Part shown: in pieces, positions 1-64,000 of the stretch
Position numbering within the stretch: position 1 is the first letter of the stretch
Layout of the letters: each line of letters starts with the position of its first letter
Source: Candidatus Peregrinibacteria bacterium
GTDB lineage: Bacteria > Patescibacteriota > Gracilibacteria > UM-FILTER-43-11
Direction of reading: 5' to 3'
Assembly: GCA_016934215.1 (NCBI GenBank)
Contig: JAFGTE010000033.1
Location: 8,781-72,780, forward strand
DNA length: 64,000 nucleotides
Made by a program: the position numbers and the translations under genes
The notes under the pieces: generated by a model
Seen by the model: the letters and a program-made list of their open reading frames with translations, nothing else
What the model was told of the DNA's origin: nothing
The model's database searches: none

Positions 1-2405
1 ATATTGAGGAATGGTTGGTTTTCAAAAATCCTACACCGGGTTTTGTGAATGAACTGGAGGTCAATGCTTTGCCCGTGGCAGTTATTGAAGTACAAAAAGA
101 TACCCGTCGGATGAAACTGAATGTAACAGGAGCTGGTAGTTATGATCCCGATGGCGATAAACTGACTTTTATGTGGGAATTTGAGGAGGGGAGCTATGAT
201 CAGCGGGAAAATCCGCTTATTTATACTTACCAGACTCCCGGTGAAAAAGTGATTCGGCTTACTGTCACCGATTCCCTTGGCGATTCCGGTCAGGCTGAGA
301 TGCTTTTTTTTGCAGCGGAAGAAGATACTGAAGAAGAAACTCAATTGGAAGTATTTCCGGTTTACGCTCTTTTTAGTGAAGTGATGCCCTCACCTGTTGG
401 TGTCGATGATGAAAATGAATGGATCGAACTTTACAATGAACATTCTTTTGGAATTGATCTTTCCGGTTGGTATTTAGATGATGATGAAGGAAAGAGCAGC
501 CCCTATAAAATTCCGGACGGGACCGTTATTTATCGGAATTCTTATATGGTTTTTTCGGAACCGGGCTTAGGTCTCTCTTTTAAGAATTCTGATGATGTTG
601 TGCGGATTCTTGATCCGAATAAAAATGTAAATCAGGCAATTCATTACTTTGAAGCCCGGGAAGGCTGGAGCTTTGCCCGTCAATCATTTGATGTGTTTGA
701 GTGGACCCCTTTATTTACTCCGGAATTGCCGAATAAATTCCCGCCCCCGCCAATTTCATATAATTTTGGTGATATTGTGTTTGAGGCGGTACTTCCTAAT
801 CCTGAGGGGGAAGATTCTGGTAATGAACAGATTGTTTTAAAAAACACACTGGATGAGGAAGTCGATCTGACGGGGTGGACAATGGTTGATGCCGGTGGCG
901 CTGAAAAGAGTTTGTCGGAGCAGGTTATTCCTGTCGGGGGTAATCTTACGATGCTTTCGTCAGAATTTAAATTATCCCTTAATAATTCAGATGAAAGTCT
1001 CAGTCTTTTTGATGCAACGGGGGGGCTGATTGATGAGATCAGGTGGCAGACTTCCTCTTCAGGACAGTGGCTTTTTAACCCGAATTCATTTAAAAATGGT
1101 ATGGAGGTTAAAGTGGTGAGAGTGATTGATGGGGATACTTTTGTTATCGATTTAAATGAAAAACAGTTTACCGTTCGGATGATCGGAATTGACACCCCTG
1201 AAACGGTTCATCCTTTTAAACCAATCGAGTATTACGGCAGGCAGGCTGCCGATTTTCTTAAAAGTATTTTGTCAGGGCAGTGGGTGACGCTTGAATTCGA
1301 TGCAAACAAGATTGATAAGTATGGGCGGGTACTGGCTTATGTTTATTGGGGTGATGAAATGATAAATGAGAGGATCTTAAAAGAAGGATATGGTTATGCT
1401 TATACTCGTTTTCCCTTTCAGTTTTTGAAGGAATTTCTTGCCCTGGAAGCTGAAGCACGTCAGGCCGGTATAGGACTTTGGGAGAATCAAAAAGTAGAGA
1501 GCATCATTAATGAAATAATTAGTATGGAGTTATTGACAGAGGAGGAAGAACTCCCGGAAGAGCTCTTATTACCTCTGATTGAAGAAGGTGTGCTGTCTGA
1601 GGAAGAAACTGAAATTGTGGGGGAGGTATTGGTATTGCCTGATTGCTCTTCTGAATATTTAAAAATTGATTCTTTTTTGCCCAATCCTCAAAAAGGTGAA
1701 GAGGTTGAATACATTAGGTTAATCAATATTGGTTCCGACAATATTTGTTTATCTGGTTGGATGTTAGATGATGTGATTCAAGGAGGGTCAAAGCCTTTTT
1801 CAATCCGGGGCGGTTCCATTGCATCGGGGGGAATGAGAACATTCAGGAAACAGGAAACAAAATTGGCTTTAAATAATAGTGATGATTGCGTTCACTTGAT
1901 TGACCCAAAGGGTAACGTGGCTGATCAGATTTGTTATAAAAAAACTCATAAAAACGAAATATTTACTCATGCGGGAGGTGACTGGGTTCCTAAGCCAAAA
2001 TCTAAAAAAACGAAGGTGTCTAATGTGACGTTGCGCCACAAATTTAAACGCGACTTTATTTCTTACCAATCTGATCTACTCACCAACAGTTATGTTGGAA
2101 AAGTAGTCTCTTTTGGTGAAGCCACGGAGGTCATGGTGATGGAACTGGAGGCAGGGCGGCACATTCATATTTCTTATGCCGGTTCCCCTGTTAATATGGC
2201 TTTAGCAAAGGAACTGATTGATTTTTCAGAGCCTGTAAAAGTGCAGGTTTATGAATCGGGTGATTTAATCACACTACTTTCCATTGAACCCTTTCACTTT
2301 TTTACTCAAATATCACGAAATGAAGCCGGAGTTGGCATCTGGATATGGCTTCTTATTTTGCTTATGCCGTTACCCTTGCTTATGTTTTTGAGAAAAAGGG
2401 GTTAA
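1..2405 (+). CDS. Secreted/membrane-anchored extracellular nuclease with a PKD-like N-terminus, three lamin-tail (LTD) domains, an SNase/thermonuclease core and a C-terminal TM anchor. The 5' end probably lies outside the window.
   Basis: The frame is open to the window edge (track start 15 is a TTG). LTD signatures are NEWIELYN..LSGWYLDD, NEQIVLKN..LTGWTMVD and VEYIRLIN..LSGWMLDD. The SNase core reads VVRVIDGDTFVI..RMIGIDTPE..YYGRQA..GRVLAYVY..NERILKEGYGYAY. The C-terminus is hydrophobic (IWIWLLILLMPLPLLMF). Confidence 0.75.
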   Translation, partial: IEEWLVFKNPTPGFVNELEVNALPVAVIEVQKDTRRMKLNVTGAGSYDPDGDKLTFMWEFEEGSYDQRENPLIYTYQTPGEKVIRLTVTDSLGDSGQAEMLFFAAEEDTEEETQLEVFPVYALFSEVMPSPVGVDDENEWIELYNEHSFGIDLSGWYLDDDEGKSSPYKIPDGTVIYRNSYMVFSEPGLGLSFKNSDDVVRILDPNKNVNQAIHYFEAREGWSFARQSFDVFEWTPLFTPELPNKFPPPPISYNFGDIVFEAVLPNPEGEDSGNEQIVLKNTLDEEVDLTGWTMVDAGGAEKSLSEQVIPVGGNLTMLSSEFKLSLNNSDESLSLFDATGGLIDEIRWQTSSSGQWLFNPNSFKNGMEVKVVRVIDGDTFVIDLNEKQFTVRMIGIDTPETVHPFKPIEYYGRQAADFLKSILSGQWVTLEFDANKIDKYGRVLAYVYWGDEMINERILKEGYGYAYTRFPFQFLKEFLALEAEARQAGIGLWENQKVESIINEIISMELLTEEEELPEELLLPLIEEGVLSEEETEIVGEVLVLPDCSSEYLKIDSFLPNPQKGEEVEYIRLINIGSDNICLSGWMLDDVIQGGSKPFSIRGGSIASGGMRTFRKQETKLALNNSDDCVHLIDPKGNVADQICYKKTHKNEIFTHAGGDWVPKPKSKKTKVSNVTLRHKFKRDFISYQSDLLTNSYVGKVVSFGEATEVMVMELEAGRHIHISYAGSPVNMALAKELIDFSEPVKVQVYESGDLITLLSIEPFHFFTQISRNEAGVGIWIWLLILLMPLPLLMFLRKRG

Positions 2406-3853
2406 TGCGGTTTGGTAGGCCACAGGTTTTCATGGGCCCGCTGCATCACTCTGTCGTGAGCCGCTTTTCTGTCCAGTTCTCCGTAGTGCTTTTCGGGGAA
2501 AAGTAATTTATCGACCCCTTCCTTAAAGAATCGGTCTGCGCGGTATTCTTCCCAGCTGACACCTTTGCGATATTTGGCATCCGCATAACCATCGGGAAGA
2601 AAAATCTGGAATTCATATTTATGCTGCTGACCGTTGGCGCGCGTAACATTCAGTCTGAACTTTAAGACTTTAAATTCCTTTGAGCTTGCAAGGGAACCGC
2701 CTTCAAATCCATTGCCAGCCAGACTGTCTTTCACGTCCATTATTTGAATGCAGTCATCTAAGTTATCAAGACGCGTCGTCATTGTTACCCGTTCTGTTTC
2801 ACTGATATCTTCCTTTTTCAGCCTTTCACGCAAAGCTTCCCCGATTTCACATTTGATTTCTGCCTGAAACATGGCAAAAAAGTCTTCCCAATCTTCCCTT
2901 TTTTCAAAGACAAGTTTCAGACCATTGCGATCCACATCTCTCTCACCGATGTGACTGCCGTATCTGAGTGCTTTTGTGAGTCTGGATTCTTCTCCTTTTT
3001 CCCGAGGATCCAGCCCAAAGAATATTTCCCTCTTCTTGCCATTCGTGCCGATAACAGTGGTTTTTCGACTGGGCAGATGAGTGACCTGGGTCAGTCCTCC
3101 TTTTGAAATATGAGTTGGTTTCTTATCCAGTATGTCAGTATGAACGGTTTCATAGGTGTTTGGTGCATGTCTTGATACCAAGTATCTGGGGGTGGTGTGA
3201 CCCATCCTTGCTCCTTCCGGCAGTCTCAGAATTCTTTCATTAAATAATCCCAGTATATAGTGCAGGGCTTCGTTACTGTCTTCATCAGGGTTATTGTAGT
3301 TTCTAATTTCACCGACATATTGCATCAGAAGCAGTTTGCGGGCGGCCTCAAATTTAACCCTTTTATCCACATCATCGTTGAAAGCCAGCATAACTAAACC
3401 GGCTGCGTCGTTACAAATTTCCACCTCGCTCTTCGTTTCCAGCGATTCTTCTCCCGGAAAATAATACACTCTAAGTCGGTTTAAATAGTTATTGGCTTCA
3501 GTGCCCATTCTGCGAAGACCGGCCTCACGGTGTTCTTCTGCATAGGTCTGCAGAAAGGATATGTTGGCGCAAATGCTGGTGCGAATCTGTTCCTGAAGTG
3601 CGGCATAACTTTCTGATGTCGGAAAAGTACCATTGGGGGCGATTTCTGAAAGTTCAGCCGGCCTGATACCCACAATTTTTGTAAAATAGTCACGCGTCTG
3701 GCGTACAATTTCATCACATCTGAGTCCGAGCCGTTCGCGATACTGCTGAAAGGCATGTCGGTCAAAATCTTTGCCTGTGCCGAACTGAATGATCTGAAAA
3801 AATTCGCGCGGAGTAACAGGTTCCTCTGGTTTAGGAGGGTGATAAGAAGACAT
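2402..3853 (-). CDS. Hypothetical protein with a weak RelA/SpoT-like nucleotidyltransferase signature in the C-terminal half (tentative).
   Basis: This is a 483-aa ORF. DRNGLKLVF and HKYEFQIF...SWEEYRADRFF resemble the DxxGxRxI and EIQIRT...H..Y motifs of RelA/SpoT-fold synthetases. Its stop overlaps the stop of the convergent nuclease gene (TTAA). Confidence 0.5.
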   Translation of the reverse strand: MSSYHPPKPEEPVTPREFFQIIQFGTGKDFDRHAFQQYRERLGLRCDEIVRQTRDYFTKIVGIRPAELSEIAPNGTFPTSESYAALQEQIRTSICANISFLQTYAEEHREAGLRRMGTEANNYLNRLRVYYFPGEESLETKSEVEICNDAAGLVMLAFNDDVDKRVKFEAARKLLLMQYVGEIRNYNNPDEDSNEALHYILGLFNERILRLPEGARMGHTTPRYLVSRHAPNTYETVHTDILDKKPTHISKGGLTQVTHLPSRKTTVIGTNGKKREIFFGLDPREKGEESRLTKALRYGSHIGERDVDRNGLKLVFEKREDWEDFFAMFQAEIKCEIGEALRERLKKEDISETERVTMTTRLDNLDDCIQIMDVKDSLAGNGFEGGSLASSKEFKVLKFRLNVTRANGQQHKYEFQIFLPDGYADAKYRKGVSWEEYRADRFFKEGVDKLLFPEKHYGELDRKAAHDRVMQRAHENLWPTKPH

Positions 3854-3958
3854 GTCGAAGTTCTTAGGCGTGCATTATGATTGAATTTTTGATTTTTGTC
3901 AACTGCTAGCCATGTACATTGAAGCATCAACTATTTAATATATTCACAGCAAATTTGT

Positions 3959-4918
3959 ATGCATATGCTCACTTATACTCTCTTCGTCATTGGTTTTATA
4001 TTTCTGATTAAAGGTGCGGACTATCTGGTAGACGGCAGCAGTTCACTGGCTTCACGGGCGGGCATTTCCCAATTGGTCATTGGCTTAACGATTGTATCGT
4101 TTGGCACCTCGGCTCCGGAACTGTTGGTCAATATTGTGGCTAGTTTGAAAGGGGCAAGCGATATCGGGATCGGAAATATATTGGGTAGTAATATTGCCAA
4201 TATCTTTTTGATTTTAGGTGTGGCGGCTGCTATCTACCCTTTACGCATTCAAAAGAGCACGACCTGGAAAGAAATTCCGCTCAACTTTCTTTCGGCGATT
4301 GTTTTACTGGTTTTAGCGAATGATATTTTTCTTGATGGAGCTGAAACCTCTATTTTAAGTCATATTGATGGGCTTATATTGATGTTCTTTTTTATCATTT
4401 TTGTTTATTACACGGTTGGTCTGGCGAAAGCAGAAAAAAATCATACAGATGGTTACAAAAAATACGGAATACCCAGGTCTATTATTATGATTCTGGTTGG
4501 TATTGTTGGTTTGGCTTATGGTGGTAAATGGGTAGTCGACGGAGCCGTTGATGTTGCTTCCCGTTTTGGGGTGAGTGAGGCTTTAATTGGGCTCACCATT
4601 GTAGCGGTGGGCACTTCGCTTCCTGAACTGGCCACGTCTGCTGTGGCGGCTATGAAAAGAAATGCGGATATCGCTATCGGTAATGTTGTTGGCTCAAATC
4701 TTTTTAACGTTTTTTGGGTATTGGGGCTTTCGGCTGTTATTAAGCCGCTGCCATTCCGACCTGAAATAAATACAGATATACTCGTTTATCTGGTTGCGAC
4801 TATTTTGCTCTTTCTTTTTGCCTTTACCGGAAAAAAAGAACATGTCAGCCGGGTCGATGGGTGGATCTTTCTGTCCTGTTACGCAGCTTATATTGTGTTT
4901 CTTGTTTATCGCGGATAA
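3959..4918 (+). CDS. Ca2+/Na+ (CaCA, YrbG-type) cation antiporter.
   Basis: Two alpha-repeat signatures are present: GTSAPELLVNIVA..GNILGSNIANIFLILG and GTSLPELATSAVAA..GNVVGSNLFNVFWVLG. The protein is polytopic. Confidence 0.85.
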   Translation: MHMLTYTLFVIGFIFLIKGADYLVDGSSSLASRAGISQLVIGLTIVSFGTSAPELLVNIVASLKGASDIGIGNILGSNIANIFLILGVAAAIYPLRIQKSTTWKEIPLNFLSAIVLLVLANDIFLDGAETSILSHIDGLILMFFFIIFVYYTVGLAKAEKNHTDGYKKYGIPRSIIMILVGIVGLAYGGKWVVDGAVDVASRFGVSEALIGLTIVAVGTSLPELATSAVAAMKRNADIAIGNVVGSNLFNVFWVLGLSAVIKPLPFRPEINTDILVYLVATILLFLFAFTGKKEHVSRVDGWIFLSCYAAYIVFLVYRG

Positions 4919-6178
4919 ATGAAATCATTGTTTCGGTTCATTATCGGTTTCATGCTTGCTTCCAAAGCCCGGGCTTATTTAAAAAGGCACCGGGTTCAGG
5001 TGATTGCCGTTACCGGCAGTGTGGGTAAAACCAGCACAAAAGAGGCTATTTATCAGGTACTAAAATCAAAATTTGATGTATACGTCAGCAAAAAGAGCTT
5101 CAATACAGAAATTGGATTGAGTTTAGCCGTTTTACAGGAAGAGGAATCAGGTTTTAGTTCCCTGATGGCTTGGCTGAAAATTTTGAACAAGGCTCTTTTT
5201 AAAAAGAAAAAAGTCTATGCAAAAGCAGTTCTTGAAATGGGGGCTGATAAGCCCGGTGATATTAAAAAATTGGTGCGAATTGCGCCGCCCAAAATCGCAG
5301 TAGTCACCGCGGTACGTCCGGTGCACATGGCCGAGGGGCAGTTTGCCAATCTTGAAGCGATAGCCCATGAAAAAGGAATGCTGGTAAGAGCATTGCCGCA
5401 CAAAGGCATGGCTATTTTGAATAATGATGATGAATACGTACGCAACATGCAGACTGAGGCCGGTAAATTTTCTTATGGTGTGAAAAGACCTGCCATGCTG
5501 ATGGCTTATCAAATTAAAGCCGGCCCCAAAGATTTAAGGTTTAAGGCAACGTATCGCGGAAAGACGGGTGATTTTGTTGTGCCGGTTATCGGAGAGTTCC
5601 AGGTTTATGTTTTACTTCCCGCTGTTGCTGTCGGACTTCAGCTGGGCATGCAGCTCGGTGAATGCGCTTCCGCCCTCAGAGATTTTCAATTGCCGCCCGG
5701 CCGAATGAATCCCATTTCTGGCATCAACCGTTCACAAATCATCGATAGTTCTTACAATGCGTCACCTACCACTATGGACACTGCGCTTGATGTTCTGGAT
5801 CACATTTATTCCCCCCGTAAAATCGCTGTACTCGGAACCATGAATGAATTAGGCGAAATGACTTACGAAGCACATATTGCCGTTGGTCAAAAGGCAGGGC
5901 GCGTGGCGGATATTTTGATTGCGGTGGGTCATGAAGCCCCTACTATTAAACGTGGGGCGCTTGAAGCGGGTATGAAGGAAACGGATATATATACATTTTT
6001 TGATTCTGAAGAAGCGGGCGAATTTATGAAAGACCGTCTGAAACAGGGGGATTTAGTTTTGGTAAAAGGATCGCAAAATAAAGTACGGATGGAACGCTTT
6101 GTAAAACTCATTATGAAAGATCCTCACAAAGCAAAAAATCTTTTGTGCCGGCAGGGTGCGGCTTGGGAAAGTATTTAG
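4919..6178 (+). CDS. murF: Mur ligase family protein, most like UDP-MurNAc-tripeptide--D-Ala-D-Ala ligase with a short N-terminus.
   Basis: It has the P-loop VTGSVGKTSTKE, the motifs NNDDEYV and DSSYNASPTTM, and a C-terminal GDLVLVKGSQNKVRMERFV typical of MurF. Confidence 0.7.
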   Translation: MKSLFRFIIGFMLASKARAYLKRHRVQVIAVTGSVGKTSTKEAIYQVLKSKFDVYVSKKSFNTEIGLSLAVLQEEESGFSSLMAWLKILNKALFKKKKVYAKAVLEMGADKPGDIKKLVRIAPPKIAVVTAVRPVHMAEGQFANLEAIAHEKGMLVRALPHKGMAILNNDDEYVRNMQTEAGKFSYGVKRPAMLMAYQIKAGPKDLRFKATYRGKTGDFVVPVIGEFQVYVLLPAVAVGLQLGMQLGECASALRDFQLPPGRMNPISGINRSQIIDSSYNASPTTMDTALDVLDHIYSPRKIAVLGTMNELGEMTYEAHIAVGQKAGRVADILIAVGHEAPTIKRGALEAGMKETDIYTFFDSEEAGEFMKDRLKQGDLVLVKGSQNKVRMERFVKLIMKDPHKAKNLLCRQGAAWESI

Positions 6179-6181
6179 TTT

Positions 6182-6256
6182 TGGAGCGGATAACGGGAGT
6201 CGAACCCGTCTCTCGGCCTTGGGAAGGCCGCATAATAGCCGATATACTATACCCGC
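6182..6256 (-). tRNA. tRNA-Gly(CCC) with encoded CCA.
   Basis: The reverse complement GCGGGTATAGTATATCGGCTATTATGCGGCCTTCCCAAGGCCGAGAGACGGGTTCGACTCCCGTTATCCGCTCCA folds as a cloverleaf. The anticodon loop is TTCCCAA and the T-loop is GGTTCGACTCC. Confidence 0.9.
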
Positions 6257-6257
6257 G

Positions 6258-7280
6258 TTATTTAATCCTGCTTCTTTTGTGAAGAAGCCGATAGATAAAA
6301 TGGCTCTCTTTGTAATAATAGGTAATGGCCATCAGCCCGATGACAATCAGTGGCACCGTGATAAAAGCCAGGTCGAGTTCAAAAAGAATATTGGCCATGG
6401 TATGAAACAGGGTGGCCATCACAAGCCCCTGGGCTATCTTTTCTTCTTCATAAATGTCTGATTTCTTCATACGCAGAACTGTGTGAAACCATTTGAATCT
6501 TATCTGGTATTTTCTCTCTTTTTTTTCGGCGATCAGAATTGATTTGGCGAACAGGGCCAGTCCGTAATAATAACCGAATATGCCTGAAGCTATCAGGTGG
6601 ATTGGCATGGTTAAAAGAGCGCGGGGAAGGACAATAGCCATATCACCGGTATTGATCGCGTAGATGATCGTTTCGATAAATGAAAATGCCAGGCCCACCA
6701 CAATACTCAAAGTAATGGCATCATCCACATCCTTAATTCTCTTGTCATCAATAAACCGTACTGTCAGGTGTTTCACGTATTCTTCAATAACAGCCAGGAA
6801 CATGATCACGCCTACCATGGTGTGGATGATAGCAACGTCCAGATATTCTTCGAGCAGTCTTTCGCCAAAAATAAGCAAGGCCAGCATCGAGCTCATGGTC
6901 ACATATTCGAACTCATCATCTTTTAGGGTATTGCGAATGTTTTGAAGGGTCTCATGTTTAAAACGTGTCAGTATCAGGCTGACGATTCCTGAAAAAGCTG
7001 TCAGCAAACTAACAACAATGAGCATATTTACAAAAAAGAACAGTAAACCGTCAAAAAAAGCTGACTGCACCAGTGACTCGAGAATCCGAATCTCTGAAAG
7101 TTGCGGGAAAAAATTTATGTAGACGTATTTATATCCGAACACAGGAAGCATCGACAACAACCCCGCAATAAAACTGACCGCTATTACTTTTTTTGGCTGA
7201 GGGTGATATTCCTTTTTGTAGAATATCCATCCCCATATAAAGGTTGCTATGGTCAGTAGTATTGAATAGAATAAGGTCAC
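6258..7280 (-). CDS. Polytopic membrane protein, possibly a PrsW-family intramembrane protease.
   Basis: It has about 8 hydrophobic segments. The EEYVKH and FHTMANILFE motifs resemble the PrsW EExxK / HxxxN signatures. Confidence 0.5.
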   Translation of the reverse strand: MTLFYSILLTIATFIWGWIFYKKEYHPQPKKVIAVSFIAGLLSMLPVFGYKYVYINFFPQLSEIRILESLVQSAFFDGLLFFFVNMLIVVSLLTAFSGIVSLILTRFKHETLQNIRNTLKDDEFEYVTMSSMLALLIFGERLLEEYLDVAIIHTMVGVIMFLAVIEEYVKHLTVRFIDDKRIKDVDDAITLSIVVGLAFSFIETIIYAINTGDMAIVLPRALLTMPIHLIASGIFGYYYGLALFAKSILIAEKKERKYQIRFKWFHTVLRMKKSDIYEEEKIAQGLVMATLFHTMANILFELDLAFITVPLIVIGLMAITYYYKESHFIYRLLHKRSRIK

Positions 7281-7326
7281 TTTTTCTGTTTATTATTCGA
7301 AAGCATTATAACTCCTCTCCTCGGCT

Positions 7327-8586
7327 GTGCATACACATCGTTTTTTAGTCACCGGCGGTAAAAAGCTTGAAGGCATAGTTCAGGTGGGCGGTTCCAAAAA
7401 CGCCGCTTTGCCCATTATTGCCGCATCCCTTTTAACCAATGAAGAAGTGGTGTTAAAAAATGTGCCGGATATCGCAGATATCGCCACGATGGAACATATT
7501 CTGCATTACATTGGTGCGGAGACGGATTTTGACGGCAAAACATTTAAGGTTCAGGCAAAGAAGCTTAAAAATGTGGAAATCAAACATGAACTGGTTAGCA
7601 AGCTTCGTGGTTCCAGCCTTCTTTTGGGGCCGCTTCTGGCACGCAATGGCGAAGTAAAACTGGCTTTTCCGGGCGGCTGCGTACTTGGCAAACGACCGAT
7701 TGATGCCCATCTCCATGCATTAGAATCTTTAGGCGCAGAGGTGGCAGATTCCAAAGAAGTTTTACATCTTAAAGCGAAAAAGCTTATTGGGAATAAGTTC
7801 ACCATGACTGAAGCCAGTGTCACGGCGACTGAGAATGCCATTATGGCGGCTGTGCTGGCAGAGGGAAAAACTACGATCCGTTTGGCTGCTTGTGAACCGC
7901 ATGTGCAGGATCTCTGTCATTTTCTGAATGCAATGGGAGCAAAAATAACCGGTATCGGAACCCATACGGTGCGTATTACAGGGGTAAAGAAGCTTCATGG
8001 AGCGGAGCACCGAATCACGCCTGATTATCTTGAAACGGGCACGTTGGTTTTGGCGGCTGCCATTACAGGGGGTACAGTTGATGTGATTGATATTGTACCG
8101 GAACACCTTGATATATTCTGGCAAAAGCTTCGTGAAGTGGGCGTGCATTTTGATCTGGGCCGCGATTCAGTGCGCGTGCTTCCTTCAAAAAATTTAAGAG
8201 CCATTCGTTTGCAGACGGCTATTTTCCCCAGTTTTCCCACCGATTTACAGGCACCGTTTGCCACCTTGCTCACTCAGGCAAAGGGAAAGAGTTTTATTTT
8301 TGAAACGTTATTTGACGGCCGGCTTCAGTATCTGTACGAACTTGAAAAAATGGGACTTCGGCCAAAAATCCTCAATGCTTATCAGGCTGAAATTGAGGGG
8401 CCGGTAAAACTTCAGGGGGCCAGTGTGGCCAGTTGTGATATCCGTGCCGGTGCGGCCATTGTGCTAGCCGCTTTGGCGGCGGAAGGGCAAACCGAAATCA
8501 GTAATATCTATTACATCGACCGCGGTTATGAGCGGCTCGATGAAAAACTCAATAGTATTGGCGCGCAGATTGAGCGGCTGAAATGA
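7327..8586 (+). CDS. murA: UDP-N-acetylglucosamine 1-carboxyvinyltransferase.
   Basis: The N-terminus GGKKLEGIVQVGGSKNAALPIIAASLL matches MurA, and similarity holds along the full length. It has a GTG start and a TGA stop. Confidence 0.92.
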   Translation: MHTHRFLVTGGKKLEGIVQVGGSKNAALPIIAASLLTNEEVVLKNVPDIADIATMEHILHYIGAETDFDGKTFKVQAKKLKNVEIKHELVSKLRGSSLLLGPLLARNGEVKLAFPGGCVLGKRPIDAHLHALESLGAEVADSKEVLHLKAKKLIGNKFTMTEASVTATENAIMAAVLAEGKTTIRLAACEPHVQDLCHFLNAMGAKITGIGTHTVRITGVKKLHGAEHRITPDYLETGTLVLAAAITGGTVDVIDIVPEHLDIFWQKLREVGVHFDLGRDSVRVLPSKNLRAIRLQTAIFPSFPTDLQAPFATLLTQAKGKSFIFETLFDGRLQYLYELEKMGLRPKILNAYQAEIEGPVKLQGASVASCDIRAGAAIVLAALAAEGQTEISNIYYIDRGYERLDEKLNSIGAQIERLK

Positions 8587-8588
8587 GA

Positions 8589-9116
8589 TTATTTGTATTG
8601 CTCCAGAAATTCCTCATCGCCGATGACGGGGAATTTGCCGAGAATGCCATTCAGAGCCACCAGCATGGTCTCGATTTCGGATAAAAATACACGATCCGGC
8701 TCCATGATTCCGTGTCTTTCAAAAAATTCCATGGCAAATTCAACGCGAACCATGTCGATCATTTGCTCCTGCATAAACTTGGAAATCGCCATTCTTTTTT
8801 CGCGGGTAGTTTTGGGCAGTCCTTTACTTCCAAATTTTTTCAGAATTTTAACCAGTTCCCCGGCTTCCTGCCGGGTGTAGGGCATAATAGGTATCAGTTG
8901 CCTTTTTCCAAGTCGGTAATTGCCTGCATCGATTCTCATAATTTCTTTATAGAACGGCAGACGGCTTCGCGGCCTTATATTTATGGCCAAAATATCCGTG
9001 ATCTGATCCCGGCAGGTATCACATAAAACCGGCAGACAGTTTTGTTCACTGTCTTCCGTCAGTCTTGCGGCAAGGGTACTGGCTTCAGAGAGCCATAAGT
9101 GACGATGCTCAGTCAT
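8589..9116 (-). CDS. Hypothetical protein.
   Basis: This is a 175-aa ORF with no recognisable motif. It is tightly packed between murA and pheS. Confidence 0.5.
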   Translation of the reverse strand: MTEHRHLWLSEASTLAARLTEDSEQNCLPVLCDTCRDQITDILAINIRPRSRLPFYKEIMRIDAGNYRLGKRQLIPIMPYTRQEAGELVKILKKFGSKGLPKTTREKRMAISKFMQEQMIDMVRVEFAMEFFERHGIMEPDRVFLSEIETMLVALNGILGKFPVIGDEEFLEQYK

Positions 9117-9231
9117 TATAGTGATGTAGGAAGATCATTTTAGTTTGTCTGCGCTTATTGTCAATCTGTTGTGTTTTTCTGATTGCTCAGCCTTTTTGGC
9201 TTTGTTAATATGTTTTCGTTTAACAGAGGCT

Positions 9232-10278
9232 ATGAAAAGCAGAATTGAATCGCTTAAATCTCAGGCGCTTACGGCACTCAAAGCGGCAAAATCTGAGGCA
9301 GAAGTTCGTGATTTAGAGGTGAAATACCTTGGACGTAACGGGGCATTCAATGAAATCATGAAAAGTCTGAAAGATCTTTCAGATGATGAAAAGCGAACTG
9401 TTGGTAAGCTGGCCAATGAAACGAAGAGTGAACTGGAAACTGCTATTTTGAAGAAATACAGCGAGCTTGAAATGGCGGCTTTTGATGTCATCGCGGAAAA
9501 AGAATGGATCGATGTAACGGTACCGGGAGTAAAGCCCAGTGTGGGACATCGGCATCTGATTTCAAAGTTTATTGATGATCTTGAAGTGGTATTTGGTCGA
9601 ATGGGTTTTGCGGTGGCTGAAGGTCCTGACATAGAACAGGAGCATTATAATTTCAACCAACTCAATATGCCTGAAGACCATCCGTCACGTGATATGCAGG
9701 ATACTTTTTGGGTGAAAAATTTAAAAAGAGTAGCACTTCGTTCACAGACTTCGCCTGTTCAGATTCGCTATATGGAAGCTCATGAACCTCCTGTAAGAAT
9801 CATTAGTATGGGCAAAACATTCCGGAGAGATAATGACGCTACTCATTCACCTATGTTTCATCAAATTGAAGGGCTGATGGTGGATACTGATATTTCGATT
9901 GCTAATTTAAAGGCTGTGCTTACCCATTTTCTTCAGCAGGTATTTGAGGATCCCAGCATTAAAACACGCTTCAGAACCAGTTACTTTCCTTTTGTGGAAC
10001 CTGGGATGGAAGTGGACTGCACTTGTCCGATCTGTCATGGGGAAGGCAAGCTTTCTGATGGTGTGCCCTGCAAACTTTGTAAACAATGCGGCTGGCTTGA
10101 AATCGGGGGGGCTGGCATGGTCCACCCCAAAGTACTTGAAAATGTTGGCTACGATTCGAAAAAATACACCGGTTTTGCTTTCGGGTTTGGCATCGACCGC
10201 ATGATTATGATCAAATACCGTATCAATCATCTGCGTCTTTTCTTTGAAAATGATCTGCGTTTTATAACTCAGTTCTAA
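9232..10278 (+). CDS. pheS: Phenylalanine--tRNA ligase alpha subunit.
   Basis: Class II motifs are present: HPSRDMQDTFW, FRRD..DATHSPMFHQIEG and GAGMVHPKVLE..GFAFGFGIDRM..ENDLRF. I chose the internal ATG at 9232 (MKSRIESLK) over the track start at 9145. Confidence 0.9.
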   Translation: MKSRIESLKSQALTALKAAKSEAEVRDLEVKYLGRNGAFNEIMKSLKDLSDDEKRTVGKLANETKSELETAILKKYSELEMAAFDVIAEKEWIDVTVPGVKPSVGHRHLISKFIDDLEVVFGRMGFAVAEGPDIEQEHYNFNQLNMPEDHPSRDMQDTFWVKNLKRVALRSQTSPVQIRYMEAHEPPVRIISMGKTFRRDNDATHSPMFHQIEGLMVDTDISIANLKAVLTHFLQQVFEDPSIKTRFRTSYFPFVEPGMEVDCTCPICHGEGKLSDGVPCKLCKQCGWLEIGGAGMVHPKVLENVGYDSKKYTGFAFGFGIDRMIMIKYRINHLRLFFENDLRFITQF

Positions 10279-10279
10279 G

Positions 10280-10864
10280 TTGGAGGATCACTACAAAACT
10301 CTTGGCTTAAGTCATTCTGCCACTCCGGAAGAAGTGAAAAAAGCTTATTTTAAAATGGCTAAAAAATATCATCCTGATTCAGGTGATGAAACGGAGGTGA
10401 AAAAATTTCATGAAGTGGCCGAAGCTTATAAGGTTCTTGCTGATCCGGAAAGCAGAAAGGCTTATGATATCAGTTTGGGGGTGTTTAAATCAGAAGCCAA
10501 ACAAGTAGCTACGTCTTCATCTGCCCAGGCATACCACCACCAAAAACGCGCCGCTTATCGTGATGATGAGCTTAAAGAATATCACCGGAACCGCTATCAG
10601 AAAGCGGTATTTCGTGTGGTTCTTTTTTCTGCAATACTTGGAGTTATTGGTGGGGTAGTTGGCCTCATACTTGGCGGCATACTGTTTTGGGGTTTTTTGG
10701 CTGGCGTGTGTGTCGGTTTCAATTTTTCGATTAACCAGAATTTTAAAGTAAAAACTTTCTTTAAATCCGCTGTTGCCCATAAAGCATTTCGGCTTTTTAC
10801 CTGGTTACTGTTTTTGAGTGGACTTGGATATTTTGTTTGGTTGATTGTGCAGGACTTATTCTAG
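10280..10864 (+). CDS. J-domain (DnaJ-like) protein with C-terminal transmembrane segments.
   Basis: The J-domain reads YKTLGLSHSATPEEVKKAYFKMAKKYHPD. Two or three hydrophobic helices follow at the C-terminus. The start is TTG. Confidence 0.7.
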   Translation: MEDHYKTLGLSHSATPEEVKKAYFKMAKKYHPDSGDETEVKKFHEVAEAYKVLADPESRKAYDISLGVFKSEAKQVATSSSAQAYHHQKRAAYRDDELKEYHRNRYQKAVFRVVLFSAILGVIGGVVGLILGGILFWGFLAGVCVGFNFSINQNFKVKTFFKSAVAHKAFRLFTWLLFLSGLGYFVWLIVQDLF

Positions 10865-10891
10865 TATTGTGTAAACGTAATATTTTTTTAT

Positions 10892-11338
10892 ATGCAGAAA
10901 GTTGTCATCGGTTCTGATCATGCCGGCTTTGAAATGAAAGAAAGAATCAAAAAAGAACTTAGTTCGGAGTTTGAGTTTGTTGATGTCGGCTGTCATAGCC
11001 CTGAGTCTGCTGACTATCCGGTTTATGCCGAGAAAGTCGGTCAGCAAGTGGCTCTCACACCTGGTCAAAAAGGGGTGCTTATCTGCGGAAATGGCGTGGG
11101 CATCGCTATTGCTGCCAATAAAGTTAATGGTGTGCGGGCGGCCACCGTTTACAGTGTTGAATCTGCCATGCATGCGCGTCAGCACAATGATGCCAATGTG
11201 GTGGCGATAGGGGGTCGTTCGCCGATGCTCGATGATCCGATTAAAATTGTAAAGACATTTTTAACGACTGATTTTTCCGGCGAAGCGCGACATGCACGCC
11301 GGGTACAAAAGATCATGGAAATTGAAAAAAGAAACTGA
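10892..11338 (+). CDS. rpiB: Ribose-5-phosphate isomerase B.
   Basis: GSDHAGFEMKE...LICGNGVGIAIAANK matches the RpiB/LacAB family. The TGA stop overlaps the rpe ATG. Confidence 0.85.
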   Translation: MQKVVIGSDHAGFEMKERIKKELSSEFEFVDVGCHSPESADYPVYAEKVGQQVALTPGQKGVLICGNGVGIAIAANKVNGVRAATVYSVESAMHARQHNDANVVAIGGRSPMLDDPIKIVKTFLTTDFSGEARHARRVQKIMEIEKRN

Positions 11339-11979
11339 TGAAAATTAAAATAGCTCCCTCAATCTTAGGCATCGATTACGGACGACTGAACGAACATCTG
11401 GCCGAATTGGCTCCCTATGTGGATTACTTTCATGTGGATGTAATGGACGGCAATTTTGTCGATAACCTGACACTGGGGGCACCGGTGATCAAATGGATCA
11501 ATACCGATGTGCCGTTGGATGTTCATTTAATGATCAATAATCCCCACAAGTACATCAAGGATTTTGCGGAGGCCGGTGCTTATTCCATTACGATTCATGC
11601 CGAAGCCAGCAAGCATCTTTCGGATGACATTCAGAAAATCAAAGATGCCGGCTGCAAAGCGGCGGTATCTTTAAACCCTGATACGCCGATCGATAAGATT
11701 TCCAAAGTACTGCCTATGTTGGATATGGTTCTTGTCATGTCGGTGCATCCAGGGTTCGGCGGGCAGACGTTTATGCCTGAGGTTCTTGAAAAAGTAAAAT
11801 GGCTTCGTGAGCATTATCCAAATCTCGATATTCAGATTGACGGCGGCATCAATGATGAAACTGGTCAGTTGGCAGTGAAGGCAGGAGCTAATGTTTTAGT
11901 GGCGGGTTCTTATATTCTGAAGAATCAGGATCCGATTAAAGCAATTGAAAAATTGCGTGCCCTGAAAGAGTATATGTAG
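11338..11979 (+). CDS. rpe: Ribulose-phosphate 3-epimerase.
   Basis: Diagnostic motifs are PSIL..D...L, HVDVMDGNFV, MSVHPGFGGQTF and DGGIN. Confidence 0.9.
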   Translation: MKIKIAPSILGIDYGRLNEHLAELAPYVDYFHVDVMDGNFVDNLTLGAPVIKWINTDVPLDVHLMINNPHKYIKDFAEAGAYSITIHAEASKHLSDDIQKIKDAGCKAAVSLNPDTPIDKISKVLPMLDMVLVMSVHPGFGGQTFMPEVLEKVKWLREHYPNLDIQIDGGINDETGQLAVKAGANVLVAGSYILKNQDPIKAIEKLRALKEYM

Positions 11980-11993
11980 CTTTTTATTGGGGG

Positions 11994-13160
11994 CTATCTT
12001 TGGTGCAGCAGATGGTCGCTTCTTTTCATAGTGCTGATTCCCAGTACAAAAAATGGACCGATAAACATGATAAACCATAGGAAATGATTTGGCAGGAAGT
12101 AAAAGGAAATAGCCAGAATCAGTGAAACTGAAAGACGCCCCAGGTTAATGTAGAATTCTCTGATCAAAGGAATTTCTGCAGGATTTATTTTCTGACTATA
12201 AGAATACAGATAAGAGTCGCTGACGTTTTTCTGCATTTCAAAGGCCAGCCGGTTAATGAATTCCACTATCCAAACGTAGGCTAAGTGTCTGTTAAAATAA
12301 ATGCTTAAATATAACATCAAACAGAGCGTTCTTAAATTTGTCAGTTTGGTGAGCAAAGTTGTTCTTTTTCTCTTATCAAACCAATGGCCCGATAACCAAA
12401 TACCCAGGGAAGTAATGAGTGTGGTCACGCCGATCAGCAACCCCAGGTTAAGAATACTGCCGATAAATATGGTAAAAATAAGCAACCAAGCTTGTGACAG
12501 AGAAGTGAAGGCGGCTCCTTCAGAAAAAAATGCAAAACGAATAGCTTTCACTTCGGGTAATTTCATGGTGTGCAGGACTTTTTTGAAGTTGATATGTTCC
12601 GTGTGGGGTGGCGCATGAAAGAGTAGCATGGGGATTAAACCGCATAGACTGGCTGCTGCCCCCAGTAAATAAGTTGTATTGAATGAAACGAAGTGACTTA
12701 AAAAACCTGCCGTAATCGGTGCGATAAAACTGATCAGCATTCTGATGATCCCCATGATGCTTACCTGTTTTCCCATTCTTTCAAGATCAACGTTGACTGA
12801 AAGAAACCAGTGTTTAACCATCCAGTAAAAACTCACATAAAGAGCGAAACAGAAAATGGCCGGAATCAGTAAGTACAAGTTTTCGGGTGTTGTGCTGCCC
12901 ATGAATAACTGAGAGCTTATATAAAAAAGCACACCGAACATCATGAACAATTTTGGTTTTTTCAGCTTCATCGCCAGATTAAAAACCGGAATAAAGGCGA
13001 TACTGTGGATAACATTCCATAAAAAAATGAAAGCGAAAACGGCACTGATAGAACTGGTCAGTTTATACAGAAAAACGGGCGTTACAATAAGCAACATGCT
13101 GTCACTGAACTGGAAAAAGAGTTCGTGAAGGTAAAATAATCTGATGTTCCTTTGTTTCAT
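11994..13160 (-). CDS. MFS-like polytopic membrane transporter.
   Basis: It is 388 aa with about 11-12 hydrophobic helices. No specific substrate signature is visible. Confidence 0.55.
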   Translation of the reverse strand: MKQRNIRLFYLHELFFQFSDSMLLIVTPVFLYKLTSSISAVFAFIFLWNVIHSIAFIPVFNLAMKLKKPKLFMMFGVLFYISSQLFMGSTTPENLYLLIPAIFCFALYVSFYWMVKHWFLSVNVDLERMGKQVSIMGIIRMLISFIAPITAGFLSHFVSFNTTYLLGAAASLCGLIPMLLFHAPPHTEHINFKKVLHTMKLPEVKAIRFAFFSEGAAFTSLSQAWLLIFTIFIGSILNLGLLIGVTTLITSLGIWLSGHWFDKRKRTTLLTKLTNLRTLCLMLYLSIYFNRHLAYVWIVEFINRLAFEMQKNVSDSYLYSYSQKINPAEIPLIREFYINLGRLSVSLILAISFYFLPNHFLWFIMFIGPFFVLGISTMKRSDHLLHQR

Positions 13161-13166
13161 ATTTTA

Positions 13167-13243
13167 TGGTGCGCCAGACAGGAATCGAACCTGTGACCTC
13201 CCGGACCGCAACCGGACGCTCTAATCCCCTGAGCTACTGGCGC
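13167..13243 (-). tRNA. tRNA-Arg(GCG) with encoded CCA.
   Basis: The reverse complement is GCGCCAGTAGCTCAGGGGATTAGAGCGTCCGGTTGCGGTCCGGGAGGTCACAGGTTCGATTCCTGTCTGGCGCACCA. The anticodon stem is TCCGG/CCGGG, the loop is TTGCGGT, and so the anticodon is GCG. Confidence 0.85.
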
Positions 13244-13309
13244 TTAAGCCAGGTCATATTAGTAAAAAGTGTCATTGATGGCAAGTGAAAACTCCCTTAG
13301 AATAAAGCC

Positions 13310-13957
13310 ATGATCAGCTTCCACAACGTTACCAAAAAATACGATTCTCATTTAGTGCTCGACCGAGTCAGTTTTAGTATTGAAAACAACGAGTTTGTGG
13401 TGCTTACAGGGACTTCTGGGGCCGGCAAGTCCACGGTGATTGCACTGCTTATTGGGGCTGAAAAACCAACGAGCGGAAGTGTTGAGGTCGACGAAATGCA
13501 TGTGAGTGAAATGGACTTAGAAACCCTGCAATTGTACCGCCGCAAGATCGGAGTGGTTTATCAGGATTACAAATTACTTGAGAAAAAGACAGTTTTTGAG
13601 AACGTGGCTTTTGCTTTGGAGGTATGTAATGAATCGGATGAACTGGTTCATGAAAGGGTGCCACAGGTTCTTGGAAAAGTCGGGTTGTTAAGTTTTCAGG
13701 ATAAATTTCCTGACCAGCTTTCCGGTGGTGAAAAGCAGCGGCTCGCTATTGCACGCGCGCTCGTGCATAAACCACGTCTGATTATTGCTGATGAGCCAAC
13801 GGGTAATTTAGATGAGGCTAATGTGAGAGGGATAATAGAATTGCTTAACCAACTTCATGAAGAAGGAAACACGGTACTTTTGACTACGCACGATCCTTTT
13901 GTGCGGGAGCTGGTAGGGGGAAGGAGCCTGAAGCTGGAAAATGGTAAAATTATTTAA
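13310..13957 (+). CDS. ftsE: FtsE-like ABC transporter ATP-binding protein.
   Basis: It has Walker [10 protein letters not shown], the motif [14 protein letters not shown], the signature [15 protein letters not shown] and Walker [13 protein letters not shown]. No ftsX gene is adjacent. Confidence 0.7.
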
Positions 13958-13968
13958 TTCCTTATTTA

Positions 13969-15081
13969 ATGGCAAAAAAGATCGATTACAAATCAAGTGG
14001 CGTTCATTACGATTTACTGGATCCATTTAAAGTTGCTGCACAAAAGGCAGCCGCTTCCACTGACGGAAACATAAATTATTTAAAAGGATTCAAAGAAGTT
14101 CCTAAAAGCCGGGGTGAAAGCGCTTTTTTAATCGAAACGGATTCCGGTTATATCGCTCATGTAGAAGAAACCCTGGGAACTAAAAATTTGATTGCGGATG
14201 CTATGTATAAGATCACAGGGAAATCCTATTACGATTCTATTGCTATTGATACCGTTGCGGCGATTGTAAATGATCTGATCACCATGGGTGCGCTTCCGAT
14301 GACCCTCGCTATGCATTTGGCCGTAGGGGATTCGCATTGGTTTGAAGATCAGCAGAGACAAAATGATCTTGTTATGGGTTGGAAAAAGGGCTGTGATTTA
14401 TCTTCTGCCTTATGGGCAGGCGGGGAAACGCCGACCTTGCAGGGAATTTTACAAAAGGATGCCGTTCTTCTTTCTGGGTCAGCTGTGGGGATTATTCAGA
14501 ATAAAGATTCGGTTATTCGTTCCTCTGATCTGCAAGACGAAGACCGGATTATTCTCCTTGAGAGTTCCGGTATTCATGCTAATGGGGCTAGTTTATGCCG
14601 TAAGATCGCTTCAGAAATTCCTGAAGGGTATCAAACCAAAATATCTGATGGACGCATGTTTGGTGAAGCAGTACTCGATCCCACTGTTATCTATGTTCCT
14701 GTTTTAAAAGATTGCATGCTGAATAACATTAAACTGCATTATGTGTCACATATTACAGGTCATGGCTGGAGGAAAATTATGAGAGCGGTTGAACCTTATT
14801 CATATATTATTCAAGCTATTCCGGAGCCCCCGGCTGTATTCGGATTTCTTCAGGAACAATCCGGACTCAGCGATGAAGAGATGTATGGAACTTTTAATAT
14901 GGGTGCGGGTTTTGCGCTTTATGTGGCACCGGAAGATACGAAAGCCGTTCTGGATATATGTGTGAAAAATAACATTAAAGGAATTGATGCGGGTTATGTG
15001 AAAACCCGAGGCGAAGAAAAAAAAGTGTCTATCGTTCCGAAAGGAATTAAATTTGGAAGCGAAACATTAGCTGTCCGATAA
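13969..15081 (+). CDS. AIR-synthase-related (PurM-like) protein.
   Basis: Supporting motifs are YKSSGV, IAIDTVAAIVNDLITMGALP, AGGETP and LESSGIHANGASLCRKI, which correspond to PurM family motifs. Confidence 0.6.
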   Translation: MAKKIDYKSSGVHYDLLDPFKVAAQKAAASTDGNINYLKGFKEVPKSRGESAFLIETDSGYIAHVEETLGTKNLIADAMYKITGKSYYDSIAIDTVAAIVNDLITMGALPMTLAMHLAVGDSHWFEDQQRQNDLVMGWKKGCDLSSALWAGGETPTLQGILQKDAVLLSGSAVGIIQNKDSVIRSSDLQDEDRIILLESSGIHANGASLCRKIASEIPEGYQTKISDGRMFGEAVLDPTVIYVPVLKDCMLNNIKLHYVSHITGHGWRKIMRAVEPYSYIIQAIPEPPAVFGFLQEQSGLSDEEMYGTFNMGAGFALYVAPEDTKAVLDICVKNNIKGIDAGYVKTRGEEKKVSIVPKGIKFGSETLAVR

Positions 15082-15100
15082 AAACCGCACATGGGGTGAG

Positions 15101-15334
15101 TTATTGATCTGTCGGATCCAGAAAAGTTTTGCGCTGGCTTTTTTTGATTGAATTAATAGCTTTGGTGTGGTCTTTTAAAACATCATCGGAAGTCAGTAGT
15201 TTTTTTTCGTTGCGAATGAATTCCATGGCCAGATAGCGAAAAAATTCAGCTTGGCTGTTAAACCCCCAGCGATTTATTGATTTGTTGATTTGCTCAAAAA
15301 GCTCGTCATAGATTCTAAAGTGGATTCTTTTCAT
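15101..15334 (-). CDS. Small putative ribbon-helix-helix (CopG/Arc-like) DNA-binding protein.
   Basis: An N-terminal beta-strand-like segment (KRIHFRIYDELFEQI) is followed by SQAEFFRYLAMEFI. This matches the RHH pattern of beta strand, helix and helix. The gene is divergent from dprA. Confidence 0.45.
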   Translation of the reverse strand: MKRIHFRIYDELFEQINKSINRWGFNSQAEFFRYLAMEFIRNEKKLLTSDDVLKDHTKAINSIKKSQRKTFLDPTDQ

Positions 15335-15435
15335 ATGGGTTCATTTATATACTATTAGTTCATTGGAATGCGGTGCCTGATGTTACACTTATGTTTCTAT
15401 TTGAGCAAGTGGGGGGATCCTTTTTTTGGTATGTC

Positions 15436-15499
15436 ATTCTGATGCGCCATATTGGCGCCATATTGGCGCCAAAGTGGCGCCACTTTGGCGCATCAGAAT
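15436..15499. promoter_or_regulatory. Operator-like array of five TG(G/C)CGCCA palindromic boxes at about 11-bp spacing, enclosed by a 14-bp inverted repeat.
   Basis: ATTCTGATGCGCCA (15436-15449) is the reverse complement of TGGCGCATCAGAAT (15486-15499). Inside lie the tandem ATATTGGCGCC x2 (15449-15470) and the perfect 16-bp palindrome AAAGTGGCGCCACTTT (15471-15486). Confidence 0.5.
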
Positions 15500-15645
15500 T
15501 TTCTTTGAAATTTGGATATACCCCTGAGTTTGCTAAAAACCTTGATTGCTTTGAATTTTGCAGATTATTTTGCCTGATTTGCACATTTTTTTGAGCGTGT
15601 TACTTTTGAGCCGCGCTTTTTTACTTATTTTTTTACGCATTTTTT

Positions 15646-16713
15646 ATGAATGATGAGTATCTTTTTCTGTTTGCACAATGGGGTATTTTTACGACAGAAC
15701 AATGCCGCCTTATTTTAAGCAAATTCGGTTCTTTTAAAACTGCCTGGAAGCAGCTTACTGCAGAAGATATTCGTCAGCTTAACGTTCGACACGAAAAATC
15801 CTCACGTGTACTTGAAATCCGGGAAAGAATTTCTTTTGAGCAAATGATGACATTGGTACGCGATCTGGATATAAAAATACATTATGTTGATGACGAAGAT
15901 TATCCGATGACACTCAAAAATGTTGAATCTCCGCCTCCTTTTCTGTTCGTGCGTGGTAAGTTACCCGAATTTCATAAGGCTATAGCGGTGGTTGGCACCC
16001 GCGGTAACACAGATTATGGCAAAAATGTCACTAAACGTTTTACTTCTGATCTGGTGCGGCATGGTTTTGTGATTGTGAGCGGGTTGGCCATTGGTATCGA
16101 TAGCATTGCTCATCGTACGGCTCTTGAACTCAATGGCACAACGGTCGCTGTTCTTGGTTCAGGGATTGATGTTATTACCCCTTTTTCCAATCATCGGCTT
16201 GCCCAGGAAATCATTCAGTCAGAGGGCGCGATTCTTTCGGCTTACCCCCTTGGCACACCGGCGCGCAAACATCATTTTCCTGAAAGAAACGCCATTATTT
16301 CAGGTTTATGTCAGGGGGTTCTGGTTACTGAAGGAGGTTGCCATTCAGGAGCTTTGCATACCGTTAAGGCGGCTCATGAACAAGGACGTGAAGTTTTTGC
16401 TGTACCGATAGACGTCAATAAATATGCCTTGAGTGGTACAAATCGATGTATACGGGAAGGTACTGCTAAACTGGTTGAGAATGTGGAACATATTCTTGAG
16501 GAGTTTAAAATGAAGATAAAAAATATGACTCAGCCAATTGAATTTACCCATGAAGAACGTATAGTGATGGAAAAACTGGCTACCGGTGAGAAGTCTATGG
16601 ATGATCTTGTTTATGCGACTGAATTTGATGTACCGAAACTTTCTGAAATTATTCTGCATCTTCAGTTAAAAAACGCTGTTGTTCAGCAGGAGTATGGTTA
16701 TGTTATCGCTTAG
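15646..16713 (+). CDS. dprA: DNA-processing protein A (Smf).
   Basis: The Rossmann-like core reads VVGTRGNTDYG..VSGLAIGIDSIAHRTALE..TVAVLGSGID..HFPERNAIISGL. Confidence 0.88.
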   Translation: MNDEYLFLFAQWGIFTTEQCRLILSKFGSFKTAWKQLTAEDIRQLNVRHEKSSRVLEIRERISFEQMMTLVRDLDIKIHYVDDEDYPMTLKNVESPPPFLFVRGKLPEFHKAIAVVGTRGNTDYGKNVTKRFTSDLVRHGFVIVSGLAIGIDSIAHRTALELNGTTVAVLGSGIDVITPFSNHRLAQEIIQSEGAILSAYPLGTPARKHHFPERNAIISGLCQGVLVTEGGCHSGALHTVKAAHEQGREVFAVPIDVNKYALSGTNRCIREGTAKLVENVEHILEEFKMKIKNMTQPIEFTHEERIVMEKLATGEKSMDDLVYATEFDVPKLSEIILHLQLKNAVVQQEYGYVIA

Positions 16714-16723
16714 ATATGGCGAA

Positions 16724-16752
16724 GCCCCGCGCAAGGTATGCGCGGGGCTTTT
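16724..16752. terminator. GC-rich hairpin followed by a T-run, located between the convergent dprA and lipoprotein genes.
   Basis: GCCCCGCGCA (16724-33) pairs with TGCGCGGGGC (16739-48) around the loop AGGTA, and TTTT follows. Confidence 0.6.
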
Positions 16753-16777
16753 CACTCGCCAACCCGATGCCAGTCGT

Positions 16778-17503
16778 CTACGGCGTCGCAGACTCAGCTT
16801 CGGGGCCTCGGATCACGACGGGGAGGTCGATTCCCTGTTCCAGGGGGCTAGGCTCGTCTTCCGGACTGAGCTCCCGAACCCTGACCAGGACAGTGACTTC
16901 TTCGCCGGCGGGGACACGATCGGAACGGGCCCGAACATTCAGGCTCGTGGGATGACCGCCCGAGACGATTCCGAATTCCCCGGTTGCTTCCAGATAGCTG
17001 GGGTCACTGATGGATTCGATCCCCATCCAGTACGTTTCCTCGTAGTTGAGGCCGTACTCGCAGTGGGTGGCCGTGCTGTAGCCCAACCAGGGGCTCAAAC
17101 TGACTTCGTCGTCATCGGGCCCCAAGGTGATGGCGTTGTAGCACAGACTGTCGACGAGCCGGCTATCGTAGAACTCGTTCTGGTCCTCCGGAGTAGGGTT
17201 GGCTTCGACGGGGACTTCCACATACCCGACCAGCCGGTCGCCGCACTCGGCATCGATCCGGTAGTTCCCCGGCTGTCCGAAGACGAGCCACTGTCCTTCG
17301 GGGCAGCTGGCGTGGCCTTCGTAGACGTCTGTGCCGGCAGGCAGGTCGTAGGTCAGGTCGCAGTCGGTCATCAGGGTGTCCCACTGGTCCAGAATAGCCA
17401 GGCAAACCCAGCCGTCGGGTTCAGCGGTGCACTTGTCGTCATCGCCGCAGGCACTGGCAAGCAGAGCAACCAGGCTCAGCACCAGAATCAGCGTTCTTTT
17501 CAT
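16778..17503 (-). CDS. Cys-rich lipoprotein encoded in a high-GC segment that looks foreign.
   Basis: The signal peptide and lipobox read MKRTLILVLSLVALLASAC. AGGAGG lies 8 nt upstream of the ATG, and third codon positions are GC-rich. Antisense ORFs here are compositional artefacts. Confidence 0.65.
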   Translation of the reverse strand: MKRTLILVLSLVALLASACGDDDKCTAEPDGWVCLAILDQWDTLMTDCDLTYDLPAGTDVYEGHASCPEGQWLVFGQPGNYRIDAECGDRLVGYVEVPVEANPTPEDQNEFYDSRLVDSLCYNAITLGPDDDEVSLSPWLGYSTATHCEYGLNYEETYWMGIESISDPSYLEATGEFGIVSGGHPTSLNVRARSDRVPAGEEVTVLVRVRELSPEDEPSPLEQGIDLPVVIRGPEAESATP

Positions 17504-17642
17504 GTTTTTAGCCTCCTCGGCTAAAGGTGTGGGTTGGCGAGTTGTGTAAGACCAAGCTTCAGAGGAATTTCACACCCAAAAGGCATAATCTCCCATAATA
17601 AGCTTAGGAGTTATATTAACAACAAAACTTTAATTTGTCAAT

Positions 17643-18758
17643 CTAGAACTCGGGCGCCGGATAATCTTCGTCGTAAAACCACTCATCTTCGTCAAAATTG
17701 TTTTCATAGGTCCCGAATATATCCTCCATTTCTTTGTATTCTATGGGTGCTTTGACGCTATTTTCAATATTAATGTCTCTGAGTTTAAAACGATAATTAA
17801 GTTCGAAATTGTTGAGTGGGCCGGCTTCGCGCAGTTTAAATCTTATAAGAAAATTATCGAGGGTGTCATACAGGGGGTCAACTCTGTAAATACCTGAAAG
17901 GCTGATTTTCCCTAATTCTGTCCGGAGCATTAACTTGTCTTCTGCTCTCATCTCTTCTCCAAAAACATGGGCTACTTCTTCTACCAGATTCAAAATAGCT
18001 CCTTTATTAAGATTAAAGAATTTGAATCCGGTATTCTGGCCGGCAATGATGTCTCTTACTGTAAATAGATTTGAATCCAGCAGCATTTCCAGGCCATCCA
18101 GAAATGGATTTATCTCTTCTTCCGTAAAGTCTTCGTCGGAATCATAAAGGATTAATTCTGAAAGCCCCAAAATAGCTTCTTTTGGGTTTTTTTTCAGTTC
18201 CTCTTCAAAGGCCATGTAAGCTTCCGTATCAATCATTTCCTCACCGTATTCATCCACCGCTAATTCATTTACCGTAGTGTGATACCAGGTTCCCCGATAT
18301 AAATTGACCGTTGCCAAGGCATTTTCCACGTCGACTACGGCAAACGGCAGCGGCTTCATAAGGCCGATATTAAAATTATTTAGTTTGAAATACATATCCT
18401 TTTGATCGCGCATTATCACTTCGCCGTTTGCCTGTACCGTCATTTCTTTAAAAGGAGTGGAATCGCTGACTTCATTATGATTCACGAACTTAATGAAGGC
18501 GCTTATCCGGCTGAAACTATCTTCTTCGAGGCCGGCATCTACAGTGCTGTTAATACTGACCCGAAAGTCAGCACTGAAATGATCTTCCCCCTCTTCAAAT
18601 TCCAGATTTCCGTAGAAAGACTGAATTAATTTATAGTCTTTTAGGTAGCCCCTATTTCCCAGAGCTTCAAAAAAAGGCATGTCAGCGGTGGCCAGCAGAG
18701 AATGACCGGGCAAAATGACAAGCGTGAAGGTTAGTAGCAGTGTCAGTAACTTTTTCAT
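17643..18758 (-). CDS. Secreted hypothetical protein.
   Basis: The N-terminal signal peptide is MKKLLTLLLTFTLVILPGHSLLATA. The protein is acidic and has no known motif. Confidence 0.6.
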   Translation of the reverse strand: MKKLLTLLLTFTLVILPGHSLLATADMPFFEALGNRGYLKDYKLIQSFYGNLEFEEGEDHFSADFRVSINSTVDAGLEEDSFSRISAFIKFVNHNEVSDSTPFKEMTVQANGEVIMRDQKDMYFKLNNFNIGLMKPLPFAVVDVENALATVNLYRGTWYHTTVNELAVDEYGEEMIDTEAYMAFEEELKKNPKEAILGLSELILYDSDEDFTEEEINPFLDGLEMLLDSNLFTVRDIIAGQNTGFKFFNLNKGAILNLVEEVAHVFGEEMRAEDKLMLRTELGKISLSGIYRVDPLYDTLDNFLIRFKLREAGPLNNFELNYRFKLRDINIENSVKAPIEYKEMEDIFGTYENNFDEDEWFYDEDYPAPEF

Positions 18759-18850
18759 GGTGTGATCTTTAGGAAATAAGAGCTTAATCAGTTTACTCCT
18801 TTTCCAAAATCGAATAAAATACTTCTCCTGATGTTAAGACTAAGGACTAA

Positions 18851-19300
18851 GTGAAAAGTGTATTTCAGATCATCGGCAGTCTTCTGATTATTTCGCTACT
18901 AATAGCGCACTTTTTCTTAATTGCTCTTTTAGTGGCACCTACCAATAAGCTACTTGGCTTGCTTATTGAAAATGATCAGGGCTTTGTCTCGGTTACAGAA
19001 ATTTCTGAAGCAGTACAAAGTTTTTTGGTTGATAACAAAGTGAGTGTTAATGGCGATTATCAGTTAAATCAAAGCAATAAAGGAAGATTTATTTTTGGGA
19101 TTCTTCAACTGCGCCGCAAATATTTTATGGAACCTACGGAACAGATTGCCTTGGATGCGAATTTACTCAATTATGGCGGAGGCCTTATTGGTGTTGAATC
19201 GGCTTCAGAGTATTTTTATGGTAAATCACTTTCAGAAATTTCTGATCGGGAGTGGATCACACTGGTGAATTTAAACAGTATCTTCTCAAAAAATAATTAG
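18851..19300 (+). CDS. Membrane-anchored protein resembling the C-terminal part of a GT51 peptidoglycan glycosyltransferase domain; probably degenerate.
   Basis: It has an N-terminal TM segment. LNYGGGLIGVESASEYFYGKSLSEISDREWITLVNL resembles the GT51 motif YLN..YfG.g.yGv..Aa..YFgK....L...E.a.L. The catalytic EDxxFxxHxG and GGSTITQQ motifs are absent. Confidence 0.4.
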   Translation: MKSVFQIIGSLLIISLLIAHFFLIALLVAPTNKLLGLLIENDQGFVSVTEISEAVQSFLVDNKVSVNGDYQLNQSNKGRFIFGILQLRRKYFMEPTEQIALDANLLNYGGGLIGVESASEYFYGKSLSEISDREWITLVNLNSIFSKNN

Positions 19301-19332
19301 CCTTTTTTGTCAATTAATTTTTCTTAGACAAT

Positions 19333-19360
19333 TTGACTATATTGAACAATTGTCTATAAT
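19333..19360 (+). promoter_or_regulatory. Sigma70-like promoter candidate upstream of rpoB.
   Basis: TTGACT (19333-38), a 16-nt spacer and TATAAT (19355-60) are present. The promoter is flanked and overlapped by the 9-bp inverted repeat TAGACAATT (19325-33) / AATTGTCTA (19348-56). Confidence 0.45.
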
Positions 19361-19461
19361 GCATTGGCTAATTTAAGCGCTAACGATTGTGTTGTGGCTG
19401 CTAAGCGTGTGTCCATTAAGGACTTTAGCAAGCCTTTATTTCGCACATATCCTTTTCATCT

Positions 19462-22400
19462 ATGGCTAAAACTAAAACGGCTCCTAAGCTGATCACCAAA
19501 CCAACCAAGGTCATAAGTGGTCGGCATTATTTTACCGAGACGGAAGATAGTTTTAAATTACCCCCCCTGATTGAGATTCAGCTGAATTCTTATCAGTGGT
19601 TTTTGACCGAGGGCTTAAAGGAGCTTTTGCAGGAAATCTCTCCCATTACTGATTTTTCCGGTAAAAAAATGGAACTTCATTTCCTGAGTCATTCCCTTGA
19701 TAAACCCAAACATGATCCCCTTACGGCTAAACGCAAGAATCTGACTTATGAAGCTTCTTTGAAGGCTCATGTTCAGCTTATTAATAAAGAAACAGGGGAA
19801 ATTAAGGAACAGGACATCTTTTTAGGTTCGGTTCCCCTGATGACGGACAAGGGTACCTTTATTATTAATGGTATCGAAAGAGTGGTGGTCAATCAGATCG
19901 TGCGAAGTCCGGGTGTTTTTTACTCTAAAAATCCCGCTGCTCCTCAATTTTTTAATGCAAAAATTATTCCTAAACGTGGTGCCTGGCTGGAACTTGAAAC
20001 AGACAAGAAAGGAGTGATTTCAGTCAAAATTGACCGCAAGCGTAAAATTCCGGTCACTCAGCTTTTACGTATCTTTGGTTATCACAAAGATTCCGAGATG
20101 CTGGATGTGTTTAAAGATGTGAATGTCGACCTCAATAATGATTATGTTCAGAATACCCTTGAAAAAGACGGAGCCCGTAGTGTAGACGATGCTTATCAGT
20201 CTATTTATAAAAAAATCCGGCCGGGTGATCTGGCCACGCCGGAGAATGCGAAACAACTCATCGAAGGTCTTTTCTTCGATTTCAAGCGTTACGACATGGG
20301 TCTCATTGCCCGCTATAAACTTAACAAACGTTTTGGCACCAATATTCCGTCTGATATGAAGCATCGCGTGTTCCAGATTGATGACTTCATTAATATTCTT
20401 AAAGGACTGATTGAGTTGAATAATGGTGAAGGCGAAGAAGATGATATTGATCATCTCTCTAATCGTCGTATTCGTTCGGTGGGTGAGCTTGTTCAGAACA
20501 AATTCCGCATGGGGCTTTTGCGTACCGATCGTATTGCCAAGGACCGTATGACTATTATGGATCTTGAGACGGCAACACCGACTCAGCTTATTAATTGCCG
20601 CCCCATTACGGCAGCTCTCCGTGAGTTTTTTGCCAGTTCACAGCTTTCTCAATTCATGGATCAGACGAATCCTCTTTCTGAGCTGGCTCATAAACGCCGT
20701 ATTTCAGCGATGGGTCCCGGCGGTCTTTCCCGTGAGCGCGCTTCCTTTGACGTACGTGATGTGCACGCTTCTCATTACGGCCGTATTTGTCCAATCGCCA
20801 CGCCGGAAGGTCCAAACATTGGTTTGGTAGTGCATTTGGCTACCTATGGGCGGGTAAACCAGTACGGATTTATTGAGACACCTTATCGGAAAGTACAACA
20901 TTTTAAATCACCGAATGTTACTGAAATCACCGGAATAATTATTGATGAAGAAATTAAAGATGGTCGTAAGATTGTCGCCCGAGTTGGTGACAAGCTTACC
21001 AAAGAACAGGCCGGCAAAGTGTCTAAAATCAAAAAAGCCATCAAAAATACACCGCCTGAAATCATTAAAGAACCGATTATTTCTCAATTGGTCGGTAAAC
21101 TGGCCGCTCAGGATATCAAGATCGGCCGCAAAGTGCTTGTAAAGAAAGGAGAGGAAATTGATGTGGAAGTAGCAAAGCAAATTGTCGCCAGTAAAAAGGT
21201 GATGACAGTTAAAATCCAGAATAAACCTCAGAATCTGGTAAAGGTGAGAGCATTTATTACGGAAGATATTGATTATTACGATGCGGATGCTGAGAGACAT
21301 TTTGTTGTGGCTGAAACCAATGCCGCCATTGATGAGAATGGTCAGTTTGTGAATTCCCGTGTTGCTGCCCGAAGACGCGGTGAACCAAACCTGGTGCATG
21401 TGCGTGATCTCACTCATATGGATATTGCTCCTAAGCAGATTGTTTCGGTGACGACTTCACTTATTCCCTTTTTGGAACACGATGATAATACCCGTGCTTC
21501 TATGGGTTCAAACATGCAGCGTCAGGCCGTTTCTTTGCTTTCTCCTAAAGCTCCGATTGTTGGAACAGGTATGGAAGGGCTGACTGCAGAAAGTTCCGGG
21601 CAGGCAGTATTAGCACGGTCCAATGGGACGGTTAGTTCAGTGGATGCGGATCACATCGTTGTAAAATACAGTGATGGGAAAAAGGAGGAATATCCAATCC
21701 TCAGTTTTCAGCGTTCAAATCAGGCGACTGCCATCAATATGCGTCCTGCGGTAATCAAAGGCCAGAAAGTCAAAAAAGGCGATGTTTTGATTGACGGAGC
21801 GGCGGTTGAACAAGGTGAACTTGCACTTGGCCGAAATCTGCTGGTCGCTTATATGTCCTGGGGCGGTTATAACTATGAAGATGCGATCATTGTTTCGGAC
21901 AGTGTAGCCAAAAAAGGTTTTTATGATTCAGTTCACATTGAATCTTTTTCTGTGGATGTTCGCGATACAAAACTTGGTCCTGAAATTGTGACTCGTGATA
22001 TTCCGAATGTGGGTGAAGCCCGTCTCAAAGATTTGGATGTCGACGGTATTGTTCGCATCGGGGCCACTGTTCACGAAGGAGATATTCTTGTTGGTAAAAT
22101 TACCCCTAAGGGAGAAACTGAATTGACCGCTGAGGAAAGACTTTTGCAGGCTATTTTTGGTGACAAGGCGAAAGATGTAAAAGATACCTCCCTCCGTCTT
22201 CCCGGAGGGGAAGGAGGGAAAGTCGTCGATGTTCAGATTTTCAGTCGCCAGGAGGGGGACGAACTGCCTACGGGTGTCATTCGCCAAATTAAGGTGTACG
22301 TGTCGCAAACCCGTAAGATTCAGGTGGGTGATAAAATGGCCGGCCGTCATGGTAATAAGGGGGTTATTTCAAAAATCGTACCTGAAGAAGACATGCCATT

Positions 22401-23295
22401 TATGGCGGATGGTACCCCGGTCGACATCATTTTAAATCCGCTTGGTGTGTCCAGTCGTATGAATATTGGTCAGATTCTTGAAACCCACCTTGGTTGGGCA
22501 GCTTATGAGCTTGGCATTAAAGTGGCAACACCCGCTCTTAACGGTATGCAACTTGAGCAAATTGCCGTTCTGATGAAAGAAGCAGGGTTACCTGCGGATG
22601 GAAAAATTCAGCTTTATGACGGGCGAACCGGCGAACCGTTTCAGTATCCCACGGTTGTCGGAAGGGTATATATGCTTAAGTTGCTTCACTTGGTTGAAGA
22701 CAAGCTGCATGCACGCAGCGTTGGCCCTTACTCGTTGGTGACTCAGCAGCCGCTCGGTGGTAAAGCACAACATGGTGGGCAGCGATTTGGTGAAATGGAG
22801 GTGTGGGCGCTGGAAGCTTACGGCGCTGCTTACACATTGCAGGAAATGCTTACGGTTAAATCCGATGACGTTGTTGGACGTGCTAAAGCGTATGAAGCCA
22901 TTGTAAAAGGTGAAAGTATAAAAACACCAAGTGTTCCTGAATCTTTTAATGTACTTGTTAAAGAATTAAAGAGTTTGTGTCTCGATGTTGAGCTGCTTAA
23001 ATCGAAGGGGAATGAACTCGAAGAAGTTGAACTCGAAGAAGTCATTGATCATGAACAGGAATCTGAGGCTGTCATTCCTGAAGATGATCGCATCAGTGAT
23101 TTGGATGAAGGACGGGAAGCTGAAGGTGAAGTTCAGGATGAAATTGAAGGGGACAATACGGGAATGAAGGAAGCTGCTGAAGAATTGACGGATGAGCTTA
23201 CTGATGATGAGGGGTCCGATGCCGTTCTGTCTGAAGAAGAGATCGATAAAATGGAAGAAGTTATAGAAGAACGGGAAGATAAATCAAATAAGTAA
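19462..23295 (+). CDS. rpoB: DNA-directed RNA polymerase beta subunit, with a lineage-specific insertion of about 115 aa and an acidic C-terminal tail.
   Basis: Conserved blocks include GTFIINGIERVVVNQ, SQLSQFMDQTNPL, GRICPIATPEGPNIGL, IPFLEHDD, GDKMAGRHGNKGV and GGQRFGEMEVWALEAYGA. Confidence 0.97.
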   Translation: MAKTKTAPKLITKPTKVISGRHYFTETEDSFKLPPLIEIQLNSYQWFLTEGLKELLQEISPITDFSGKKMELHFLSHSLDKPKHDPLTAKRKNLTYEASLKAHVQLINKETGEIKEQDIFLGSVPLMTDKGTFIINGIERVVVNQIVRSPGVFYSKNPAAPQFFNAKIIPKRGAWLELETDKKGVISVKIDRKRKIPVTQLLRIFGYHKDSEMLDVFKDVNVDLNNDYVQNTLEKDGARSVDDAYQSIYKKIRPGDLATPENAKQLIEGLFFDFKRYDMGLIARYKLNKRFGTNIPSDMKHRVFQIDDFINILKGLIELNNGEGEEDDIDHLSNRRIRSVGELVQNKFRMGLLRTDRIAKDRMTIMDLETATPTQLINCRPITAALREFFASSQLSQFMDQTNPLSELAHKRRISAMGPGGLSRERASFDVRDVHASHYGRICPIATPEGPNIGLVVHLATYGRVNQYGFIETPYRKVQHFKSPNVTEITGIIIDEEIKDGRKIVARVGDKLTKEQAGKVSKIKKAIKNTPPEIIKEPIISQLVGKLAAQDIKIGRKVLVKKGEEIDVEVAKQIVASKKVMTVKIQNKPQNLVKVRAFITEDIDYYDADAERHFVVAETNAAIDENGQFVNSRVAARRRGEPNLVHVRDLTHMDIAPKQIVSVTTSLIPFLEHDDNTRASMGSNMQRQAVSLLSPKAPIVGTGMEGLTAESSGQAVLARSNGTVSSVDADHIVVKYSDGKKEEYPILSFQRSNQATAINMRPAVIKGQKVKKGDVLIDGAAVEQGELALGRNLLVAYMSWGGYNYEDAIIVSDSVAKKGFYDSVHIESFSVDVRDTKLGPEIVTRDIPNVGEARLKDLDVDGIVRIGATVHEGDILVGKITPKGETELTAEERLLQAIFGDKAKDVKDTSLRLPGGEGGKVVDVQIFSRQEGDELPTGVIRQIKVYVSQTRKIQVGDKMAGRHGNKGVISKIVPEEDMPFMADGTPVDIILNPLGVSSRMNIGQILETHLGWAAYELGIKVATPALNGMQLEQIAVLMKEAGLPADGKIQLYDGRTGEPFQYPTVVGRVYMLKLLHLVEDKLHARSVGPYSLVTQQPLGGKAQHGGQRFGEMEVWALEAYGAAYTLQEMLTVKSDDVVGRAKAYEAIVKGESIKTPSVPESFNVLVKELKSLCLDVELLKSKGNELEEVELEEVIDHEQESEAVIPEDDRISDLDEGREAEGEVQDEIEGDNTGMKEAAEELTDELTDDEGSDAVLSEEEIDKMEEVIEEREDKSNK

Positions 23296-23304
23296 TTTTT
23301 ATTC

Positions 23305-23733
23305 ATGAGAAGTGTTAATAAAGTCATTTTGGTCGGGAATCTCACGCGGGATCCTGAACTCAAACAGACCACCAGTGGTCAGTCGATCGTCACTTTTGGT
23401 TTAGCTACCAATCGTGAATGGGTGGCAGGTTCCGAAAAAAAGTCGCTTGCTGAATATCATAATATTGCGGCTTGGGGTACTTTGGCCGATATATGCGGTA
23501 AATATCTCAGAAAAGGCAAACTGGTTTATGTGGAAGGCTATCTTAAAACCCGCTCCTGGGATTCTCCCGAGGGAGTAAAGATTTTTCGTACGGAAGTTGT
23601 GGCTACCGATATGATCATGCTTGATAAACGCCCCAAAGCAGATGAGAGTGAAGAATATTCAGTATTTCTGCCCGGTGAAGGCAGTGGTGAAGAACTTCCC
23701 GTAGATGATGCATTTAATCCAACAGAAGAATAA
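23305..23733 (+). CDS. ssb: Single-stranded DNA-binding protein.
   Basis: The OB-fold region reads NKVILVGNLTRDPELKQTTSGQSIVTFGLATNR...YHNIAAWG..A....YLRKGKLVYVEGYLKTRSW. The acidic tail ends DDAFNPTEE. Confidence 0.9.
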   Translation: MRSVNKVILVGNLTRDPELKQTTSGQSIVTFGLATNREWVAGSEKKSLAEYHNIAAWGTLADICGKYLRKGKLVYVEGYLKTRSWDSPEGVKIFRTEVVATDMIMLDKRPKADESEEYSVFLPGEGSGEELPVDDAFNPTEE

Positions 23734-23788
23734 ATAATAAAAAATAAGGATATATCGTCCTTAGTCCTTACTATCTAGTCTTACTATT

Positions 23789-27706
<3,918 letters not shown>

Positions 27707-27763
27707 AGCCATTCTTAGGGCTAAGTAGTAAGGACTAAGAGAGATTTTAATTTCAATCCAATT

Positions 27764-28183
27764 ATGCCAACCATAAATCAATTAGTTAGAAAGGCCAGGC
27801 GTACGCCGAAAAAGAAGAGCAAGGCTCCGGCGCTTCAGTTTACTTTTAATTCACTTAAAAACCGTGCGGTTTTTCTTGACCGGGGGGCGCCTCAGAAACG
27901 GGGGGTTTGCATCAAGGTGACTACCATGACTCCCAAGAAACCGAATTCGGCTTTACGTAAAATTGCCCGTGTGAGGCTGACCAACGGAAAAGAAATAAAT
28001 GCTTATATTATGGGTGAAGGTCATAATCTTCAGGAACATTCTGTTGTTACGATTTATGGAGGCAGAGTGAAGGATTTACCTGGTGTGCCTTATCATATTA
28101 CCCGCGGTGTGCTTGATTGTCAGGGGGTCCAGAAACGAAAACAGGGGCGCAGCCGTTACGGAGCCAAAAAACCTAAAGAATAG
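27764..28183 (+). CDS. rpsL: 30S ribosomal protein S12.
   Basis: [10 protein letters not shown]...[10 protein letters not shown]...GHNLQEHS matches S12. Confidence 0.97.
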
Positions 28184-28219
28184 CATTTAATTTCAGATTT
28201 TGAATTTCAAATTTTCATT

Positions 28220-28678
28220 ATGACGAAAACTAAATATATACCAGAGGGATCTACCAAATGGCAGGAAAAATTTATTAACTGCATGATGTTACGTGGTAAA
28301 AAATCTATTTCGCGAAGTATTTTTGGTAACGCTATGAAAATCATGCGTGATCAGGGTATTAAGCATCCTGAAGAGGTTTTTGAAAAAGCGATCCGTAACG
28401 TGATGCCTAATATGGAAGTACGCGCTCGTCGGGTCGGCGGCAGTGTGTATCAGATTCCTGTGGAAGTAAAACCCAAAAGGCAGCTGGCACTTTCTATGCG
28501 CTGGATTATCGGTGCATGTCGCGGCAAAAAAGGTAAGGCTATGGCTGAAAAACTGGCTGCAGAGTTTTTAGAAGCGAGCAAAGAAACTGGTAACGCCTTC
28601 AAAAAACGTGAAGATGTACACCGAATGGCTGCAGCTAATAAAGCTTTTGCGCATTTGGCCCGGTATAGTAAAGGATAG
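28220..28678 (+). CDS. rpsG: 30S ribosomal protein S7.
   Basis: FINCMMLRGKKS...VEVRARRVGGSVYQIPVEV...ANKAFAH matches S7. Confidence 0.95.
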   Translation: MTKTKYIPEGSTKWQEKFINCMMLRGKKSISRSIFGNAMKIMRDQGIKHPEEVFEKAIRNVMPNMEVRARRVGGSVYQIPVEVKPKRQLALSMRWIIGACRGKKGKAMAEKLAAEFLEASKETGNAFKKREDVHRMAAANKAFAHLARYSKG

Positions 28679-28726
28679 ATAATCTTAATTTTATTGGTGG
28701 TAAATCACTTCTGCGTGTCATCACAC

Positions 28727-28981
28727 GCGTATGACTTTTTGCTTGGTTTGTTTCTTTTTCGCACCTTTTTGGAAAGGTGCGCCAAAACACTGGGGCTTTT
28801 TGAAGTGATTCATCTTACTTCCTTGTCCCATCTTTTTCCACGCAAAAAGCCCCAGACCCCGAAGCCTTAATTCATTGTATCACTTCCGTATGTTTCATCT
28901 TGAGCCTGCCAACGCTTTCCGGAAAAGAGGAAAGTTTTCTCGGTGCCAGGAATTCTTAGATATGAGAAAAAAGTCATATGC
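28727..28981. other. Intergenic element with nested helices (candidate structured RNA or DNA element) at the rpsG-side island boundary.
   Basis: The outer pairing is GCGTATGACTTTTT (28727-40) with AAAAAGTCATATGC (28968-81), 14 bp with one G-T. An inner 9-bp hairpin is CGCACCTTT/AAAGGTGCG (28760-81). A 13-bp helix is CTGGGGCTTTTTG (28790-802) / CAAAAAGCCCCAG (28843-55). Confidence 0.3.
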
Positions 28982-29015
28982 GTGCGCTTATAGCGAGAAA
29001 AGAGTAGGATTTTAC

Positions 29016-29044
29016 TTGCTGAGAAGAGCTAAATATGCTAAAAT
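29016..29044 (+). promoter_or_regulatory. Sigma70-like promoter candidate for the SLH-domain gene.
   Basis: TTGCTG (29016-21), a 17-nt spacer and TAAAAT (29039-44) lie about 27 nt upstream of the ATG at 29071. Confidence 0.4.
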
Positions 29045-29070
29045 TTCATCGCAAAAATAAAAAAACAAAC

Positions 29071-30132
29071 ATGCAAACAAAGAAGCGATTAAGTTTTTAT
29101 ATAAAAGGCGTTAGTTCTGTGACTCTGGCGCTGTTTTTGATGCTGAATTTCGTATCTCCTGTTCTGGCTCAGACAGTTGGAACTACTTCTTCCGGAACGC
29201 AGCTTGTGAGTACCGGTTTTAGTGATGTGAACCGCACTCATCCTAATTACACGGCGATTACTTATCTTAGTCAGAAGGGCGTTATTGGAGGATATGCCGA
29301 CGGTACTTTTAAACCTGATAATGCTATTAATCGGGCTGAGGTACTTAAAATCATTTTAAGCGGATCCGGAATCGAAACGGATGAAGCTTTTGGCGCTCAT
29401 TTTCCGGATGTAACTGAAGGTGATTGGTTTGCCCCTTACGTCATGAAGGCGCGGGCTATAGGTTTTGTGAAAGGGAATGATGCGGATGGTACATTTACCC
29501 CGGGGAGACAGGTGAATATGGCAGAATTCTTAAAAATGCTTCTGGTGGCTAATGGTATTGATGTATCAGCTTTTGAGGGCAAACAGGTAGCCTCCAACAT
29601 TCCTCTGGATGCCTGGTACGCTAATTATGTGAACTATGCCGTAGCGCTTGGTATTGCGCCGCGTGACAGCAAAGGTAATGTCGATGCCGCTAAACTTCTG
29701 ACCCGTGGGGAAGTCGTGGATATGATGTATCTGCTTTCCATTATTCAGAATGGCAGTGATACTCAGTTTCTGCTCACCCGGGCAGAATCTGAAATGGCCC
29801 AAATCGAAGTTTATATTGCGGCCAATATGGTGGCGCATGCCAAAAATGCTTCAGACTTGGCAGTGGATCTGACCCAGCAGGCTTACAAAAATATGCCTAC
29901 GAATAATGTTGTTCTCGGTGCCGCTAAAATTGCCCGTGCTTATGACTGGCTCGTGGATTCCTTTATTCTGGGGATTCAGGGGGATAATGAAGGGGCCGCA
30001 AAAGTCGCGAACGATGCCATTGATAAAGCGACGGAAGCCTGGGAAGCCAATAACGCGACTCAACCTATTGCCAAGCATATTAAAGACCGGGCCCGGGAGA
30101 TTTTGCAGCAGGTTGGTGGGGTGGAGACTTAA
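29071..30132 (+). CDS. Secreted protein with three S-layer-homology (SLH) domains and a helical C-terminal region.
   Basis: The signal peptide is MQTKKRLSFYIKGVSSVTLALFLMLNFVSPVLAQ. SLH repeats are FSDV..HPNYTAITYLSQKGVIGGYADGTFKPDNAINRAEVLKII, FPDV..DWFAPYVMKARAIGFVKGN.DGTFTPGRQVNMAEFLKML and DAWYANYVNYAVALGI...LLTRGEVVDMMY. I chose the ATG at 29071 over the track start. Confidence 0.8.
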   Translation: MQTKKRLSFYIKGVSSVTLALFLMLNFVSPVLAQTVGTTSSGTQLVSTGFSDVNRTHPNYTAITYLSQKGVIGGYADGTFKPDNAINRAEVLKIILSGSGIETDEAFGAHFPDVTEGDWFAPYVMKARAIGFVKGNDADGTFTPGRQVNMAEFLKMLLVANGIDVSAFEGKQVASNIPLDAWYANYVNYAVALGIAPRDSKGNVDAAKLLTRGEVVDMMYLLSIIQNGSDTQFLLTRAESEMAQIEVYIAANMVAHAKNASDLAVDLTQQAYKNMPTNNVVLGAAKIARAYDWLVDSFILGIQGDNEGAAKVANDAIDKATEAWEANNATQPIAKHIKDRAREILQQVGGVET

Positions 30133-30134
30133 GT

Positions 30135-32228
30135 CTAAGTACCAATCGCAATCCAGTTAAAACTTTCACCGTTGTTACTTGAATCAACGGTTATGGTGAA
30201 TTGAGTAGTGGTTGTATTTGAAATATGATACCAAGTGTCGTTGTTACCGATTGTATCGGAACTATTCGGAGTAACTACCACAACAGGCGGACTGGTGAAA
30301 GTTTTATTAAAGGCTGTTGTTACGGAGTTGCCCGCTGTATTGGCAGTAGTTCCGTAGTCGATTACAGGTACACCAGTAGCGATAGCTTCAAAGGCTCCTC
30401 CGTCATTGCTTAATACCCATTGATTACTTGCGGCATCATATCCAATGATGCCGTTATTATCGGAACCCTGATTTACGATAATACCAACGTTTGCTCCGGG
30501 GCCGGTGTTATCATAATCAAGTGTAATAATGGTTCCATTAGTAAAGATATTGTCAGTGAATCCAAAAGCTGCGTTTGAGCTATCCCAGCCGAATAAATGA
30601 TCTGTTCCGTCATCAAAAGTAATATAGGAAAGTGCGGCGTTTCCATTGCCGATTTCCATTACCGCTCCTGTTCTTTCGATATCTATCGGGGCTGTTGCTG
30701 AAGCAATGCCGATACCGATGTTACCGGATGCGTCGATACTCCAATCGTTACTTGCCACAATAAAATCGTTGGTGCCGGTGTTGATTGTGAAGGCGCCATT
30801 GCCTGTAGTAAGGGTTTTGTCCACGTCGGTTGTATAAACACCCTCGAAATCCGAAGAACCGCCACCACCTGAGGCCGTAATGTCTTCCCAGACACTTCCG
30901 CTCCAGATGTAGGTGTTGTTGTCACTCGTGTTGTGGTAGATTTGACCCGCGACCGGACTTCCGGGGGCTGAAGACGCATTGTGCAAAGCGACATCGCGGA
31001 TCTGATTCTGGCCAAAGCTCAGATCGTCTGAAATCTGAAACTGGTCATTTGTATCGTTCCAGGTCAGGTTTTCCCAGGTGTTGCTATTTCTGCCTAAGCT
31101 CAGGGTTCCGTCGCTGTCGGTAGCCGCGTGGTCGTCTGCGACGTAGGCTTGTCCAATAACTGCTAAGTTGCCTTCAGCCCTCAGAGCGTCTGTTAAGGTG
31201 AAACGGCTATTGGAAGAATCCCAGAAAAGAGTTTCAGCCAGAGCGGTTCCAAATTGTAAGGTTACGTTGCCTCCGGTATCATCGTTATCAAGGATGAATG
31301 TATTTGAATCAGTTCCGATGTCAGTGTTTTGGGTATGGTTTCCTTCGCCTCCGCCACCCCCTTCCACTCTGGAAATCACCAGTGCAGAACCGCCTGCCAA
31401 AGTAGCAATGTTGGAGCTACCACTACTGCGTTGGGCCTGTATTTTAAGTTTATCCCCGGCACTCAGGTCTAAAGTGAAACTGCGGCTTGCTGTGGCATCC
31501 CCCTGAGTCGCGGTTCGGTTATACATTTTTGCGATAGAGCCAGCAACAGCGGCATAGCCTGAACCGGTATCCAGCATCAGCCTGGCTTCTGATTCACTTC
31601 GGTTGGTGCCGGAGGTAATATCGGTTGTGACTGCGTAGTTTACATAATAGGTTCCGTCAGTATTTACGGTGATTTCAGCTGAACCGGTTGAATGAGTGAA
31701 GTCAGTCGTTTTCTTTCTTTCTGTTCCCAGGGGTATATCCGTGAAGCCTGCATCAATACTGGTTCCTCCCGTTGAATCGTAGGCATCAAAGTATTCTGCG
31801 GTTCCACTACTTCCTCCACTACCAAAAGTCGTGAAGGCACCCCCATCGTTGCTATATTCCCACTCGTTAGTTGTGGCATTGTAGCGAATGGTTCCGTCAT
31901 TGTCGGAACCCTGGTTGGCGATAATATTAACCGTATTACCCGCTCCTGCATTATCTGCGTCCAGTGTTATATTTAAACCGTTCTGGCTAAAACCTCCGTC
32001 TATCGTGAGATCATCACTCAGATCAAAATTGAGGGTTGAGCTGTTCCATCTCAGGTATTTCCCAAGTGAAGCGCCGAACTGAAGGGTCACATTGCCTCCG
32101 GTATCATCAGCGTCCAGAATAATCGTGTTGGAAGCATTTTCATCTTCGTCGCTTGGCACAAAGTCGGCCAGTGCAAGTTGTGGAAGCAGTAGGGTAATAC
32201 CTGCGATGATGACGAGGAGTTTTTTCAT
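30135..32228 (-). CDS. Large secreted repeat protein A, a member of the TLQFG / NQNQIK / GQIYHNT module family.
   Basis: The signal peptide is MKKLLVIIAGITLLLPQLALA. Modules include NTIILDADDTGGNVTLQFGASLGKYLRWNSS, NTFILDNDDTGGNVTLQFGTALAETLFWDSSNSRF and NDQFQISDDLSFGQNQIRDVALHN..PVAGQIYHNTSDNNTYIWSGSVWEDIT. Confidence 0.75.
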   Translation of the reverse strand: MKKLLVIIAGITLLLPQLALADFVPSDEDENASNTIILDADDTGGNVTLQFGASLGKYLRWNSSTLNFDLSDDLTIDGGFSQNGLNITLDADNAGAGNTVNIIANQGSDNDGTIRYNATTNEWEYSNDGGAFTTFGSGGSSGTAEYFDAYDSTGGTSIDAGFTDIPLGTERKKTTDFTHSTGSAEITVNTDGTYYVNYAVTTDITSGTNRSESEARLMLDTGSGYAAVAGSIAKMYNRTATQGDATASRSFTLDLSAGDKLKIQAQRSSGSSNIATLAGGSALVISRVEGGGGGEGNHTQNTDIGTDSNTFILDNDDTGGNVTLQFGTALAETLFWDSSNSRFTLTDALRAEGNLAVIGQAYVADDHAATDSDGTLSLGRNSNTWENLTWNDTNDQFQISDDLSFGQNQIRDVALHNASSAPGSPVAGQIYHNTSDNNTYIWSGSVWEDITASGGGGSSDFEGVYTTDVDKTLTTGNGAFTINTGTNDFIVASNDWSIDASGNIGIGIASATAPIDIERTGAVMEIGNGNAALSYITFDDGTDHLFGWDSSNAAFGFTDNIFTNGTIITLDYDNTGPGANVGIIVNQGSDNNGIIGYDAASNQWVLSNDGGAFEAIATGVPVIDYGTTANTAGNSVTTAFNKTFTSPPVVVVTPNSSDTIGNNDTWYHISNTTTTQFTITVDSSNNGESFNWIAIGT

Positions 32229-32231
32229 TTT

Positions 32232-34403
32232 TTATTGAAGTTTTTTACCGGTGTAATTAAGGCGTAGCATTAAGATATTGATGTCGTTTGTATAGGTGTT
32301 GGCTACGTTGCCGGCTTCGCGGCTGAGGCGAATATTTACCATATCATCAGCGTCCAGAGCGGCGGCAGGAATGGTAAACGTAAAACGAGTGAGTTCCAAA
32401 GCTGTTCCTGGGGCAGCCTGTGTTGAATTTAATGTAGTAGCTCCTGAAATCGTTTCGCCGTTGGCCCAGGACTGATAATCGAGTTCAAAATAAACGTTGC
32501 CGGCTGTGACATCTTCCGGGGACCAGAAAACTTCCACCTGCAAATCGGTGCCGCTTTGCCAGTCGTCCGGTATAGGAAATGAATATGACATCCGACTGTT
32601 CCCGCCAGCGTCGAAGTTCACAGCCGGAGAGGTGCCGCTATTTACAGTACCTGCTGCCGCCGAAGTTCTAACGGCTCCATTGATATCCAGCCACACATAT
32701 TTGGTGGCGGTGGCGTCGGTGTATATGGGGCCTTTCACTCCAAGTGAATCTTCAATAAAGACGTCATTACCATCCAGAGTAAATGCTGGATTCGTGATTG
32801 TTTCAGCACTCGCTCCGATTGTTAAATCGTCTATGATATTCAGGCTGTCTGTTAAGACAAAGGCACTTTCTGAATTGTCCCAGAAGAGACTTTCTGTTAA
32901 TGTTCCTCCAAATTGCAGTGTGATATCAGTTCCGTCTCCATCAGAATCAATGGTGAAAGTGTTTGATGTGGTCCCAACGTCGGTGTTCTGTTCGTGTGCT
33001 CCGGCACCAGTTCCACTACTACCCTGTATTCCGCGCAGATCAATAATACGCAATACGTCTGTGCCCCCTTCCTGCATAATCAAATGAGCAATTGGAAAGC
33101 CGACAGTGCCCCATGCGACTGGAACTCCATTGACAGCTACTTTGTCGGGATCTTCAATAGCTTGTTCAATCGAAGTATATTCAGCGGTTGGTGGATTAAG
33201 TTGTCTTTCCATATGTAAACCACCATAAATATCACCCCAAATAAATAGTTTGAAATATTTGTTGTTACCAATTGGGTCATTTCCTCCTGCGCCGTCATCA
33301 TAATTTGTTACATCCAGTACACCGTAAGTGTTGTAATACTGATCCAGCATTAAATCGGTACTTGCAGTGTTTTTAGCAGGGTAATCAATTTCTTGGTGAA
33401 TGTGCATGACTGAACCCGCAGAAATCTGCACTTCAAGTCCGGTATTGGTGAATTCAGTGCCGCTTAACCACAAAGTCTGATCTAATCTTAGTCGTCTGTT
33501 GACGTCGCGGATAAAGTTCCTGATAAAGTTCGTCAGGTTTTCAATATAATAGTAGGTGGCATCAGAAGCGCCAACGGTTCCCACCAAAACTTCAGCGATC
33601 GGTACCCAGTCAAAAGTTTGGGTATCAGGGTTAGTTGTGCTTGCTTCCACAATACCCCCATCTTTTACGTATACGTAGTTTAAGGTCGGGTTAGTATCGG
33701 TTCCTCCCGTTAAGGCAATTCCCGGACTGATATTGTTGTTGATTTCGTATTCTGTGTTTTCGATATTAGCTACAAAAAAAGTATCTTCTGGATTTTCATA
33801 CGTCAAATAAGCCACGTTGCTTATCACGTTTTCACCGAGTACTAAATTATTGTCGATGGTATTTCGGTTGATCTCGTCGCTTTGGGCTGCCAGGGTATTC
33901 AGTTCTACCACCTGAGTCCAGTCCATTAAGCCCTTTGTTGTTTCAGTCGCTAAAGGGATATCATCTTCTCCGTTAATGTGAGTTAAGGCATGATAGCCAA
34001 TGGGTTCCCAGCCGGTTGACGTGTACATGTAAGTCTGTTCGTCGGTGGTGTTGTAGTACACCTGTCCTTCCATGGGTGTGAGGGGTGCGGTAGCAAGATT
34101 GTCGATTGTAAAGTTTTTGATTTGGTTTTGGTTGAGGTTTAGATCGTTGCTGAAATCGAACCAATCATTGCTGGTGTCGAAGGTGATTGTTTCAGAAAGT
34201 GAGTTTCCAAATTGTAAACTGACATTTCCGGTAACGTCGCCCCCGGCGTCAATAATAAAAGTGTCACTTCCATTGTCTTCGATTAGAAATTCGCTTTTAA
34301 AAACAATTCGAGCGTAAACGGGGTTGATTCCTGTCAGGAGTATGATTCCGGATAGTAATAAGACAGTGCTTTTTCCAATGATTTTTTGGAAGTGTTTTAG
34401 CAT
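32232..34403 (-). CDS. Large secreted repeat protein B of the same module family.
   Basis: It has a signal peptide. Modules are DTFIIDAGGDVTGNVSLQFGNSLSETITFDTSNDWFDFSNDLNLNQNQIKNFTIDNLATAPLTPMEGQVYYNTTDEQTYMYTSTGWEPIG and NTFTIDSDGDGTDITLQFGGTLTESLFWDNSESAF. Only 3 nt separate it from protein A, so the two are likely an operon. Confidence 0.75.
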   Translation of the reverse strand: MLKHFQKIIGKSTVLLLSGIILLTGINPVYARIVFKSEFLIEDNGSDTFIIDAGGDVTGNVSLQFGNSLSETITFDTSNDWFDFSNDLNLNQNQIKNFTIDNLATAPLTPMEGQVYYNTTDEQTYMYTSTGWEPIGYHALTHINGEDDIPLATETTKGLMDWTQVVELNTLAAQSDEINRNTIDNNLVLGENVISNVAYLTYENPEDTFFVANIENTEYEINNNISPGIALTGGTDTNPTLNYVYVKDGGIVEASTTNPDTQTFDWVPIAEVLVGTVGASDATYYYIENLTNFIRNFIRDVNRRLRLDQTLWLSGTEFTNTGLEVQISAGSVMHIHQEIDYPAKNTASTDLMLDQYYNTYGVLDVTNYDDGAGGNDPIGNNKYFKLFIWGDIYGGLHMERQLNPPTAEYTSIEQAIEDPDKVAVNGVPVAWGTVGFPIAHLIMQEGGTDVLRIIDLRGIQGSSGTGAGAHEQNTDVGTTSNTFTIDSDGDGTDITLQFGGTLTESLFWDNSESAFVLTDSLNIIDDLTIGASAETITNPAFTLDGNDVFIEDSLGVKGPIYTDATATKYVWLDINGAVRTSAAAGTVNSGTSPAVNFDAGGNSRMSYSFPIPDDWQSGTDLQVEVFWSPEDVTAGNVYFELDYQSWANGETISGATTLNSTQAAPGTALELTRFTFTIPAAALDADDMVNIRLSREAGNVANTYTNDINILMLRLNYTGKKLQ

Positions 34404-34532
34404 CTATATAATTCCCTATATTTTAGCATAATTTGACTTATTTTTCAATGGATTGTGGTTTTTGATACCTCCTTGTCCGCCCCACCATATGGCAGGGCGG
34501 GCAGAAGGCGTTTGTGCCAATTTTGGATTTAT

Positions 34533-34549
34533 TAACTATCACCAACATC
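34533..34549. repeat. Left arm of a perfect 17-bp inverted repeat bracketing gene 34557-36848.
   Basis: TAACTATCACCAACATC lies 8 nt beyond the stop codon. Its reverse complement is at 36996-37012. Confidence 0.8.
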
Positions 34550-34556
34550 TGCAGGA

Positions 34557-36848
34557 TTACTTGGTATAAGCCCAATCAATCCATGCCATGTCGGCCCAGT
34601 CAGCCGCACCAGTATCGTCCAGAAGCTTGATCTGGAACTCGATCTGGTCATCGGCGCTAAGACCCGCACAGCCAGCATTGATGGTGGCGGCTGGAATGTT
34701 TTGAGTTGCCCAGACGTTGGCCGAGTTGTTGTCATTGTCCGTAAAACAGGTGGCGGCATCGGTCACGTTGTACATGATAACTTCAACATCGTTAGAAGCG
34801 GCGGTGGTGGTACCTGTTCGGAATCTGAAATCAACGTCACCTGTGGCGTTAAAATCTTCTGGAACAAAAACCGTGAAGCGGATATCGATGTCCTGCTGAT
34901 TACCATTATTGGTCGTCCATTCGTAGTAACCGCTGTCTTCACCGGTGTCATAGAAGGATTCCAGAGTACCCTTATTATTGGTCCCATCGGCGTGTACGAC
35001 GGCATTTTGATATTCCGGATAGAAAGTCAGGATCTCGTAGTTGGCACCGTATAGGTCGCCGGCAATCTCCTGAATGGCACCTTCAACGTCGGTGGCTGTC
35101 AGGTAGGCGCCCGCGTCTTCGATTCCGACTAATGACGCGCCTTCTCCGTTGGCCGTGGAAGCCAGGTCGCCCCATTTTAGATCAAGCTTGTTTAAAGCGG
35201 TGTAAACAGGGTCGTTGTCAGCGAGTACGTTGTCTTCTGTGAAATTGAAGGTATTGCTGGTCGTTGAACCGAACAAAGTTTCGATTTCATTCAAAGCGGC
35301 TTCTATTTCAGCTCCTGTGAACCAAGCGGAGGCATCTTCAATGCCAACATTACTTGCACCATTACCATTGGTAGTAAGGGCAAATGAGTTGATGTTGTCG
35401 ACAATACCATCTTCATTAAAGGTGGGATTCCAGTCGGTGGTTGCCGGGTTGCTGGTTAACTGAACGATTCCCGTTAGCTGAGCGTCGTCAAAAATGACAT
35501 CATCACCGGCGTTGATAGAGATATCGCTGGTTCCGGTGGTCGTGATATCCGAATCAGCCGCGCCCTGAAAACTGAGAGCGCCTGCGGCGTCAACAGTGAT
35601 ACCGCCGGCTGTGGCATTTAAGTCAATGGCGTCAGTTCCGGTACCGGATGAATTCAAGACAACGCTTGAATCGGTGGCTCCTGTTACGGCGATCGTCAGA
35701 TCATCGCCCGCTCCGTCGGAAGCGACAGTAAAGTCAGACGCGTCAGCGGCGCCGATATGAACAGCGGTTGTTGAATCCAGATTAAAAGCGCCTGTAGCGT
35801 CCCAATCGACGATCAGAGAGTTGATGTCGATGGTATTACCACCGCTATCCAGAAAGTCAATCAATGAGGTTCCGCCGCTGTTTTCAAGTGAAAACAGGGT
35901 ATCACCGTTAGCGTTGGCAATAATTTCGAAAGGATTACTTCCGCCGGCTGCCAGACTGATTTCATGAGCACCTGCTCCGTCCTGATCGTAAGCTGACTGC
36001 AAGTCAACGGTGGCTGCGGGAGCAGAGCTCGCCCACGTACCTGGATTACCTACTCCGGTACAAATGTAGATCAAGTTCTCAGTTGTATCGAGTACGATTT
36101 CATCCAGATTTGTACAAGCTGCGGTTGCTTCGTCAGTGACTTCACGAATGTGAAATTCGCTTGAACCCTGAAATTGCAGAGCGCCAGTTGTTCTTAAATC
36201 GGCATCCGTGAAATCAAAAGAATCACCGGGTGCGGAAAGGGTGACCTTTTCATTGTTTGGATCGTAGCTGATCACAGCGTCTGTACCATCATTGCCTAAC
36301 TGAATCTCAACCGTGTCACCGAGCACGCCACCGGTTAAGTTGGCGCCTGTGGCGGTAAGTGTGCCTGCAGTAGAGGTATCTCCAGCGGTGGTTGTGAAGT
36401 TGTTAGCGGGGTCTGCCACTTCAGCGGTAACAGTAATGGTGTTCGCACTATAGGCAGCGTCTATAATGTGGCCTACCGTGTAGTTGTTATTGATAGCAGC
36501 CGTTAAACCTTGCAGTACAGCAGCTGTGTCAGCGGTATCGCCACCGGCACAATCTGTGGTGGTGGCTGTGTATACAACAGCGGTGCCGTTAATGGTGGCG
36601 GTAAAGGTTTCGCCAGCCACACAAGCGGCGTCAACCATGGTATAGGTTCCGGTTGATAGAGTTCCGTCAACCATATTGTCATTCTGATCTAGAATAATGC
36701 CCTCTGATTCGATGTTGAACCACTCATCATCTTCGAAGAGGATACGCGCGTTGGCTGCACCGGCGGTTGTGATAACCAGTGTAATGGCCAGCAAGGAGCC
36801 GGTTATGCGTTTAACCCACTTCGTGAATTTTGGGTTATGTGTATTCAT
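34557..36848 (-). CDS. Large secreted Thr/Ala/Gly/Asp-rich repeat protein C. Its C-terminal domain is shared with protein D, and the gene is bracketed by the 17-bp inverted repeat.
   Basis: The signal peptide is ...SLLAITLVITTAGAANA. The C-terminal block FYPEYQNAVVHADGTNNKGTLESFYD...YYEWTTNNGNQQDIDIRFTVFVPEDF parallels FHVEYEDTTIQGDGTNNRGLLSSYF...YYEWTTRRSTMQDVDIILSFRLPEDF in protein D. G+C is visibly higher than in its neighbours. Confidence 0.75.
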   Translation of the reverse strand: MNTHNPKFTKWVKRITGSLLAITLVITTAGAANARILFEDDEWFNIESEGIILDQNDNMVDGTLSTGTYTMVDAACVAGETFTATINGTAVVYTATTTDCAGGDTADTAAVLQGLTAAINNNYTVGHIIDAAYSANTITVTAEVADPANNFTTTAGDTSTAGTLTATGANLTGGVLGDTVEIQLGNDGTDAVISYDPNNEKVTLSAPGDSFDFTDADLRTTGALQFQGSSEFHIREVTDEATAACTNLDEIVLDTTENLIYICTGVGNPGTWASSAPAATVDLQSAYDQDGAGAHEISLAAGGSNPFEIIANANGDTLFSLENSGGTSLIDFLDSGGNTIDINSLIVDWDATGAFNLDSTTAVHIGAADASDFTVASDGAGDDLTIAVTGATDSSVVLNSSGTGTDAIDLNATAGGITVDAAGALSFQGAADSDITTTGTSDISINAGDDVIFDDAQLTGIVQLTSNPATTDWNPTFNEDGIVDNINSFALTTNGNGASNVGIEDASAWFTGAEIEAALNEIETLFGSTTSNTFNFTEDNVLADNDPVYTALNKLDLKWGDLASTANGEGASLVGIEDAGAYLTATDVEGAIQEIAGDLYGANYEILTFYPEYQNAVVHADGTNNKGTLESFYDTGEDSGYYEWTTNNGNQQDIDIRFTVFVPEDFNATGDVDFRFRTGTTTAASNDVEVIMYNVTDAATCFTDNDNNSANVWATQNIPAATINAGCAGLSADDQIEFQIKLLDDTGAADWADMAWIDWAYTK

Positions 36849-36995
36849 TTTATGAATTTTAGTTATTAATATCTGAGCCCTTTGGAGGGGATAGGCTCAC
36901 TTCCCCGTTAGACCTCATTGGCGTAAGGCCCCACTCCTTCCACTGCAAACCACTGTTATTGTGTTTCCCCCGTTTGGGGTCTGCAGAGGGAGAAG

Positions 36996-37012
36996 GATGT
37001 TGGTGATAGTTA
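36996..37012. repeat. Right arm of the perfect 17-bp inverted repeat.
   Basis: GATGTTGGTGATAGTTA lies 148 nt upstream of the ATG at 36848 and 168 nt downstream of the stop of gene D. Confidence 0.8.
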
Positions 37013-37179
37013 TTCGATCACATAGGCGTGTTGGTTAGTTAGTAATTTGTTTGAGTCTTCTTATGGACTCGATGGTGATTCCGATGCTAGAGTGATCGTG
37101 ACTTTGTTCACTGGTCTGCCGTTCCAATGAAAGTCCTCTAGATCAGAATCACCATTCAGTCCACAATGGTGAATTTGGT

Positions 37180-40100
37180 TTAAGTGCCGTTATAGTTAAA
37201 TATCACGTCGGAAACGCGAGTGTATCCGGTACTGGTTGTTTGCGGTTTGATGACAAGCGTTACGACATCTCCCGCATTAAAGGTGGGTGAACCGCCAAAG
37301 GTAATGCTGGCGGTCGTCCAGGTGGCGTTGGCTAAATCGGTTCCGCCAGTAAGTGAAACAGCGGTACCCGTTGTGTCGTACAGTGTAATATCAATCTGGT
37401 TGGTAGTCAGTACTCCATTACTGGTCTGGTACAGAATGGTAAGCGGTGTACTGGTAAAGCTCTGGAAATCTTCAGGAAGTCTAAATGACAAAATAATATC
37501 CACGTCCTGCATGGTGCTTCTTCTGGTGGTCCATTCGTAATAGTTGTATTTGCTCGTTCCGCCGGCATCGGCAAAATATGAACTGAGTAAGCCCCGATTG
37601 TTAGTGCCGTCTCCCTGAATGGTGGTGTCTTCATATTCCACATGGAAGACGGCCGTCTTTCCTTCCAGGCCGCCAAGCTGAATCCAGCCGGTGTTGGTTG
37701 AGTTTCCGGAATTTTTTATGTAAGCATTTCCGTTGCCGCTGTCTACAAGCAAATCACCGACTGAGCCTGTAATGGCACCTTCCGGGCTGGAGTCACTGCG
37801 AAAGAACTGAATATCACCACCAGTGTTTTCCAGAGTCGCGATAGCAGCAGTATTGGCTGCATTGGAATCGATGTGAAAAACACTGATAGGGTTTGTGTTG
37901 CCAATGCCGACCGAACCACCGTCGGTGAATATGACAAACGGCGTGCCGGCATCCTGCACCACGAAATCCCCGGTGCTCTGCAAATCCACCACAATATCAC
38001 CGGCCACACTTGATTCAAATTCAAGCCCACTGGCATTATTCACGGCCATTTTTTTATCGGCGTCTGCTCCATATACTCCATCCAGGTCGTCGACTCCGGT
38101 GGCTCCGGCTGTAATGTCATCCCAGCTCGCACCGTTCCACACGTAAGTATTTCCGTCTGCGGTGTTGTGATAAATCTGGCCTGCTACTGGTGCAAGTGGT
38201 GCCACTGCCAGATTATCAATGGCTACGTTTTTGATCTGATTCTGATTGAAATTGACATCATTACTGAAAGAAAACCAGTCATTCGTGATGTCGAAAGAAA
38301 GAAATTCGGCGAGTGTGGCACCAAAGAACAAATCAATTGTGCTACCAGCCCCTACCGTGTCGTCTGAATCGATGGTCCAGGAGTCAGCATTAGTTCCTCC
38401 CGGAATGTAGTTGATATTCCAAAGTCCTCCAATGCCCAGAGTAGCAATGTCTCCGGCTCCTGTGCCGACTTCTGCATTGTCAATAAAGTCCGCGTTGTTG
38501 GTATATGGCACTGAGCCTACAGTCTGTCGGTCATCCGTATCAGTACCGTTATCACCCGTTGGATCCATCACTTCATAAGCGGTGTCGGCAGCCCCTGTAA
38601 CCTTGATTTCCACCATCAGGTGTGTATGGGTGCTGAGCAGCATATTCGGCAAAGGTACGCCGCTGCCCAATTCCACAAAAAAGGTTCCGTCTGTGTTTGG
38701 CGTCAGCGTATGAGTCTCGAACCACCCGCCATAATTGGGCGCTGCTCCGTTAATGGCACCGACGCCATCAATATCCCCGGCTACTAAATCATCAGAATTC
38801 CATAAAGAAAACCGGAAGGTCTGCGAGGTGGTAATCGGATTATTGGAGCTGTCCAAAAGCTTTCCTTCGTACACAAACACAGTCGGTGTGGTTACCGCGG
38901 CAAAAGCTATCTGCTGGATCAGCATTGTGATAACCAGTGAAACTGACAACAGACTTCTTACTTTGAATTCACTCTTTCGTTTGTTTGACTTGCATGATTG
39001 TCCGATGGCGAAGATAAGAAGAATGCTCAAAAGCACCCAGATATTTTTTGAATCTTCAGATGCTTCGATGTTGAAGATATAGCGCTTGTTTCGCTGCACC
39101 TTTCCATCTTCGTATACCTGCACGATGTGCATCAGATAGCTTCCGTCTTTTAATTTCTCCGGAATTTCAAGTTTGTAGTCACCGTACGCATCAGCCTGGG
39201 TGCTTATGTGGGTGATGTCACTGACTCTGCTCCGCTGTTTTTCAATTGGCTGAATGTAGGCGTGATATTTTGTATTTGGTTTGCCGTTACCGGTAAAATT
39301 GCTCAGTTCTTCCACAGAGCCCAGACAAATATATTCACGGCTGATTTCGCCGTTTATAGCCAGATTATCGTGCAGTCGGTACTTACGGTCTTCAATGGTA
39401 ATCGTCCAATTTTTGTAAATTGCTCGGTTCTGATCGAATAGAGCGATGCCATAAGTCTTGTATTCCAGGAATGGAACACTTTCCATCATCAGCACACCTT
39501 CGGCGGTGCTCTTTACCCCCTGTCTGGTCACCGCATTTCCGTTTTCATCAAAGATGACCATTTCGTAGACAGTGTTCGGTTTAGCCTGAGTGACTAGGAA
39601 CGGCGTTTCATCCAGTACAGTAATTAGCTGACCTTTCTGGTATTGGCTGAAGTGATAGTCATAATAAGATAGTTTTTCTTCCAGCACTTCTTCTGTCGGA
39701 GCGGCGGGTTTCAGACCGGGTTCTTCGAGGCTGACCTCTTCCGGAGCGGCGGGTTTCAGACCGGGTTCTTCCAGTGCTTTAATTACAAATGCAAGGTCGG
39801 GATTGAATTCGGGTTCAAAAATCAGCTGTGATTCTTCTTCCGATTTTTCTTCCGGAGGGATTTCTTCCCCAGTTTCTATGGTGCAGAGTGGTGTACATCC
39901 ATCTTCGTAGTCTACGTTTCCGTCGTCACATTGTTCGCCGATTTCTTTGATTCCGTTGCCACAATGATGATCTTCAATCCGGCAACCTTTCGAACAGCCG
40001 TCGCCGTTAAGTAAGTTGCCATCATCACATTGTTCACCGGCTTCCCGTTTGCCGTTTCCGCAAGTAAATGTGTCACTGCCTCCGGGGCTGGTGTTGAAAC

Positions 40101-40470
40101 AGCTGGTGGTGACAATCTGGCAATTGACGCATTGCAGATTGCCGCTATTAAAACCATAACTGCTACAAGTGAGCCCATTGAAATCCGTTCCCTCACACTG
40201 TTCACCGGTTTCGATGATTCCGTTTCCGCATGTTGGGCCAACAACGGCAGGACTTGCGTAAACGTTGCGCAAATTGTAGCTGGCGGAACTGCCATCAGCG
40301 CTTATATCTGAAATGGAATCTGTGAGATTGTAGCTGGAACTTGTCTTTTGGTCTGAGTCGCTGATGAACCTGGCATAGTCGAGCCGGTAACTAGCACTGG
40401 TGCTGCTTTCGGCCAGGGCTCCTGGAGCCATTAAAATACCCAGAAGCACTAACATGAAAACAATACTCAT
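37180..40470 (-). CDS. Giant composite surface protein D. It has a signal peptide, three Myxococcus-type Cys-rich repeats, a proline-rich duplicated linker, a mid-protein TM segment, a second signal-like segment, the module-family region and the shared C-terminal domain.
   Basis: The ATG at 40470 gives [20 protein letters not shown]; the track's GTG at 40620 is an alternative start. Cys-rich repeats are [41 protein letters not shown] and [27 protein letters not shown]. The family module reads [79 protein letters not shown]. Confidence 0.75.
   Translation of the reverse strand: [1096 protein letters not shown]
39697..39771. repeat. Tandem duplication with a 45-bp period inside gene D.
   Basis: CGGAGCGGCGGGTTTCAGACCGGGTTCTTC occurs at 39697-39726 and again at 39742-39771. 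It encodes [10 protein letters not shown] twice. Confidence 0.9.
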
Positions 40471-40847
40471 GCGCGCGCGCGTATAAGAAAACAAGCCGGA
40501 TTTCAAAATACGCAAAAACCAGGCTACGTGGCCTTCGTTTTTTTCAAGCAGATTGGATTTTTGTTTGGGTTTTAAGGCAAACCCATTCCCGGCAGATGTA
40601 TAGGGTTCGGCAGATAACACGTTGGCAATTAGTGTTTGTTTTTATTTTCGTGACGGCAGTTCACGACGGCAGGCAAATAAAGGTTGATTTAGGTTTTTTC
40701 TACTTGTTTATTTGATTGATTTTTTAGAAATAAATCTTTATATTATAGCAGAAATAAAAGGCAAAGTCGAGGAAGGTACCTTGTCATAAGACAATATATG
40801 TTTTTTGCTTTTATATTGCATGAATCATAAAATATGGTCTGGTATTC

Positions 40848-40876
40848 TTGACATAAACTAAAAAACATAATATATT
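40848..40876 (+). promoter_or_regulatory. Sigma70-like promoter candidate upstream of gene 40901 and of fusA.
   Basis: TTGACA (40848-53), a 17-nt spacer and TATATT (40871-76) lie in an AT-rich divergent intergenic region. Confidence 0.45.
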
Positions 40877-40900
40877 CGCTTCCATTTATGATTGTTTCTT

Positions 40901-41305
40901 ATGAAATTAGAGGATGCTAAAGATTTAGGGGAAAGACTCGAATGTTTAACGTCTTCTGAGCAAGCTAATTGCAAGTCTTTTCTTATTCTGCTGCGGGAAC
41001 TGGATCATGCGATGCACATGGAACAGCAGGTCAAGGCTTTAGATGTGTCGCTGTCTGAGCCGGAAGCTGTTTATTTGGCGATGAGCAGGCGAAGAATGAT
41101 CAGAGTTCTGATGCAGGTTGCCCAAGATGATAACGTTAAGGAATTTATGAATTTGCAGGAGTGGGAATTGGAAAAGAGAAGAATCGAAAAACACGGCGGC
41201 ATTGGAAATCCTACGCGTGATAAATTCATAAATTGTATGCATGTTTATCTGGAAGAAAAACTGAAAAAGGTAAGAGAAGCAGAAGAGGATGAAAGAGCTG
41301 CCTAA
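40901..41305 (+). CDS. Hypothetical helical protein.
   Basis: It is 134 aa from the ATG at 40901 (the track uses TTG at 40892). No known motif is present. Confidence 0.5.
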   Translation: MKLEDAKDLGERLECLTSSEQANCKSFLILLRELDHAMHMEQQVKALDVSLSEPEAVYLAMSRRRMIRVLMQVAQDDNVKEFMNLQEWELEKRRIEKHGGIGNPTRDKFINCMHVYLEEKLKKVREAEEDERAA

Positions 41306-41400
41306 AAATATGTATGATAAGTCGGGCTTGTCTTTTTTCGGCTAGTCTGTATACTGGCTGCGCGATTTTTAATTTTTGTAATTTTTAAATTTTTTATTCA

Positions 41401-43488
41401 ATGGCAGATTTTAAAGAAGCTCTTAAAATGGTACGCAATTTCGGTATTATTGCGCATATTGATGCCGGTAAAACAACCGTTACGGAGCGTGTTTTGTATT
41501 ACACCGGTAAAAACTACAAAATCGGCGAAGTACATGAAGGAGAAGCTACGATGGACTGGATGGAACAGGAACAGGAGCGTGGTATTACGATCACAGCAGC
41601 CGCCACAACCTGTTTTTGGAAGGGGCATCAATATAACATTATCGATACTCCCGGGCATGTAGATTTTACAGCGGAAGTAGAACGTTCTATGCGCGTGCTT
41701 GATGGAGGCGTTGTGGTGTTTGATGGTGTGGCCGGAGTGGAACCTCAGTCGGAAACGGTATGGCGTCAGGCTGATAAATACCATGTGCCTCGTATGTGCT
41801 TTATCAATAAACTGGATCGTACAGGTGCCAGTTTTGAAAAATCTTTCCAAAGTATTTTAAAAAGACTGACCAAAAAAGCTTCCCCCTTACAGCTGCCTAT
41901 TGGTATTGAAAGTGGTTTTAAAGGACTCATTGATTTAATTGAGATGAAGGCCACCATTTATAAAGATGATATGGGCAAGGAAATGGAACAGATTGATATT
42001 CCGGAAGACATGAAAGCTTCGGCTGAAGAATGGCGTGCCAAGCTTCTTGAAAAAGTGGCGGAGGGAGATGAAATTTTTATGGAAAAATATCTGGGAGGTG
42101 AGGAGTCTACTGTGGAAGAGTTAAAAGCGGCTATTCGCCGTGCAGTGATTGCCAATCAGTTTGTGCCGGTTCTAACGGGTACGGCGCTTAAAAATAAAGG
42201 GGTACAGCTGCTTCTGGATGCGGTCAACGATTATCTGCCCTCGCCTCTTGATATTCCGCCAATTCATGGCCATATGGTTGATGACGAAGCTAAAATAGTA
42301 GAACGTCATACCAGTCCTGATGAACCGCTTGGCGCTCTGGTGTTTAAAATTGCCACGGATCCTTTTGTCGGCCGTCTGTGTTTTGTGCGCGTGTATTCCG
42401 GTGTGCTTAAATCCGGCTCTTATATATATAATTCTTCTCAGGGGGAAAAAGAGCGCATTGGCCGACTTGTTGAAATGCATGCCAATGAACGAAAAGAAAT
42501 CCAGGAAATTTCAGCCGGTCATATTGGTGCGGTCATCGGACTCAAGTCAGTTCGCACGGGAAGCACGCTGGTGGGTGACGGCGCGCCAAAAGTTATTCTG
42601 GAATCCATTACCTTTCCTGAACCGGTTATTTCCATTGCCATTGAACCCAAGACCAAGGCGGATCAGGAAAAGATGGCCCTTAGTTTGCAGAAACTGGCCG
42701 AAGAAGATCCCACATTCCGGGTGCGTACGGATGAGGAAACCAATCAGACCATTATTTCCGGTATGGGAGAGCTTCATCTGGAGGTTTTGGTGGATCGCAT
42801 GAAACGTGAATTCAAAGTGGAGGCCAATGTCGGCCGCCCTCAGGTAGCTTATCGGGAGACTGTTCAGAAAGAAGTGGAGGAAGAAGAAAAGTACGCTAAG
42901 CAGACAGGTGGCCGCGGTCAGTACGGACACGTTTTAATCCGCATCATGCCGAACGAAGCCGGTAAAGGATACGAATTTATCGATTCCATCGTGGGAGGAC
43001 GCATTCCCAGGGAATATATTCCCGGTGTGCAGAAAGGAATTCTGGAAGCCCTGACGCGTGGTGTGATTGCCGGGTACCAGGTGGTTGATGTGAAGGTAGA
43101 GCTTTACGATGGTTCCTATCATGATGTGGACTCTTCGGAACTTGCTTTTAAAATGGCGGCCAGCATTGCTTTCCAGCGTGGCGCCAAAAAAGCGGATCCC
43201 ATTCTTTTAGAGCCCATGATGAGCGTGGAAGTGGTCACTCCGGAAGAGTTTATGGGCGATGTGATGGGCAATCTTAATTCCAAACGCGGTCAGATTGATA
43301 GCATGGGAGACCGCGGAGAAGCCAAAACCATTACGGCTAAGGTGCCGCTTTCTGAAATGTTCGGTTATGCCACCGATCTTCGCTCTATGACTCAGGGAAG
43401 AGCCAGTTATACGATGGAATTTTCTCACTACGCCAAGGTTCCGAAGAACATCGAAGAGAAAATCAAGACGGAGCGTGGAATGACCTGA
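41401..43488 (+). CDS. fusA: Elongation factor G.
   Basis: Conserved blocks are [31 protein letters not shown] and [16 protein letters not shown]. Confidence 0.97.
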
Positions 43489-43623
43489 TTCTGAAACCTT
43501 GCAAACAAGCCAGAATATATTGGGAACTTATTCCTTATTTTTGACAAGCAAAAGCGTTTTCTTTGTTTGTCATTAAAGTCTTTTTTTGCTACACTTTTTA
43601 AGAAAATAATTTCAAAACAAAAA

Positions 43624-44124
43624 ATGAAAAAGAAATCAATAAAAAGCTTTTCCAAATCGCTTATGTCAGCCACACTCAGGGGTCTGGCGATTTTTGCCAT
43701 ATTCGGAACTGCCTTGTATGCTTACGCGTCAGTGACCTATCCGGTCAGCCAGCCTAACCCCGTTTCCGGCGTGGTGGGGCTTTATGTGGGGGCCACGGAT
43801 GGTACCACGGATGGAGATATAGGTGGTTATGATGCGGCTGCTAGTGATTGTACGTCAAAGTTTCCTGATAGCCATATATGTACCCCTATGGAAATAATTA
43901 ACACTTACAATCATAATTTATCGGCTGTTTCTGGTGTAAGTGGGGCTGTTTGGCTGAATTCAGGTGCTCCTGCAAATACAACACCAGCTGTCAATGATTG
44001 TCAGGGGTGGACGAAAGGTGCGGGAGAATATGGTTTTTATGGCGTAATCTGGTTATTCGATAATGTTGATTCCTCTGGAATTGCGCCGTGTCCTTTTGGA
44101 CTTCCATTCGCATGCTGTAAATAA
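43624..44124 (+). CDS. Small secreted Cys-containing protein of unknown function.
   Basis: The ATG at 43624 gives MKKKSIKSF...LAIFAIFGTALYAYA, a signal peptide. It has 7 Cys, including a C-terminal FACCK. The block GGYDAAASDC...HICTPMEI...AVWLNS...CQGWT loosely recalls DUF1554/endostatin-like lectin-fold proteins, but this is unverified. Confidence 0.55.
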   Translation: MKKKSIKSFSKSLMSATLRGLAIFAIFGTALYAYASVTYPVSQPNPVSGVVGLYVGATDGTTDGDIGGYDAAASDCTSKFPDSHICTPMEIINTYNHNLSAVSGVSGAVWLNSGAPANTTPAVNDCQGWTKGAGEYGFYGVIWLFDNVDSSGIAPCPFGLPFACCK

Positions 44125-44164
44125 TTTATAAATGTTTGAAATAACAATAAAATCTAAGATAAAT

Positions 44165-47100
44165 ATGAAAACTATAAAGTCATTATTTATTATTCCATTT
44201 CTAGCTCTTCTGTTTTTATTTCCGCAAGTTGGTTATGCAGTTAATGAAGTATGTTATGCAGGTCAGGATGGCTGTCCTGATCCGCCAGATTCTTCAAAAT
44301 GTGTACCTCCTCCAGTACTACTTTTGGGTTGTCCACCAGGGACTGTTTGGATTGGAAATGCTTCCACTGGTCAATGTTCCCCTGCAGTTACTTGTTCTGC
44401 GGGAGTGGATAGATTCTATTGTGAAACGGGTAGTTGCTGGACGCAGCCCACAGCCGGGCCGCCTCCACCACCAGCTGCCTGTACCACTGCCAATGTGACC
44501 ACTGGGTCCGCAAATGCCTGTTGTACGGACGGTCAGATTGTTGTAAGGAACGGTACAAGCAATACCTGGGAATGTGCTGATCTTACGCCGGGACTTTGGT
44601 CCGAAACAGGAGTCAATGATATCTATTTTGATGGTGGAAATGTGGGAGTTGGAACAGATGCACCTCTTTCAAAATTCCATGTGGATGGTCAACTCAGAAT
44701 TTCGAATGCTGCAAATAGTGCCAATTATCTGACTATTGGACATGGTGGTACTCATTCCTATTTTAATAATGAAGGAGTAGGTAATATTGAACTTAGAATA
44801 GGGGGGAATACTAAATTAGCAGTTGAACCTGATGGAAGTGTAATTTCCGATGAATATTGTTTGGGTACCGATTGTATTACTGAATGGCCTAGTGGTGGCC
44901 TTTGGTCTGAGAGCACTGATCCCGGAAGTATTTATTATAATGACGGTAATGTGGGAATTGGCACCAATATTCCGGCTTATGAACTAGATGTTGCTGGGGA
45001 CGCAAATGCGACCCGGTTATGTATTAATGGTGATTGTAAACCTGCCTGGCCTACTTATACAGGTGCTGATTTATGGGAAGAAAATTGGGGTCATGTTTAC
45101 AGGCCCACAGGTCATGTTGCTGTAGGACTTCCTACTACTACTACTCCTGGCGGGGTGTTGCAGGTGGCAACGGATGTCCCTGTTGTAATAAATAATTGTG
45201 AGTCTTCTTTTCTTATCGGTACCTGTACCGGCCCTCATGTTGAGATGGACTCCAATTCACTTCAGGCAAAAGCAACTAATGTTACCGTTGCTACTTTGAA
45301 TCTTCAGGAATTGGGGGGTAATTTGCAAGTCGATGGCAGTACGCTGGTGGTGGATGGCACCAATAACAAAGTGGGTATTGGTACCACTTCTCCGGCCGGG
45401 GCATTACATATTGCAACCTACCAGGAAGCTGATCTTACAAATGCGGAAGCGTCCTTTATGATAGGGCCGACTACAAGTTACCATCTTGAAATGGATTCGA
45501 ATGATATTCAGGGTAAGGCGGATACCGTGCATGCCGGTACACTCAATTTACAGGCGGATGGCGGAAGTTTAGATGTTGGCAATAACAACAATCTTTTTGT
45601 TGAAACGGCTACCAGCAGAGTCGGTATTAATACTGATGATCCTGCTTATGCTTTGCATGTCATAGGGCAGGTAAATGGAAGCACAGGGCTTTGTATAGCT
45701 GGTGTTTGCAGAACCACCTGGCCTGAAAGTAGTACCAGTCTATGGACTGAGAATGGTTCAAATATCTATAGGAGTGGCGGTGGTAATGTGGGGATTGACG
45801 ATACGGTTCCGTTGGCAACATTAAGTGTTGTCGGTCAGGTACGCGCTTCTGACCTGGCTGATGAAGCCGAGTATATAGAAATAGATCACGGGGGTGCCAA
45901 TGCTCTTATAAATTGGGCTGGTGACGGCAATCTGGATTTCAGAAGAACCGGTACCACTTTAATGACTTTGGAGCAGGATGGTGATCTGGGAATTGGTGAT
46001 ACGACACCGGATGCAAAACTTGATGTTGAAGGTGGTATTAGAGCGCATAGTATTTATGGCGAAAATAACGATACTTTCGATATTACATCGGCTGATAACT
46101 ACTTTATTGATTTAGAGTCCAATGATGATACTTACGGGCTTATTATAAGGGAAAGTACCGTACAAAATGGTGACGCAACTGCGGATTATTTAAACATTGA
46201 GCCAAAAGATACTTATACTGGATTTGGCGCTTCTCAATCTGGTGCAGATTTGCTGCTTTATGAAGATGGTAAGCTCGAAATTGTGAATGGACCTGATAAT
46301 AACGGTAGTACGGCTTCTTTGGTGGTAGGGGATGGTTCAAATACGCTTTACATGGATGGAAATGAAATAGACAGTGACGGGTCGTTGTATTTGCAACATA
46401 ATAGCAGCGGAAATGTTTATATCGATGGCGGTGGTAAGGTTACGATTGGGACTGCTACTCCTGCTGCTTCAACTTCATTAACAATAGTTACTCCAACCAG
46501 CAGTGAATTATACTATACAGGTATCGATGTTAGTTCACCGTCTAATGGGGTTGGTATTATCGGCAGATCTACGGGCAATACGGGTGTTATGGGTACAACT
46601 GATTACGGCGTTGGTGTTATTGGTATGGCTACACATGGTAATGGTATGGAGGCACAAGGTGGTTATGCAGGGATTATGGCAGGCGGTGATACCGCTGGTG
46701 GTATTTTCCAAAGCGGAGCTACTAGTGCCTATATCGCTTATGCTGGTTATGTTGTAGATGGTAATGGTGATATTCGTGCAAGTGGCAGTATACTTCCTGG
46801 TTCAAGTAAAATATACACAACTAACGGTGATCTGGTTTTTGAACCGAATAGTGAATCTGCTGATCGTTTTTATGTTTCGAATGAAGGTCAAATGGTATTG
46901 GTCGGCACTAATGGAATTTGGCTGGCCAGCGCCAGTTATGCCGGTAAGATTGGGGGCGGAACCTGGACGAATAGCTCTGATGCAAGGTTAAAAGATGTGC
47001 ATGGTGCTTATGAAAAGGGCTTGGCAGATATTCTTGGGCTGAAGCCGGTCACTTTTAATTATAAGAAGGATAACCCAAAAGGTCTTCCTTCCAATGACGA

Positions 47101-47314
47101 ATATATTGGTTTTATTGCTCAGGATGTGGAACCGATTTTCCCGGAGGCGATCAGTACGGATGATGACGGATATTTACAGTTTGATATGCATTCAATTAAT
47201 GTTGCCGCTATCAATGCAATCAAACAGCTAAAAGCTGAAAAGGACGCTGAAATTGCTGAACTCAAGGCAGTAGTTTGCGAACTTAAACCGGAGGCGGAAG
47301 TTTGTAATAAATAA
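44165..47314 (+). CDS. Tail-fibre-like secreted protein with a C-terminal peptidase-S74 (endosialidase intramolecular chaperone) domain.
   Basis: The signal peptide is MKTIKSLFIIPFLALLFLFPQVGYA. The N-terminus is Cys/Pro-rich. It carries repeated LW(S/T)E...IYY.DGNVGIGT..P...L.V.G units and repeated C(I/L)xGxCxxxWP units. The C-terminus reads SSDARLKDVHGAYEKGLADILGLKPVTFNYKKD...YIGFIAQDVEPIFPEAIS...INAIKQLKAEKDAEIAELKA. Confidence 0.8.
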   Translation: MKTIKSLFIIPFLALLFLFPQVGYAVNEVCYAGQDGCPDPPDSSKCVPPPVLLLGCPPGTVWIGNASTGQCSPAVTCSAGVDRFYCETGSCWTQPTAGPPPPPAACTTANVTTGSANACCTDGQIVVRNGTSNTWECADLTPGLWSETGVNDIYFDGGNVGVGTDAPLSKFHVDGQLRISNAANSANYLTIGHGGTHSYFNNEGVGNIELRIGGNTKLAVEPDGSVISDEYCLGTDCITEWPSGGLWSESTDPGSIYYNDGNVGIGTNIPAYELDVAGDANATRLCINGDCKPAWPTYTGADLWEENWGHVYRPTGHVAVGLPTTTTPGGVLQVATDVPVVINNCESSFLIGTCTGPHVEMDSNSLQAKATNVTVATLNLQELGGNLQVDGSTLVVDGTNNKVGIGTTSPAGALHIATYQEADLTNAEASFMIGPTTSYHLEMDSNDIQGKADTVHAGTLNLQADGGSLDVGNNNNLFVETATSRVGINTDDPAYALHVIGQVNGSTGLCIAGVCRTTWPESSTSLWTENGSNIYRSGGGNVGIDDTVPLATLSVVGQVRASDLADEAEYIEIDHGGANALINWAGDGNLDFRRTGTTLMTLEQDGDLGIGDTTPDAKLDVEGGIRAHSIYGENNDTFDITSADNYFIDLESNDDTYGLIIRESTVQNGDATADYLNIEPKDTYTGFGASQSGADLLLYEDGKLEIVNGPDNNGSTASLVVGDGSNTLYMDGNEIDSDGSLYLQHNSSGNVYIDGGGKVTIGTATPAASTSLTIVTPTSSELYYTGIDVSSPSNGVGIIGRSTGNTGVMGTTDYGVGVIGMATHGNGMEAQGGYAGIMAGGDTAGGIFQSGATSAYIAYAGYVVDGNGDIRASGSILPGSSKIYTTNGDLVFEPNSESADRFYVSNEGQMVLVGTNGIWLASASYAGKIGGGTWTNSSDARLKDVHGAYEKGLADILGLKPVTFNYKKDNPKGLPSNDEYIGFIAQDVEPIFPEAISTDDDGYLQFDMHSINVAAINAIKQLKAEKDAEIAELKAVVCELKPEAEVCNK

Positions 47315-47333
47315 TCATTGATTTTAATTTTTT

Positions 47334-48023
47334 ATGAATAATTTCAGAAAATTTTTACCTTTATTAGTACTGGCACTGATGGTGCTTGCGGCTTGTGCTA
47401 AAGAGCAAATGGGACAGGAGGTAAAAACTATGGTGCAGGTGCAGCCGGCCACGGAAGCGGCGACGGATGATGCTGATACTGAGGAAATGGTGCGTGAATC
47501 CAGATATGGTATGGGCCTTAAATGTAGTATGTTAAAAAACACTCAAACACAGCAAGAATGCGAAGTTGAATTAAATGATGTGATTGGCTCAATGCTGTCT
47601 TCCGAAATTGTCAGTACTTTTGACGCAAAGCGTTGTAAAGAATTAGCGCCTGCTGTTGCCGCGGATTGTGAAAGTAAAATTGCCGCTATGGGTGTGCAAG
47701 GGCCTGTGAGTGAAGAAGAGCGCGCCATGTTTGCTGAGGCTATCAAACCTGTTCGACCTGAAGCTGCCGGACCTGATGCTGAAGAAGCTGAATCAATTTA
47801 TGATAAAACCAAGTGTGCTGAATTAAAAACACCTGGTTATCAGGCTTATTGTGAAAAAACGATAGATAGTCGTATGGATCAGGATAAACTCGGATCAATA
47901 GTTGAATCAGATAATGTCAGTCGGTGCGATGAATTGGTGACGGAAAGCCTCAGAGAAGATTGTAGGGCATATTTTGGCATTGAACCTGAAGAAGTTGAGG
48001 AAGAAACACCTGACGAAGTTTGA
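47334..48023 (+). CDS. Acidic lipoprotein with repeated C-x-E-L-x(7-8)-C units.
   Basis: The lipobox is LVLALMVLAAC. Repeats are RCKELAPAVAADC, KCAELKTPGYQAYC and RCDELVTESLREDC. Confidence 0.6.
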   Translation: MNNFRKFLPLLVLALMVLAACAKEQMGQEVKTMVQVQPATEAATDDADTEEMVRESRYGMGLKCSMLKNTQTQQECEVELNDVIGSMLSSEIVSTFDAKRCKELAPAVAADCESKIAAMGVQGPVSEEERAMFAEAIKPVRPEAAGPDAEEAESIYDKTKCAELKTPGYQAYCEKTIDSRMDQDKLGSIVESDNVSRCDELVTESLREDCRAYFGIEPEEVEEETPDEV

Positions 48024-48081
48024 CTTTCACTTCTTTTTGACTGAGAATCTTATCGTTCATTAATTACTTAAATTTTTTAAT

Positions 48082-48348
48082 ATGTCACTCAAGAAAGCGC
48101 CCGTACTAAAAGTTATCGCTATTATCTGGATCGTTTTTGCCAGTCTATATGTGGTTTACAGTGAATACCAGCGCGTGCAGATCATGGTGGCTCAGCGGGC
48201 TTATAACACCGGTTTGCGAGATGCTGTAAATCAGCTTATTACGCAAGCTCAGACCTGCAAAGCTATACCAGTTACTTCCGGTGAAGTAAGTGTGAACCTG
48301 ATCAATATTGACTGTCTGAATGCTGCTGCCGAAGAAACAGCTGAATAG
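48082..48348 (+). CDS. Small membrane-anchored hypothetical protein.
   Basis: It is 88 aa with a single N-terminal TM segment (VLKVIAIIWIVFASLYVVY). Confidence 0.45.
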   Translation: MSLKKAPVLKVIAIIWIVFASLYVVYSEYQRVQIMVAQRAYNTGLRDAVNQLITQAQTCKAIPVTSGEVSVNLINIDCLNAAAEETAE

Positions 48349-48375
48349 ATTTTATGATCGGTTTTATAAAATGTT

Positions 48376-48404
48376 TTGACACTAAAAATTCTATTTGCTA
48401 AAAT
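48376..48404 (+). promoter_or_regulatory. Near-consensus sigma70-like promoter candidate for tuf.
   Basis: TTGACA (48376-81), a 17-nt spacer and TAAAAT (48399-404) lie 40 nt upstream of the tuf ATG. Confidence 0.5.
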
Positions 48405-48444
48405 CCTCGTGCTTTAATTTTATTTTTAATAAACTCAAATAATT

Positions 48445-49638
48445 ATGGCTGAAGGAAAATTCGATCGCAGTAAGCCACATGTAAACGTTGGTACCATTGG
48501 TCACGTGGATCATGGTAAAACCACTCTTACCGCTGCTATTACTGCTGTTGCCGCTGCGAAAATGGGCGGCATTAACAAAGCCGTTGCATTTGATCAGATC
48601 GACAATGCGCCGGAAGAAAGAGAACGTGGGATTACCATCGCTACGTCTCACCAGGAATACGAAACCAGTAAGCGTCATTACGCTCACGTAGACTGTCCTG
48701 GTCATGCTGACTATGTAAAGAACATGATTACAGGCGCAGCACAAATGGATGGTGCCATTTTGGTTGTATCTGCGGCTGATGGACCTATGCCACAGACCCG
48801 TGAACACATTCTGCTTGCCCGTCAGGTAAATGTACCTTATGTCGTTGTTTTTCTGAACAAGTGCGATATGGTGGATGATCCTGAACTTCTTGATCTTGTA
48901 GAGATGGAGGTTCGTGAGCTTCTGACGAAATACGAATTTCCGGGTGACGATATTCCTATTGTCCGCGGTTCTGCTCTTAAGGCACTTGAAAACCCAACCG
49001 GTCCGGATGCTGAGCCTGTTGTTGAACTGCTTGCTAAACTGGATGAATATATTCCGCAACCAGAACGCGCTTTGGATAAAGAATTCCTAATGCCTGTTGA
49101 AGATATCTTCTCTATCAAAGGTCGTGGTACGGTGGCTACCGGTCGTATTGAACAAGGTGTCGTGAACGTGAACGATGAAGTAGAAATTGTTGGTCTTAAG
49201 CCTACCCGAAAAGTGGTGGTTACCGGTGTTGAAATGTTCCGCAAACTGCTGGATCGTGGCGAAGCCGGTGATAACGTAGGACTTCTCCTTCGCGGTGTGG
49301 AACGTGATGAAATCGAAAGAGGCCAGGTGTTGGCAAAACCGGGTTATATTACCCCCCACACTGAATTTACGGCTGAAATTTACGTTCTGACCAAAGAGGA
49401 AGGCGGACGCCATACGCCATTCTTTAAAGGTTACAAACCTCAGTTCTATATTCGAACCACCGATGTAACCGGTGAGGTTCATTTGCCTGCCGGAACCGAG
49501 ATGGTGATGCCTGGTGATAGTATCAACCTTGATATCACTCTTGGTAAGCCTATCGCGATGGACGAAGGTACCCGCTTCGCTATTCGTGAGGGAGGCCGCA
49601 CGGTTGGTGCCGGTGTGGTTACCAAAGTGAAGAAATAG
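48445..49638 (+). CDS. tuf: Elongation factor Tu.
   Basis: Conserved blocks are [41 protein letters not shown] and NKCD. Confidence 0.98.
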
Positions 49639-49647
49639 ATTTTTAGC

Positions 49648-49666
49648 CCCCCCGCTAAGCGGGGGG
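49648..49666. terminator. GC hairpin downstream of tuf, a weak terminator or attenuator candidate.
   Basis: CCCCCCGC-TAA-GCGGGGGG forms the hairpin. T-runs are not immediately adjacent on the + strand. Confidence 0.35.
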
Positions 49667-49756
49667 ATTGTAAAGTTTATTTAGACCAATGTTCTGCTAC
49701 GCCACGGCGCACTTTAGCGCGGCAAACAAGTCTCATACAATTAGCAACCCTCTCCT

Positions 49757-50086
49757 ATGGCTGAAAAAAAGAAGGAAAGTACCCAGCGCATTCGCATCAC
49801 CCTCAAAGCTTTCGATCATACGATTATCGATAAAGCTGTTGAAACCATCATACAAACCGCGGAACGCACGGGGGCTATTGTGGCTGGGCCCATTCCGTTG
49901 CCTACCAAAATCAAGAAATTCACCATCAATCGTTCCACTTTCATTTCCAAAGATGCCCGTGAACAGTTTGAAATGAGAATTCACAAGCGGTTAATTGATT
50001 TGCGTGAGACTACCTCTGCCACCATTGAAGCGCTGACTAATCTTTCTTTGCCGGCCGGCGTGGATATTGAAATTAAGATGCTCTAA
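49757..50086 (+). CDS. rpsJ: 30S ribosomal protein S10.
   Basis: [41 protein letters not shown] matches S10. Confidence 0.95.
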
Positions 50087-50089
50087 TAG

Positions 50090-50123
50090 AAGGACTAAGT
50101 AGTAAGTAGTAAGGACTAAGTAG
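50090..50123. repeat. Left block of the GGACTAAGTAGTAAG-family repeat flanking the four-helix-bundle gene.
   Basis: The block is AAGGACTAAGTAGTAAGTAGTAAGGACTAAGTAG. Positions 50091-50106 pair with 50512-50527 over 16 bp, including one G-U. Confidence 0.8.
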
Positions 50124-50143
50124 AATTTAAGTGAATAATAAGT

Positions 50144-50494
50144 ATGAAATCGTTCAAAGAGGCTATTGTGTGGCAGAAGAGTTATAAACTCACTCTGTTC
50201 ATTTACCGAATAACTGCTCAGTTCCCAAGGGCTGAAGAATTTGGTTTAAAATCGCAGTTGCGTAGAGCTGCTGTGTCTCTGATATCTAATTTTGCAGAAG
50301 GGTTTAAGCGTATCAGCTATAAAGAGCGTATTCAGTATTACAAGATGTCTGAGGGTTCTTTGGAAGAGATAAAGTGTCAAACGGAGTTATGTAAGGATTT
50401 AGGTTATCTGAGTTTGAAGATTTATGGTCAATTGGAGGTGTTGGAAGAAGAAGTTGGTAGATTGCTATGGCGTTGGATAAGCGTTCAAAAATAG
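50144..50494 (+). CDS. Four-helix-bundle protein of the 23S rRNA intervening-sequence protein family.
   Basis: Family-typical sequence is present: AIVWQKSYKLTLFIYRITAQFPRAEEFGLKSQLRRAAVSLISNFAEGF.R.SYKE..QYY.MSEGSLEE. Confidence 0.85.
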   Translation: MKSFKEAIVWQKSYKLTLFIYRITAQFPRAEEFGLKSQLRRAAVSLISNFAEGFKRISYKERIQYYKMSEGSLEEIKCQTELCKDLGYLSLKIYGQLEVLEEEVGRLLWRWISVQK

Positions 50495-50527
50495 GTACTT
50501 ACTACTTAGTTCTTACTACTTAGTTCT
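50495..50527. repeat. Right (inverted) block of the same repeat family.
   Basis: The block is GTACTTACTACTTAGTTCTTACTACTTAGTTCT. Its reverse complement is AGAACTAAGTAGTAAGAACTAAGTAGTAAGTAC. Confidence 0.8.
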
Positions 50528-50566
50528 AATTCTGGACAATTCGTCCAAAAAAAGTCCATTTTTCCC

Positions 50567-50594
50567 TTGACTTTGGCCTTTTCGCAGGTAAAAT
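50567..50594 (+). promoter_or_regulatory. Sigma70-like promoter candidate upstream of rplC.
   Basis: TTGACT (50567-72), a 16-nt spacer and TAAAAT (50589-94) are present. They are enclosed by the 9-bp inverted repeat GTCCATTTT (50554-62) / AAAATGGAC (50590-98). Confidence 0.4.
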
Positions 50595-50672
50595 GGACAG
50601 GCAAAAATCGTTTTAAGTTAGTCGCGAGGTCTATCCGCTGCGGTGGAAAAAACCTCCTTAACCTCTAAAAAA

Positions 50673-51251
50673 ATGCCCGGAATAATCGGAAAAAAATTAG
50701 GAATGAGCCAAATCATTCAAGATGATGGCTGTGTGATCCCTGTCACTTTCGTCACATGCGAACCCAATGAGGTTGTGCAGATCAAAACGGAAGAGACAGA
50801 CGGATATCCGGCGATAGTCCTAGGATTTGATGCGTATAAGAATCCTTCCAAGAATAGAAAGTTTAAAGCAATAAAGGAATTCCGCGTCGAAAATACAGAA
50901 GGCTATAAAAAAGGCCAAAAGATTTCTGTCGAGAGCCTCAAGGAAGTTAAAGCCATCACTGTTACCGCGTATTCCAAGGGAAAGGGGTATCAGGGGGTGA
51001 TGAAACGGCATAAATTTGCTGGCGGCCCCGAAACCCATGGTTCCGTATTCCATCGGGAACCCGGTTCGGTTGGTACCTGTGCCAAGCCTGGTCGGGTCAT
51101 GAAGGGGAAGAAACTGCCTGGTCAGATGGGAAATGCTCAAGTCACTCTTAAAAATCGTCCTCTTATCTCAGTGATGGCTGATAAAAATCTTCTGGCTGTC
51201 AAAGGCGGTGTACCTGGGGCCAACAATTCCTATGTTTATATTAAATTCTAA
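50673..51251 (+). CDS. rplC: 50S ribosomal protein L3.
   Basis: MPGIIGKKLGMSQI...GKGYQGVMKRH.F.GGP.THGS matches L3. I preferred the ATG at 50673 over the track's GTG at 50643. Confidence 0.93.
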   Translation: MPGIIGKKLGMSQIIQDDGCVIPVTFVTCEPNEVVQIKTEETDGYPAIVLGFDAYKNPSKNRKFKAIKEFRVENTEGYKKGQKISVESLKEVKAITVTAYSKGKGYQGVMKRHKFAGGPETHGSVFHREPGSVGTCAKPGRVMKGKKLPGQMGNAQVTLKNRPLISVMADKNLLAVKGGVPGANNSYVYIKF

Positions 51252-51253
51252 TA

Positions 51254-51877
51254 ATGAAGATTGATCTCTACACACAATCAGGCGTAAAAAAAGGTACCGT
51301 TGAGGTATCTGATGCTATGTTTAAGGCTGAGATCAACGATGAACTCATTCGACAGGCAGTGCTTCGTCAGATGGCCAACGGCAGGCAGGCAAATGCTCAT
51401 GTCAAAACCCGTGCCGATGTACGCGGTGGCGGTAAAAAACCCTGGCGTCAGAAAGGAACCGGTCGTGCGCGTTTTGGTTCTTCCCGCAATCCGATCTGGC
51501 GAGGTGGCGGTGTTGCTTTTGGTCCGCGTAATGTTCGGAATTTTGCTATCGCAATGCCGAAAAAGGCACGTCGCTTAGCGCTTTACTCCTGTCTGTCTCA
51601 GAAAACCGCTGACAGCAAGGTTTTTGCTCTTGATGCTTATAAATCCGATGCACCCAAGACCAAAGATTTTGCTGCCATGATCAAAAAGCTCCCGCAGGGA
51701 CGAAGCCTTTTAATTGTTCTTGAGAAGAAAGATCAGCTGATTGAAAAATCTGCCGGCAATTTGCCTGATGTAAAGACGATTTTGGTGGATTACCTCAATC
51801 CTCACGATCTTCTTTTTTATGATAATATTATGTTTATGGAACCTTCGCTGAAAAAGGCGGAGGAACTTTTTTTATAA
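51254..51877 (+). CDS. rplD: 50S ribosomal protein L4.
   Basis: GGGKKPWRQKGTGRARFGSSRNPIWRGGGVAFGPR matches L4. Confidence 0.95.
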   Translation: MKIDLYTQSGVKKGTVEVSDAMFKAEINDELIRQAVLRQMANGRQANAHVKTRADVRGGGKKPWRQKGTGRARFGSSRNPIWRGGGVAFGPRNVRNFAIAMPKKARRLALYSCLSQKTADSKVFALDAYKSDAPKTKDFAAMIKKLPQGRSLLIVLEKKDQLIEKSAGNLPDVKTILVDYLNPHDLLFYDNIMFMEPSLKKAEELFL

Positions 51878-51880
51878 ATT

Positions 51881-52180
51881 ATGCAACAGACGGACATTCT
51901 TATAGCACCGGTTGTCACTGAAAAGAGCACGAATGCTCAGAGTAAACGAAAATATACTTTTCGTGTGAACATGGCGGCAACCAAGGTCGAAATTTCGCAG
52001 GCTGTCAGTAAGGCTTACGGTGTGGATGTAACCGCTGTCAACATTATGCCCATTCGTAAAAAGGAGCGATTGGTGGGGCGGGGCCGCAGTATTACAAAGC
52101 GGCCGGCTTCCAAAAGAGCTATTATCAGCATTAAAGCTAAACAAAATATTGATTTCAATAAACTAAAAACCTCCAAGTAA
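51881..52180 (+). CDS. rplW: 50S ribosomal protein L23.
   Basis: DILIAPVVTEKS...YTFRVNMAATKVEISQAV matches L23. Confidence 0.93.
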   Translation: MQQTDILIAPVVTEKSTNAQSKRKYTFRVNMAATKVEISQAVSKAYGVDVTAVNIMPIRKKERLVGRGRSITKRPASKRAIISIKAKQNIDFNKLKTSK

Positions 52181-53022
52181 TGGCCATTAAAAAGTATAAG
52201 CCTACAACACCGGGACGGAGGGCAATGAGTGTAATCGATTACAGCCATCTTAATAAGGCTGAACGCCGGAAAAAATTGACGAAAGTCATCAAAAAGAATG
52301 CCGGTCGCAATAATCAGGGGCGAGTTACTGTCAGGCACCGGGGCGGAGGCGTGAAACGGCTCTATCGTACGATTGACTTTAAACGATTCGATAAAATAGA
52401 TGTACCGGCCAGAGTTGAAAAAATCGAATATGATCCCAATCGAACCGCTTTTATTGCGTTGCTGCTGTATGAAGATGGTGAAAGACGTTACATTTTGGCG
52501 CCGGAGGGTCTGAAAGTGAGTGATAAGGTGATATGCAGTAAAAAAGCAAAAATCAAGCTTGGAAATCGTGTCCAGATCGGGCACATTCCTGTTGGTTTTA
52601 ATGTTCACGATGTTGAAATACAGCCTGGAAAAGGAGCTCAGATGATTCGGTCGGCTGGCAGTTACGGTCAGATTTCTTCTCAGGATGGAAAATTAGCTCA
52701 AATCACTCTTCCTTCCGGTTCCGTCCGTTATATCGCTAAAGAATGTTACGCTACCATTGGCCAGGTTTCTAATCTGGATCATAGTAACATTACCATTGGT
52801 AAGGCGGGCCGCAAAAGAAAAATGGGATGGCGTCCTCAGGTGCTTGGTAAGTCTATGAATGCGACGGATCATCCTCATGGGGGTGGTGAAGGTCATACGG
52901 CGATCAGTCCCAAAATGCCTAAAACGCCTTGGGGGATGCCGGCGCTTGGTGTAAAAACAAGACGCCGAAAAAGATATAGTGATTATTTAATTATTAAAAG
53001 CCGACGCAAAAAAAAGAAATAA
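52180..53022 (+). CDS. rplB: 50S ribosomal protein L2.
   Basis: YKPTTPGRR...GRNNQGRVTVRHRGGG...HPHGGGEG matches L2. Confidence 0.97.
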   Translation: MAIKKYKPTTPGRRAMSVIDYSHLNKAERRKKLTKVIKKNAGRNNQGRVTVRHRGGGVKRLYRTIDFKRFDKIDVPARVEKIEYDPNRTAFIALLLYEDGERRYILAPEGLKVSDKVICSKKAKIKLGNRVQIGHIPVGFNVHDVEIQPGKGAQMIRSAGSYGQISSQDGKLAQITLPSGSVRYIAKECYATIGQVSNLDHSNITIGKAGRKRKMGWRPQVLGKSMNATDHPHGGGEGHTAISPKMPKTPWGMPALGVKTRRRKRYSDYLIIKSRRKKKK

Positions 53023-53030
53023 GGAATAAA

Positions 53031-53073
53031 GACTAAGTAATAAGTACCATTTGTTAACTTAGTCCTTACTACT
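53031..53073. repeat. Hairpin-forming copy of the GACTAAGTA-family intergenic repeat between rplB and rpsS.
   Basis: GACTAAGT (53031-38) pairs with ACTTAGTC (53057-64). The flanking sequences AATAAGTAC and CTTACTACT are repeat-family sequence. Confidence 0.7.
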
Positions 53074-53087
53074 AACATATTGTTGTT

Positions 53088-53366
53088 ATGAGCAGAAGTT
53101 TAAAAAAAGGCATTTATGTAGACCCAAGACTCCTGAAAAAGGTTCAGATGATGGAAGCTTCCGGTCAGAAGAAGGTTATCAAAACCTGGTCTCGTAAGTG
53201 CACGATTGCTCCTGAATTTGTAGGTCATACTTTTGGTGTTCATAATGGTAAAACTCACATTTCCGTTTACGTCACAGAGAATATGGTCGGCCACAAACTT
53301 GGTGAATTTTCTCCCACTCGTAAATTCAAATCTCACGGTGGTAAATTAGCTAAAACAACAGCCTGA
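53088..53366 (+). CDS. rpsS: 30S ribosomal protein S19.
   Basis: [11 protein letters not shown]...IKTWSR...VHNGK...V matches S19. The stop is TGA. Confidence 0.95.
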
Positions 53367-53833
53367 TGAAAGCACATTTACGAAAAATTCGGATTTCTCC
53401 TAAAAAAGCCAATTTGGTGGCTGGTATCGTGCGCGGAAAGAAAGTGACTGAAGCACTTGATCTTCTGAAATTCATGCCTAAAAAAGGGGCTGACATTCTA
53501 TATAAAGTTGTTCATTCGGCTGCTTCCAATGCTAAAAACAACTTTAAGCAACCGATGGATGAACTTTATGTCACTCATATTCTGGTGACAAAAGGGCCTA
53601 CCTATAAGCGATCCGTTCCGATATCGCGTGGCCGGGTTCATCCGATCGCTAAAAGGACTTCTCATATTACGGTTGAGGTGGGCTTGCCTGTCGGCAAAGA
53701 ACTGAAAGCAATTCGCCCAAAAGAGGAAAAGGTAAAAAAAGAAGAACCTGAAAAGAAAGTGAAGAAATCTGCTGTTAAAAAAGCCGAGAAAAAAGCTCCT
53801 GCTAAAAAAACCGATAAAAAAACAGCTAAATAA
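53366..53833 (+). CDS. rplV: 50S ribosomal protein L22 with a Lys-rich C-terminal extension.
   Basis: RISPKKANLVAGIVRGKKVTEALDLLKF matches L22. The tail reads KEEKVKKEEPEKKVKKSAVKKAEKKAPAKKTDKKTAK. Confidence 0.93.
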   Translation: MKAHLRKIRISPKKANLVAGIVRGKKVTEALDLLKFMPKKGADILYKVVHSAASNAKNNFKQPMDELYVTHILVTKGPTYKRSVPISRGRVHPIAKRTSHITVEVGLPVGKELKAIRPKEEKVKKEEPEKKVKKSAVKKAEKKAPAKKTDKKTAK

Positions 53834-53842
53834 TCCAATTTT

Positions 53843-54532
53843 ATGGGTCAAAAAGTTAATCCCAAATCATTGCGCATCGGCATCATAAACAGCTGGCCAT
53901 CCAGATGGTTCGCTGGAAAGAGGGAATATGCCAAAAAATTTCATGCTGACCTGGAACTAAAAAAATTCCTTAGCAATAAGCTCAAGAGCGCCGGGATTGT
54001 GAAGATAGAAATAGAGCGTTCTGCCAAAAAAGTTGTTGCCAATATCAGTGCTGCAAAACCCGGACTCATCATTGGGAGACAGGGGGTGGCTATCGAAGAT
54101 TTACGCGATATCCTGAGCCGGAAATTTAATGAAAATATTGAGGTAAACATCCATGAAGTAGCTGATCCTGATCTTTCCGCTGTACTGATAGCTGAAGTCG
54201 TAGTACAGCAGATTGAAAAGCGTGTCGCTTATCGCCGGGCTGTAAAAATGGGAATTAAGAAAGCCATTGAGGCAGGTGCCAGAGGAGTTAAGATTCAGGT
54301 TTCCGGCAGGCTCAATGGAGTGGAGATTTCCCGAAGCGAAATTTATAAAGAAGGTAATATTCCGCTGCATACATTACGTGCTGATATCGATTATACGCAG
54401 ATGCCTGCCAACACGACTTATGGTGTGATCGGAGTCAAGTGCTGGATCTATCGCGGTTTAGTGTTTAAATCTGATAAACCTACCAGAGTCGAGGCAGAAC
54501 AGATAGAAGATGAAGATACTCAAGAAAAATAA
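53843..54532 (+). CDS. rpsC: 30S ribosomal protein S3.
   Basis: MGQKVNPKSLRIGI...GRLNGVEISR matches S3. Confidence 0.96.
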   Translation: MGQKVNPKSLRIGIINSWPSRWFAGKREYAKKFHADLELKKFLSNKLKSAGIVKIEIERSAKKVVANISAAKPGLIIGRQGVAIEDLRDILSRKFNENIEVNIHEVADPDLSAVLIAEVVVQQIEKRVAYRRAVKMGIKKAIEAGARGVKIQVSGRLNGVEISRSEIYKEGNIPLHTLRADIDYTQMPANTTYGVIGVKCWIYRGLVFKSDKPTRVEAEQIEDEDTQEK

Positions 54533-54542
54533 TAATCATTAA

Positions 54543-54959
54543 ATGCTCCAACCTAAGAAGCAAAAATACAGGAAATTACATCGTGCCAGATCCGCTCTGA
54601 AGGGTCTGTCAAAGGGGGGAAATGCGGTTGCCTTCGGGGCAGTCGGTCTCAAGGCAGTGGAGGCTGGTGAGCTGACATCGCGTCAAATCGAAGCAGCCCG
54701 TCGTGCCATGACCCGGGCGATCAAGCGTGGCGGTAAAATCTGGATTCGCATCTTTCCTCACATACCCATCACCCGAAAAGCTTCCGAAGTTCCCATGGGG
54801 TCCGGTAAAGGGACAGTTGAGTTTTATGTTTCCCGCGTTAAACCCGGCAAAATTATCTTTGAAATGGACGGTATTTCGGAGGTCTTGGCTCGTGAAGCGC
54901 TTAAGTTAGCTGCTTCAAAATTACCCGTGAAAACGAAAATTGTTTTAAAACATCTTTAA
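54543..54959 (+). CDS. rplP: 50S ribosomal protein L16.
   Basis: [13 protein letters not shown]...[13 protein letters not shown]...GKIWIRIFP matches L16. Confidence 0.96.
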
Positions 54960-55187
54960 ATGCTTTCTAATCAGGAACTCAAATCATCGACCCGCAAAGA
55001 ACTGCTGAAAGAGCTCAAAGAGGCTCGTGAGCTGGTGCAGAAGAGTCGCGTTACGGTTAAAACCAAACATCATAAAGACACCAGTTCTGTTTCTAAACAA
55101 AAAAAGTATGCTGCCCGCATTTTAACTGCATTGAAGGAGTTGGATCTGGAGGAGGCCGTGGAAAATTCCAAGAAAGTAGATCAATAA
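54960..55187 (+). CDS. rpmC: 50S ribosomal protein L29.
   Basis: The call rests on position, size and the helical ELLKELKEARELV...KQKKYAARILTALKE pattern. Confidence 0.85.
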   Translation: MLSNQELKSSTRKELLKELKEARELVQKSRVTVKTKHHKDTSSVSKQKKYAARILTALKELDLEEAVENSKKVDQ

Positions 55188-55205
55188 GCTAATTAATCAT
55201 TTGTT

Positions 55206-55430
55206 ATGAGAACCAAGACAGGAATCATCACCAGTAATAAAATGACGAAGACACTGGTCGTTACGGTACATACATATAAGAATCATCCTAAATATAAAAA
55301 AAGATACAGAGTTTCTAAAAAGTTTTATGCACATGCTGAGGATCCTTCCAAGTTCAATATTGGTGATACGGTTACCATTGCTGAAACCAAGCCACTCAGT
55401 AAGTTAAAAAGATGGAAAATCGTTACTTAA
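55206..55430 (+). CDS. rpsQ: 30S ribosomal protein S17.
   Basis: GIITSNKMTKTLVVTV......HPKYKKRYRVSKKFYAH...GDTVTIAETKPLSK.KRW matches S17. Confidence 0.94.
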   Translation: MRTKTGIITSNKMTKTLVVTVHTYKNHPKYKKRYRVSKKFYAHAEDPSKFNIGDTVTIAETKPLSKLKRWKIVT

Positions 55431-55439
55431 TTACTTAAA

Positions 55440-55808
55440 ATGATTCAACCACAAACATTACTTAATGTTGCAGACAACACCGGGGCGAAAAGAGTGATGT
55501 GTATCAAGGTGCTGGGTGGCTCGAAACGCAAGTATGCCGGCATCGGTGATCTGATTGTTGTGGCGGTTAAAACGGCATCCGTCAAAGGAGTGGTTAAAAG
55601 CCACACTGTGCAGCGAGCCGTGGTCGTTCGTACTAAAAGCAATATTCGCCGAAAAGATGGTTCCTATCTTCGTTTTGATGATAATGCGGTGGTCATTGTC
55701 GGTAATGACGGGCTACCCAAAGGAACCCGTGTATTCGGACCTATTGCCCGTGAGCTACGCGGACGTGGTTATCAAAAAATTATTTCTCAAGCCCCTGAAG
55801 TCCTATAA
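55440..55808 (+). CDS. rplN: 50S ribosomal protein L14.
   Basis: [28 protein letters not shown] matches L14. Confidence 0.97.
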
Positions 55809-55811
55809 ATT

Positions 55812-56150
55812 ATGAAAATTAAGGTTAAAGACAAAGTATTGGTGATCGCTGGTAAATACAAGGGTAAAACCGGTAATGTGATGCGTGTTTATGACAAGCA
55901 AAGCAAGGTTACGGTTGAAAAAGTGAATATCAGAACTCGTCATATCAGAAAAACGGCCACCCGTGCCGGACAAAAGCTCCAGTTTGAAGCTCCTTTCTCC
56001 ATTTCAAATGTTCAGCTCATTTGCCCCAGCTGCAATAAAGTGACCCGCATTGCCTATAAAACACCTGATAAAGGGAAAAAATACCGAATTTGTAAAAAAT
56101 GCGGTGAATCTGTTGAGCAGGCAAAATCTAAAGTTGAAAAGAAAAAATAA
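55812..56150 (+). CDS. rplX: 50S ribosomal protein L24, a form with a CxxC...CxxC pair.
   Basis: The KOW motif is VKDKVLVIAGKYKGKTGNVMRV. The C-terminal half contains CPSCNKVTRIAYKTPDKGKKYRICKKCG. Confidence 0.92.
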   Translation: MKIKVKDKVLVIAGKYKGKTGNVMRVYDKQSKVTVEKVNIRTRHIRKTATRAGQKLQFEAPFSISNVQLICPSCNKVTRIAYKTPDKGKKYRICKKCGESVEQAKSKVEKKK

Positions 56151-56180
56151 AACTAAAGACTGAATACTTAATACTAATCG

Positions 56181-56726
56181 ATGTCATATTACGACACATT
56201 CAACAAAAAGGTGGTCCCGATGCTCCAAAAAGAGCTTGGTATCAAAAATAAGATGGCCGTCCCCAGGTTTTCCAAAGTGAAACTGAATGTGGGAATTGGC
56301 ACCTTGCTCAAGAATACCAAGGATTATTCAGATGTTGTTTCAAATGTGGCCAAAATTGCCGGTCAGCATCCGGTGGTAACAAATGCAAAATTAGCCATTT
56401 CTAACTTCAAATTGCGAAAAGGTATGCCAACCGGTATTACAGTTACTCTCCGGGGTAAGAAAATGTATGAATTCATTTATCGTTTGGTTAATATCGTTTT
56501 TCCCCGTGTACGTGATTTTCGTGGTCTTAATCCCAGATCTTTTGATGGCCATGGCAATTATTCTATTGGTTTCAAGGAAGCGCTCGTGTTTCCTGAAATA
56601 AATCCCGATGATGTTTTGAATATTCACGGAATTCAGATAACGATAGGCACAACGGCTAAGAATGATGAAGAGGGTCTCGCTCTTCTTACCCAAATAGGAT
56701 TCCCTTTTAAAAAAGCGAATCAATAA
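56181..56726 (+). CDS. rplE: 50S ribosomal protein L5.
   Basis: VTLRGKKMYEFIYRLVNIVFPRVRDFRGLNPRSFDGHGNYSIGFKE..VFPEI matches L5. Confidence 0.95.
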   Translation: MSYYDTFNKKVVPMLQKELGIKNKMAVPRFSKVKLNVGIGTLLKNTKDYSDVVSNVAKIAGQHPVVTNAKLAISNFKLRKGMPTGITVTLRGKKMYEFIYRLVNIVFPRVRDFRGLNPRSFDGHGNYSIGFKEALVFPEINPDDVLNIHGIQITIGTTAKNDEEGLALLTQIGFPFKKANQ

Positions 56727-56742
56727 TATTTAATTTATTTTC

Positions 56743-56967
56743 ATGGCTCGAAAAGCATTAATGGTCAAAACGGCCCGGAGACAAAGGAAGATGAAGAACA
56801 GTCTGGCGAATGGCAAGAAACCGACGAAATGGGTAAGAACCTATAACCGCTGTAAACTCTGCGGACGGTCACGCGGTTACATCAGATTTTTTGAAATCTG
56901 TCGTATTTGCTTCCGGGAACTGGCCGCGAAAGGCGAGATCATGGGAGTGAAAAAATCCAGTTGGTAA
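56743..56967 (+). CDS. rpsN: 30S ribosomal protein S14, zinc-binding short type with a small insert.
   Basis: [41 protein letters not shown] matches the zinc-type S14. Confidence 0.92.
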
Positions 56968-56992
56968 TATCAATTTTTTAAATCAGTTCATT

Positions 56993-57376
56993 ATGATTAC
57001 TGATCCGATTGCAGATCTGCTCACAAGAATTCGGAACGCCGTCAAGGCGAAGCATTCTAAAACAATAGTGGCTTATTCTAAGCTGAAAGTGGCCATACTC
57101 GAGGTTCTTAAAAAGAACAAGTATATCGATGATTTTAAGGTCATTAAGGTAGGAAATTTTGATCAGATCGAAATCAGTTTGAATGAAGCTCAGTTGGCTA
57201 TTCATCTGAAGCGAATCAGTAAGCCGGGCCAACGAATCTATGTGAAAAAAGGCGATCTTAAACCTGTTTTAAATGGGTATGGTATCGGTGTTATTTCTAC
57301 TCCTAAAGGGGTCATGACTACAACAGATGCCAGAAAAAGCGGCCTTGGCGGAGAGCTTTTATGTGAAGTGTGGTAA
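56993..57376 (+). CDS. rpsH: 30S ribosomal protein S8.
   Basis: MITDPIADLLTRIRNA...GVISTPKGVMT...GGELLCEVW matches S8. Confidence 0.96.
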   Translation: MITDPIADLLTRIRNAVKAKHSKTIVAYSKLKVAILEVLKKNKYIDDFKVIKVGNFDQIEISLNEAQLAIHLKRISKPGQRIYVKKGDLKPVLNGYGIGVISTPKGVMTTTDARKSGLGGELLCEVW

Positions 57377-57410
57377 TTTTATAGTTTTTAATTTTTAGTT
57401 CTTAGTACGA

Positions 57411-57974
57411 ATGTCAAGAATTGGTCAGCAAATCATCATTATTCCTTCTGGTGTTGAGGTTACACTCAACGGAAGTCAGGTAAAAATAAAAGGACCTAAA
57501 GGGGAACTGGAAATGAATGTAGATCCTGTTATCAAAGTCACAAAAGAAGATAGTAATATTAAAGTAAAGCGCCGTTCAGATGATCCGCATATGCGAAGTT
57601 TACATGGCTTAACGAGGGCGCTGCTCGCCAATATGGTGAAAGGTGTTTCTGAAGGTTTTGAGAAACGATTGGAGATCATAGGTGTTGGTTACAGAGCTCA
57701 GGTTTCCGGTAAAAAACTAACATTGAATCTGGGTTTTTCACATCCGATTGATTTGACGATTCCTGGGGGACTTTCTGTTGAAATGGATCAGGAAGCTAAA
57801 AATACGCTCGTTATTTCCGGCATTGATAAACAGCTTGTCGGTCAGTTTGCAGCAAATGTCCGAAATTTCAGACCTCCTGAACCTTATAAGGGCAAAGGTA
57901 TTCGTTATGTAGACGAATATGTAGCCAGAAAGGCCGGTAAATCTGCGGTTTCCGGTGGCGGCTCAGGGGCTTAA
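57411..57974 (+). CDS. rplF: 50S ribosomal protein L6.
   Basis: MSRIGQQIIIIPSGVEV...VKIKGPKGEL...GVGYRA matches L6. Confidence 0.95.
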   Translation: MSRIGQQIIIIPSGVEVTLNGSQVKIKGPKGELEMNVDPVIKVTKEDSNIKVKRRSDDPHMRSLHGLTRALLANMVKGVSEGFEKRLEIIGVGYRAQVSGKKLTLNLGFSHPIDLTIPGGLSVEMDQEAKNTLVISGIDKQLVGQFAANVRNFRPPEPYKGKGIRYVDEYVARKAGKSAVSGGGSGA

Positions 57975-57992
57975 TAAGATAAACAATTTATC

Positions 57993-58337
57993 ATGAAACT
58001 ATCTAAATTACAGCAACGACGAAGAAGACAGGTGCGGATTCGCACCAGGGTTTCAGGAACTGCTACCTGCCCAAGACTTTCCGTTCACCGCAGTCTGAGA
58101 AGTATTTATGCTCAACTCATTGATGATGAGGCGGGTAAGGTACTGGCAGCCAGTTCAAGTATGAAAGAAAAGAAAGGTGCCGGTATCGAAGCAGCTAAGA
58201 AGGTAGGAGCTGATATTGCCAAGAAAGCTAAAGCCAAAAAGATCGGAACATGTATATTCGATCGTTCTGGTTATCTTTATCATGGTCGTGTGAAAGCGCT
58301 TGCTGACGCTGCCCGTGAAGGTGGATTACAATTTTAA
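57993..58337 (+). CDS. rplR: 50S ribosomal protein L18.
   Basis: PRLSVHRSLRSIYAQLIDD...FDRSGYLYHGRVKALADAAREGGLQF matches L18. Confidence 0.95.
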   Translation: MKLSKLQQRRRRQVRIRTRVSGTATCPRLSVHRSLRSIYAQLIDDEAGKVLAASSSMKEKKGAGIEAAKKVGADIAKKAKAKKIGTCIFDRSGYLYHGRVKALADAAREGGLQF

Positions 58338-58361
58338 TTCTAGATTTTAGATTTATTAATT

Positions 58362-59000
58362 ATGGCTAAAAAGAACGCAAGAAAAGCAGATGCACATGTT
58401 AAAGAGCAAAAAGAATTTGAAGAAGAAGTTTTGCAGATTGATCGCGTTACCCGCGTGGTGAAAGGAGGTCGTCGTTTAAGATTCCGGGCTACAGTAGCAG
58501 TGGGCGACAAAAAGGGTCGTGTTGGTGTGGGTGTAGGTAAAGCCTCAGAGGTCGTCTTTGGGATCCAAAAGGCAGTTTCTAAGGCAAAAGCAAGTCTTAT
58601 CAAAGTGCCTATTACCAAGGGGGATACGATTCCCCATGCAGTTCGTGTTAAATATAAAGCATCTGAAATGATCGTTATGCCAGCTTCTCCGGGTACGGGA
58701 GTTATTGCCGGTGGGAGTTTGCGTAAAGTACTTCATTTGGCAGGAGTCAAAAACGTGCTGAGTAAAAATGTCGGCTCGCGAAATACGCTGGTGACGGCTC
58801 AGGCGGCTATTAAAGCGCTTAAAGCTCTTCGGCCTGTCAAAGCATCCCAGATGAAAAAATTTGAAGAGGAAAAACCCAAAAATGAGGAAAGGGTAAAAGA
58901 AGAGAATGCTGAAAAACCTAAAAAACAAAGAATGGAGAAAAAAGCAAAAACGGAAAAAACTGAAAATGAAAGTCAATCCAAGGAGACAACTAAGAAATAA
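58362..59000 (+). CDS. rpsE: 30S ribosomal protein S5 with a Lys/Glu-rich C-terminal extension of about 50 aa.
   Basis: IDRVTRVVKGGRRLRFRATVAVGDKKGRVGVGVGKA matches S5. The tail reads KKFEEEKPKNEERVKEENAEKPKKQRMEKKAKTEKTENESQSKETTKK. Confidence 0.95.
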   Translation: MAKKNARKADAHVKEQKEFEEEVLQIDRVTRVVKGGRRLRFRATVAVGDKKGRVGVGVGKASEVVFGIQKAVSKAKASLIKVPITKGDTIPHAVRVKYKASEMIVMPASPGTGVIAGGSLRKVLHLAGVKNVLSKNVGSRNTLVTAQAAIKALKALRPVKASQMKKFEEEKPKNEERVKEENAEKPKKQRMEKKAKTEKTENESQSKETTKK

Positions 59001-59002
59001 TT

Positions 59003-59440
59003 ATGAAACTAAATGAAATGAAATCAAAGGCTGGTTCGACCAAAAGCCGAAAACGTATTGGCCGCGGAAATGCTTCGGGACATGGTACCTATTCCGGACG
59101 TGGCTGTAAGGGGCAGGGGCAGCGAAAAAGCGGAAAAGTCCGGCCTGGTTTTGAAGGAGGTCAGACTCCTTTAATTAACCGCCTTCCTAAACTCCGAGGT
59201 TTTAAAAATCCCACAAAGATTGGTTTTCAGGTGATTAATGTGGGCAAGCTTGATATTTATAAAGATAATGAAGAAGTCAATATTCAAACCCTGCTTGAAA
59301 AGAAACTTGTTTCCAGAAAAGATGTCCCGGTGAAAGTTCTTGGTGATGGCAAAATCACTAAAAAAGTGATTTTAAAAGTTCAAAAGGCCTCCAGGGCAGC
59401 GAAAAATAAAATCATTGCAGCGGGAGGCAAGGTTCTTTAA
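59003..59440 (+). CDS. rplO: 50S ribosomal protein L15. It starts 2 nt after rpsE, so no L30 gene lies between them.
   Basis: RKRIGRGNASGHGTYSGRGCKGQGQR...FEGGQTPLINRLPK matches L15. Confidence 0.95.
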   Translation: MKLNEMKSKAGSTKSRKRIGRGNASGHGTYSGRGCKGQGQRKSGKVRPGFEGGQTPLINRLPKLRGFKNPTKIGFQVINVGKLDIYKDNEEVNIQTLLEKKLVSRKDVPVKVLGDGKITKKVILKVQKASRAAKNKIIAAGGKVL

Positions 59441-59451
59441 TTATTTGAGAC

Positions 59452-60759
59452 TTGTTTAAATACTTACATCAAATTTGGCAGTCTAAAACCCTCAGAAAAA
59501 AGATACTCTTTACCTTGTTTGTTCTGATAATTTTCAGGTTGGCTGCTCATATTACGGTTCCGGGGGTCAATATTGATGCTATTGGTAATATTTTCCAGCA
59601 AAATGATCTACTCGGTGTTTTTTCAGCGTTGACGGGCGGGTCTATGGAAAACTTTTCTATCGTACTGATGGGACTCTCACCCTATATCAATGCTTCTATT
59701 ATTATTCAGCTCATGACAGTGGTTATTCCTAAGCTGGAAGCACTGTCAAAAGAGGGGATGGAGGGGCGTCGTCAGATTAATCATTATACGCGAATACTTA
59801 CCGTGCCTTTTGCTTTACTTCAGTCCTATGGCATGATCATTTTGCTTAATCAGAGTTCAGCTACTGCGGGAGTGCCTTTGATTTCCAGTGTTACTGATTT
59901 GAGTGTGGTTGTTCCGATTATGATCATTGTTACAGCCGGCACCATCTTCCTTATGTGGCTGGGTGAGCTGATTACTGAAAATGGGATTGGAAATGGAATC
60001 AGTTTGCTGATTTTTGCCAGTATTATTTCGGGTATGCCTACTATTGTCGGTCGCATGCTCGGTATTGCGCAAGGGGGTGACACAACCAAATTGGGGTATT
60101 TCCTTGTTTTTATAGTGCTTACCATTCTGATGCTGATGTTTGTGGTGCTCATTACCGAAGGACAGCGAAATATTCCTATTACTTATGCCACGAGGGCTAC
60201 GGGAGGCAAGGGCGAAAAAGCGGGGTTGCCCATTCGCGTCAACCAGGCGGGTATGATCCCCATCATTTTTGCCATTTCGATGATGACTTTTCCCAGTGTG
60301 ATGGCTCAGTTCTTTCAGGCATCTGCTTCCCCTGTTTTGCAGAAGGTTGCGGATTTTATTCTGAAGTATTTTAATGCCACGAATCCGACTTATGTTTATA
60401 TCGTGGTCTACTTCCTGCTCATCATGGCTTTCTCTTATTTTTATGTGAGCGTTACATTTAATCCTGAGCAGGTAGCTGAGAACATCCAGAAACGAGGCGG
60501 TTTTATTCCCGGTATTCGTCCCGGTTCACAAACGGCTGAGTTTTTAGCCAAAGTCTCTGGTCATTTGAATCTTTTTGGAGGAGGTTTCCTGGCCATTGTA
60601 GCCGTTATCCCCATCCTTTTTACAAAGTACACAACTTTATCTTCCGGTGATTTAATTATATCCGGTTCCGGGCTGATCATTGTGGTGGGAGTGGTTCTTG
60701 AACTAATTCGCCAGATTGATGCCCAGTTAGTCATGCACGATTACGATAAACTTTACTAG
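59452..60759 (+). CDS. secY: Preprotein translocase subunit SecY.
   Basis: It has ten TM helices and the motifs GLSPYINASIIIQLM and GELITENGIGNGISLLIF. The start is TTG. Confidence 0.96.
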   Translation: MFKYLHQIWQSKTLRKKILFTLFVLIIFRLAAHITVPGVNIDAIGNIFQQNDLLGVFSALTGGSMENFSIVLMGLSPYINASIIIQLMTVVIPKLEALSKEGMEGRRQINHYTRILTVPFALLQSYGMIILLNQSSATAGVPLISSVTDLSVVVPIMIIVTAGTIFLMWLGELITENGIGNGISLLIFASIISGMPTIVGRMLGIAQGGDTTKLGYFLVFIVLTILMLMFVVLITEGQRNIPITYATRATGGKGEKAGLPIRVNQAGMIPIIFAISMMTFPSVMAQFFQASASPVLQKVADFILKYFNATNPTYVYIVVYFLLIMAFSYFYVSVTFNPEQVAENIQKRGGFIPGIRPGSQTAEFLAKVSGHLNLFGGGFLAIVAVIPILFTKYTTLSSGDLIISGSGLIIVVGVVLELIRQIDAQLVMHDYDKLY

Positions 60760-60829
60760 TAATAAGTAGCGAAGACTCAATATTAAGTATTTATTTGATT
60801 CTGCACTATTACTACTTAGTCCTAATTAA

Positions 60830-61471
60830 ATGGATATTATATTATTTGGAATGCAGGGCTCAGGGAAAGGAACACAAGGTAAAATTTTAGCGGAACGATA
60901 TGGACTCAAGGTTTTTGATATGGGTTCTGCTTTACGTGCCATGATTGCGTCCGGCAGTGAATTAGGCAATAGAATCAAAAATACGGTCGAAAGCGGGAAT
61001 CTGGTGAGTGATGACATTATTATGGAAGTGGTGGAAAAGTTTTTGGCATCAGAGGGGCAAGGTCATAATGTATTATTTGACGGCATACCACGCACAGCAA
61101 ATCAGGCTGAAAAACTTTTAGCTCTTTTGAGTTCTCATGAGCGGGATGCTTTTGCTTTGGATATCAAAATTTCTGAAAAAGTGGCCATAGAAAGACTGAC
61201 TAAAAGACGTATGTGCCTTGACTGTAAAGAAATTTATCCTGCTTTTTTCAAAGGGGATAAGTGCGGTGAGTGTGGCGGTGATTTAGTGACTCGTAGCGAT
61301 GACAGCAATTTAGATAGTATTAAACAAAGGCTTCATAATTTTGAATTAGAAACCAAGCCGGTTATAGAAGATTTTTATCAACGTGACCGTTTGATTGAAG
61401 TGGATGGCGAGCAGGCAATTCCGGATGTTACAGAAGAAATGATTGAGAAAGCGGGCTATCTGTTTTCCTAA
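60830..61471 (+). CDS. adk: Adenylate kinase with a zinc-type lid.
   Basis: The P-loop is GMQGSGKGTQ. Also present are DGIPRT and the lid CLDCKEIY...CGECGGDLVTRSDD. Confidence 0.93.
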   Translation: MDIILFGMQGSGKGTQGKILAERYGLKVFDMGSALRAMIASGSELGNRIKNTVESGNLVSDDIIMEVVEKFLASEGQGHNVLFDGIPRTANQAEKLLALLSSHERDAFALDIKISEKVAIERLTKRRMCLDCKEIYPAFFKGDKCGECGGDLVTRSDDSNLDSIKQRLHNFELETKPVIEDFYQRDRLIEVDGEQAIPDVTEEMIEKAGYLFS

Positions 61472-62227
61472 ATGGGTGATATTACAATTAAAACACCGGA
61501 AGAAATCGAAGTCATGCGTTATGCAGGGGCAGTTTTAACAAGAACACTCGATCGATTAGGGGGGGCGATCAAAGTGGGCATTTCAACAAAGGAGCTGGAT
61601 GATATTGCTGATGAATTTATTTGTAGTCATGAGGGCTGCATACCTGGTTTTAAGGGATATCATGGTTTTCCCGGGTCACTCTGCGCTTCTATTAACGAAG
61701 AAACGGTTCATGGTATTCCGTCAGCGGACCGAATTTTAAAAAACGGTGATATCATTGGTTTGGATTGCGGGGTCTATTATAAAGGGCTTCATACCGATGC
61801 CTGCAGAACGTACATTGTCGGTGAAGCTTCCCCTCAGGTAAAACAATTTGTAAAAGTAACCAAAGGTGCCTTAAAAGAGGCTGTTCAGCAGGTACGTCCC
61901 GGGGGGACTATCGGTGATATTTCAGCGGCGATTCAGGGGGCTTTGGAGCCTTTTGGTTATGCGCCTGTCATTGAGTGCACCGGACATGGTGTGGGACATG
62001 ATTTACATGAAGCCCCCGAAATCCTCAATGCAGGTAAAAAAGGAACAGGGCCTGTGATGAGACCCGGAATGGTACTGGCAATCGAGCCTATTTCGGCAAT
62101 GGGGTCAGGAAAAATCAGACAGGCAAAAGATCACTGGACGCTTTGTACTGTAGACGGCAGTCTTTCCGCTCATTTTGAGGCAACGGTGTTGGTAACTGAA
62201 AAAGGCCATGAAATATTAGCAGGATGA
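61472..62227 (+). CDS. map: Type I methionine aminopeptidase.
   Basis: Diagnostic blocks are FKGYHGFP...CASINEETVHGIP, GDIIGLDCG, GHGVGHDLHE and LAIEP. Confidence 0.94.
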   Translation: MGDITIKTPEEIEVMRYAGAVLTRTLDRLGGAIKVGISTKELDDIADEFICSHEGCIPGFKGYHGFPGSLCASINEETVHGIPSADRILKNGDIIGLDCGVYYKGLHTDACRTYIVGEASPQVKQFVKVTKGALKEAVQQVRPGGTIGDISAAIQGALEPFGYAPVIECTGHGVGHDLHEAPEILNAGKKGTGPVMRPGMVLAIEPISAMGSGKIRQAKDHWTLCTVDGSLSAHFEATVLVTEKGHEILAG

Positions 62228-62339
62228 AATATTATTTACTTCTGTCTATATAAAATTCAAAATCAAAGAAATTCGCTTGATATGCATGTTTTATTTATGT
62301 AAACTCTTACCGCTTACGCTTACGTAAATCAATTTTCTT

Positions 62340-62585
62340 ATGGCCAAGGAAGTTATCGAAGTTGAAGGAAAGGTAATTGAAGCCCTTTCCAACGCGACTT
62401 TCAAGGTTGAGCTGGTCGGAGAAAATTATAAAGGGCATACGATCACGGCACACATTTCCGGCAAGATCCGAATGAATTATATCCGAATTTTACCAGGAGA
62501 TGTCGTGACAGTTGAAATGACCCCTTACGATCTTACGAAAGGGCGTATCATTTACAGACAGCCAACTGTCAAAAAAGAACAATAG
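62340..62585 (+). CDS. infA: Translation initiation factor IF-1.
   Basis: [20 protein letters not shown]...[36 protein letters not shown] matches IF-1. Confidence 0.95.
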
Positions 62586-62608
62586 TTTTGTTATCCATTT
62601 CAGCCCCT

Positions 62609-62725
62609 ATGAAAGTTAGAGCATCCGTAAAGAAAATGTGTGAATACTGCCGTATTATCAAACGCAAAGGGGTTGTGCGGGTGATTTGTCCCCGATCCAA
62701 AAAGCATAAACAAAGACAAGGCTAA
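62609..62725 (+). CDS. rpmJ: 50S ribosomal protein L36. At 38 aa it is below the ORF-track cutoff and was read directly from the sequence.
   Basis: Translation gives [38 protein letters not shown] with a TAA stop at 62723-62725. Confidence 0.93.
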
Positions 62726-62763
62726 ATCAGTTCTTAGTTTTAGTTATTATCTCTTAGTTAAAT

Positions 62764-63144
62764 ATGGCAAGAATTGCCGGAGTAAACCTACCAAAAGGAA
62801 AACGAATCGAAGTAGCCCTGACATATATTTATGGAATTGGGCGTAGTGCGAGCAGAAAGCTGCTGATGGAGCTTAAAGTTAATCTGGATACAAAGGTAGA
62901 AGATTTAAAACCTGATCAGGAACAGAAAATCCGTGATGCGGTTGGTAAACTTGTTACTGAAGGTGATCTTCGCAGAAAGGTTGGTGATGACATTAAACGG
63001 TTGCAGGAAATTGGTACTTATCGGGGTTTCCGTCATCGTCGTCATTTACCTGTTCGTGGTCAACGTACCAAGACCAATGCCCGCACGAAACGTGGTAAAC
63101 GAAAAACAATGGGTAGTGGAAAGGTAAAGCTTACTAAAACGTAA
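62764..63144 (+). CDS. rpsM: 30S ribosomal protein S13.
   Basis: [26 protein letters not shown]...[23 protein letters not shown] matches S13. Confidence 0.96.
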
Positions 63145-63168
63145 TAATGACTAATTGACCGATACCTT

Positions 63169-63561
63169 ATGGTTGAGAAAGTTGAAAAAAAGAGTCCGAA
63201 AAAAACCAGGAAGAATGTTCCTGAAGCAAACGTGTATGTAACTGCTTCTTATAATAATACACTTATGTCCCTGACGGATCTGGAAGGTAATCTTATTGCG
63301 CAATCCAGTTCAGGTAGTTGTGGCTTTAAGGGGTCTCGAAAGTCCACTCCTTATGCTGCTACAGTAACGGCTGAAAAATTGATTGAAAAAGTCGCTCCTT
63401 ACGGTGTTGAAAAGGTTAAAGTTTTTATCAAAGGAGTCGGAACCGGTCGCGAACAGGCCGTTCGGGGGCTTCAGGCGGCAGGTCTGGAGCTTATGGCTAT
63501 TTTTGACACAACACCCAGGCCTCATAATGGCTGCCGAAAGAAAAAATCCCGCCGTGTTTAA
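63169..63561 (+). CDS. rpsK: 30S ribosomal protein S11.
   Basis: VYVTASYNNTLMSLTDLEGNLIAQSSSGSCGFKGSRKSTPYAA...TPRPHNGCRKKKSRRV matches S11. Confidence 0.96.
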   Translation: MVEKVEKKSPKKTRKNVPEANVYVTASYNNTLMSLTDLEGNLIAQSSSGSCGFKGSRKSTPYAATVTAEKLIEKVAPYGVEKVKVFIKGVGTGREQAVRGLQAAGLELMAIFDTTPRPHNGCRKKKSRRV

Positions 63562-63593
63562 TTTTTGTTTTGAATTTTCAATTTTGAATTGTT

Positions 63594-64000
63594 ATGAGAT
63601 ATACCGGACCTAAAGCAAAGTTGTGCAGAAGACTCGCAGTGAACCTTTTTGGTACTGAAAAATACACTAAAATTCTTCGAAACAGGCAAAGTAAGCCCGG
63701 CATGCATGGTGCCAAGTTTGCTAAAAAAAGTGAGTATGGTCGTCAGCTTGAGGAAAAGCAAAAAGTCCGCTATTTGTTTGGTGTTTCTGAAAAACAAACG
63801 GCTTCTTATATGAGGAAGGCTGTTTCTCAGCCGGGTGATACCGGTCAGAACTTTTTGCGCCTCTTTGAACGTCGGCTGGATAACGTAATTTATGTCGTTC
63901 AGTTGGCGGTAACCCGTCCTCAGGCTCGTCAGATGGTGACCCATGGTCACTTTAAGCTGAACGGCCGTCGTGTGGATATTCCTTCCATTCTCGTTCGTCC
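63594..64000 (+). CDS. rpsD: 30S ribosomal protein S4, 3'-truncated by the window edge.
   Basis: The ATG at 63594 gives MRYTGPKAKLCRRL...GVSEKQ...RRLDNVIY. The frame is open to the end of the window. The antisense track ORF 63558-63950 is spurious. Confidence 0.9.
   Translation, partial: MRYTGPKAKLCRRLAVNLFGTEKYTKILRNRQSKPGMHGAKFAKKSEYGRQLEEKQKVRYLFGVSEKQTASYMRKAVSQPGDTGQNFLRLFERRLDNVIYVVQLAVTRPQARQMVTHGHFKLNGRRVDIPSILVR

Follow-up and report, generated by a model that had tools for sequence, protein, structure and literature searches.

In the window (the whole 64,000-nucleotide stretch of Candidatus Peregrinibacteria DNA analyzed here), the ribosomal protein genes rpsJ and rplC are separated by an IVS-like cassette, in which a single PF05635 gene lies inside a long stem formed by two inverted arrays of a 7-nt repeat (Table 1). 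The tuf-rpsJ unit has the cassette at its 3′ end, and a separate promoter for rplC follows downstream. The first-pass annotation had placed a 116-amino-acid protein of the 23S rRNA intervening sequence (IVS) family between these two genes, and profile matches to all three bear this out, with the intervening protein scoring 110.5 bits against PF05635 (E = 5.8e-32; cut-off 33.8) and 101.5 bits against TIGR02436 (cut-off 24). The pattern R-x3-S-x3-N-x2-E, given as the conserved core motif of the PF05635 family in a passage of PMC3936711 that cites Lin et al., occurs in the protein as RAAVSLISNFAE and is unvarying in eight aligned orthologues. A four-helix-bundle fold is probable from its likeness to PDB 2GSC (XCC0516), which matches residues 9 to 89 (E = 3e-15).

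Table 1. The cassette, its flanks, and dispersed arrays of its repeat unit in the window
Feature	Position	Strand	Basis
ORF-less single array of the cassette's unit, ssb-rpoC spacer	23757..23776	-	unit search
ORF-less single array of the cassette's unit, just after rpoC	27716..27744	+	unit search
rpsJ (ribosomal protein S10)	49757..50086	+	PF00338, E 3.4e-33; ORF list
Left arm, ~5 units of 7-nt repeat TAAGGAC / TAAGTAG	50087..50127	+	inverted-repeat search; TRF; duplex map
Short leader with motif TAGAATTTAAGTGAAT	50121..50143	+	upstream flanks of orthologues
Four-helix-bundle protein gene, 116 aa	50144..50494	+	PF05635 / TIGR02436 profile match
Right arm, ~4 inverted heptamer units	50492..50534	+	inverted-repeat search; TRF; duplex map
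Conserved palindrome TGGACAATTCGTCCA, then A-run	50532..50556	+	homology breakpoints; alignment
rplC promoter, TTGACT, 16 nt, TAAAAT	50567..50594	+	promoter scoring, 10/12; conservation
rplC leader, conserved helix GCGAGG ... CCTCC, with CCTCCTTAACCTC just before the ATG	50595..50672	+	alignment
rplC	start 50673 (ATG)	+	PF00297
ORF-less hairpin of the cassette's unit, fills rplB-rpsS spacer	53028..53073	+	unit search; alignment with G001-G004
Short array of the cassette's unit, 2 nt upstream of next ORF	60812..60827	-	unit search

The two arms are placed closely against the reading frames. The left arm, purine-rich on the sense strand, adjoins the stop codon of rpsJ, beginning 1 nt after it, and the right arm begins at the TAG stop of the enclosed gene itself. 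An inverted-repeat search paired 50091-50122 with 50496-50527 (32 nt, 84% complementary; 19 nt at 95% in an alternative register), confirming an earlier reading of the blocks at 50090-50123 and 50495-50527 as inverted copies, and direct reading of the sequence agrees with the more specific proposal that 50091-50106 pairs with 50512-50527 over 16 bp with one G-U. With TRF, each arm was called as a period-7 array with ~4 copies (left, 4.0). As in rRNA IVS, a long stem closes around the ORF: the best duplex between the arms has 36 pairs (4 G-U) at -37.1 kcal/mol, compared to -14.4 ± 3.4 kcal/mol (minimum, -27.2) when the right arm was shuffled (n = 500), and its sole bulge is of 7 nt, equal to one extra repeat unit on the left. 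The minimum-free-energy fold of 50080-50540 is closed by the arms. The entire 461-nt fold is of unremarkable stability against shuffles (z = -1.24), and the arm pairing alone stands out.

Transcription of the cassette is best considered together with its surroundings. A tuf promoter is predicted at 48376-48404 (11/12), no promoter was predicted for the four-helix-bundle gene, and no terminator was predicted between rpsJ and the rplC promoter. An intrinsic (Rho-independent) terminator at the cassette itself was considered and rejected, with no terminator-like site in 50087-50566 and AATTCTGG following the right arm. Three orthologues, L067, L068, and L082, retain the leader motif, and L066 has part of it; the motif may belong to a translation-initiation region or represent a -10-like box, and no sigma-70-type promoter was called within the leader. 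An Rfam scan of the window returned two tRNAs only. Compared with cassette-free congeners, homology breaks at query positions 686 and 1131 and resumes at the palindrome, so that the variable segment has its right edge there. Beyond it, the separate rplC promoter that had been proposed earlier is supported both by its score and by a core (CTTGACTTT ... GGTAAAAT) that is unvarying in seven aligned genomes (G000, which carries the window; its four congeners, G001 to G004; L066; and L082). In the rplC leader, the conserved helix reads GGAG/CTCC in L066 versus GAGG/CCTC in the other aligned sequences.

The rplC promoter is independent of the cassette, and the suggestion in the first-pass annotation that the stem uncouples rpsJ from rplC is contradicted by the wider family. 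Among 25 other family loci around rpsJ, rplC lies within ~350 nt in just 3, and in 15 it lies beyond the examined sequence (~1.5 kb downstream where the contig allows). The cassette-free congeners have antisense genes in the gap and retain the same rplC promoter, and many relatives have an intrinsic terminator directly after rpsJ. The two genes are already uncoupled across the family, with rplC under its own conserved promoter, and the gap between them is a variable hot-spot among relatives.

The cassette is an old, vertically inherited resident of its Peregrinibacteria family. Seven of the 10 nearest homologues whose context was looked up (59 to 73% identical) directly follow rpsJ (P0002, P0003, P0005, P0006, P0007, P0008, and P0024), and the G024 and G029 copies have the same placement. 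In the tree, the eight rpsJ-linked genes group as a single clade (SH-aLRT, 84), and linkage to rpsJ requires a single change on this tree, a count as low as that being reached in 0 of 500 shuffles. In the orthologue alignment dS is saturated while dN is 0.2 to 0.33, so that the gene is old, selected, and vertically inherited, and its protein is under purifying selection. Some lineages have lost the cassette, among them the four congeners, two of which keep a relic of the right arm. Within the assembly the gene is single copy, and no near-identical protein was found among 5.8 billion proteins, the best being 73% identical; a single-protein search of public genome and metagenome contigs returned 5 loci only. 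The earlier proposal that the element had been transplanted, or is mobile as a unit, therefore does not hold on a recent time scale at this site, and synteny, the tree, and dS together rule out a recent insertion.

Over this time the arms have been rewritten. In all eight orthologues they are 19 to 33 nt long, the left one starting from the rpsJ stop and the right one from the TAG that ends the gene itself (8/8 for the right arm), and among orthologues the units range from TAAGGAC/TAAGTAG to TAACGAC, TAGCGAT, and TAAGGGG, with both arms altered. The two arms of each locus form duplexes of -40.6 (L077), -31.9 (L070), and -52.9 (L082) kcal/mol, compared to -8 to -37 kcal/mol when paired with the arms of other orthologues. 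Family-wide, own-arm duplexes average -39.8 kcal/mol versus -25.4 kcal/mol across loci (p = 5e-13), and 17 of 37 own-arm values fall under the 5th percentile of cross pairs. The two arms thus evolve in concert and stay complementary while their units drift. About two-thirds of the PF05635-family genes sampled in relatives are armed. The layout of a bracketing stem around a PF05635 ORF with tandem heptamers beside it, as first described from this sequence, is real, recurs around the gene family in relatives, and matches that of the ORF-bearing 23S IVS of Coxiella. Arm duplexes are as stable in the antisense as in the sense strand (10 versus 10 loci, p = 0.65), and counts of G-U versus A-C mismatches over 37 loci show no overall bias. 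The match between arms may therefore be maintained in the DNA and is not necessarily selected in RNA.

The closest known counterpart is the ORF-bearing 23S IVS, found in helix 45 of Coxiella burnetii and in Leptospira, which likewise has a long terminal stem whose loop holds an S23p/PF05635 gene, tandem heptamers between stem and ORF, and a size of ~430 to 450 nt (PMC4990558). In Coxiella, the stem is 28 bp long, the heptamers are GACAGAT, and RNase III cuts inside the stem; once excised, the RNA is labile, and its protein is probably not made (PMC4990558). The cassette differs in lying between rpsJ and rplC and not within a 23S or 16S helix, so that its host transcript is an mRNA unit (tuf-rpsJ) and not rRNA, and selection on its protein is purifying, in contrast to the decay of the Coxiella ORF. 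Cleavage of the cassette stem by RNase III is also, unlike that in Coxiella, a prediction. Relatives in the Peregrinibacteria family carry 23S inserts as well: all seven of those in which a 23S gene is assembled have an insert at one conserved position, probably helix 25 judging by the flanking 23S sequence, and the insert holds a divergent PF05635 ORF within a closing stem of ~25 bp. The stem of these inserts is unique sequence, in contrast to the heptamer arrays of the cassette, and the encoded protein is only 24 to 32% identical to the operon-type family genes compared. The assemblies of G000 and its four congeners contain no 23S gene, so that absence of the family from the congeners means only that none is assembled, and a second PF05635-family gene inside a 23S IVS may exist in all five genomes.

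Two further systems have comparable heptamer repeats. In the 5′-UTR of Haemophilus influenzae hmw1, transcribed 7-nt repeats fold the mRNA into a long hairpin on which RNase III acts, and turnover of the repeats depends on transcription and processing (PMC12721329). Unlike the cassette, hmw1 has a single repetitive arm with no enclosed gene and no four-helix-bundle protein, and it serves in the phase variation of an adhesin (PMC12721329). The GGGNATC arrays of Xanthomonas and Nostoc resemble the dispersed arrays described below in having ~4 units of a 7-nt repeat; they are enriched between co-directional ORFs, near stops and starts, and are transcribed (PMC4692102). They are G-rich and were interpreted as quadruplex forming, without a link to a protein family (PMC4692102), whereas the units in G000 are AT-rich. 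Our literature search found no description of an operon-borne cassette, the nearest reports being PMC4990558, PMC4692102, PMC3936711, PMC11270868, and PMC12721329.

The cassette most likely marks an RNA-processing site, and the explanation that we favor, with about even confidence, is an old cassette whose stem is processed by RNase III. We infer co-transcription and stem cleavage from sequence as follows. Since the gene lacks a predicted promoter and the stretch from rpsJ to the rplC promoter lacks a predicted terminator, transcription would reach the gene by read-through from the tuf promoter, placing both arms on a single RNA. The arms could then pair into a double-stranded stem of ~26 to 36 bp. 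The genome encodes an RNase III (G000:C11:24534-24917, E = 3.5e-40), which would cut this stem by analogy with ORF-bearing 23S IVS and the hmw 5′-UTR heptamer hairpin of Haemophilus, both of which are experimentally supported. The tuf-rpsJ message would take its 3′ end from this cut, at the place where relatives have an intrinsic terminator, and a separate message for the four-helix-bundle protein would also be freed or destabilized. As both arms adjoin stop codons, translation termination on rpsJ and on the gene itself would bring in ribosomes that briefly open the stem at its outer and inner ends, tying processing to translation. Several observations weigh against processing by RNase III. 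The strand test was negative and the region as a whole folds no better than shuffles, as described above, and the conserved leader that separates the left arm from the ATG and contains TAGAAT could be a promoter, whose transcripts would be without the left arm. The lability of the excised Coxiella RNA, with its protein probably unmade, further implies that cleavage alone leaves conservation of the protein unexplained.

An alternative hypothesis, which we consider unlikely, is that the repeat arrays are binding sites, in DNA or RNA, for the four-helix-bundle protein, which would act on its own arms (autoregulation) and on dispersed arrays, with protein and unit co-evolving. Matches to the unit AAGGACTAAGTAG (≤2 mismatches) number 11 in the window versus 0.9 expected. 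Operon spacers are filled by ORF-less arrays of this unit in both orientations, and among G000 and its four congeners this is seen in G000 only; the hairpin between rplB and rpsS, for example, is missing from all four congeners. The pattern TAAGNANTAAGNAN occurs 35 times in G000 and 4, 1, 3, and 7 times in the four congeners without the gene, where the counts equal those of a reversed-pattern control. Similarly, TARCGANTARCGAN has 163 matches in G024 and 35 in G029, whose orthologues have TAGCGAT-type arms, and none in G000. The 4 to 5 units per arm are also suggestive, since a solved relative is a homopentameric ring (2GSC, 5 chains; so described in a passage of PMC4990558 citing Lin 2006). 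Against a role as binding sites, an unbiased TRF scan found period-7 arrays to be at least as dense in the congener G003 (8.4 per 100 kb over the 238 kb scanned) as in G000 (6.3 per 100 kb), and a second unit, RATTNAA, has 24, 29, and 23 matches in G000, G003, and G004, respectively, although neither G003 nor G004 has an assembled PF05635 gene. The general claim that arrays need the gene therefore fails, and heptamer arrays as such are independent of it. Moreover, the contrast within the genus represents one evolutionary event, the 11 family genes of G024 mean that its arrays are not assignable to one of them, and a family gene in a 23S IVS may be present in all five genomes.

The cassette might instead be mobile selfish DNA, a reading that we regard as rather improbable. 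Its inverted arrays would then serve as terminal repeats, with insertion and excision catalyzed in trans or by hairpin-mediated recombination, and this copy would be a single insertion into a permissive gap. The family is multicopy in relatives (1 to 16 matches per ~1-Mb genome, in 25 of 30 family genomes), genes 60 to 63% identical to that in the window occur in unrelated contexts, and ORF-less hairpins of the cassette's unit lie at new sites in G000. Presence of the cassette varies within one genus with edges that are sharp at the arms, in a gap that is itself a hot-spot. However, one clade with saturated synonymous sites at rpsJ implies that nothing has moved for a very long time, and there is one assembled copy with no near-identical protein elsewhere in the proteins searched. 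No transposase or reverse transcriptase was seen nearby or detected (for reverse transcriptase, by a genome search with PF00078), and no target-site duplication was seen at the cassette edges. The arms differ among orthologues and so offer no conserved end for an enzyme to recognize. A transposon or MITE-like element is rejected on the same grounds of single copy, differing arms, and lack of a visible duplication.

Equally doubtful is a neutral origin, in which slippage-prone arrays pile up in spacers and 3′ ends, inverted pairs are kept alike by hairpin-templated repair, and the gene merely sits in such a spacer within a stem that has no role. Arrays or hairpins without an ORF do occur directly after rpsJ in relatives, with heptamer and octamer arrays, single or inverted, in many that lack a family gene there. 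The occurrence of arrays in operon spacers in both orientations, the arrays of other units in congeners without an assembled family gene, and arm pairing without strand bias are all consistent with such an origin. Against it stand the position of the arms, exactly at both stops in all eight orthologues despite saturated neutral sites, and the frequency with which sampled family genes in relatives are armed. Long inverted repeats are deletion-prone, and persistence of the arms would therefore argue for selection. Finally, the DGR accessory protein Avd (bAvd, PF22296/NF033474) belongs to the same four-helix-bundle superfamily as the 116-aa protein, which matches PF22296 at 43.5 bits (E = 5e-11), barely above the 40-bit cut-off, but a DGR Avd is ruled out by a score of 46.5 against the NF033474 equivalog (cut-off, 80), by the lack of a template/variable repeat pair, and by the lack of a reverse transcriptase, PF00078 having no match in the genome (95.8% complete).

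We speculate, while thinking it improbable, that protein and repeat form a matched system in which the protein recognizes its own unit and promotes the seeding or upkeep of arrays and hairpins in operon spacers genome-wide, where they would act as RNA-processing or antisense-pairing sites. Between different mRNAs, oppositely oriented arrays are complementary to one another as well as to the cassette arms, and several dispersed arrays lie within 2 to 12 nt of start codons. If this were true, one small gene beside rpsJ would tune many operons, and there would be an explanation for why bacterial genomes have an excess of heptamer repeats, as has long been noted.

To our knowledge, what rRNA intervening sequences and their S23p proteins are for has been a question since about 1990. 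This locus adds an orthologous series at one site, loss within a genus that left a relic, a contrast in dispersed arrays specific to the cassette's unit, and counter-evidence to the idea that arrays need the gene. Orthologues with different arms, congeners from which the cassette was lost, and ORF-less hairpins of its unit provide a natural comparison set. The published view, based on Coxiella, is that the IVS ORF is expendable (PMC4990558). In contrast, the same module is found here in messenger RNA, has been kept at one site until dS saturation with its protein under purifying selection, and has arms that were rewritten several times yet always match each other, which argues for a working part of gene expression and not a passing parasite.

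The 116-aa four-helix-bundle gene that the first-pass annotation placed between rpsJ and rplC is present and belongs clearly to PF05635 (110.5 bits against a cut-off of 33.8), also matching TIGR02436 at 101.5 bits. By sequence, its sole solved relative is XCC0516 (2GSC, E = 3e-15). The protein scores under the Avd equivalog cut-off in profile comparison, and the source genome (G000; ~1.01 Mb, 34 contigs, 95.8% complete) has no detectable reverse transcriptase, ruling out membership of a diversity-generating retroelement.

Features around the rpsJ-rplC cassette (window positions)
Feature	Position	Strand	Remark
tuf promoter	48376-48404	+	
tuf	48445-49638	+	
G+C hairpin	49647-49666		tuf-rpsJ spacer
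rpsJ	49757-50086	+	
Left arm	50090-50123		7-nt unit TAAGGAC/TAAGTAG, inverted relative to right arm
Four-helix-bundle ORF	50144-50494	+	116 aa; PF05635, TIGR02436
Right arm	50495-50527		inverted 7-nt array
Palindrome and A-run	50532-50556		immediately upstream of rplC -35 box
rplC leader	50595-50672		
rplC	ATG at 50673	+	
RATTNAA array	63568-63590		

The proposal that the cassette (this gene and its two inverted arms) was transplanted into a ribosomal-protein operon is not borne out. A check for paralogues found one assembled PF05635 gene in G000, and the closest of 5.8 billion proteins is 73% identical to its product. Seven of the ten nearest homologues with contigs looked up (P0002, P0003, P0005, P0006, P0007, P0008, and P0024; 59-73% identity) lie directly 3' of rpsJ, and the other three (60-63%) have unrelated contexts. 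Copies in G024 and G029, family genomes of another genus, likewise directly follow rpsJ, that of G029 with an internal stop. All eight rpsJ-linked genes form one clade in a 90-protein tree (SH-aLRT 84), where rpsJ linkage takes one label change, a value as low in 0 of 500 shuffles. Orthologue pairs have dN of 0.2-0.33 with saturated synonymous sites; selection has long maintained the protein. Together, the single copy, shared synteny, single clade, and synonymous saturation indicate that the rpsJ-linked copy is old and inherited.

Homology to the four congeners, all cassette-free, ends at the rpsJ stop and restarts at 50530, directly past the right arm; in place of the cassette, their rpsJ-rplC gaps (720-1380 nt) contain membrane or lipoprotein genes in antisense orientation. 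In the metagenomic orthologues L067 and L068, the order is rpsJ, cassette, an antisense gene (~225 aa, weakly CDP-alcohol-phosphatidyltransferase-like), and rplC. That antisense gene is also present in congeners G003 and G004, which lack the cassette; in G003 its stop overlaps that of rpsJ on the opposite strand. Aligned with L068 (alignment A1), G003 and G004 lack exactly the left arm, leader, and ORF, and keep TAGTCCTTATCA / TAGTCTTTGCC at the place of the L068 right arm, a stretch that now falls within the antisense gene's 3' end. The cassette varies in presence within the genus; taken with the protein tree, this remnant points to its loss from the congeners, not to its acquisition by G000.

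The separate rplC promoter proposed as a candidate earlier is supported: it and the leader are conserved whether or not a genome carries the cassette, CTTGACTTT and GGTAAAAT being invariant. Only 3 of 25 other family loci have rplC within ~350 nt of rpsJ, and in 15 it lies past the examined sequence (~1.5 kb downstream, contig permitting). rpsJ and rplC are therefore uncoupled with or without the cassette, and the stem cannot be credited with separating them. Directly after rpsJ, relatives carry intrinsic terminators, arrays with terminators (G013, G019), or ORF-less inverted-array hairpins (G005), which, together with the uncoupling, places the cassette at the 3' end of the tuf-rpsJ unit. No promoter is predicted for the four-helix-bundle gene in G000, nor a terminator ahead of the rplC promoter; the simplest expectation is transcription by read-through from the tuf promoter.

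Short-period arrays also begin at the rpsJ stop in relatives without a PF05635 gene there: the G005 hairpin (L057) is an inverted octamer array, G013 (L045) has two direct heptamer arrays flanking its terminator, G019 (L047) has an array and then a terminator, and G006 (L063) has an array. The rplC leader, conserved across genera, ends just 5' of the ATG in CCTCCTTAACCTC, which resembles the 3' end of 16S rRNA and is able to pair with a GCGAGG farther upstream; at the same positions L066 carries GGAG/CTCC, a compensatory change. This helix is a regulatory candidate for the operon starting at rplC. The palindrome TGGACAATTCGTCCA with its A-run is conserved among congeners whether or not they carry the cassette; it could act as an operator or terminate the congeners' antisense genes. 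The hairpin after tuf (C7-GCTAAGC-G6), strong and followed by no T-run, could serve as an attenuator or a site of processing.

The left arm begins 1 nt past the rpsJ stop and the right arm at the TAG stop of the ORF itself. The best duplex between them comprises 36 pairs, 4 of them G-U, at -37.1 kcal/mol, compared to -14.4 ± 3.4 for 500 shuffles, its sole bulge being one additional unit on the left. Because the arrays are periodic, several registers are possible, and the 16-bp pairing with one G-U described previously is among them. The arms close the minimum free energy fold of 50080-50540, a region that as a whole has no unusual stability (z = -1.24). In every orthologue the arms sit at the rpsJ and ORF stops while the unit drifts, from that of G000, L066, L067, and L068 to TAACGAC/TAGCGAC (L077), TAGCGAT/TAACGAT (L070, G024), and TAAGGGG (L082), with each change shared by the two arms. 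When all arms were paired against all, those of G000, L066, and L068 could stand in for one another; those of L077, L070, and L082 pair well only with their own (-40.6, -31.9, and -52.9 kcal/mol, compared to -8 to -37 with others'). Arm complementarity is thus maintained, at the level of RNA or of DNA; strand comparison favours neither, sense and antisense arm duplexes being equally stable (10 vs 10 loci, p = 0.65) and counts of G-U and A-C mismatches showing no overall bias.

Inverted arms are a property of the PF05635 gene family. At 30 loci in relatives, inverted short-period arrays (period 7, at times 8 or 9) of varying sequence bracket most PF05635 genes, some having the upstream array alone. 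Own-arm duplexes average -39.8 kcal/mol versus -25.4 for left and right flanks of different loci (Mann-Whitney p = 5e-13), and 17 of 37 loci fall under the 5th percentile of cross pairs. Some PF05635 matches in relatives (L025, L029, G020:C69:4177-4482, G027:C2:58341-58652, and G019:C13:88104-88409) lie within open frames of 344-412 aa and could represent fusions to the downstream gene or read-through into it.

Our favoured explanation, to which we give about even chances, is processing at the RNA level. Both arms would lie on one read-through transcript and pair into a stem of ~26-36 bp; RNase III, whose gene is present in G000, would cut this stem, defining the end of the tuf-rpsJ message and separating the four-helix-bundle message. 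Two experimental precedents support such cutting: in Coxiella, RNase III cleaves the intervening sequence within its stem (PMC4990558), and in the hmw 5'-UTR it cleaves a hairpin of heptamer repeats (PMC12721329).

A less likely reading is that the protein binds the repeat arrays. In G000, ~15 more sites carry the arm unit without an ORF, in either orientation, most filling co-directional gene spacers to within 2-12 nt; three are hairpins, and that in the rplB-rpsS spacer is absent in all four congeners (spacers 10-22 nt). TAAGNANTAAGNAN has 35 matches in G000 versus 4, 1, 3, and 7 in the congeners, the level of the reversed-pattern control, and TARCGANTARCGAN, the type of the G024 and G029 rpsJ-linked arms, has 163 in G024, 35 in G029, and 0 in G000. 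These counts fit a link between gene and unit. The link is limited by three observations: G003 has as many period-7 arrays per 100 kb as G000 (TRF), a second unit, RATTNAA, is common to G000, G003, and G004, and the 23S gene is assembled in none of the genus, so that the congeners are gene-free among assembled sequence. Heptamer arrays per se are not dependent on the PF05635 gene. RATTNAA arrays occur in G000 at C14:75371-75398, C14:77463-77490, and C16:29194-29221, at many sites in G003 and G004, and inside the congeners' ribosomal-protein operon; G000 also has small hairpins formed by inverted heptamer arrays of other units, without a loop ORF (C14:38444-38489 and C34:28709-28746; TGGTTCG/CCACGAA and AAACTCG/TTTCGAA).

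In each of the seven family relatives whose 23S region is assembled (L108-L114, in G024, G029, G009, G021, G025, G014, and G027), an insert occupies the same conserved 23S position, helix 25 judging by the flanking sequence. It holds a divergent PF05635 ORF of 128-137 aa starting MTYKDLNVYQRAYKVAIDLH (E of 7e-12 and 9e-8; identity to the operon-type genes of the family that were compared, 24-32%) and is closed by a unique stem of ~25 bp that differs between genera yet stays paired. The congeners may therefore hold an unassembled PF05635 copy.

Less probable still is mobile DNA, which would suit a patchy cassette and sits poorly with its single clade. Equally doubtful is that the arms are a neutral by-product, a reading at odds with their upkeep at the two stop codons of every orthologue despite synonymous saturation.

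The module in rRNA is already published. PF05635-family genes have been noted inside cas operons (PMC3936711), and 16S and 23S rRNA gene inserts with the domain are catalogued in CPR bacteria (PMC11270868). No description of the operon-borne, heptamer-armed form was found in the literature searched. New here are an orthologous cassette series at one site, within-genus loss that left a relic behind, a unit-specific contrast in dispersed arrays, and the independence of heptamer arrays as such from the gene.
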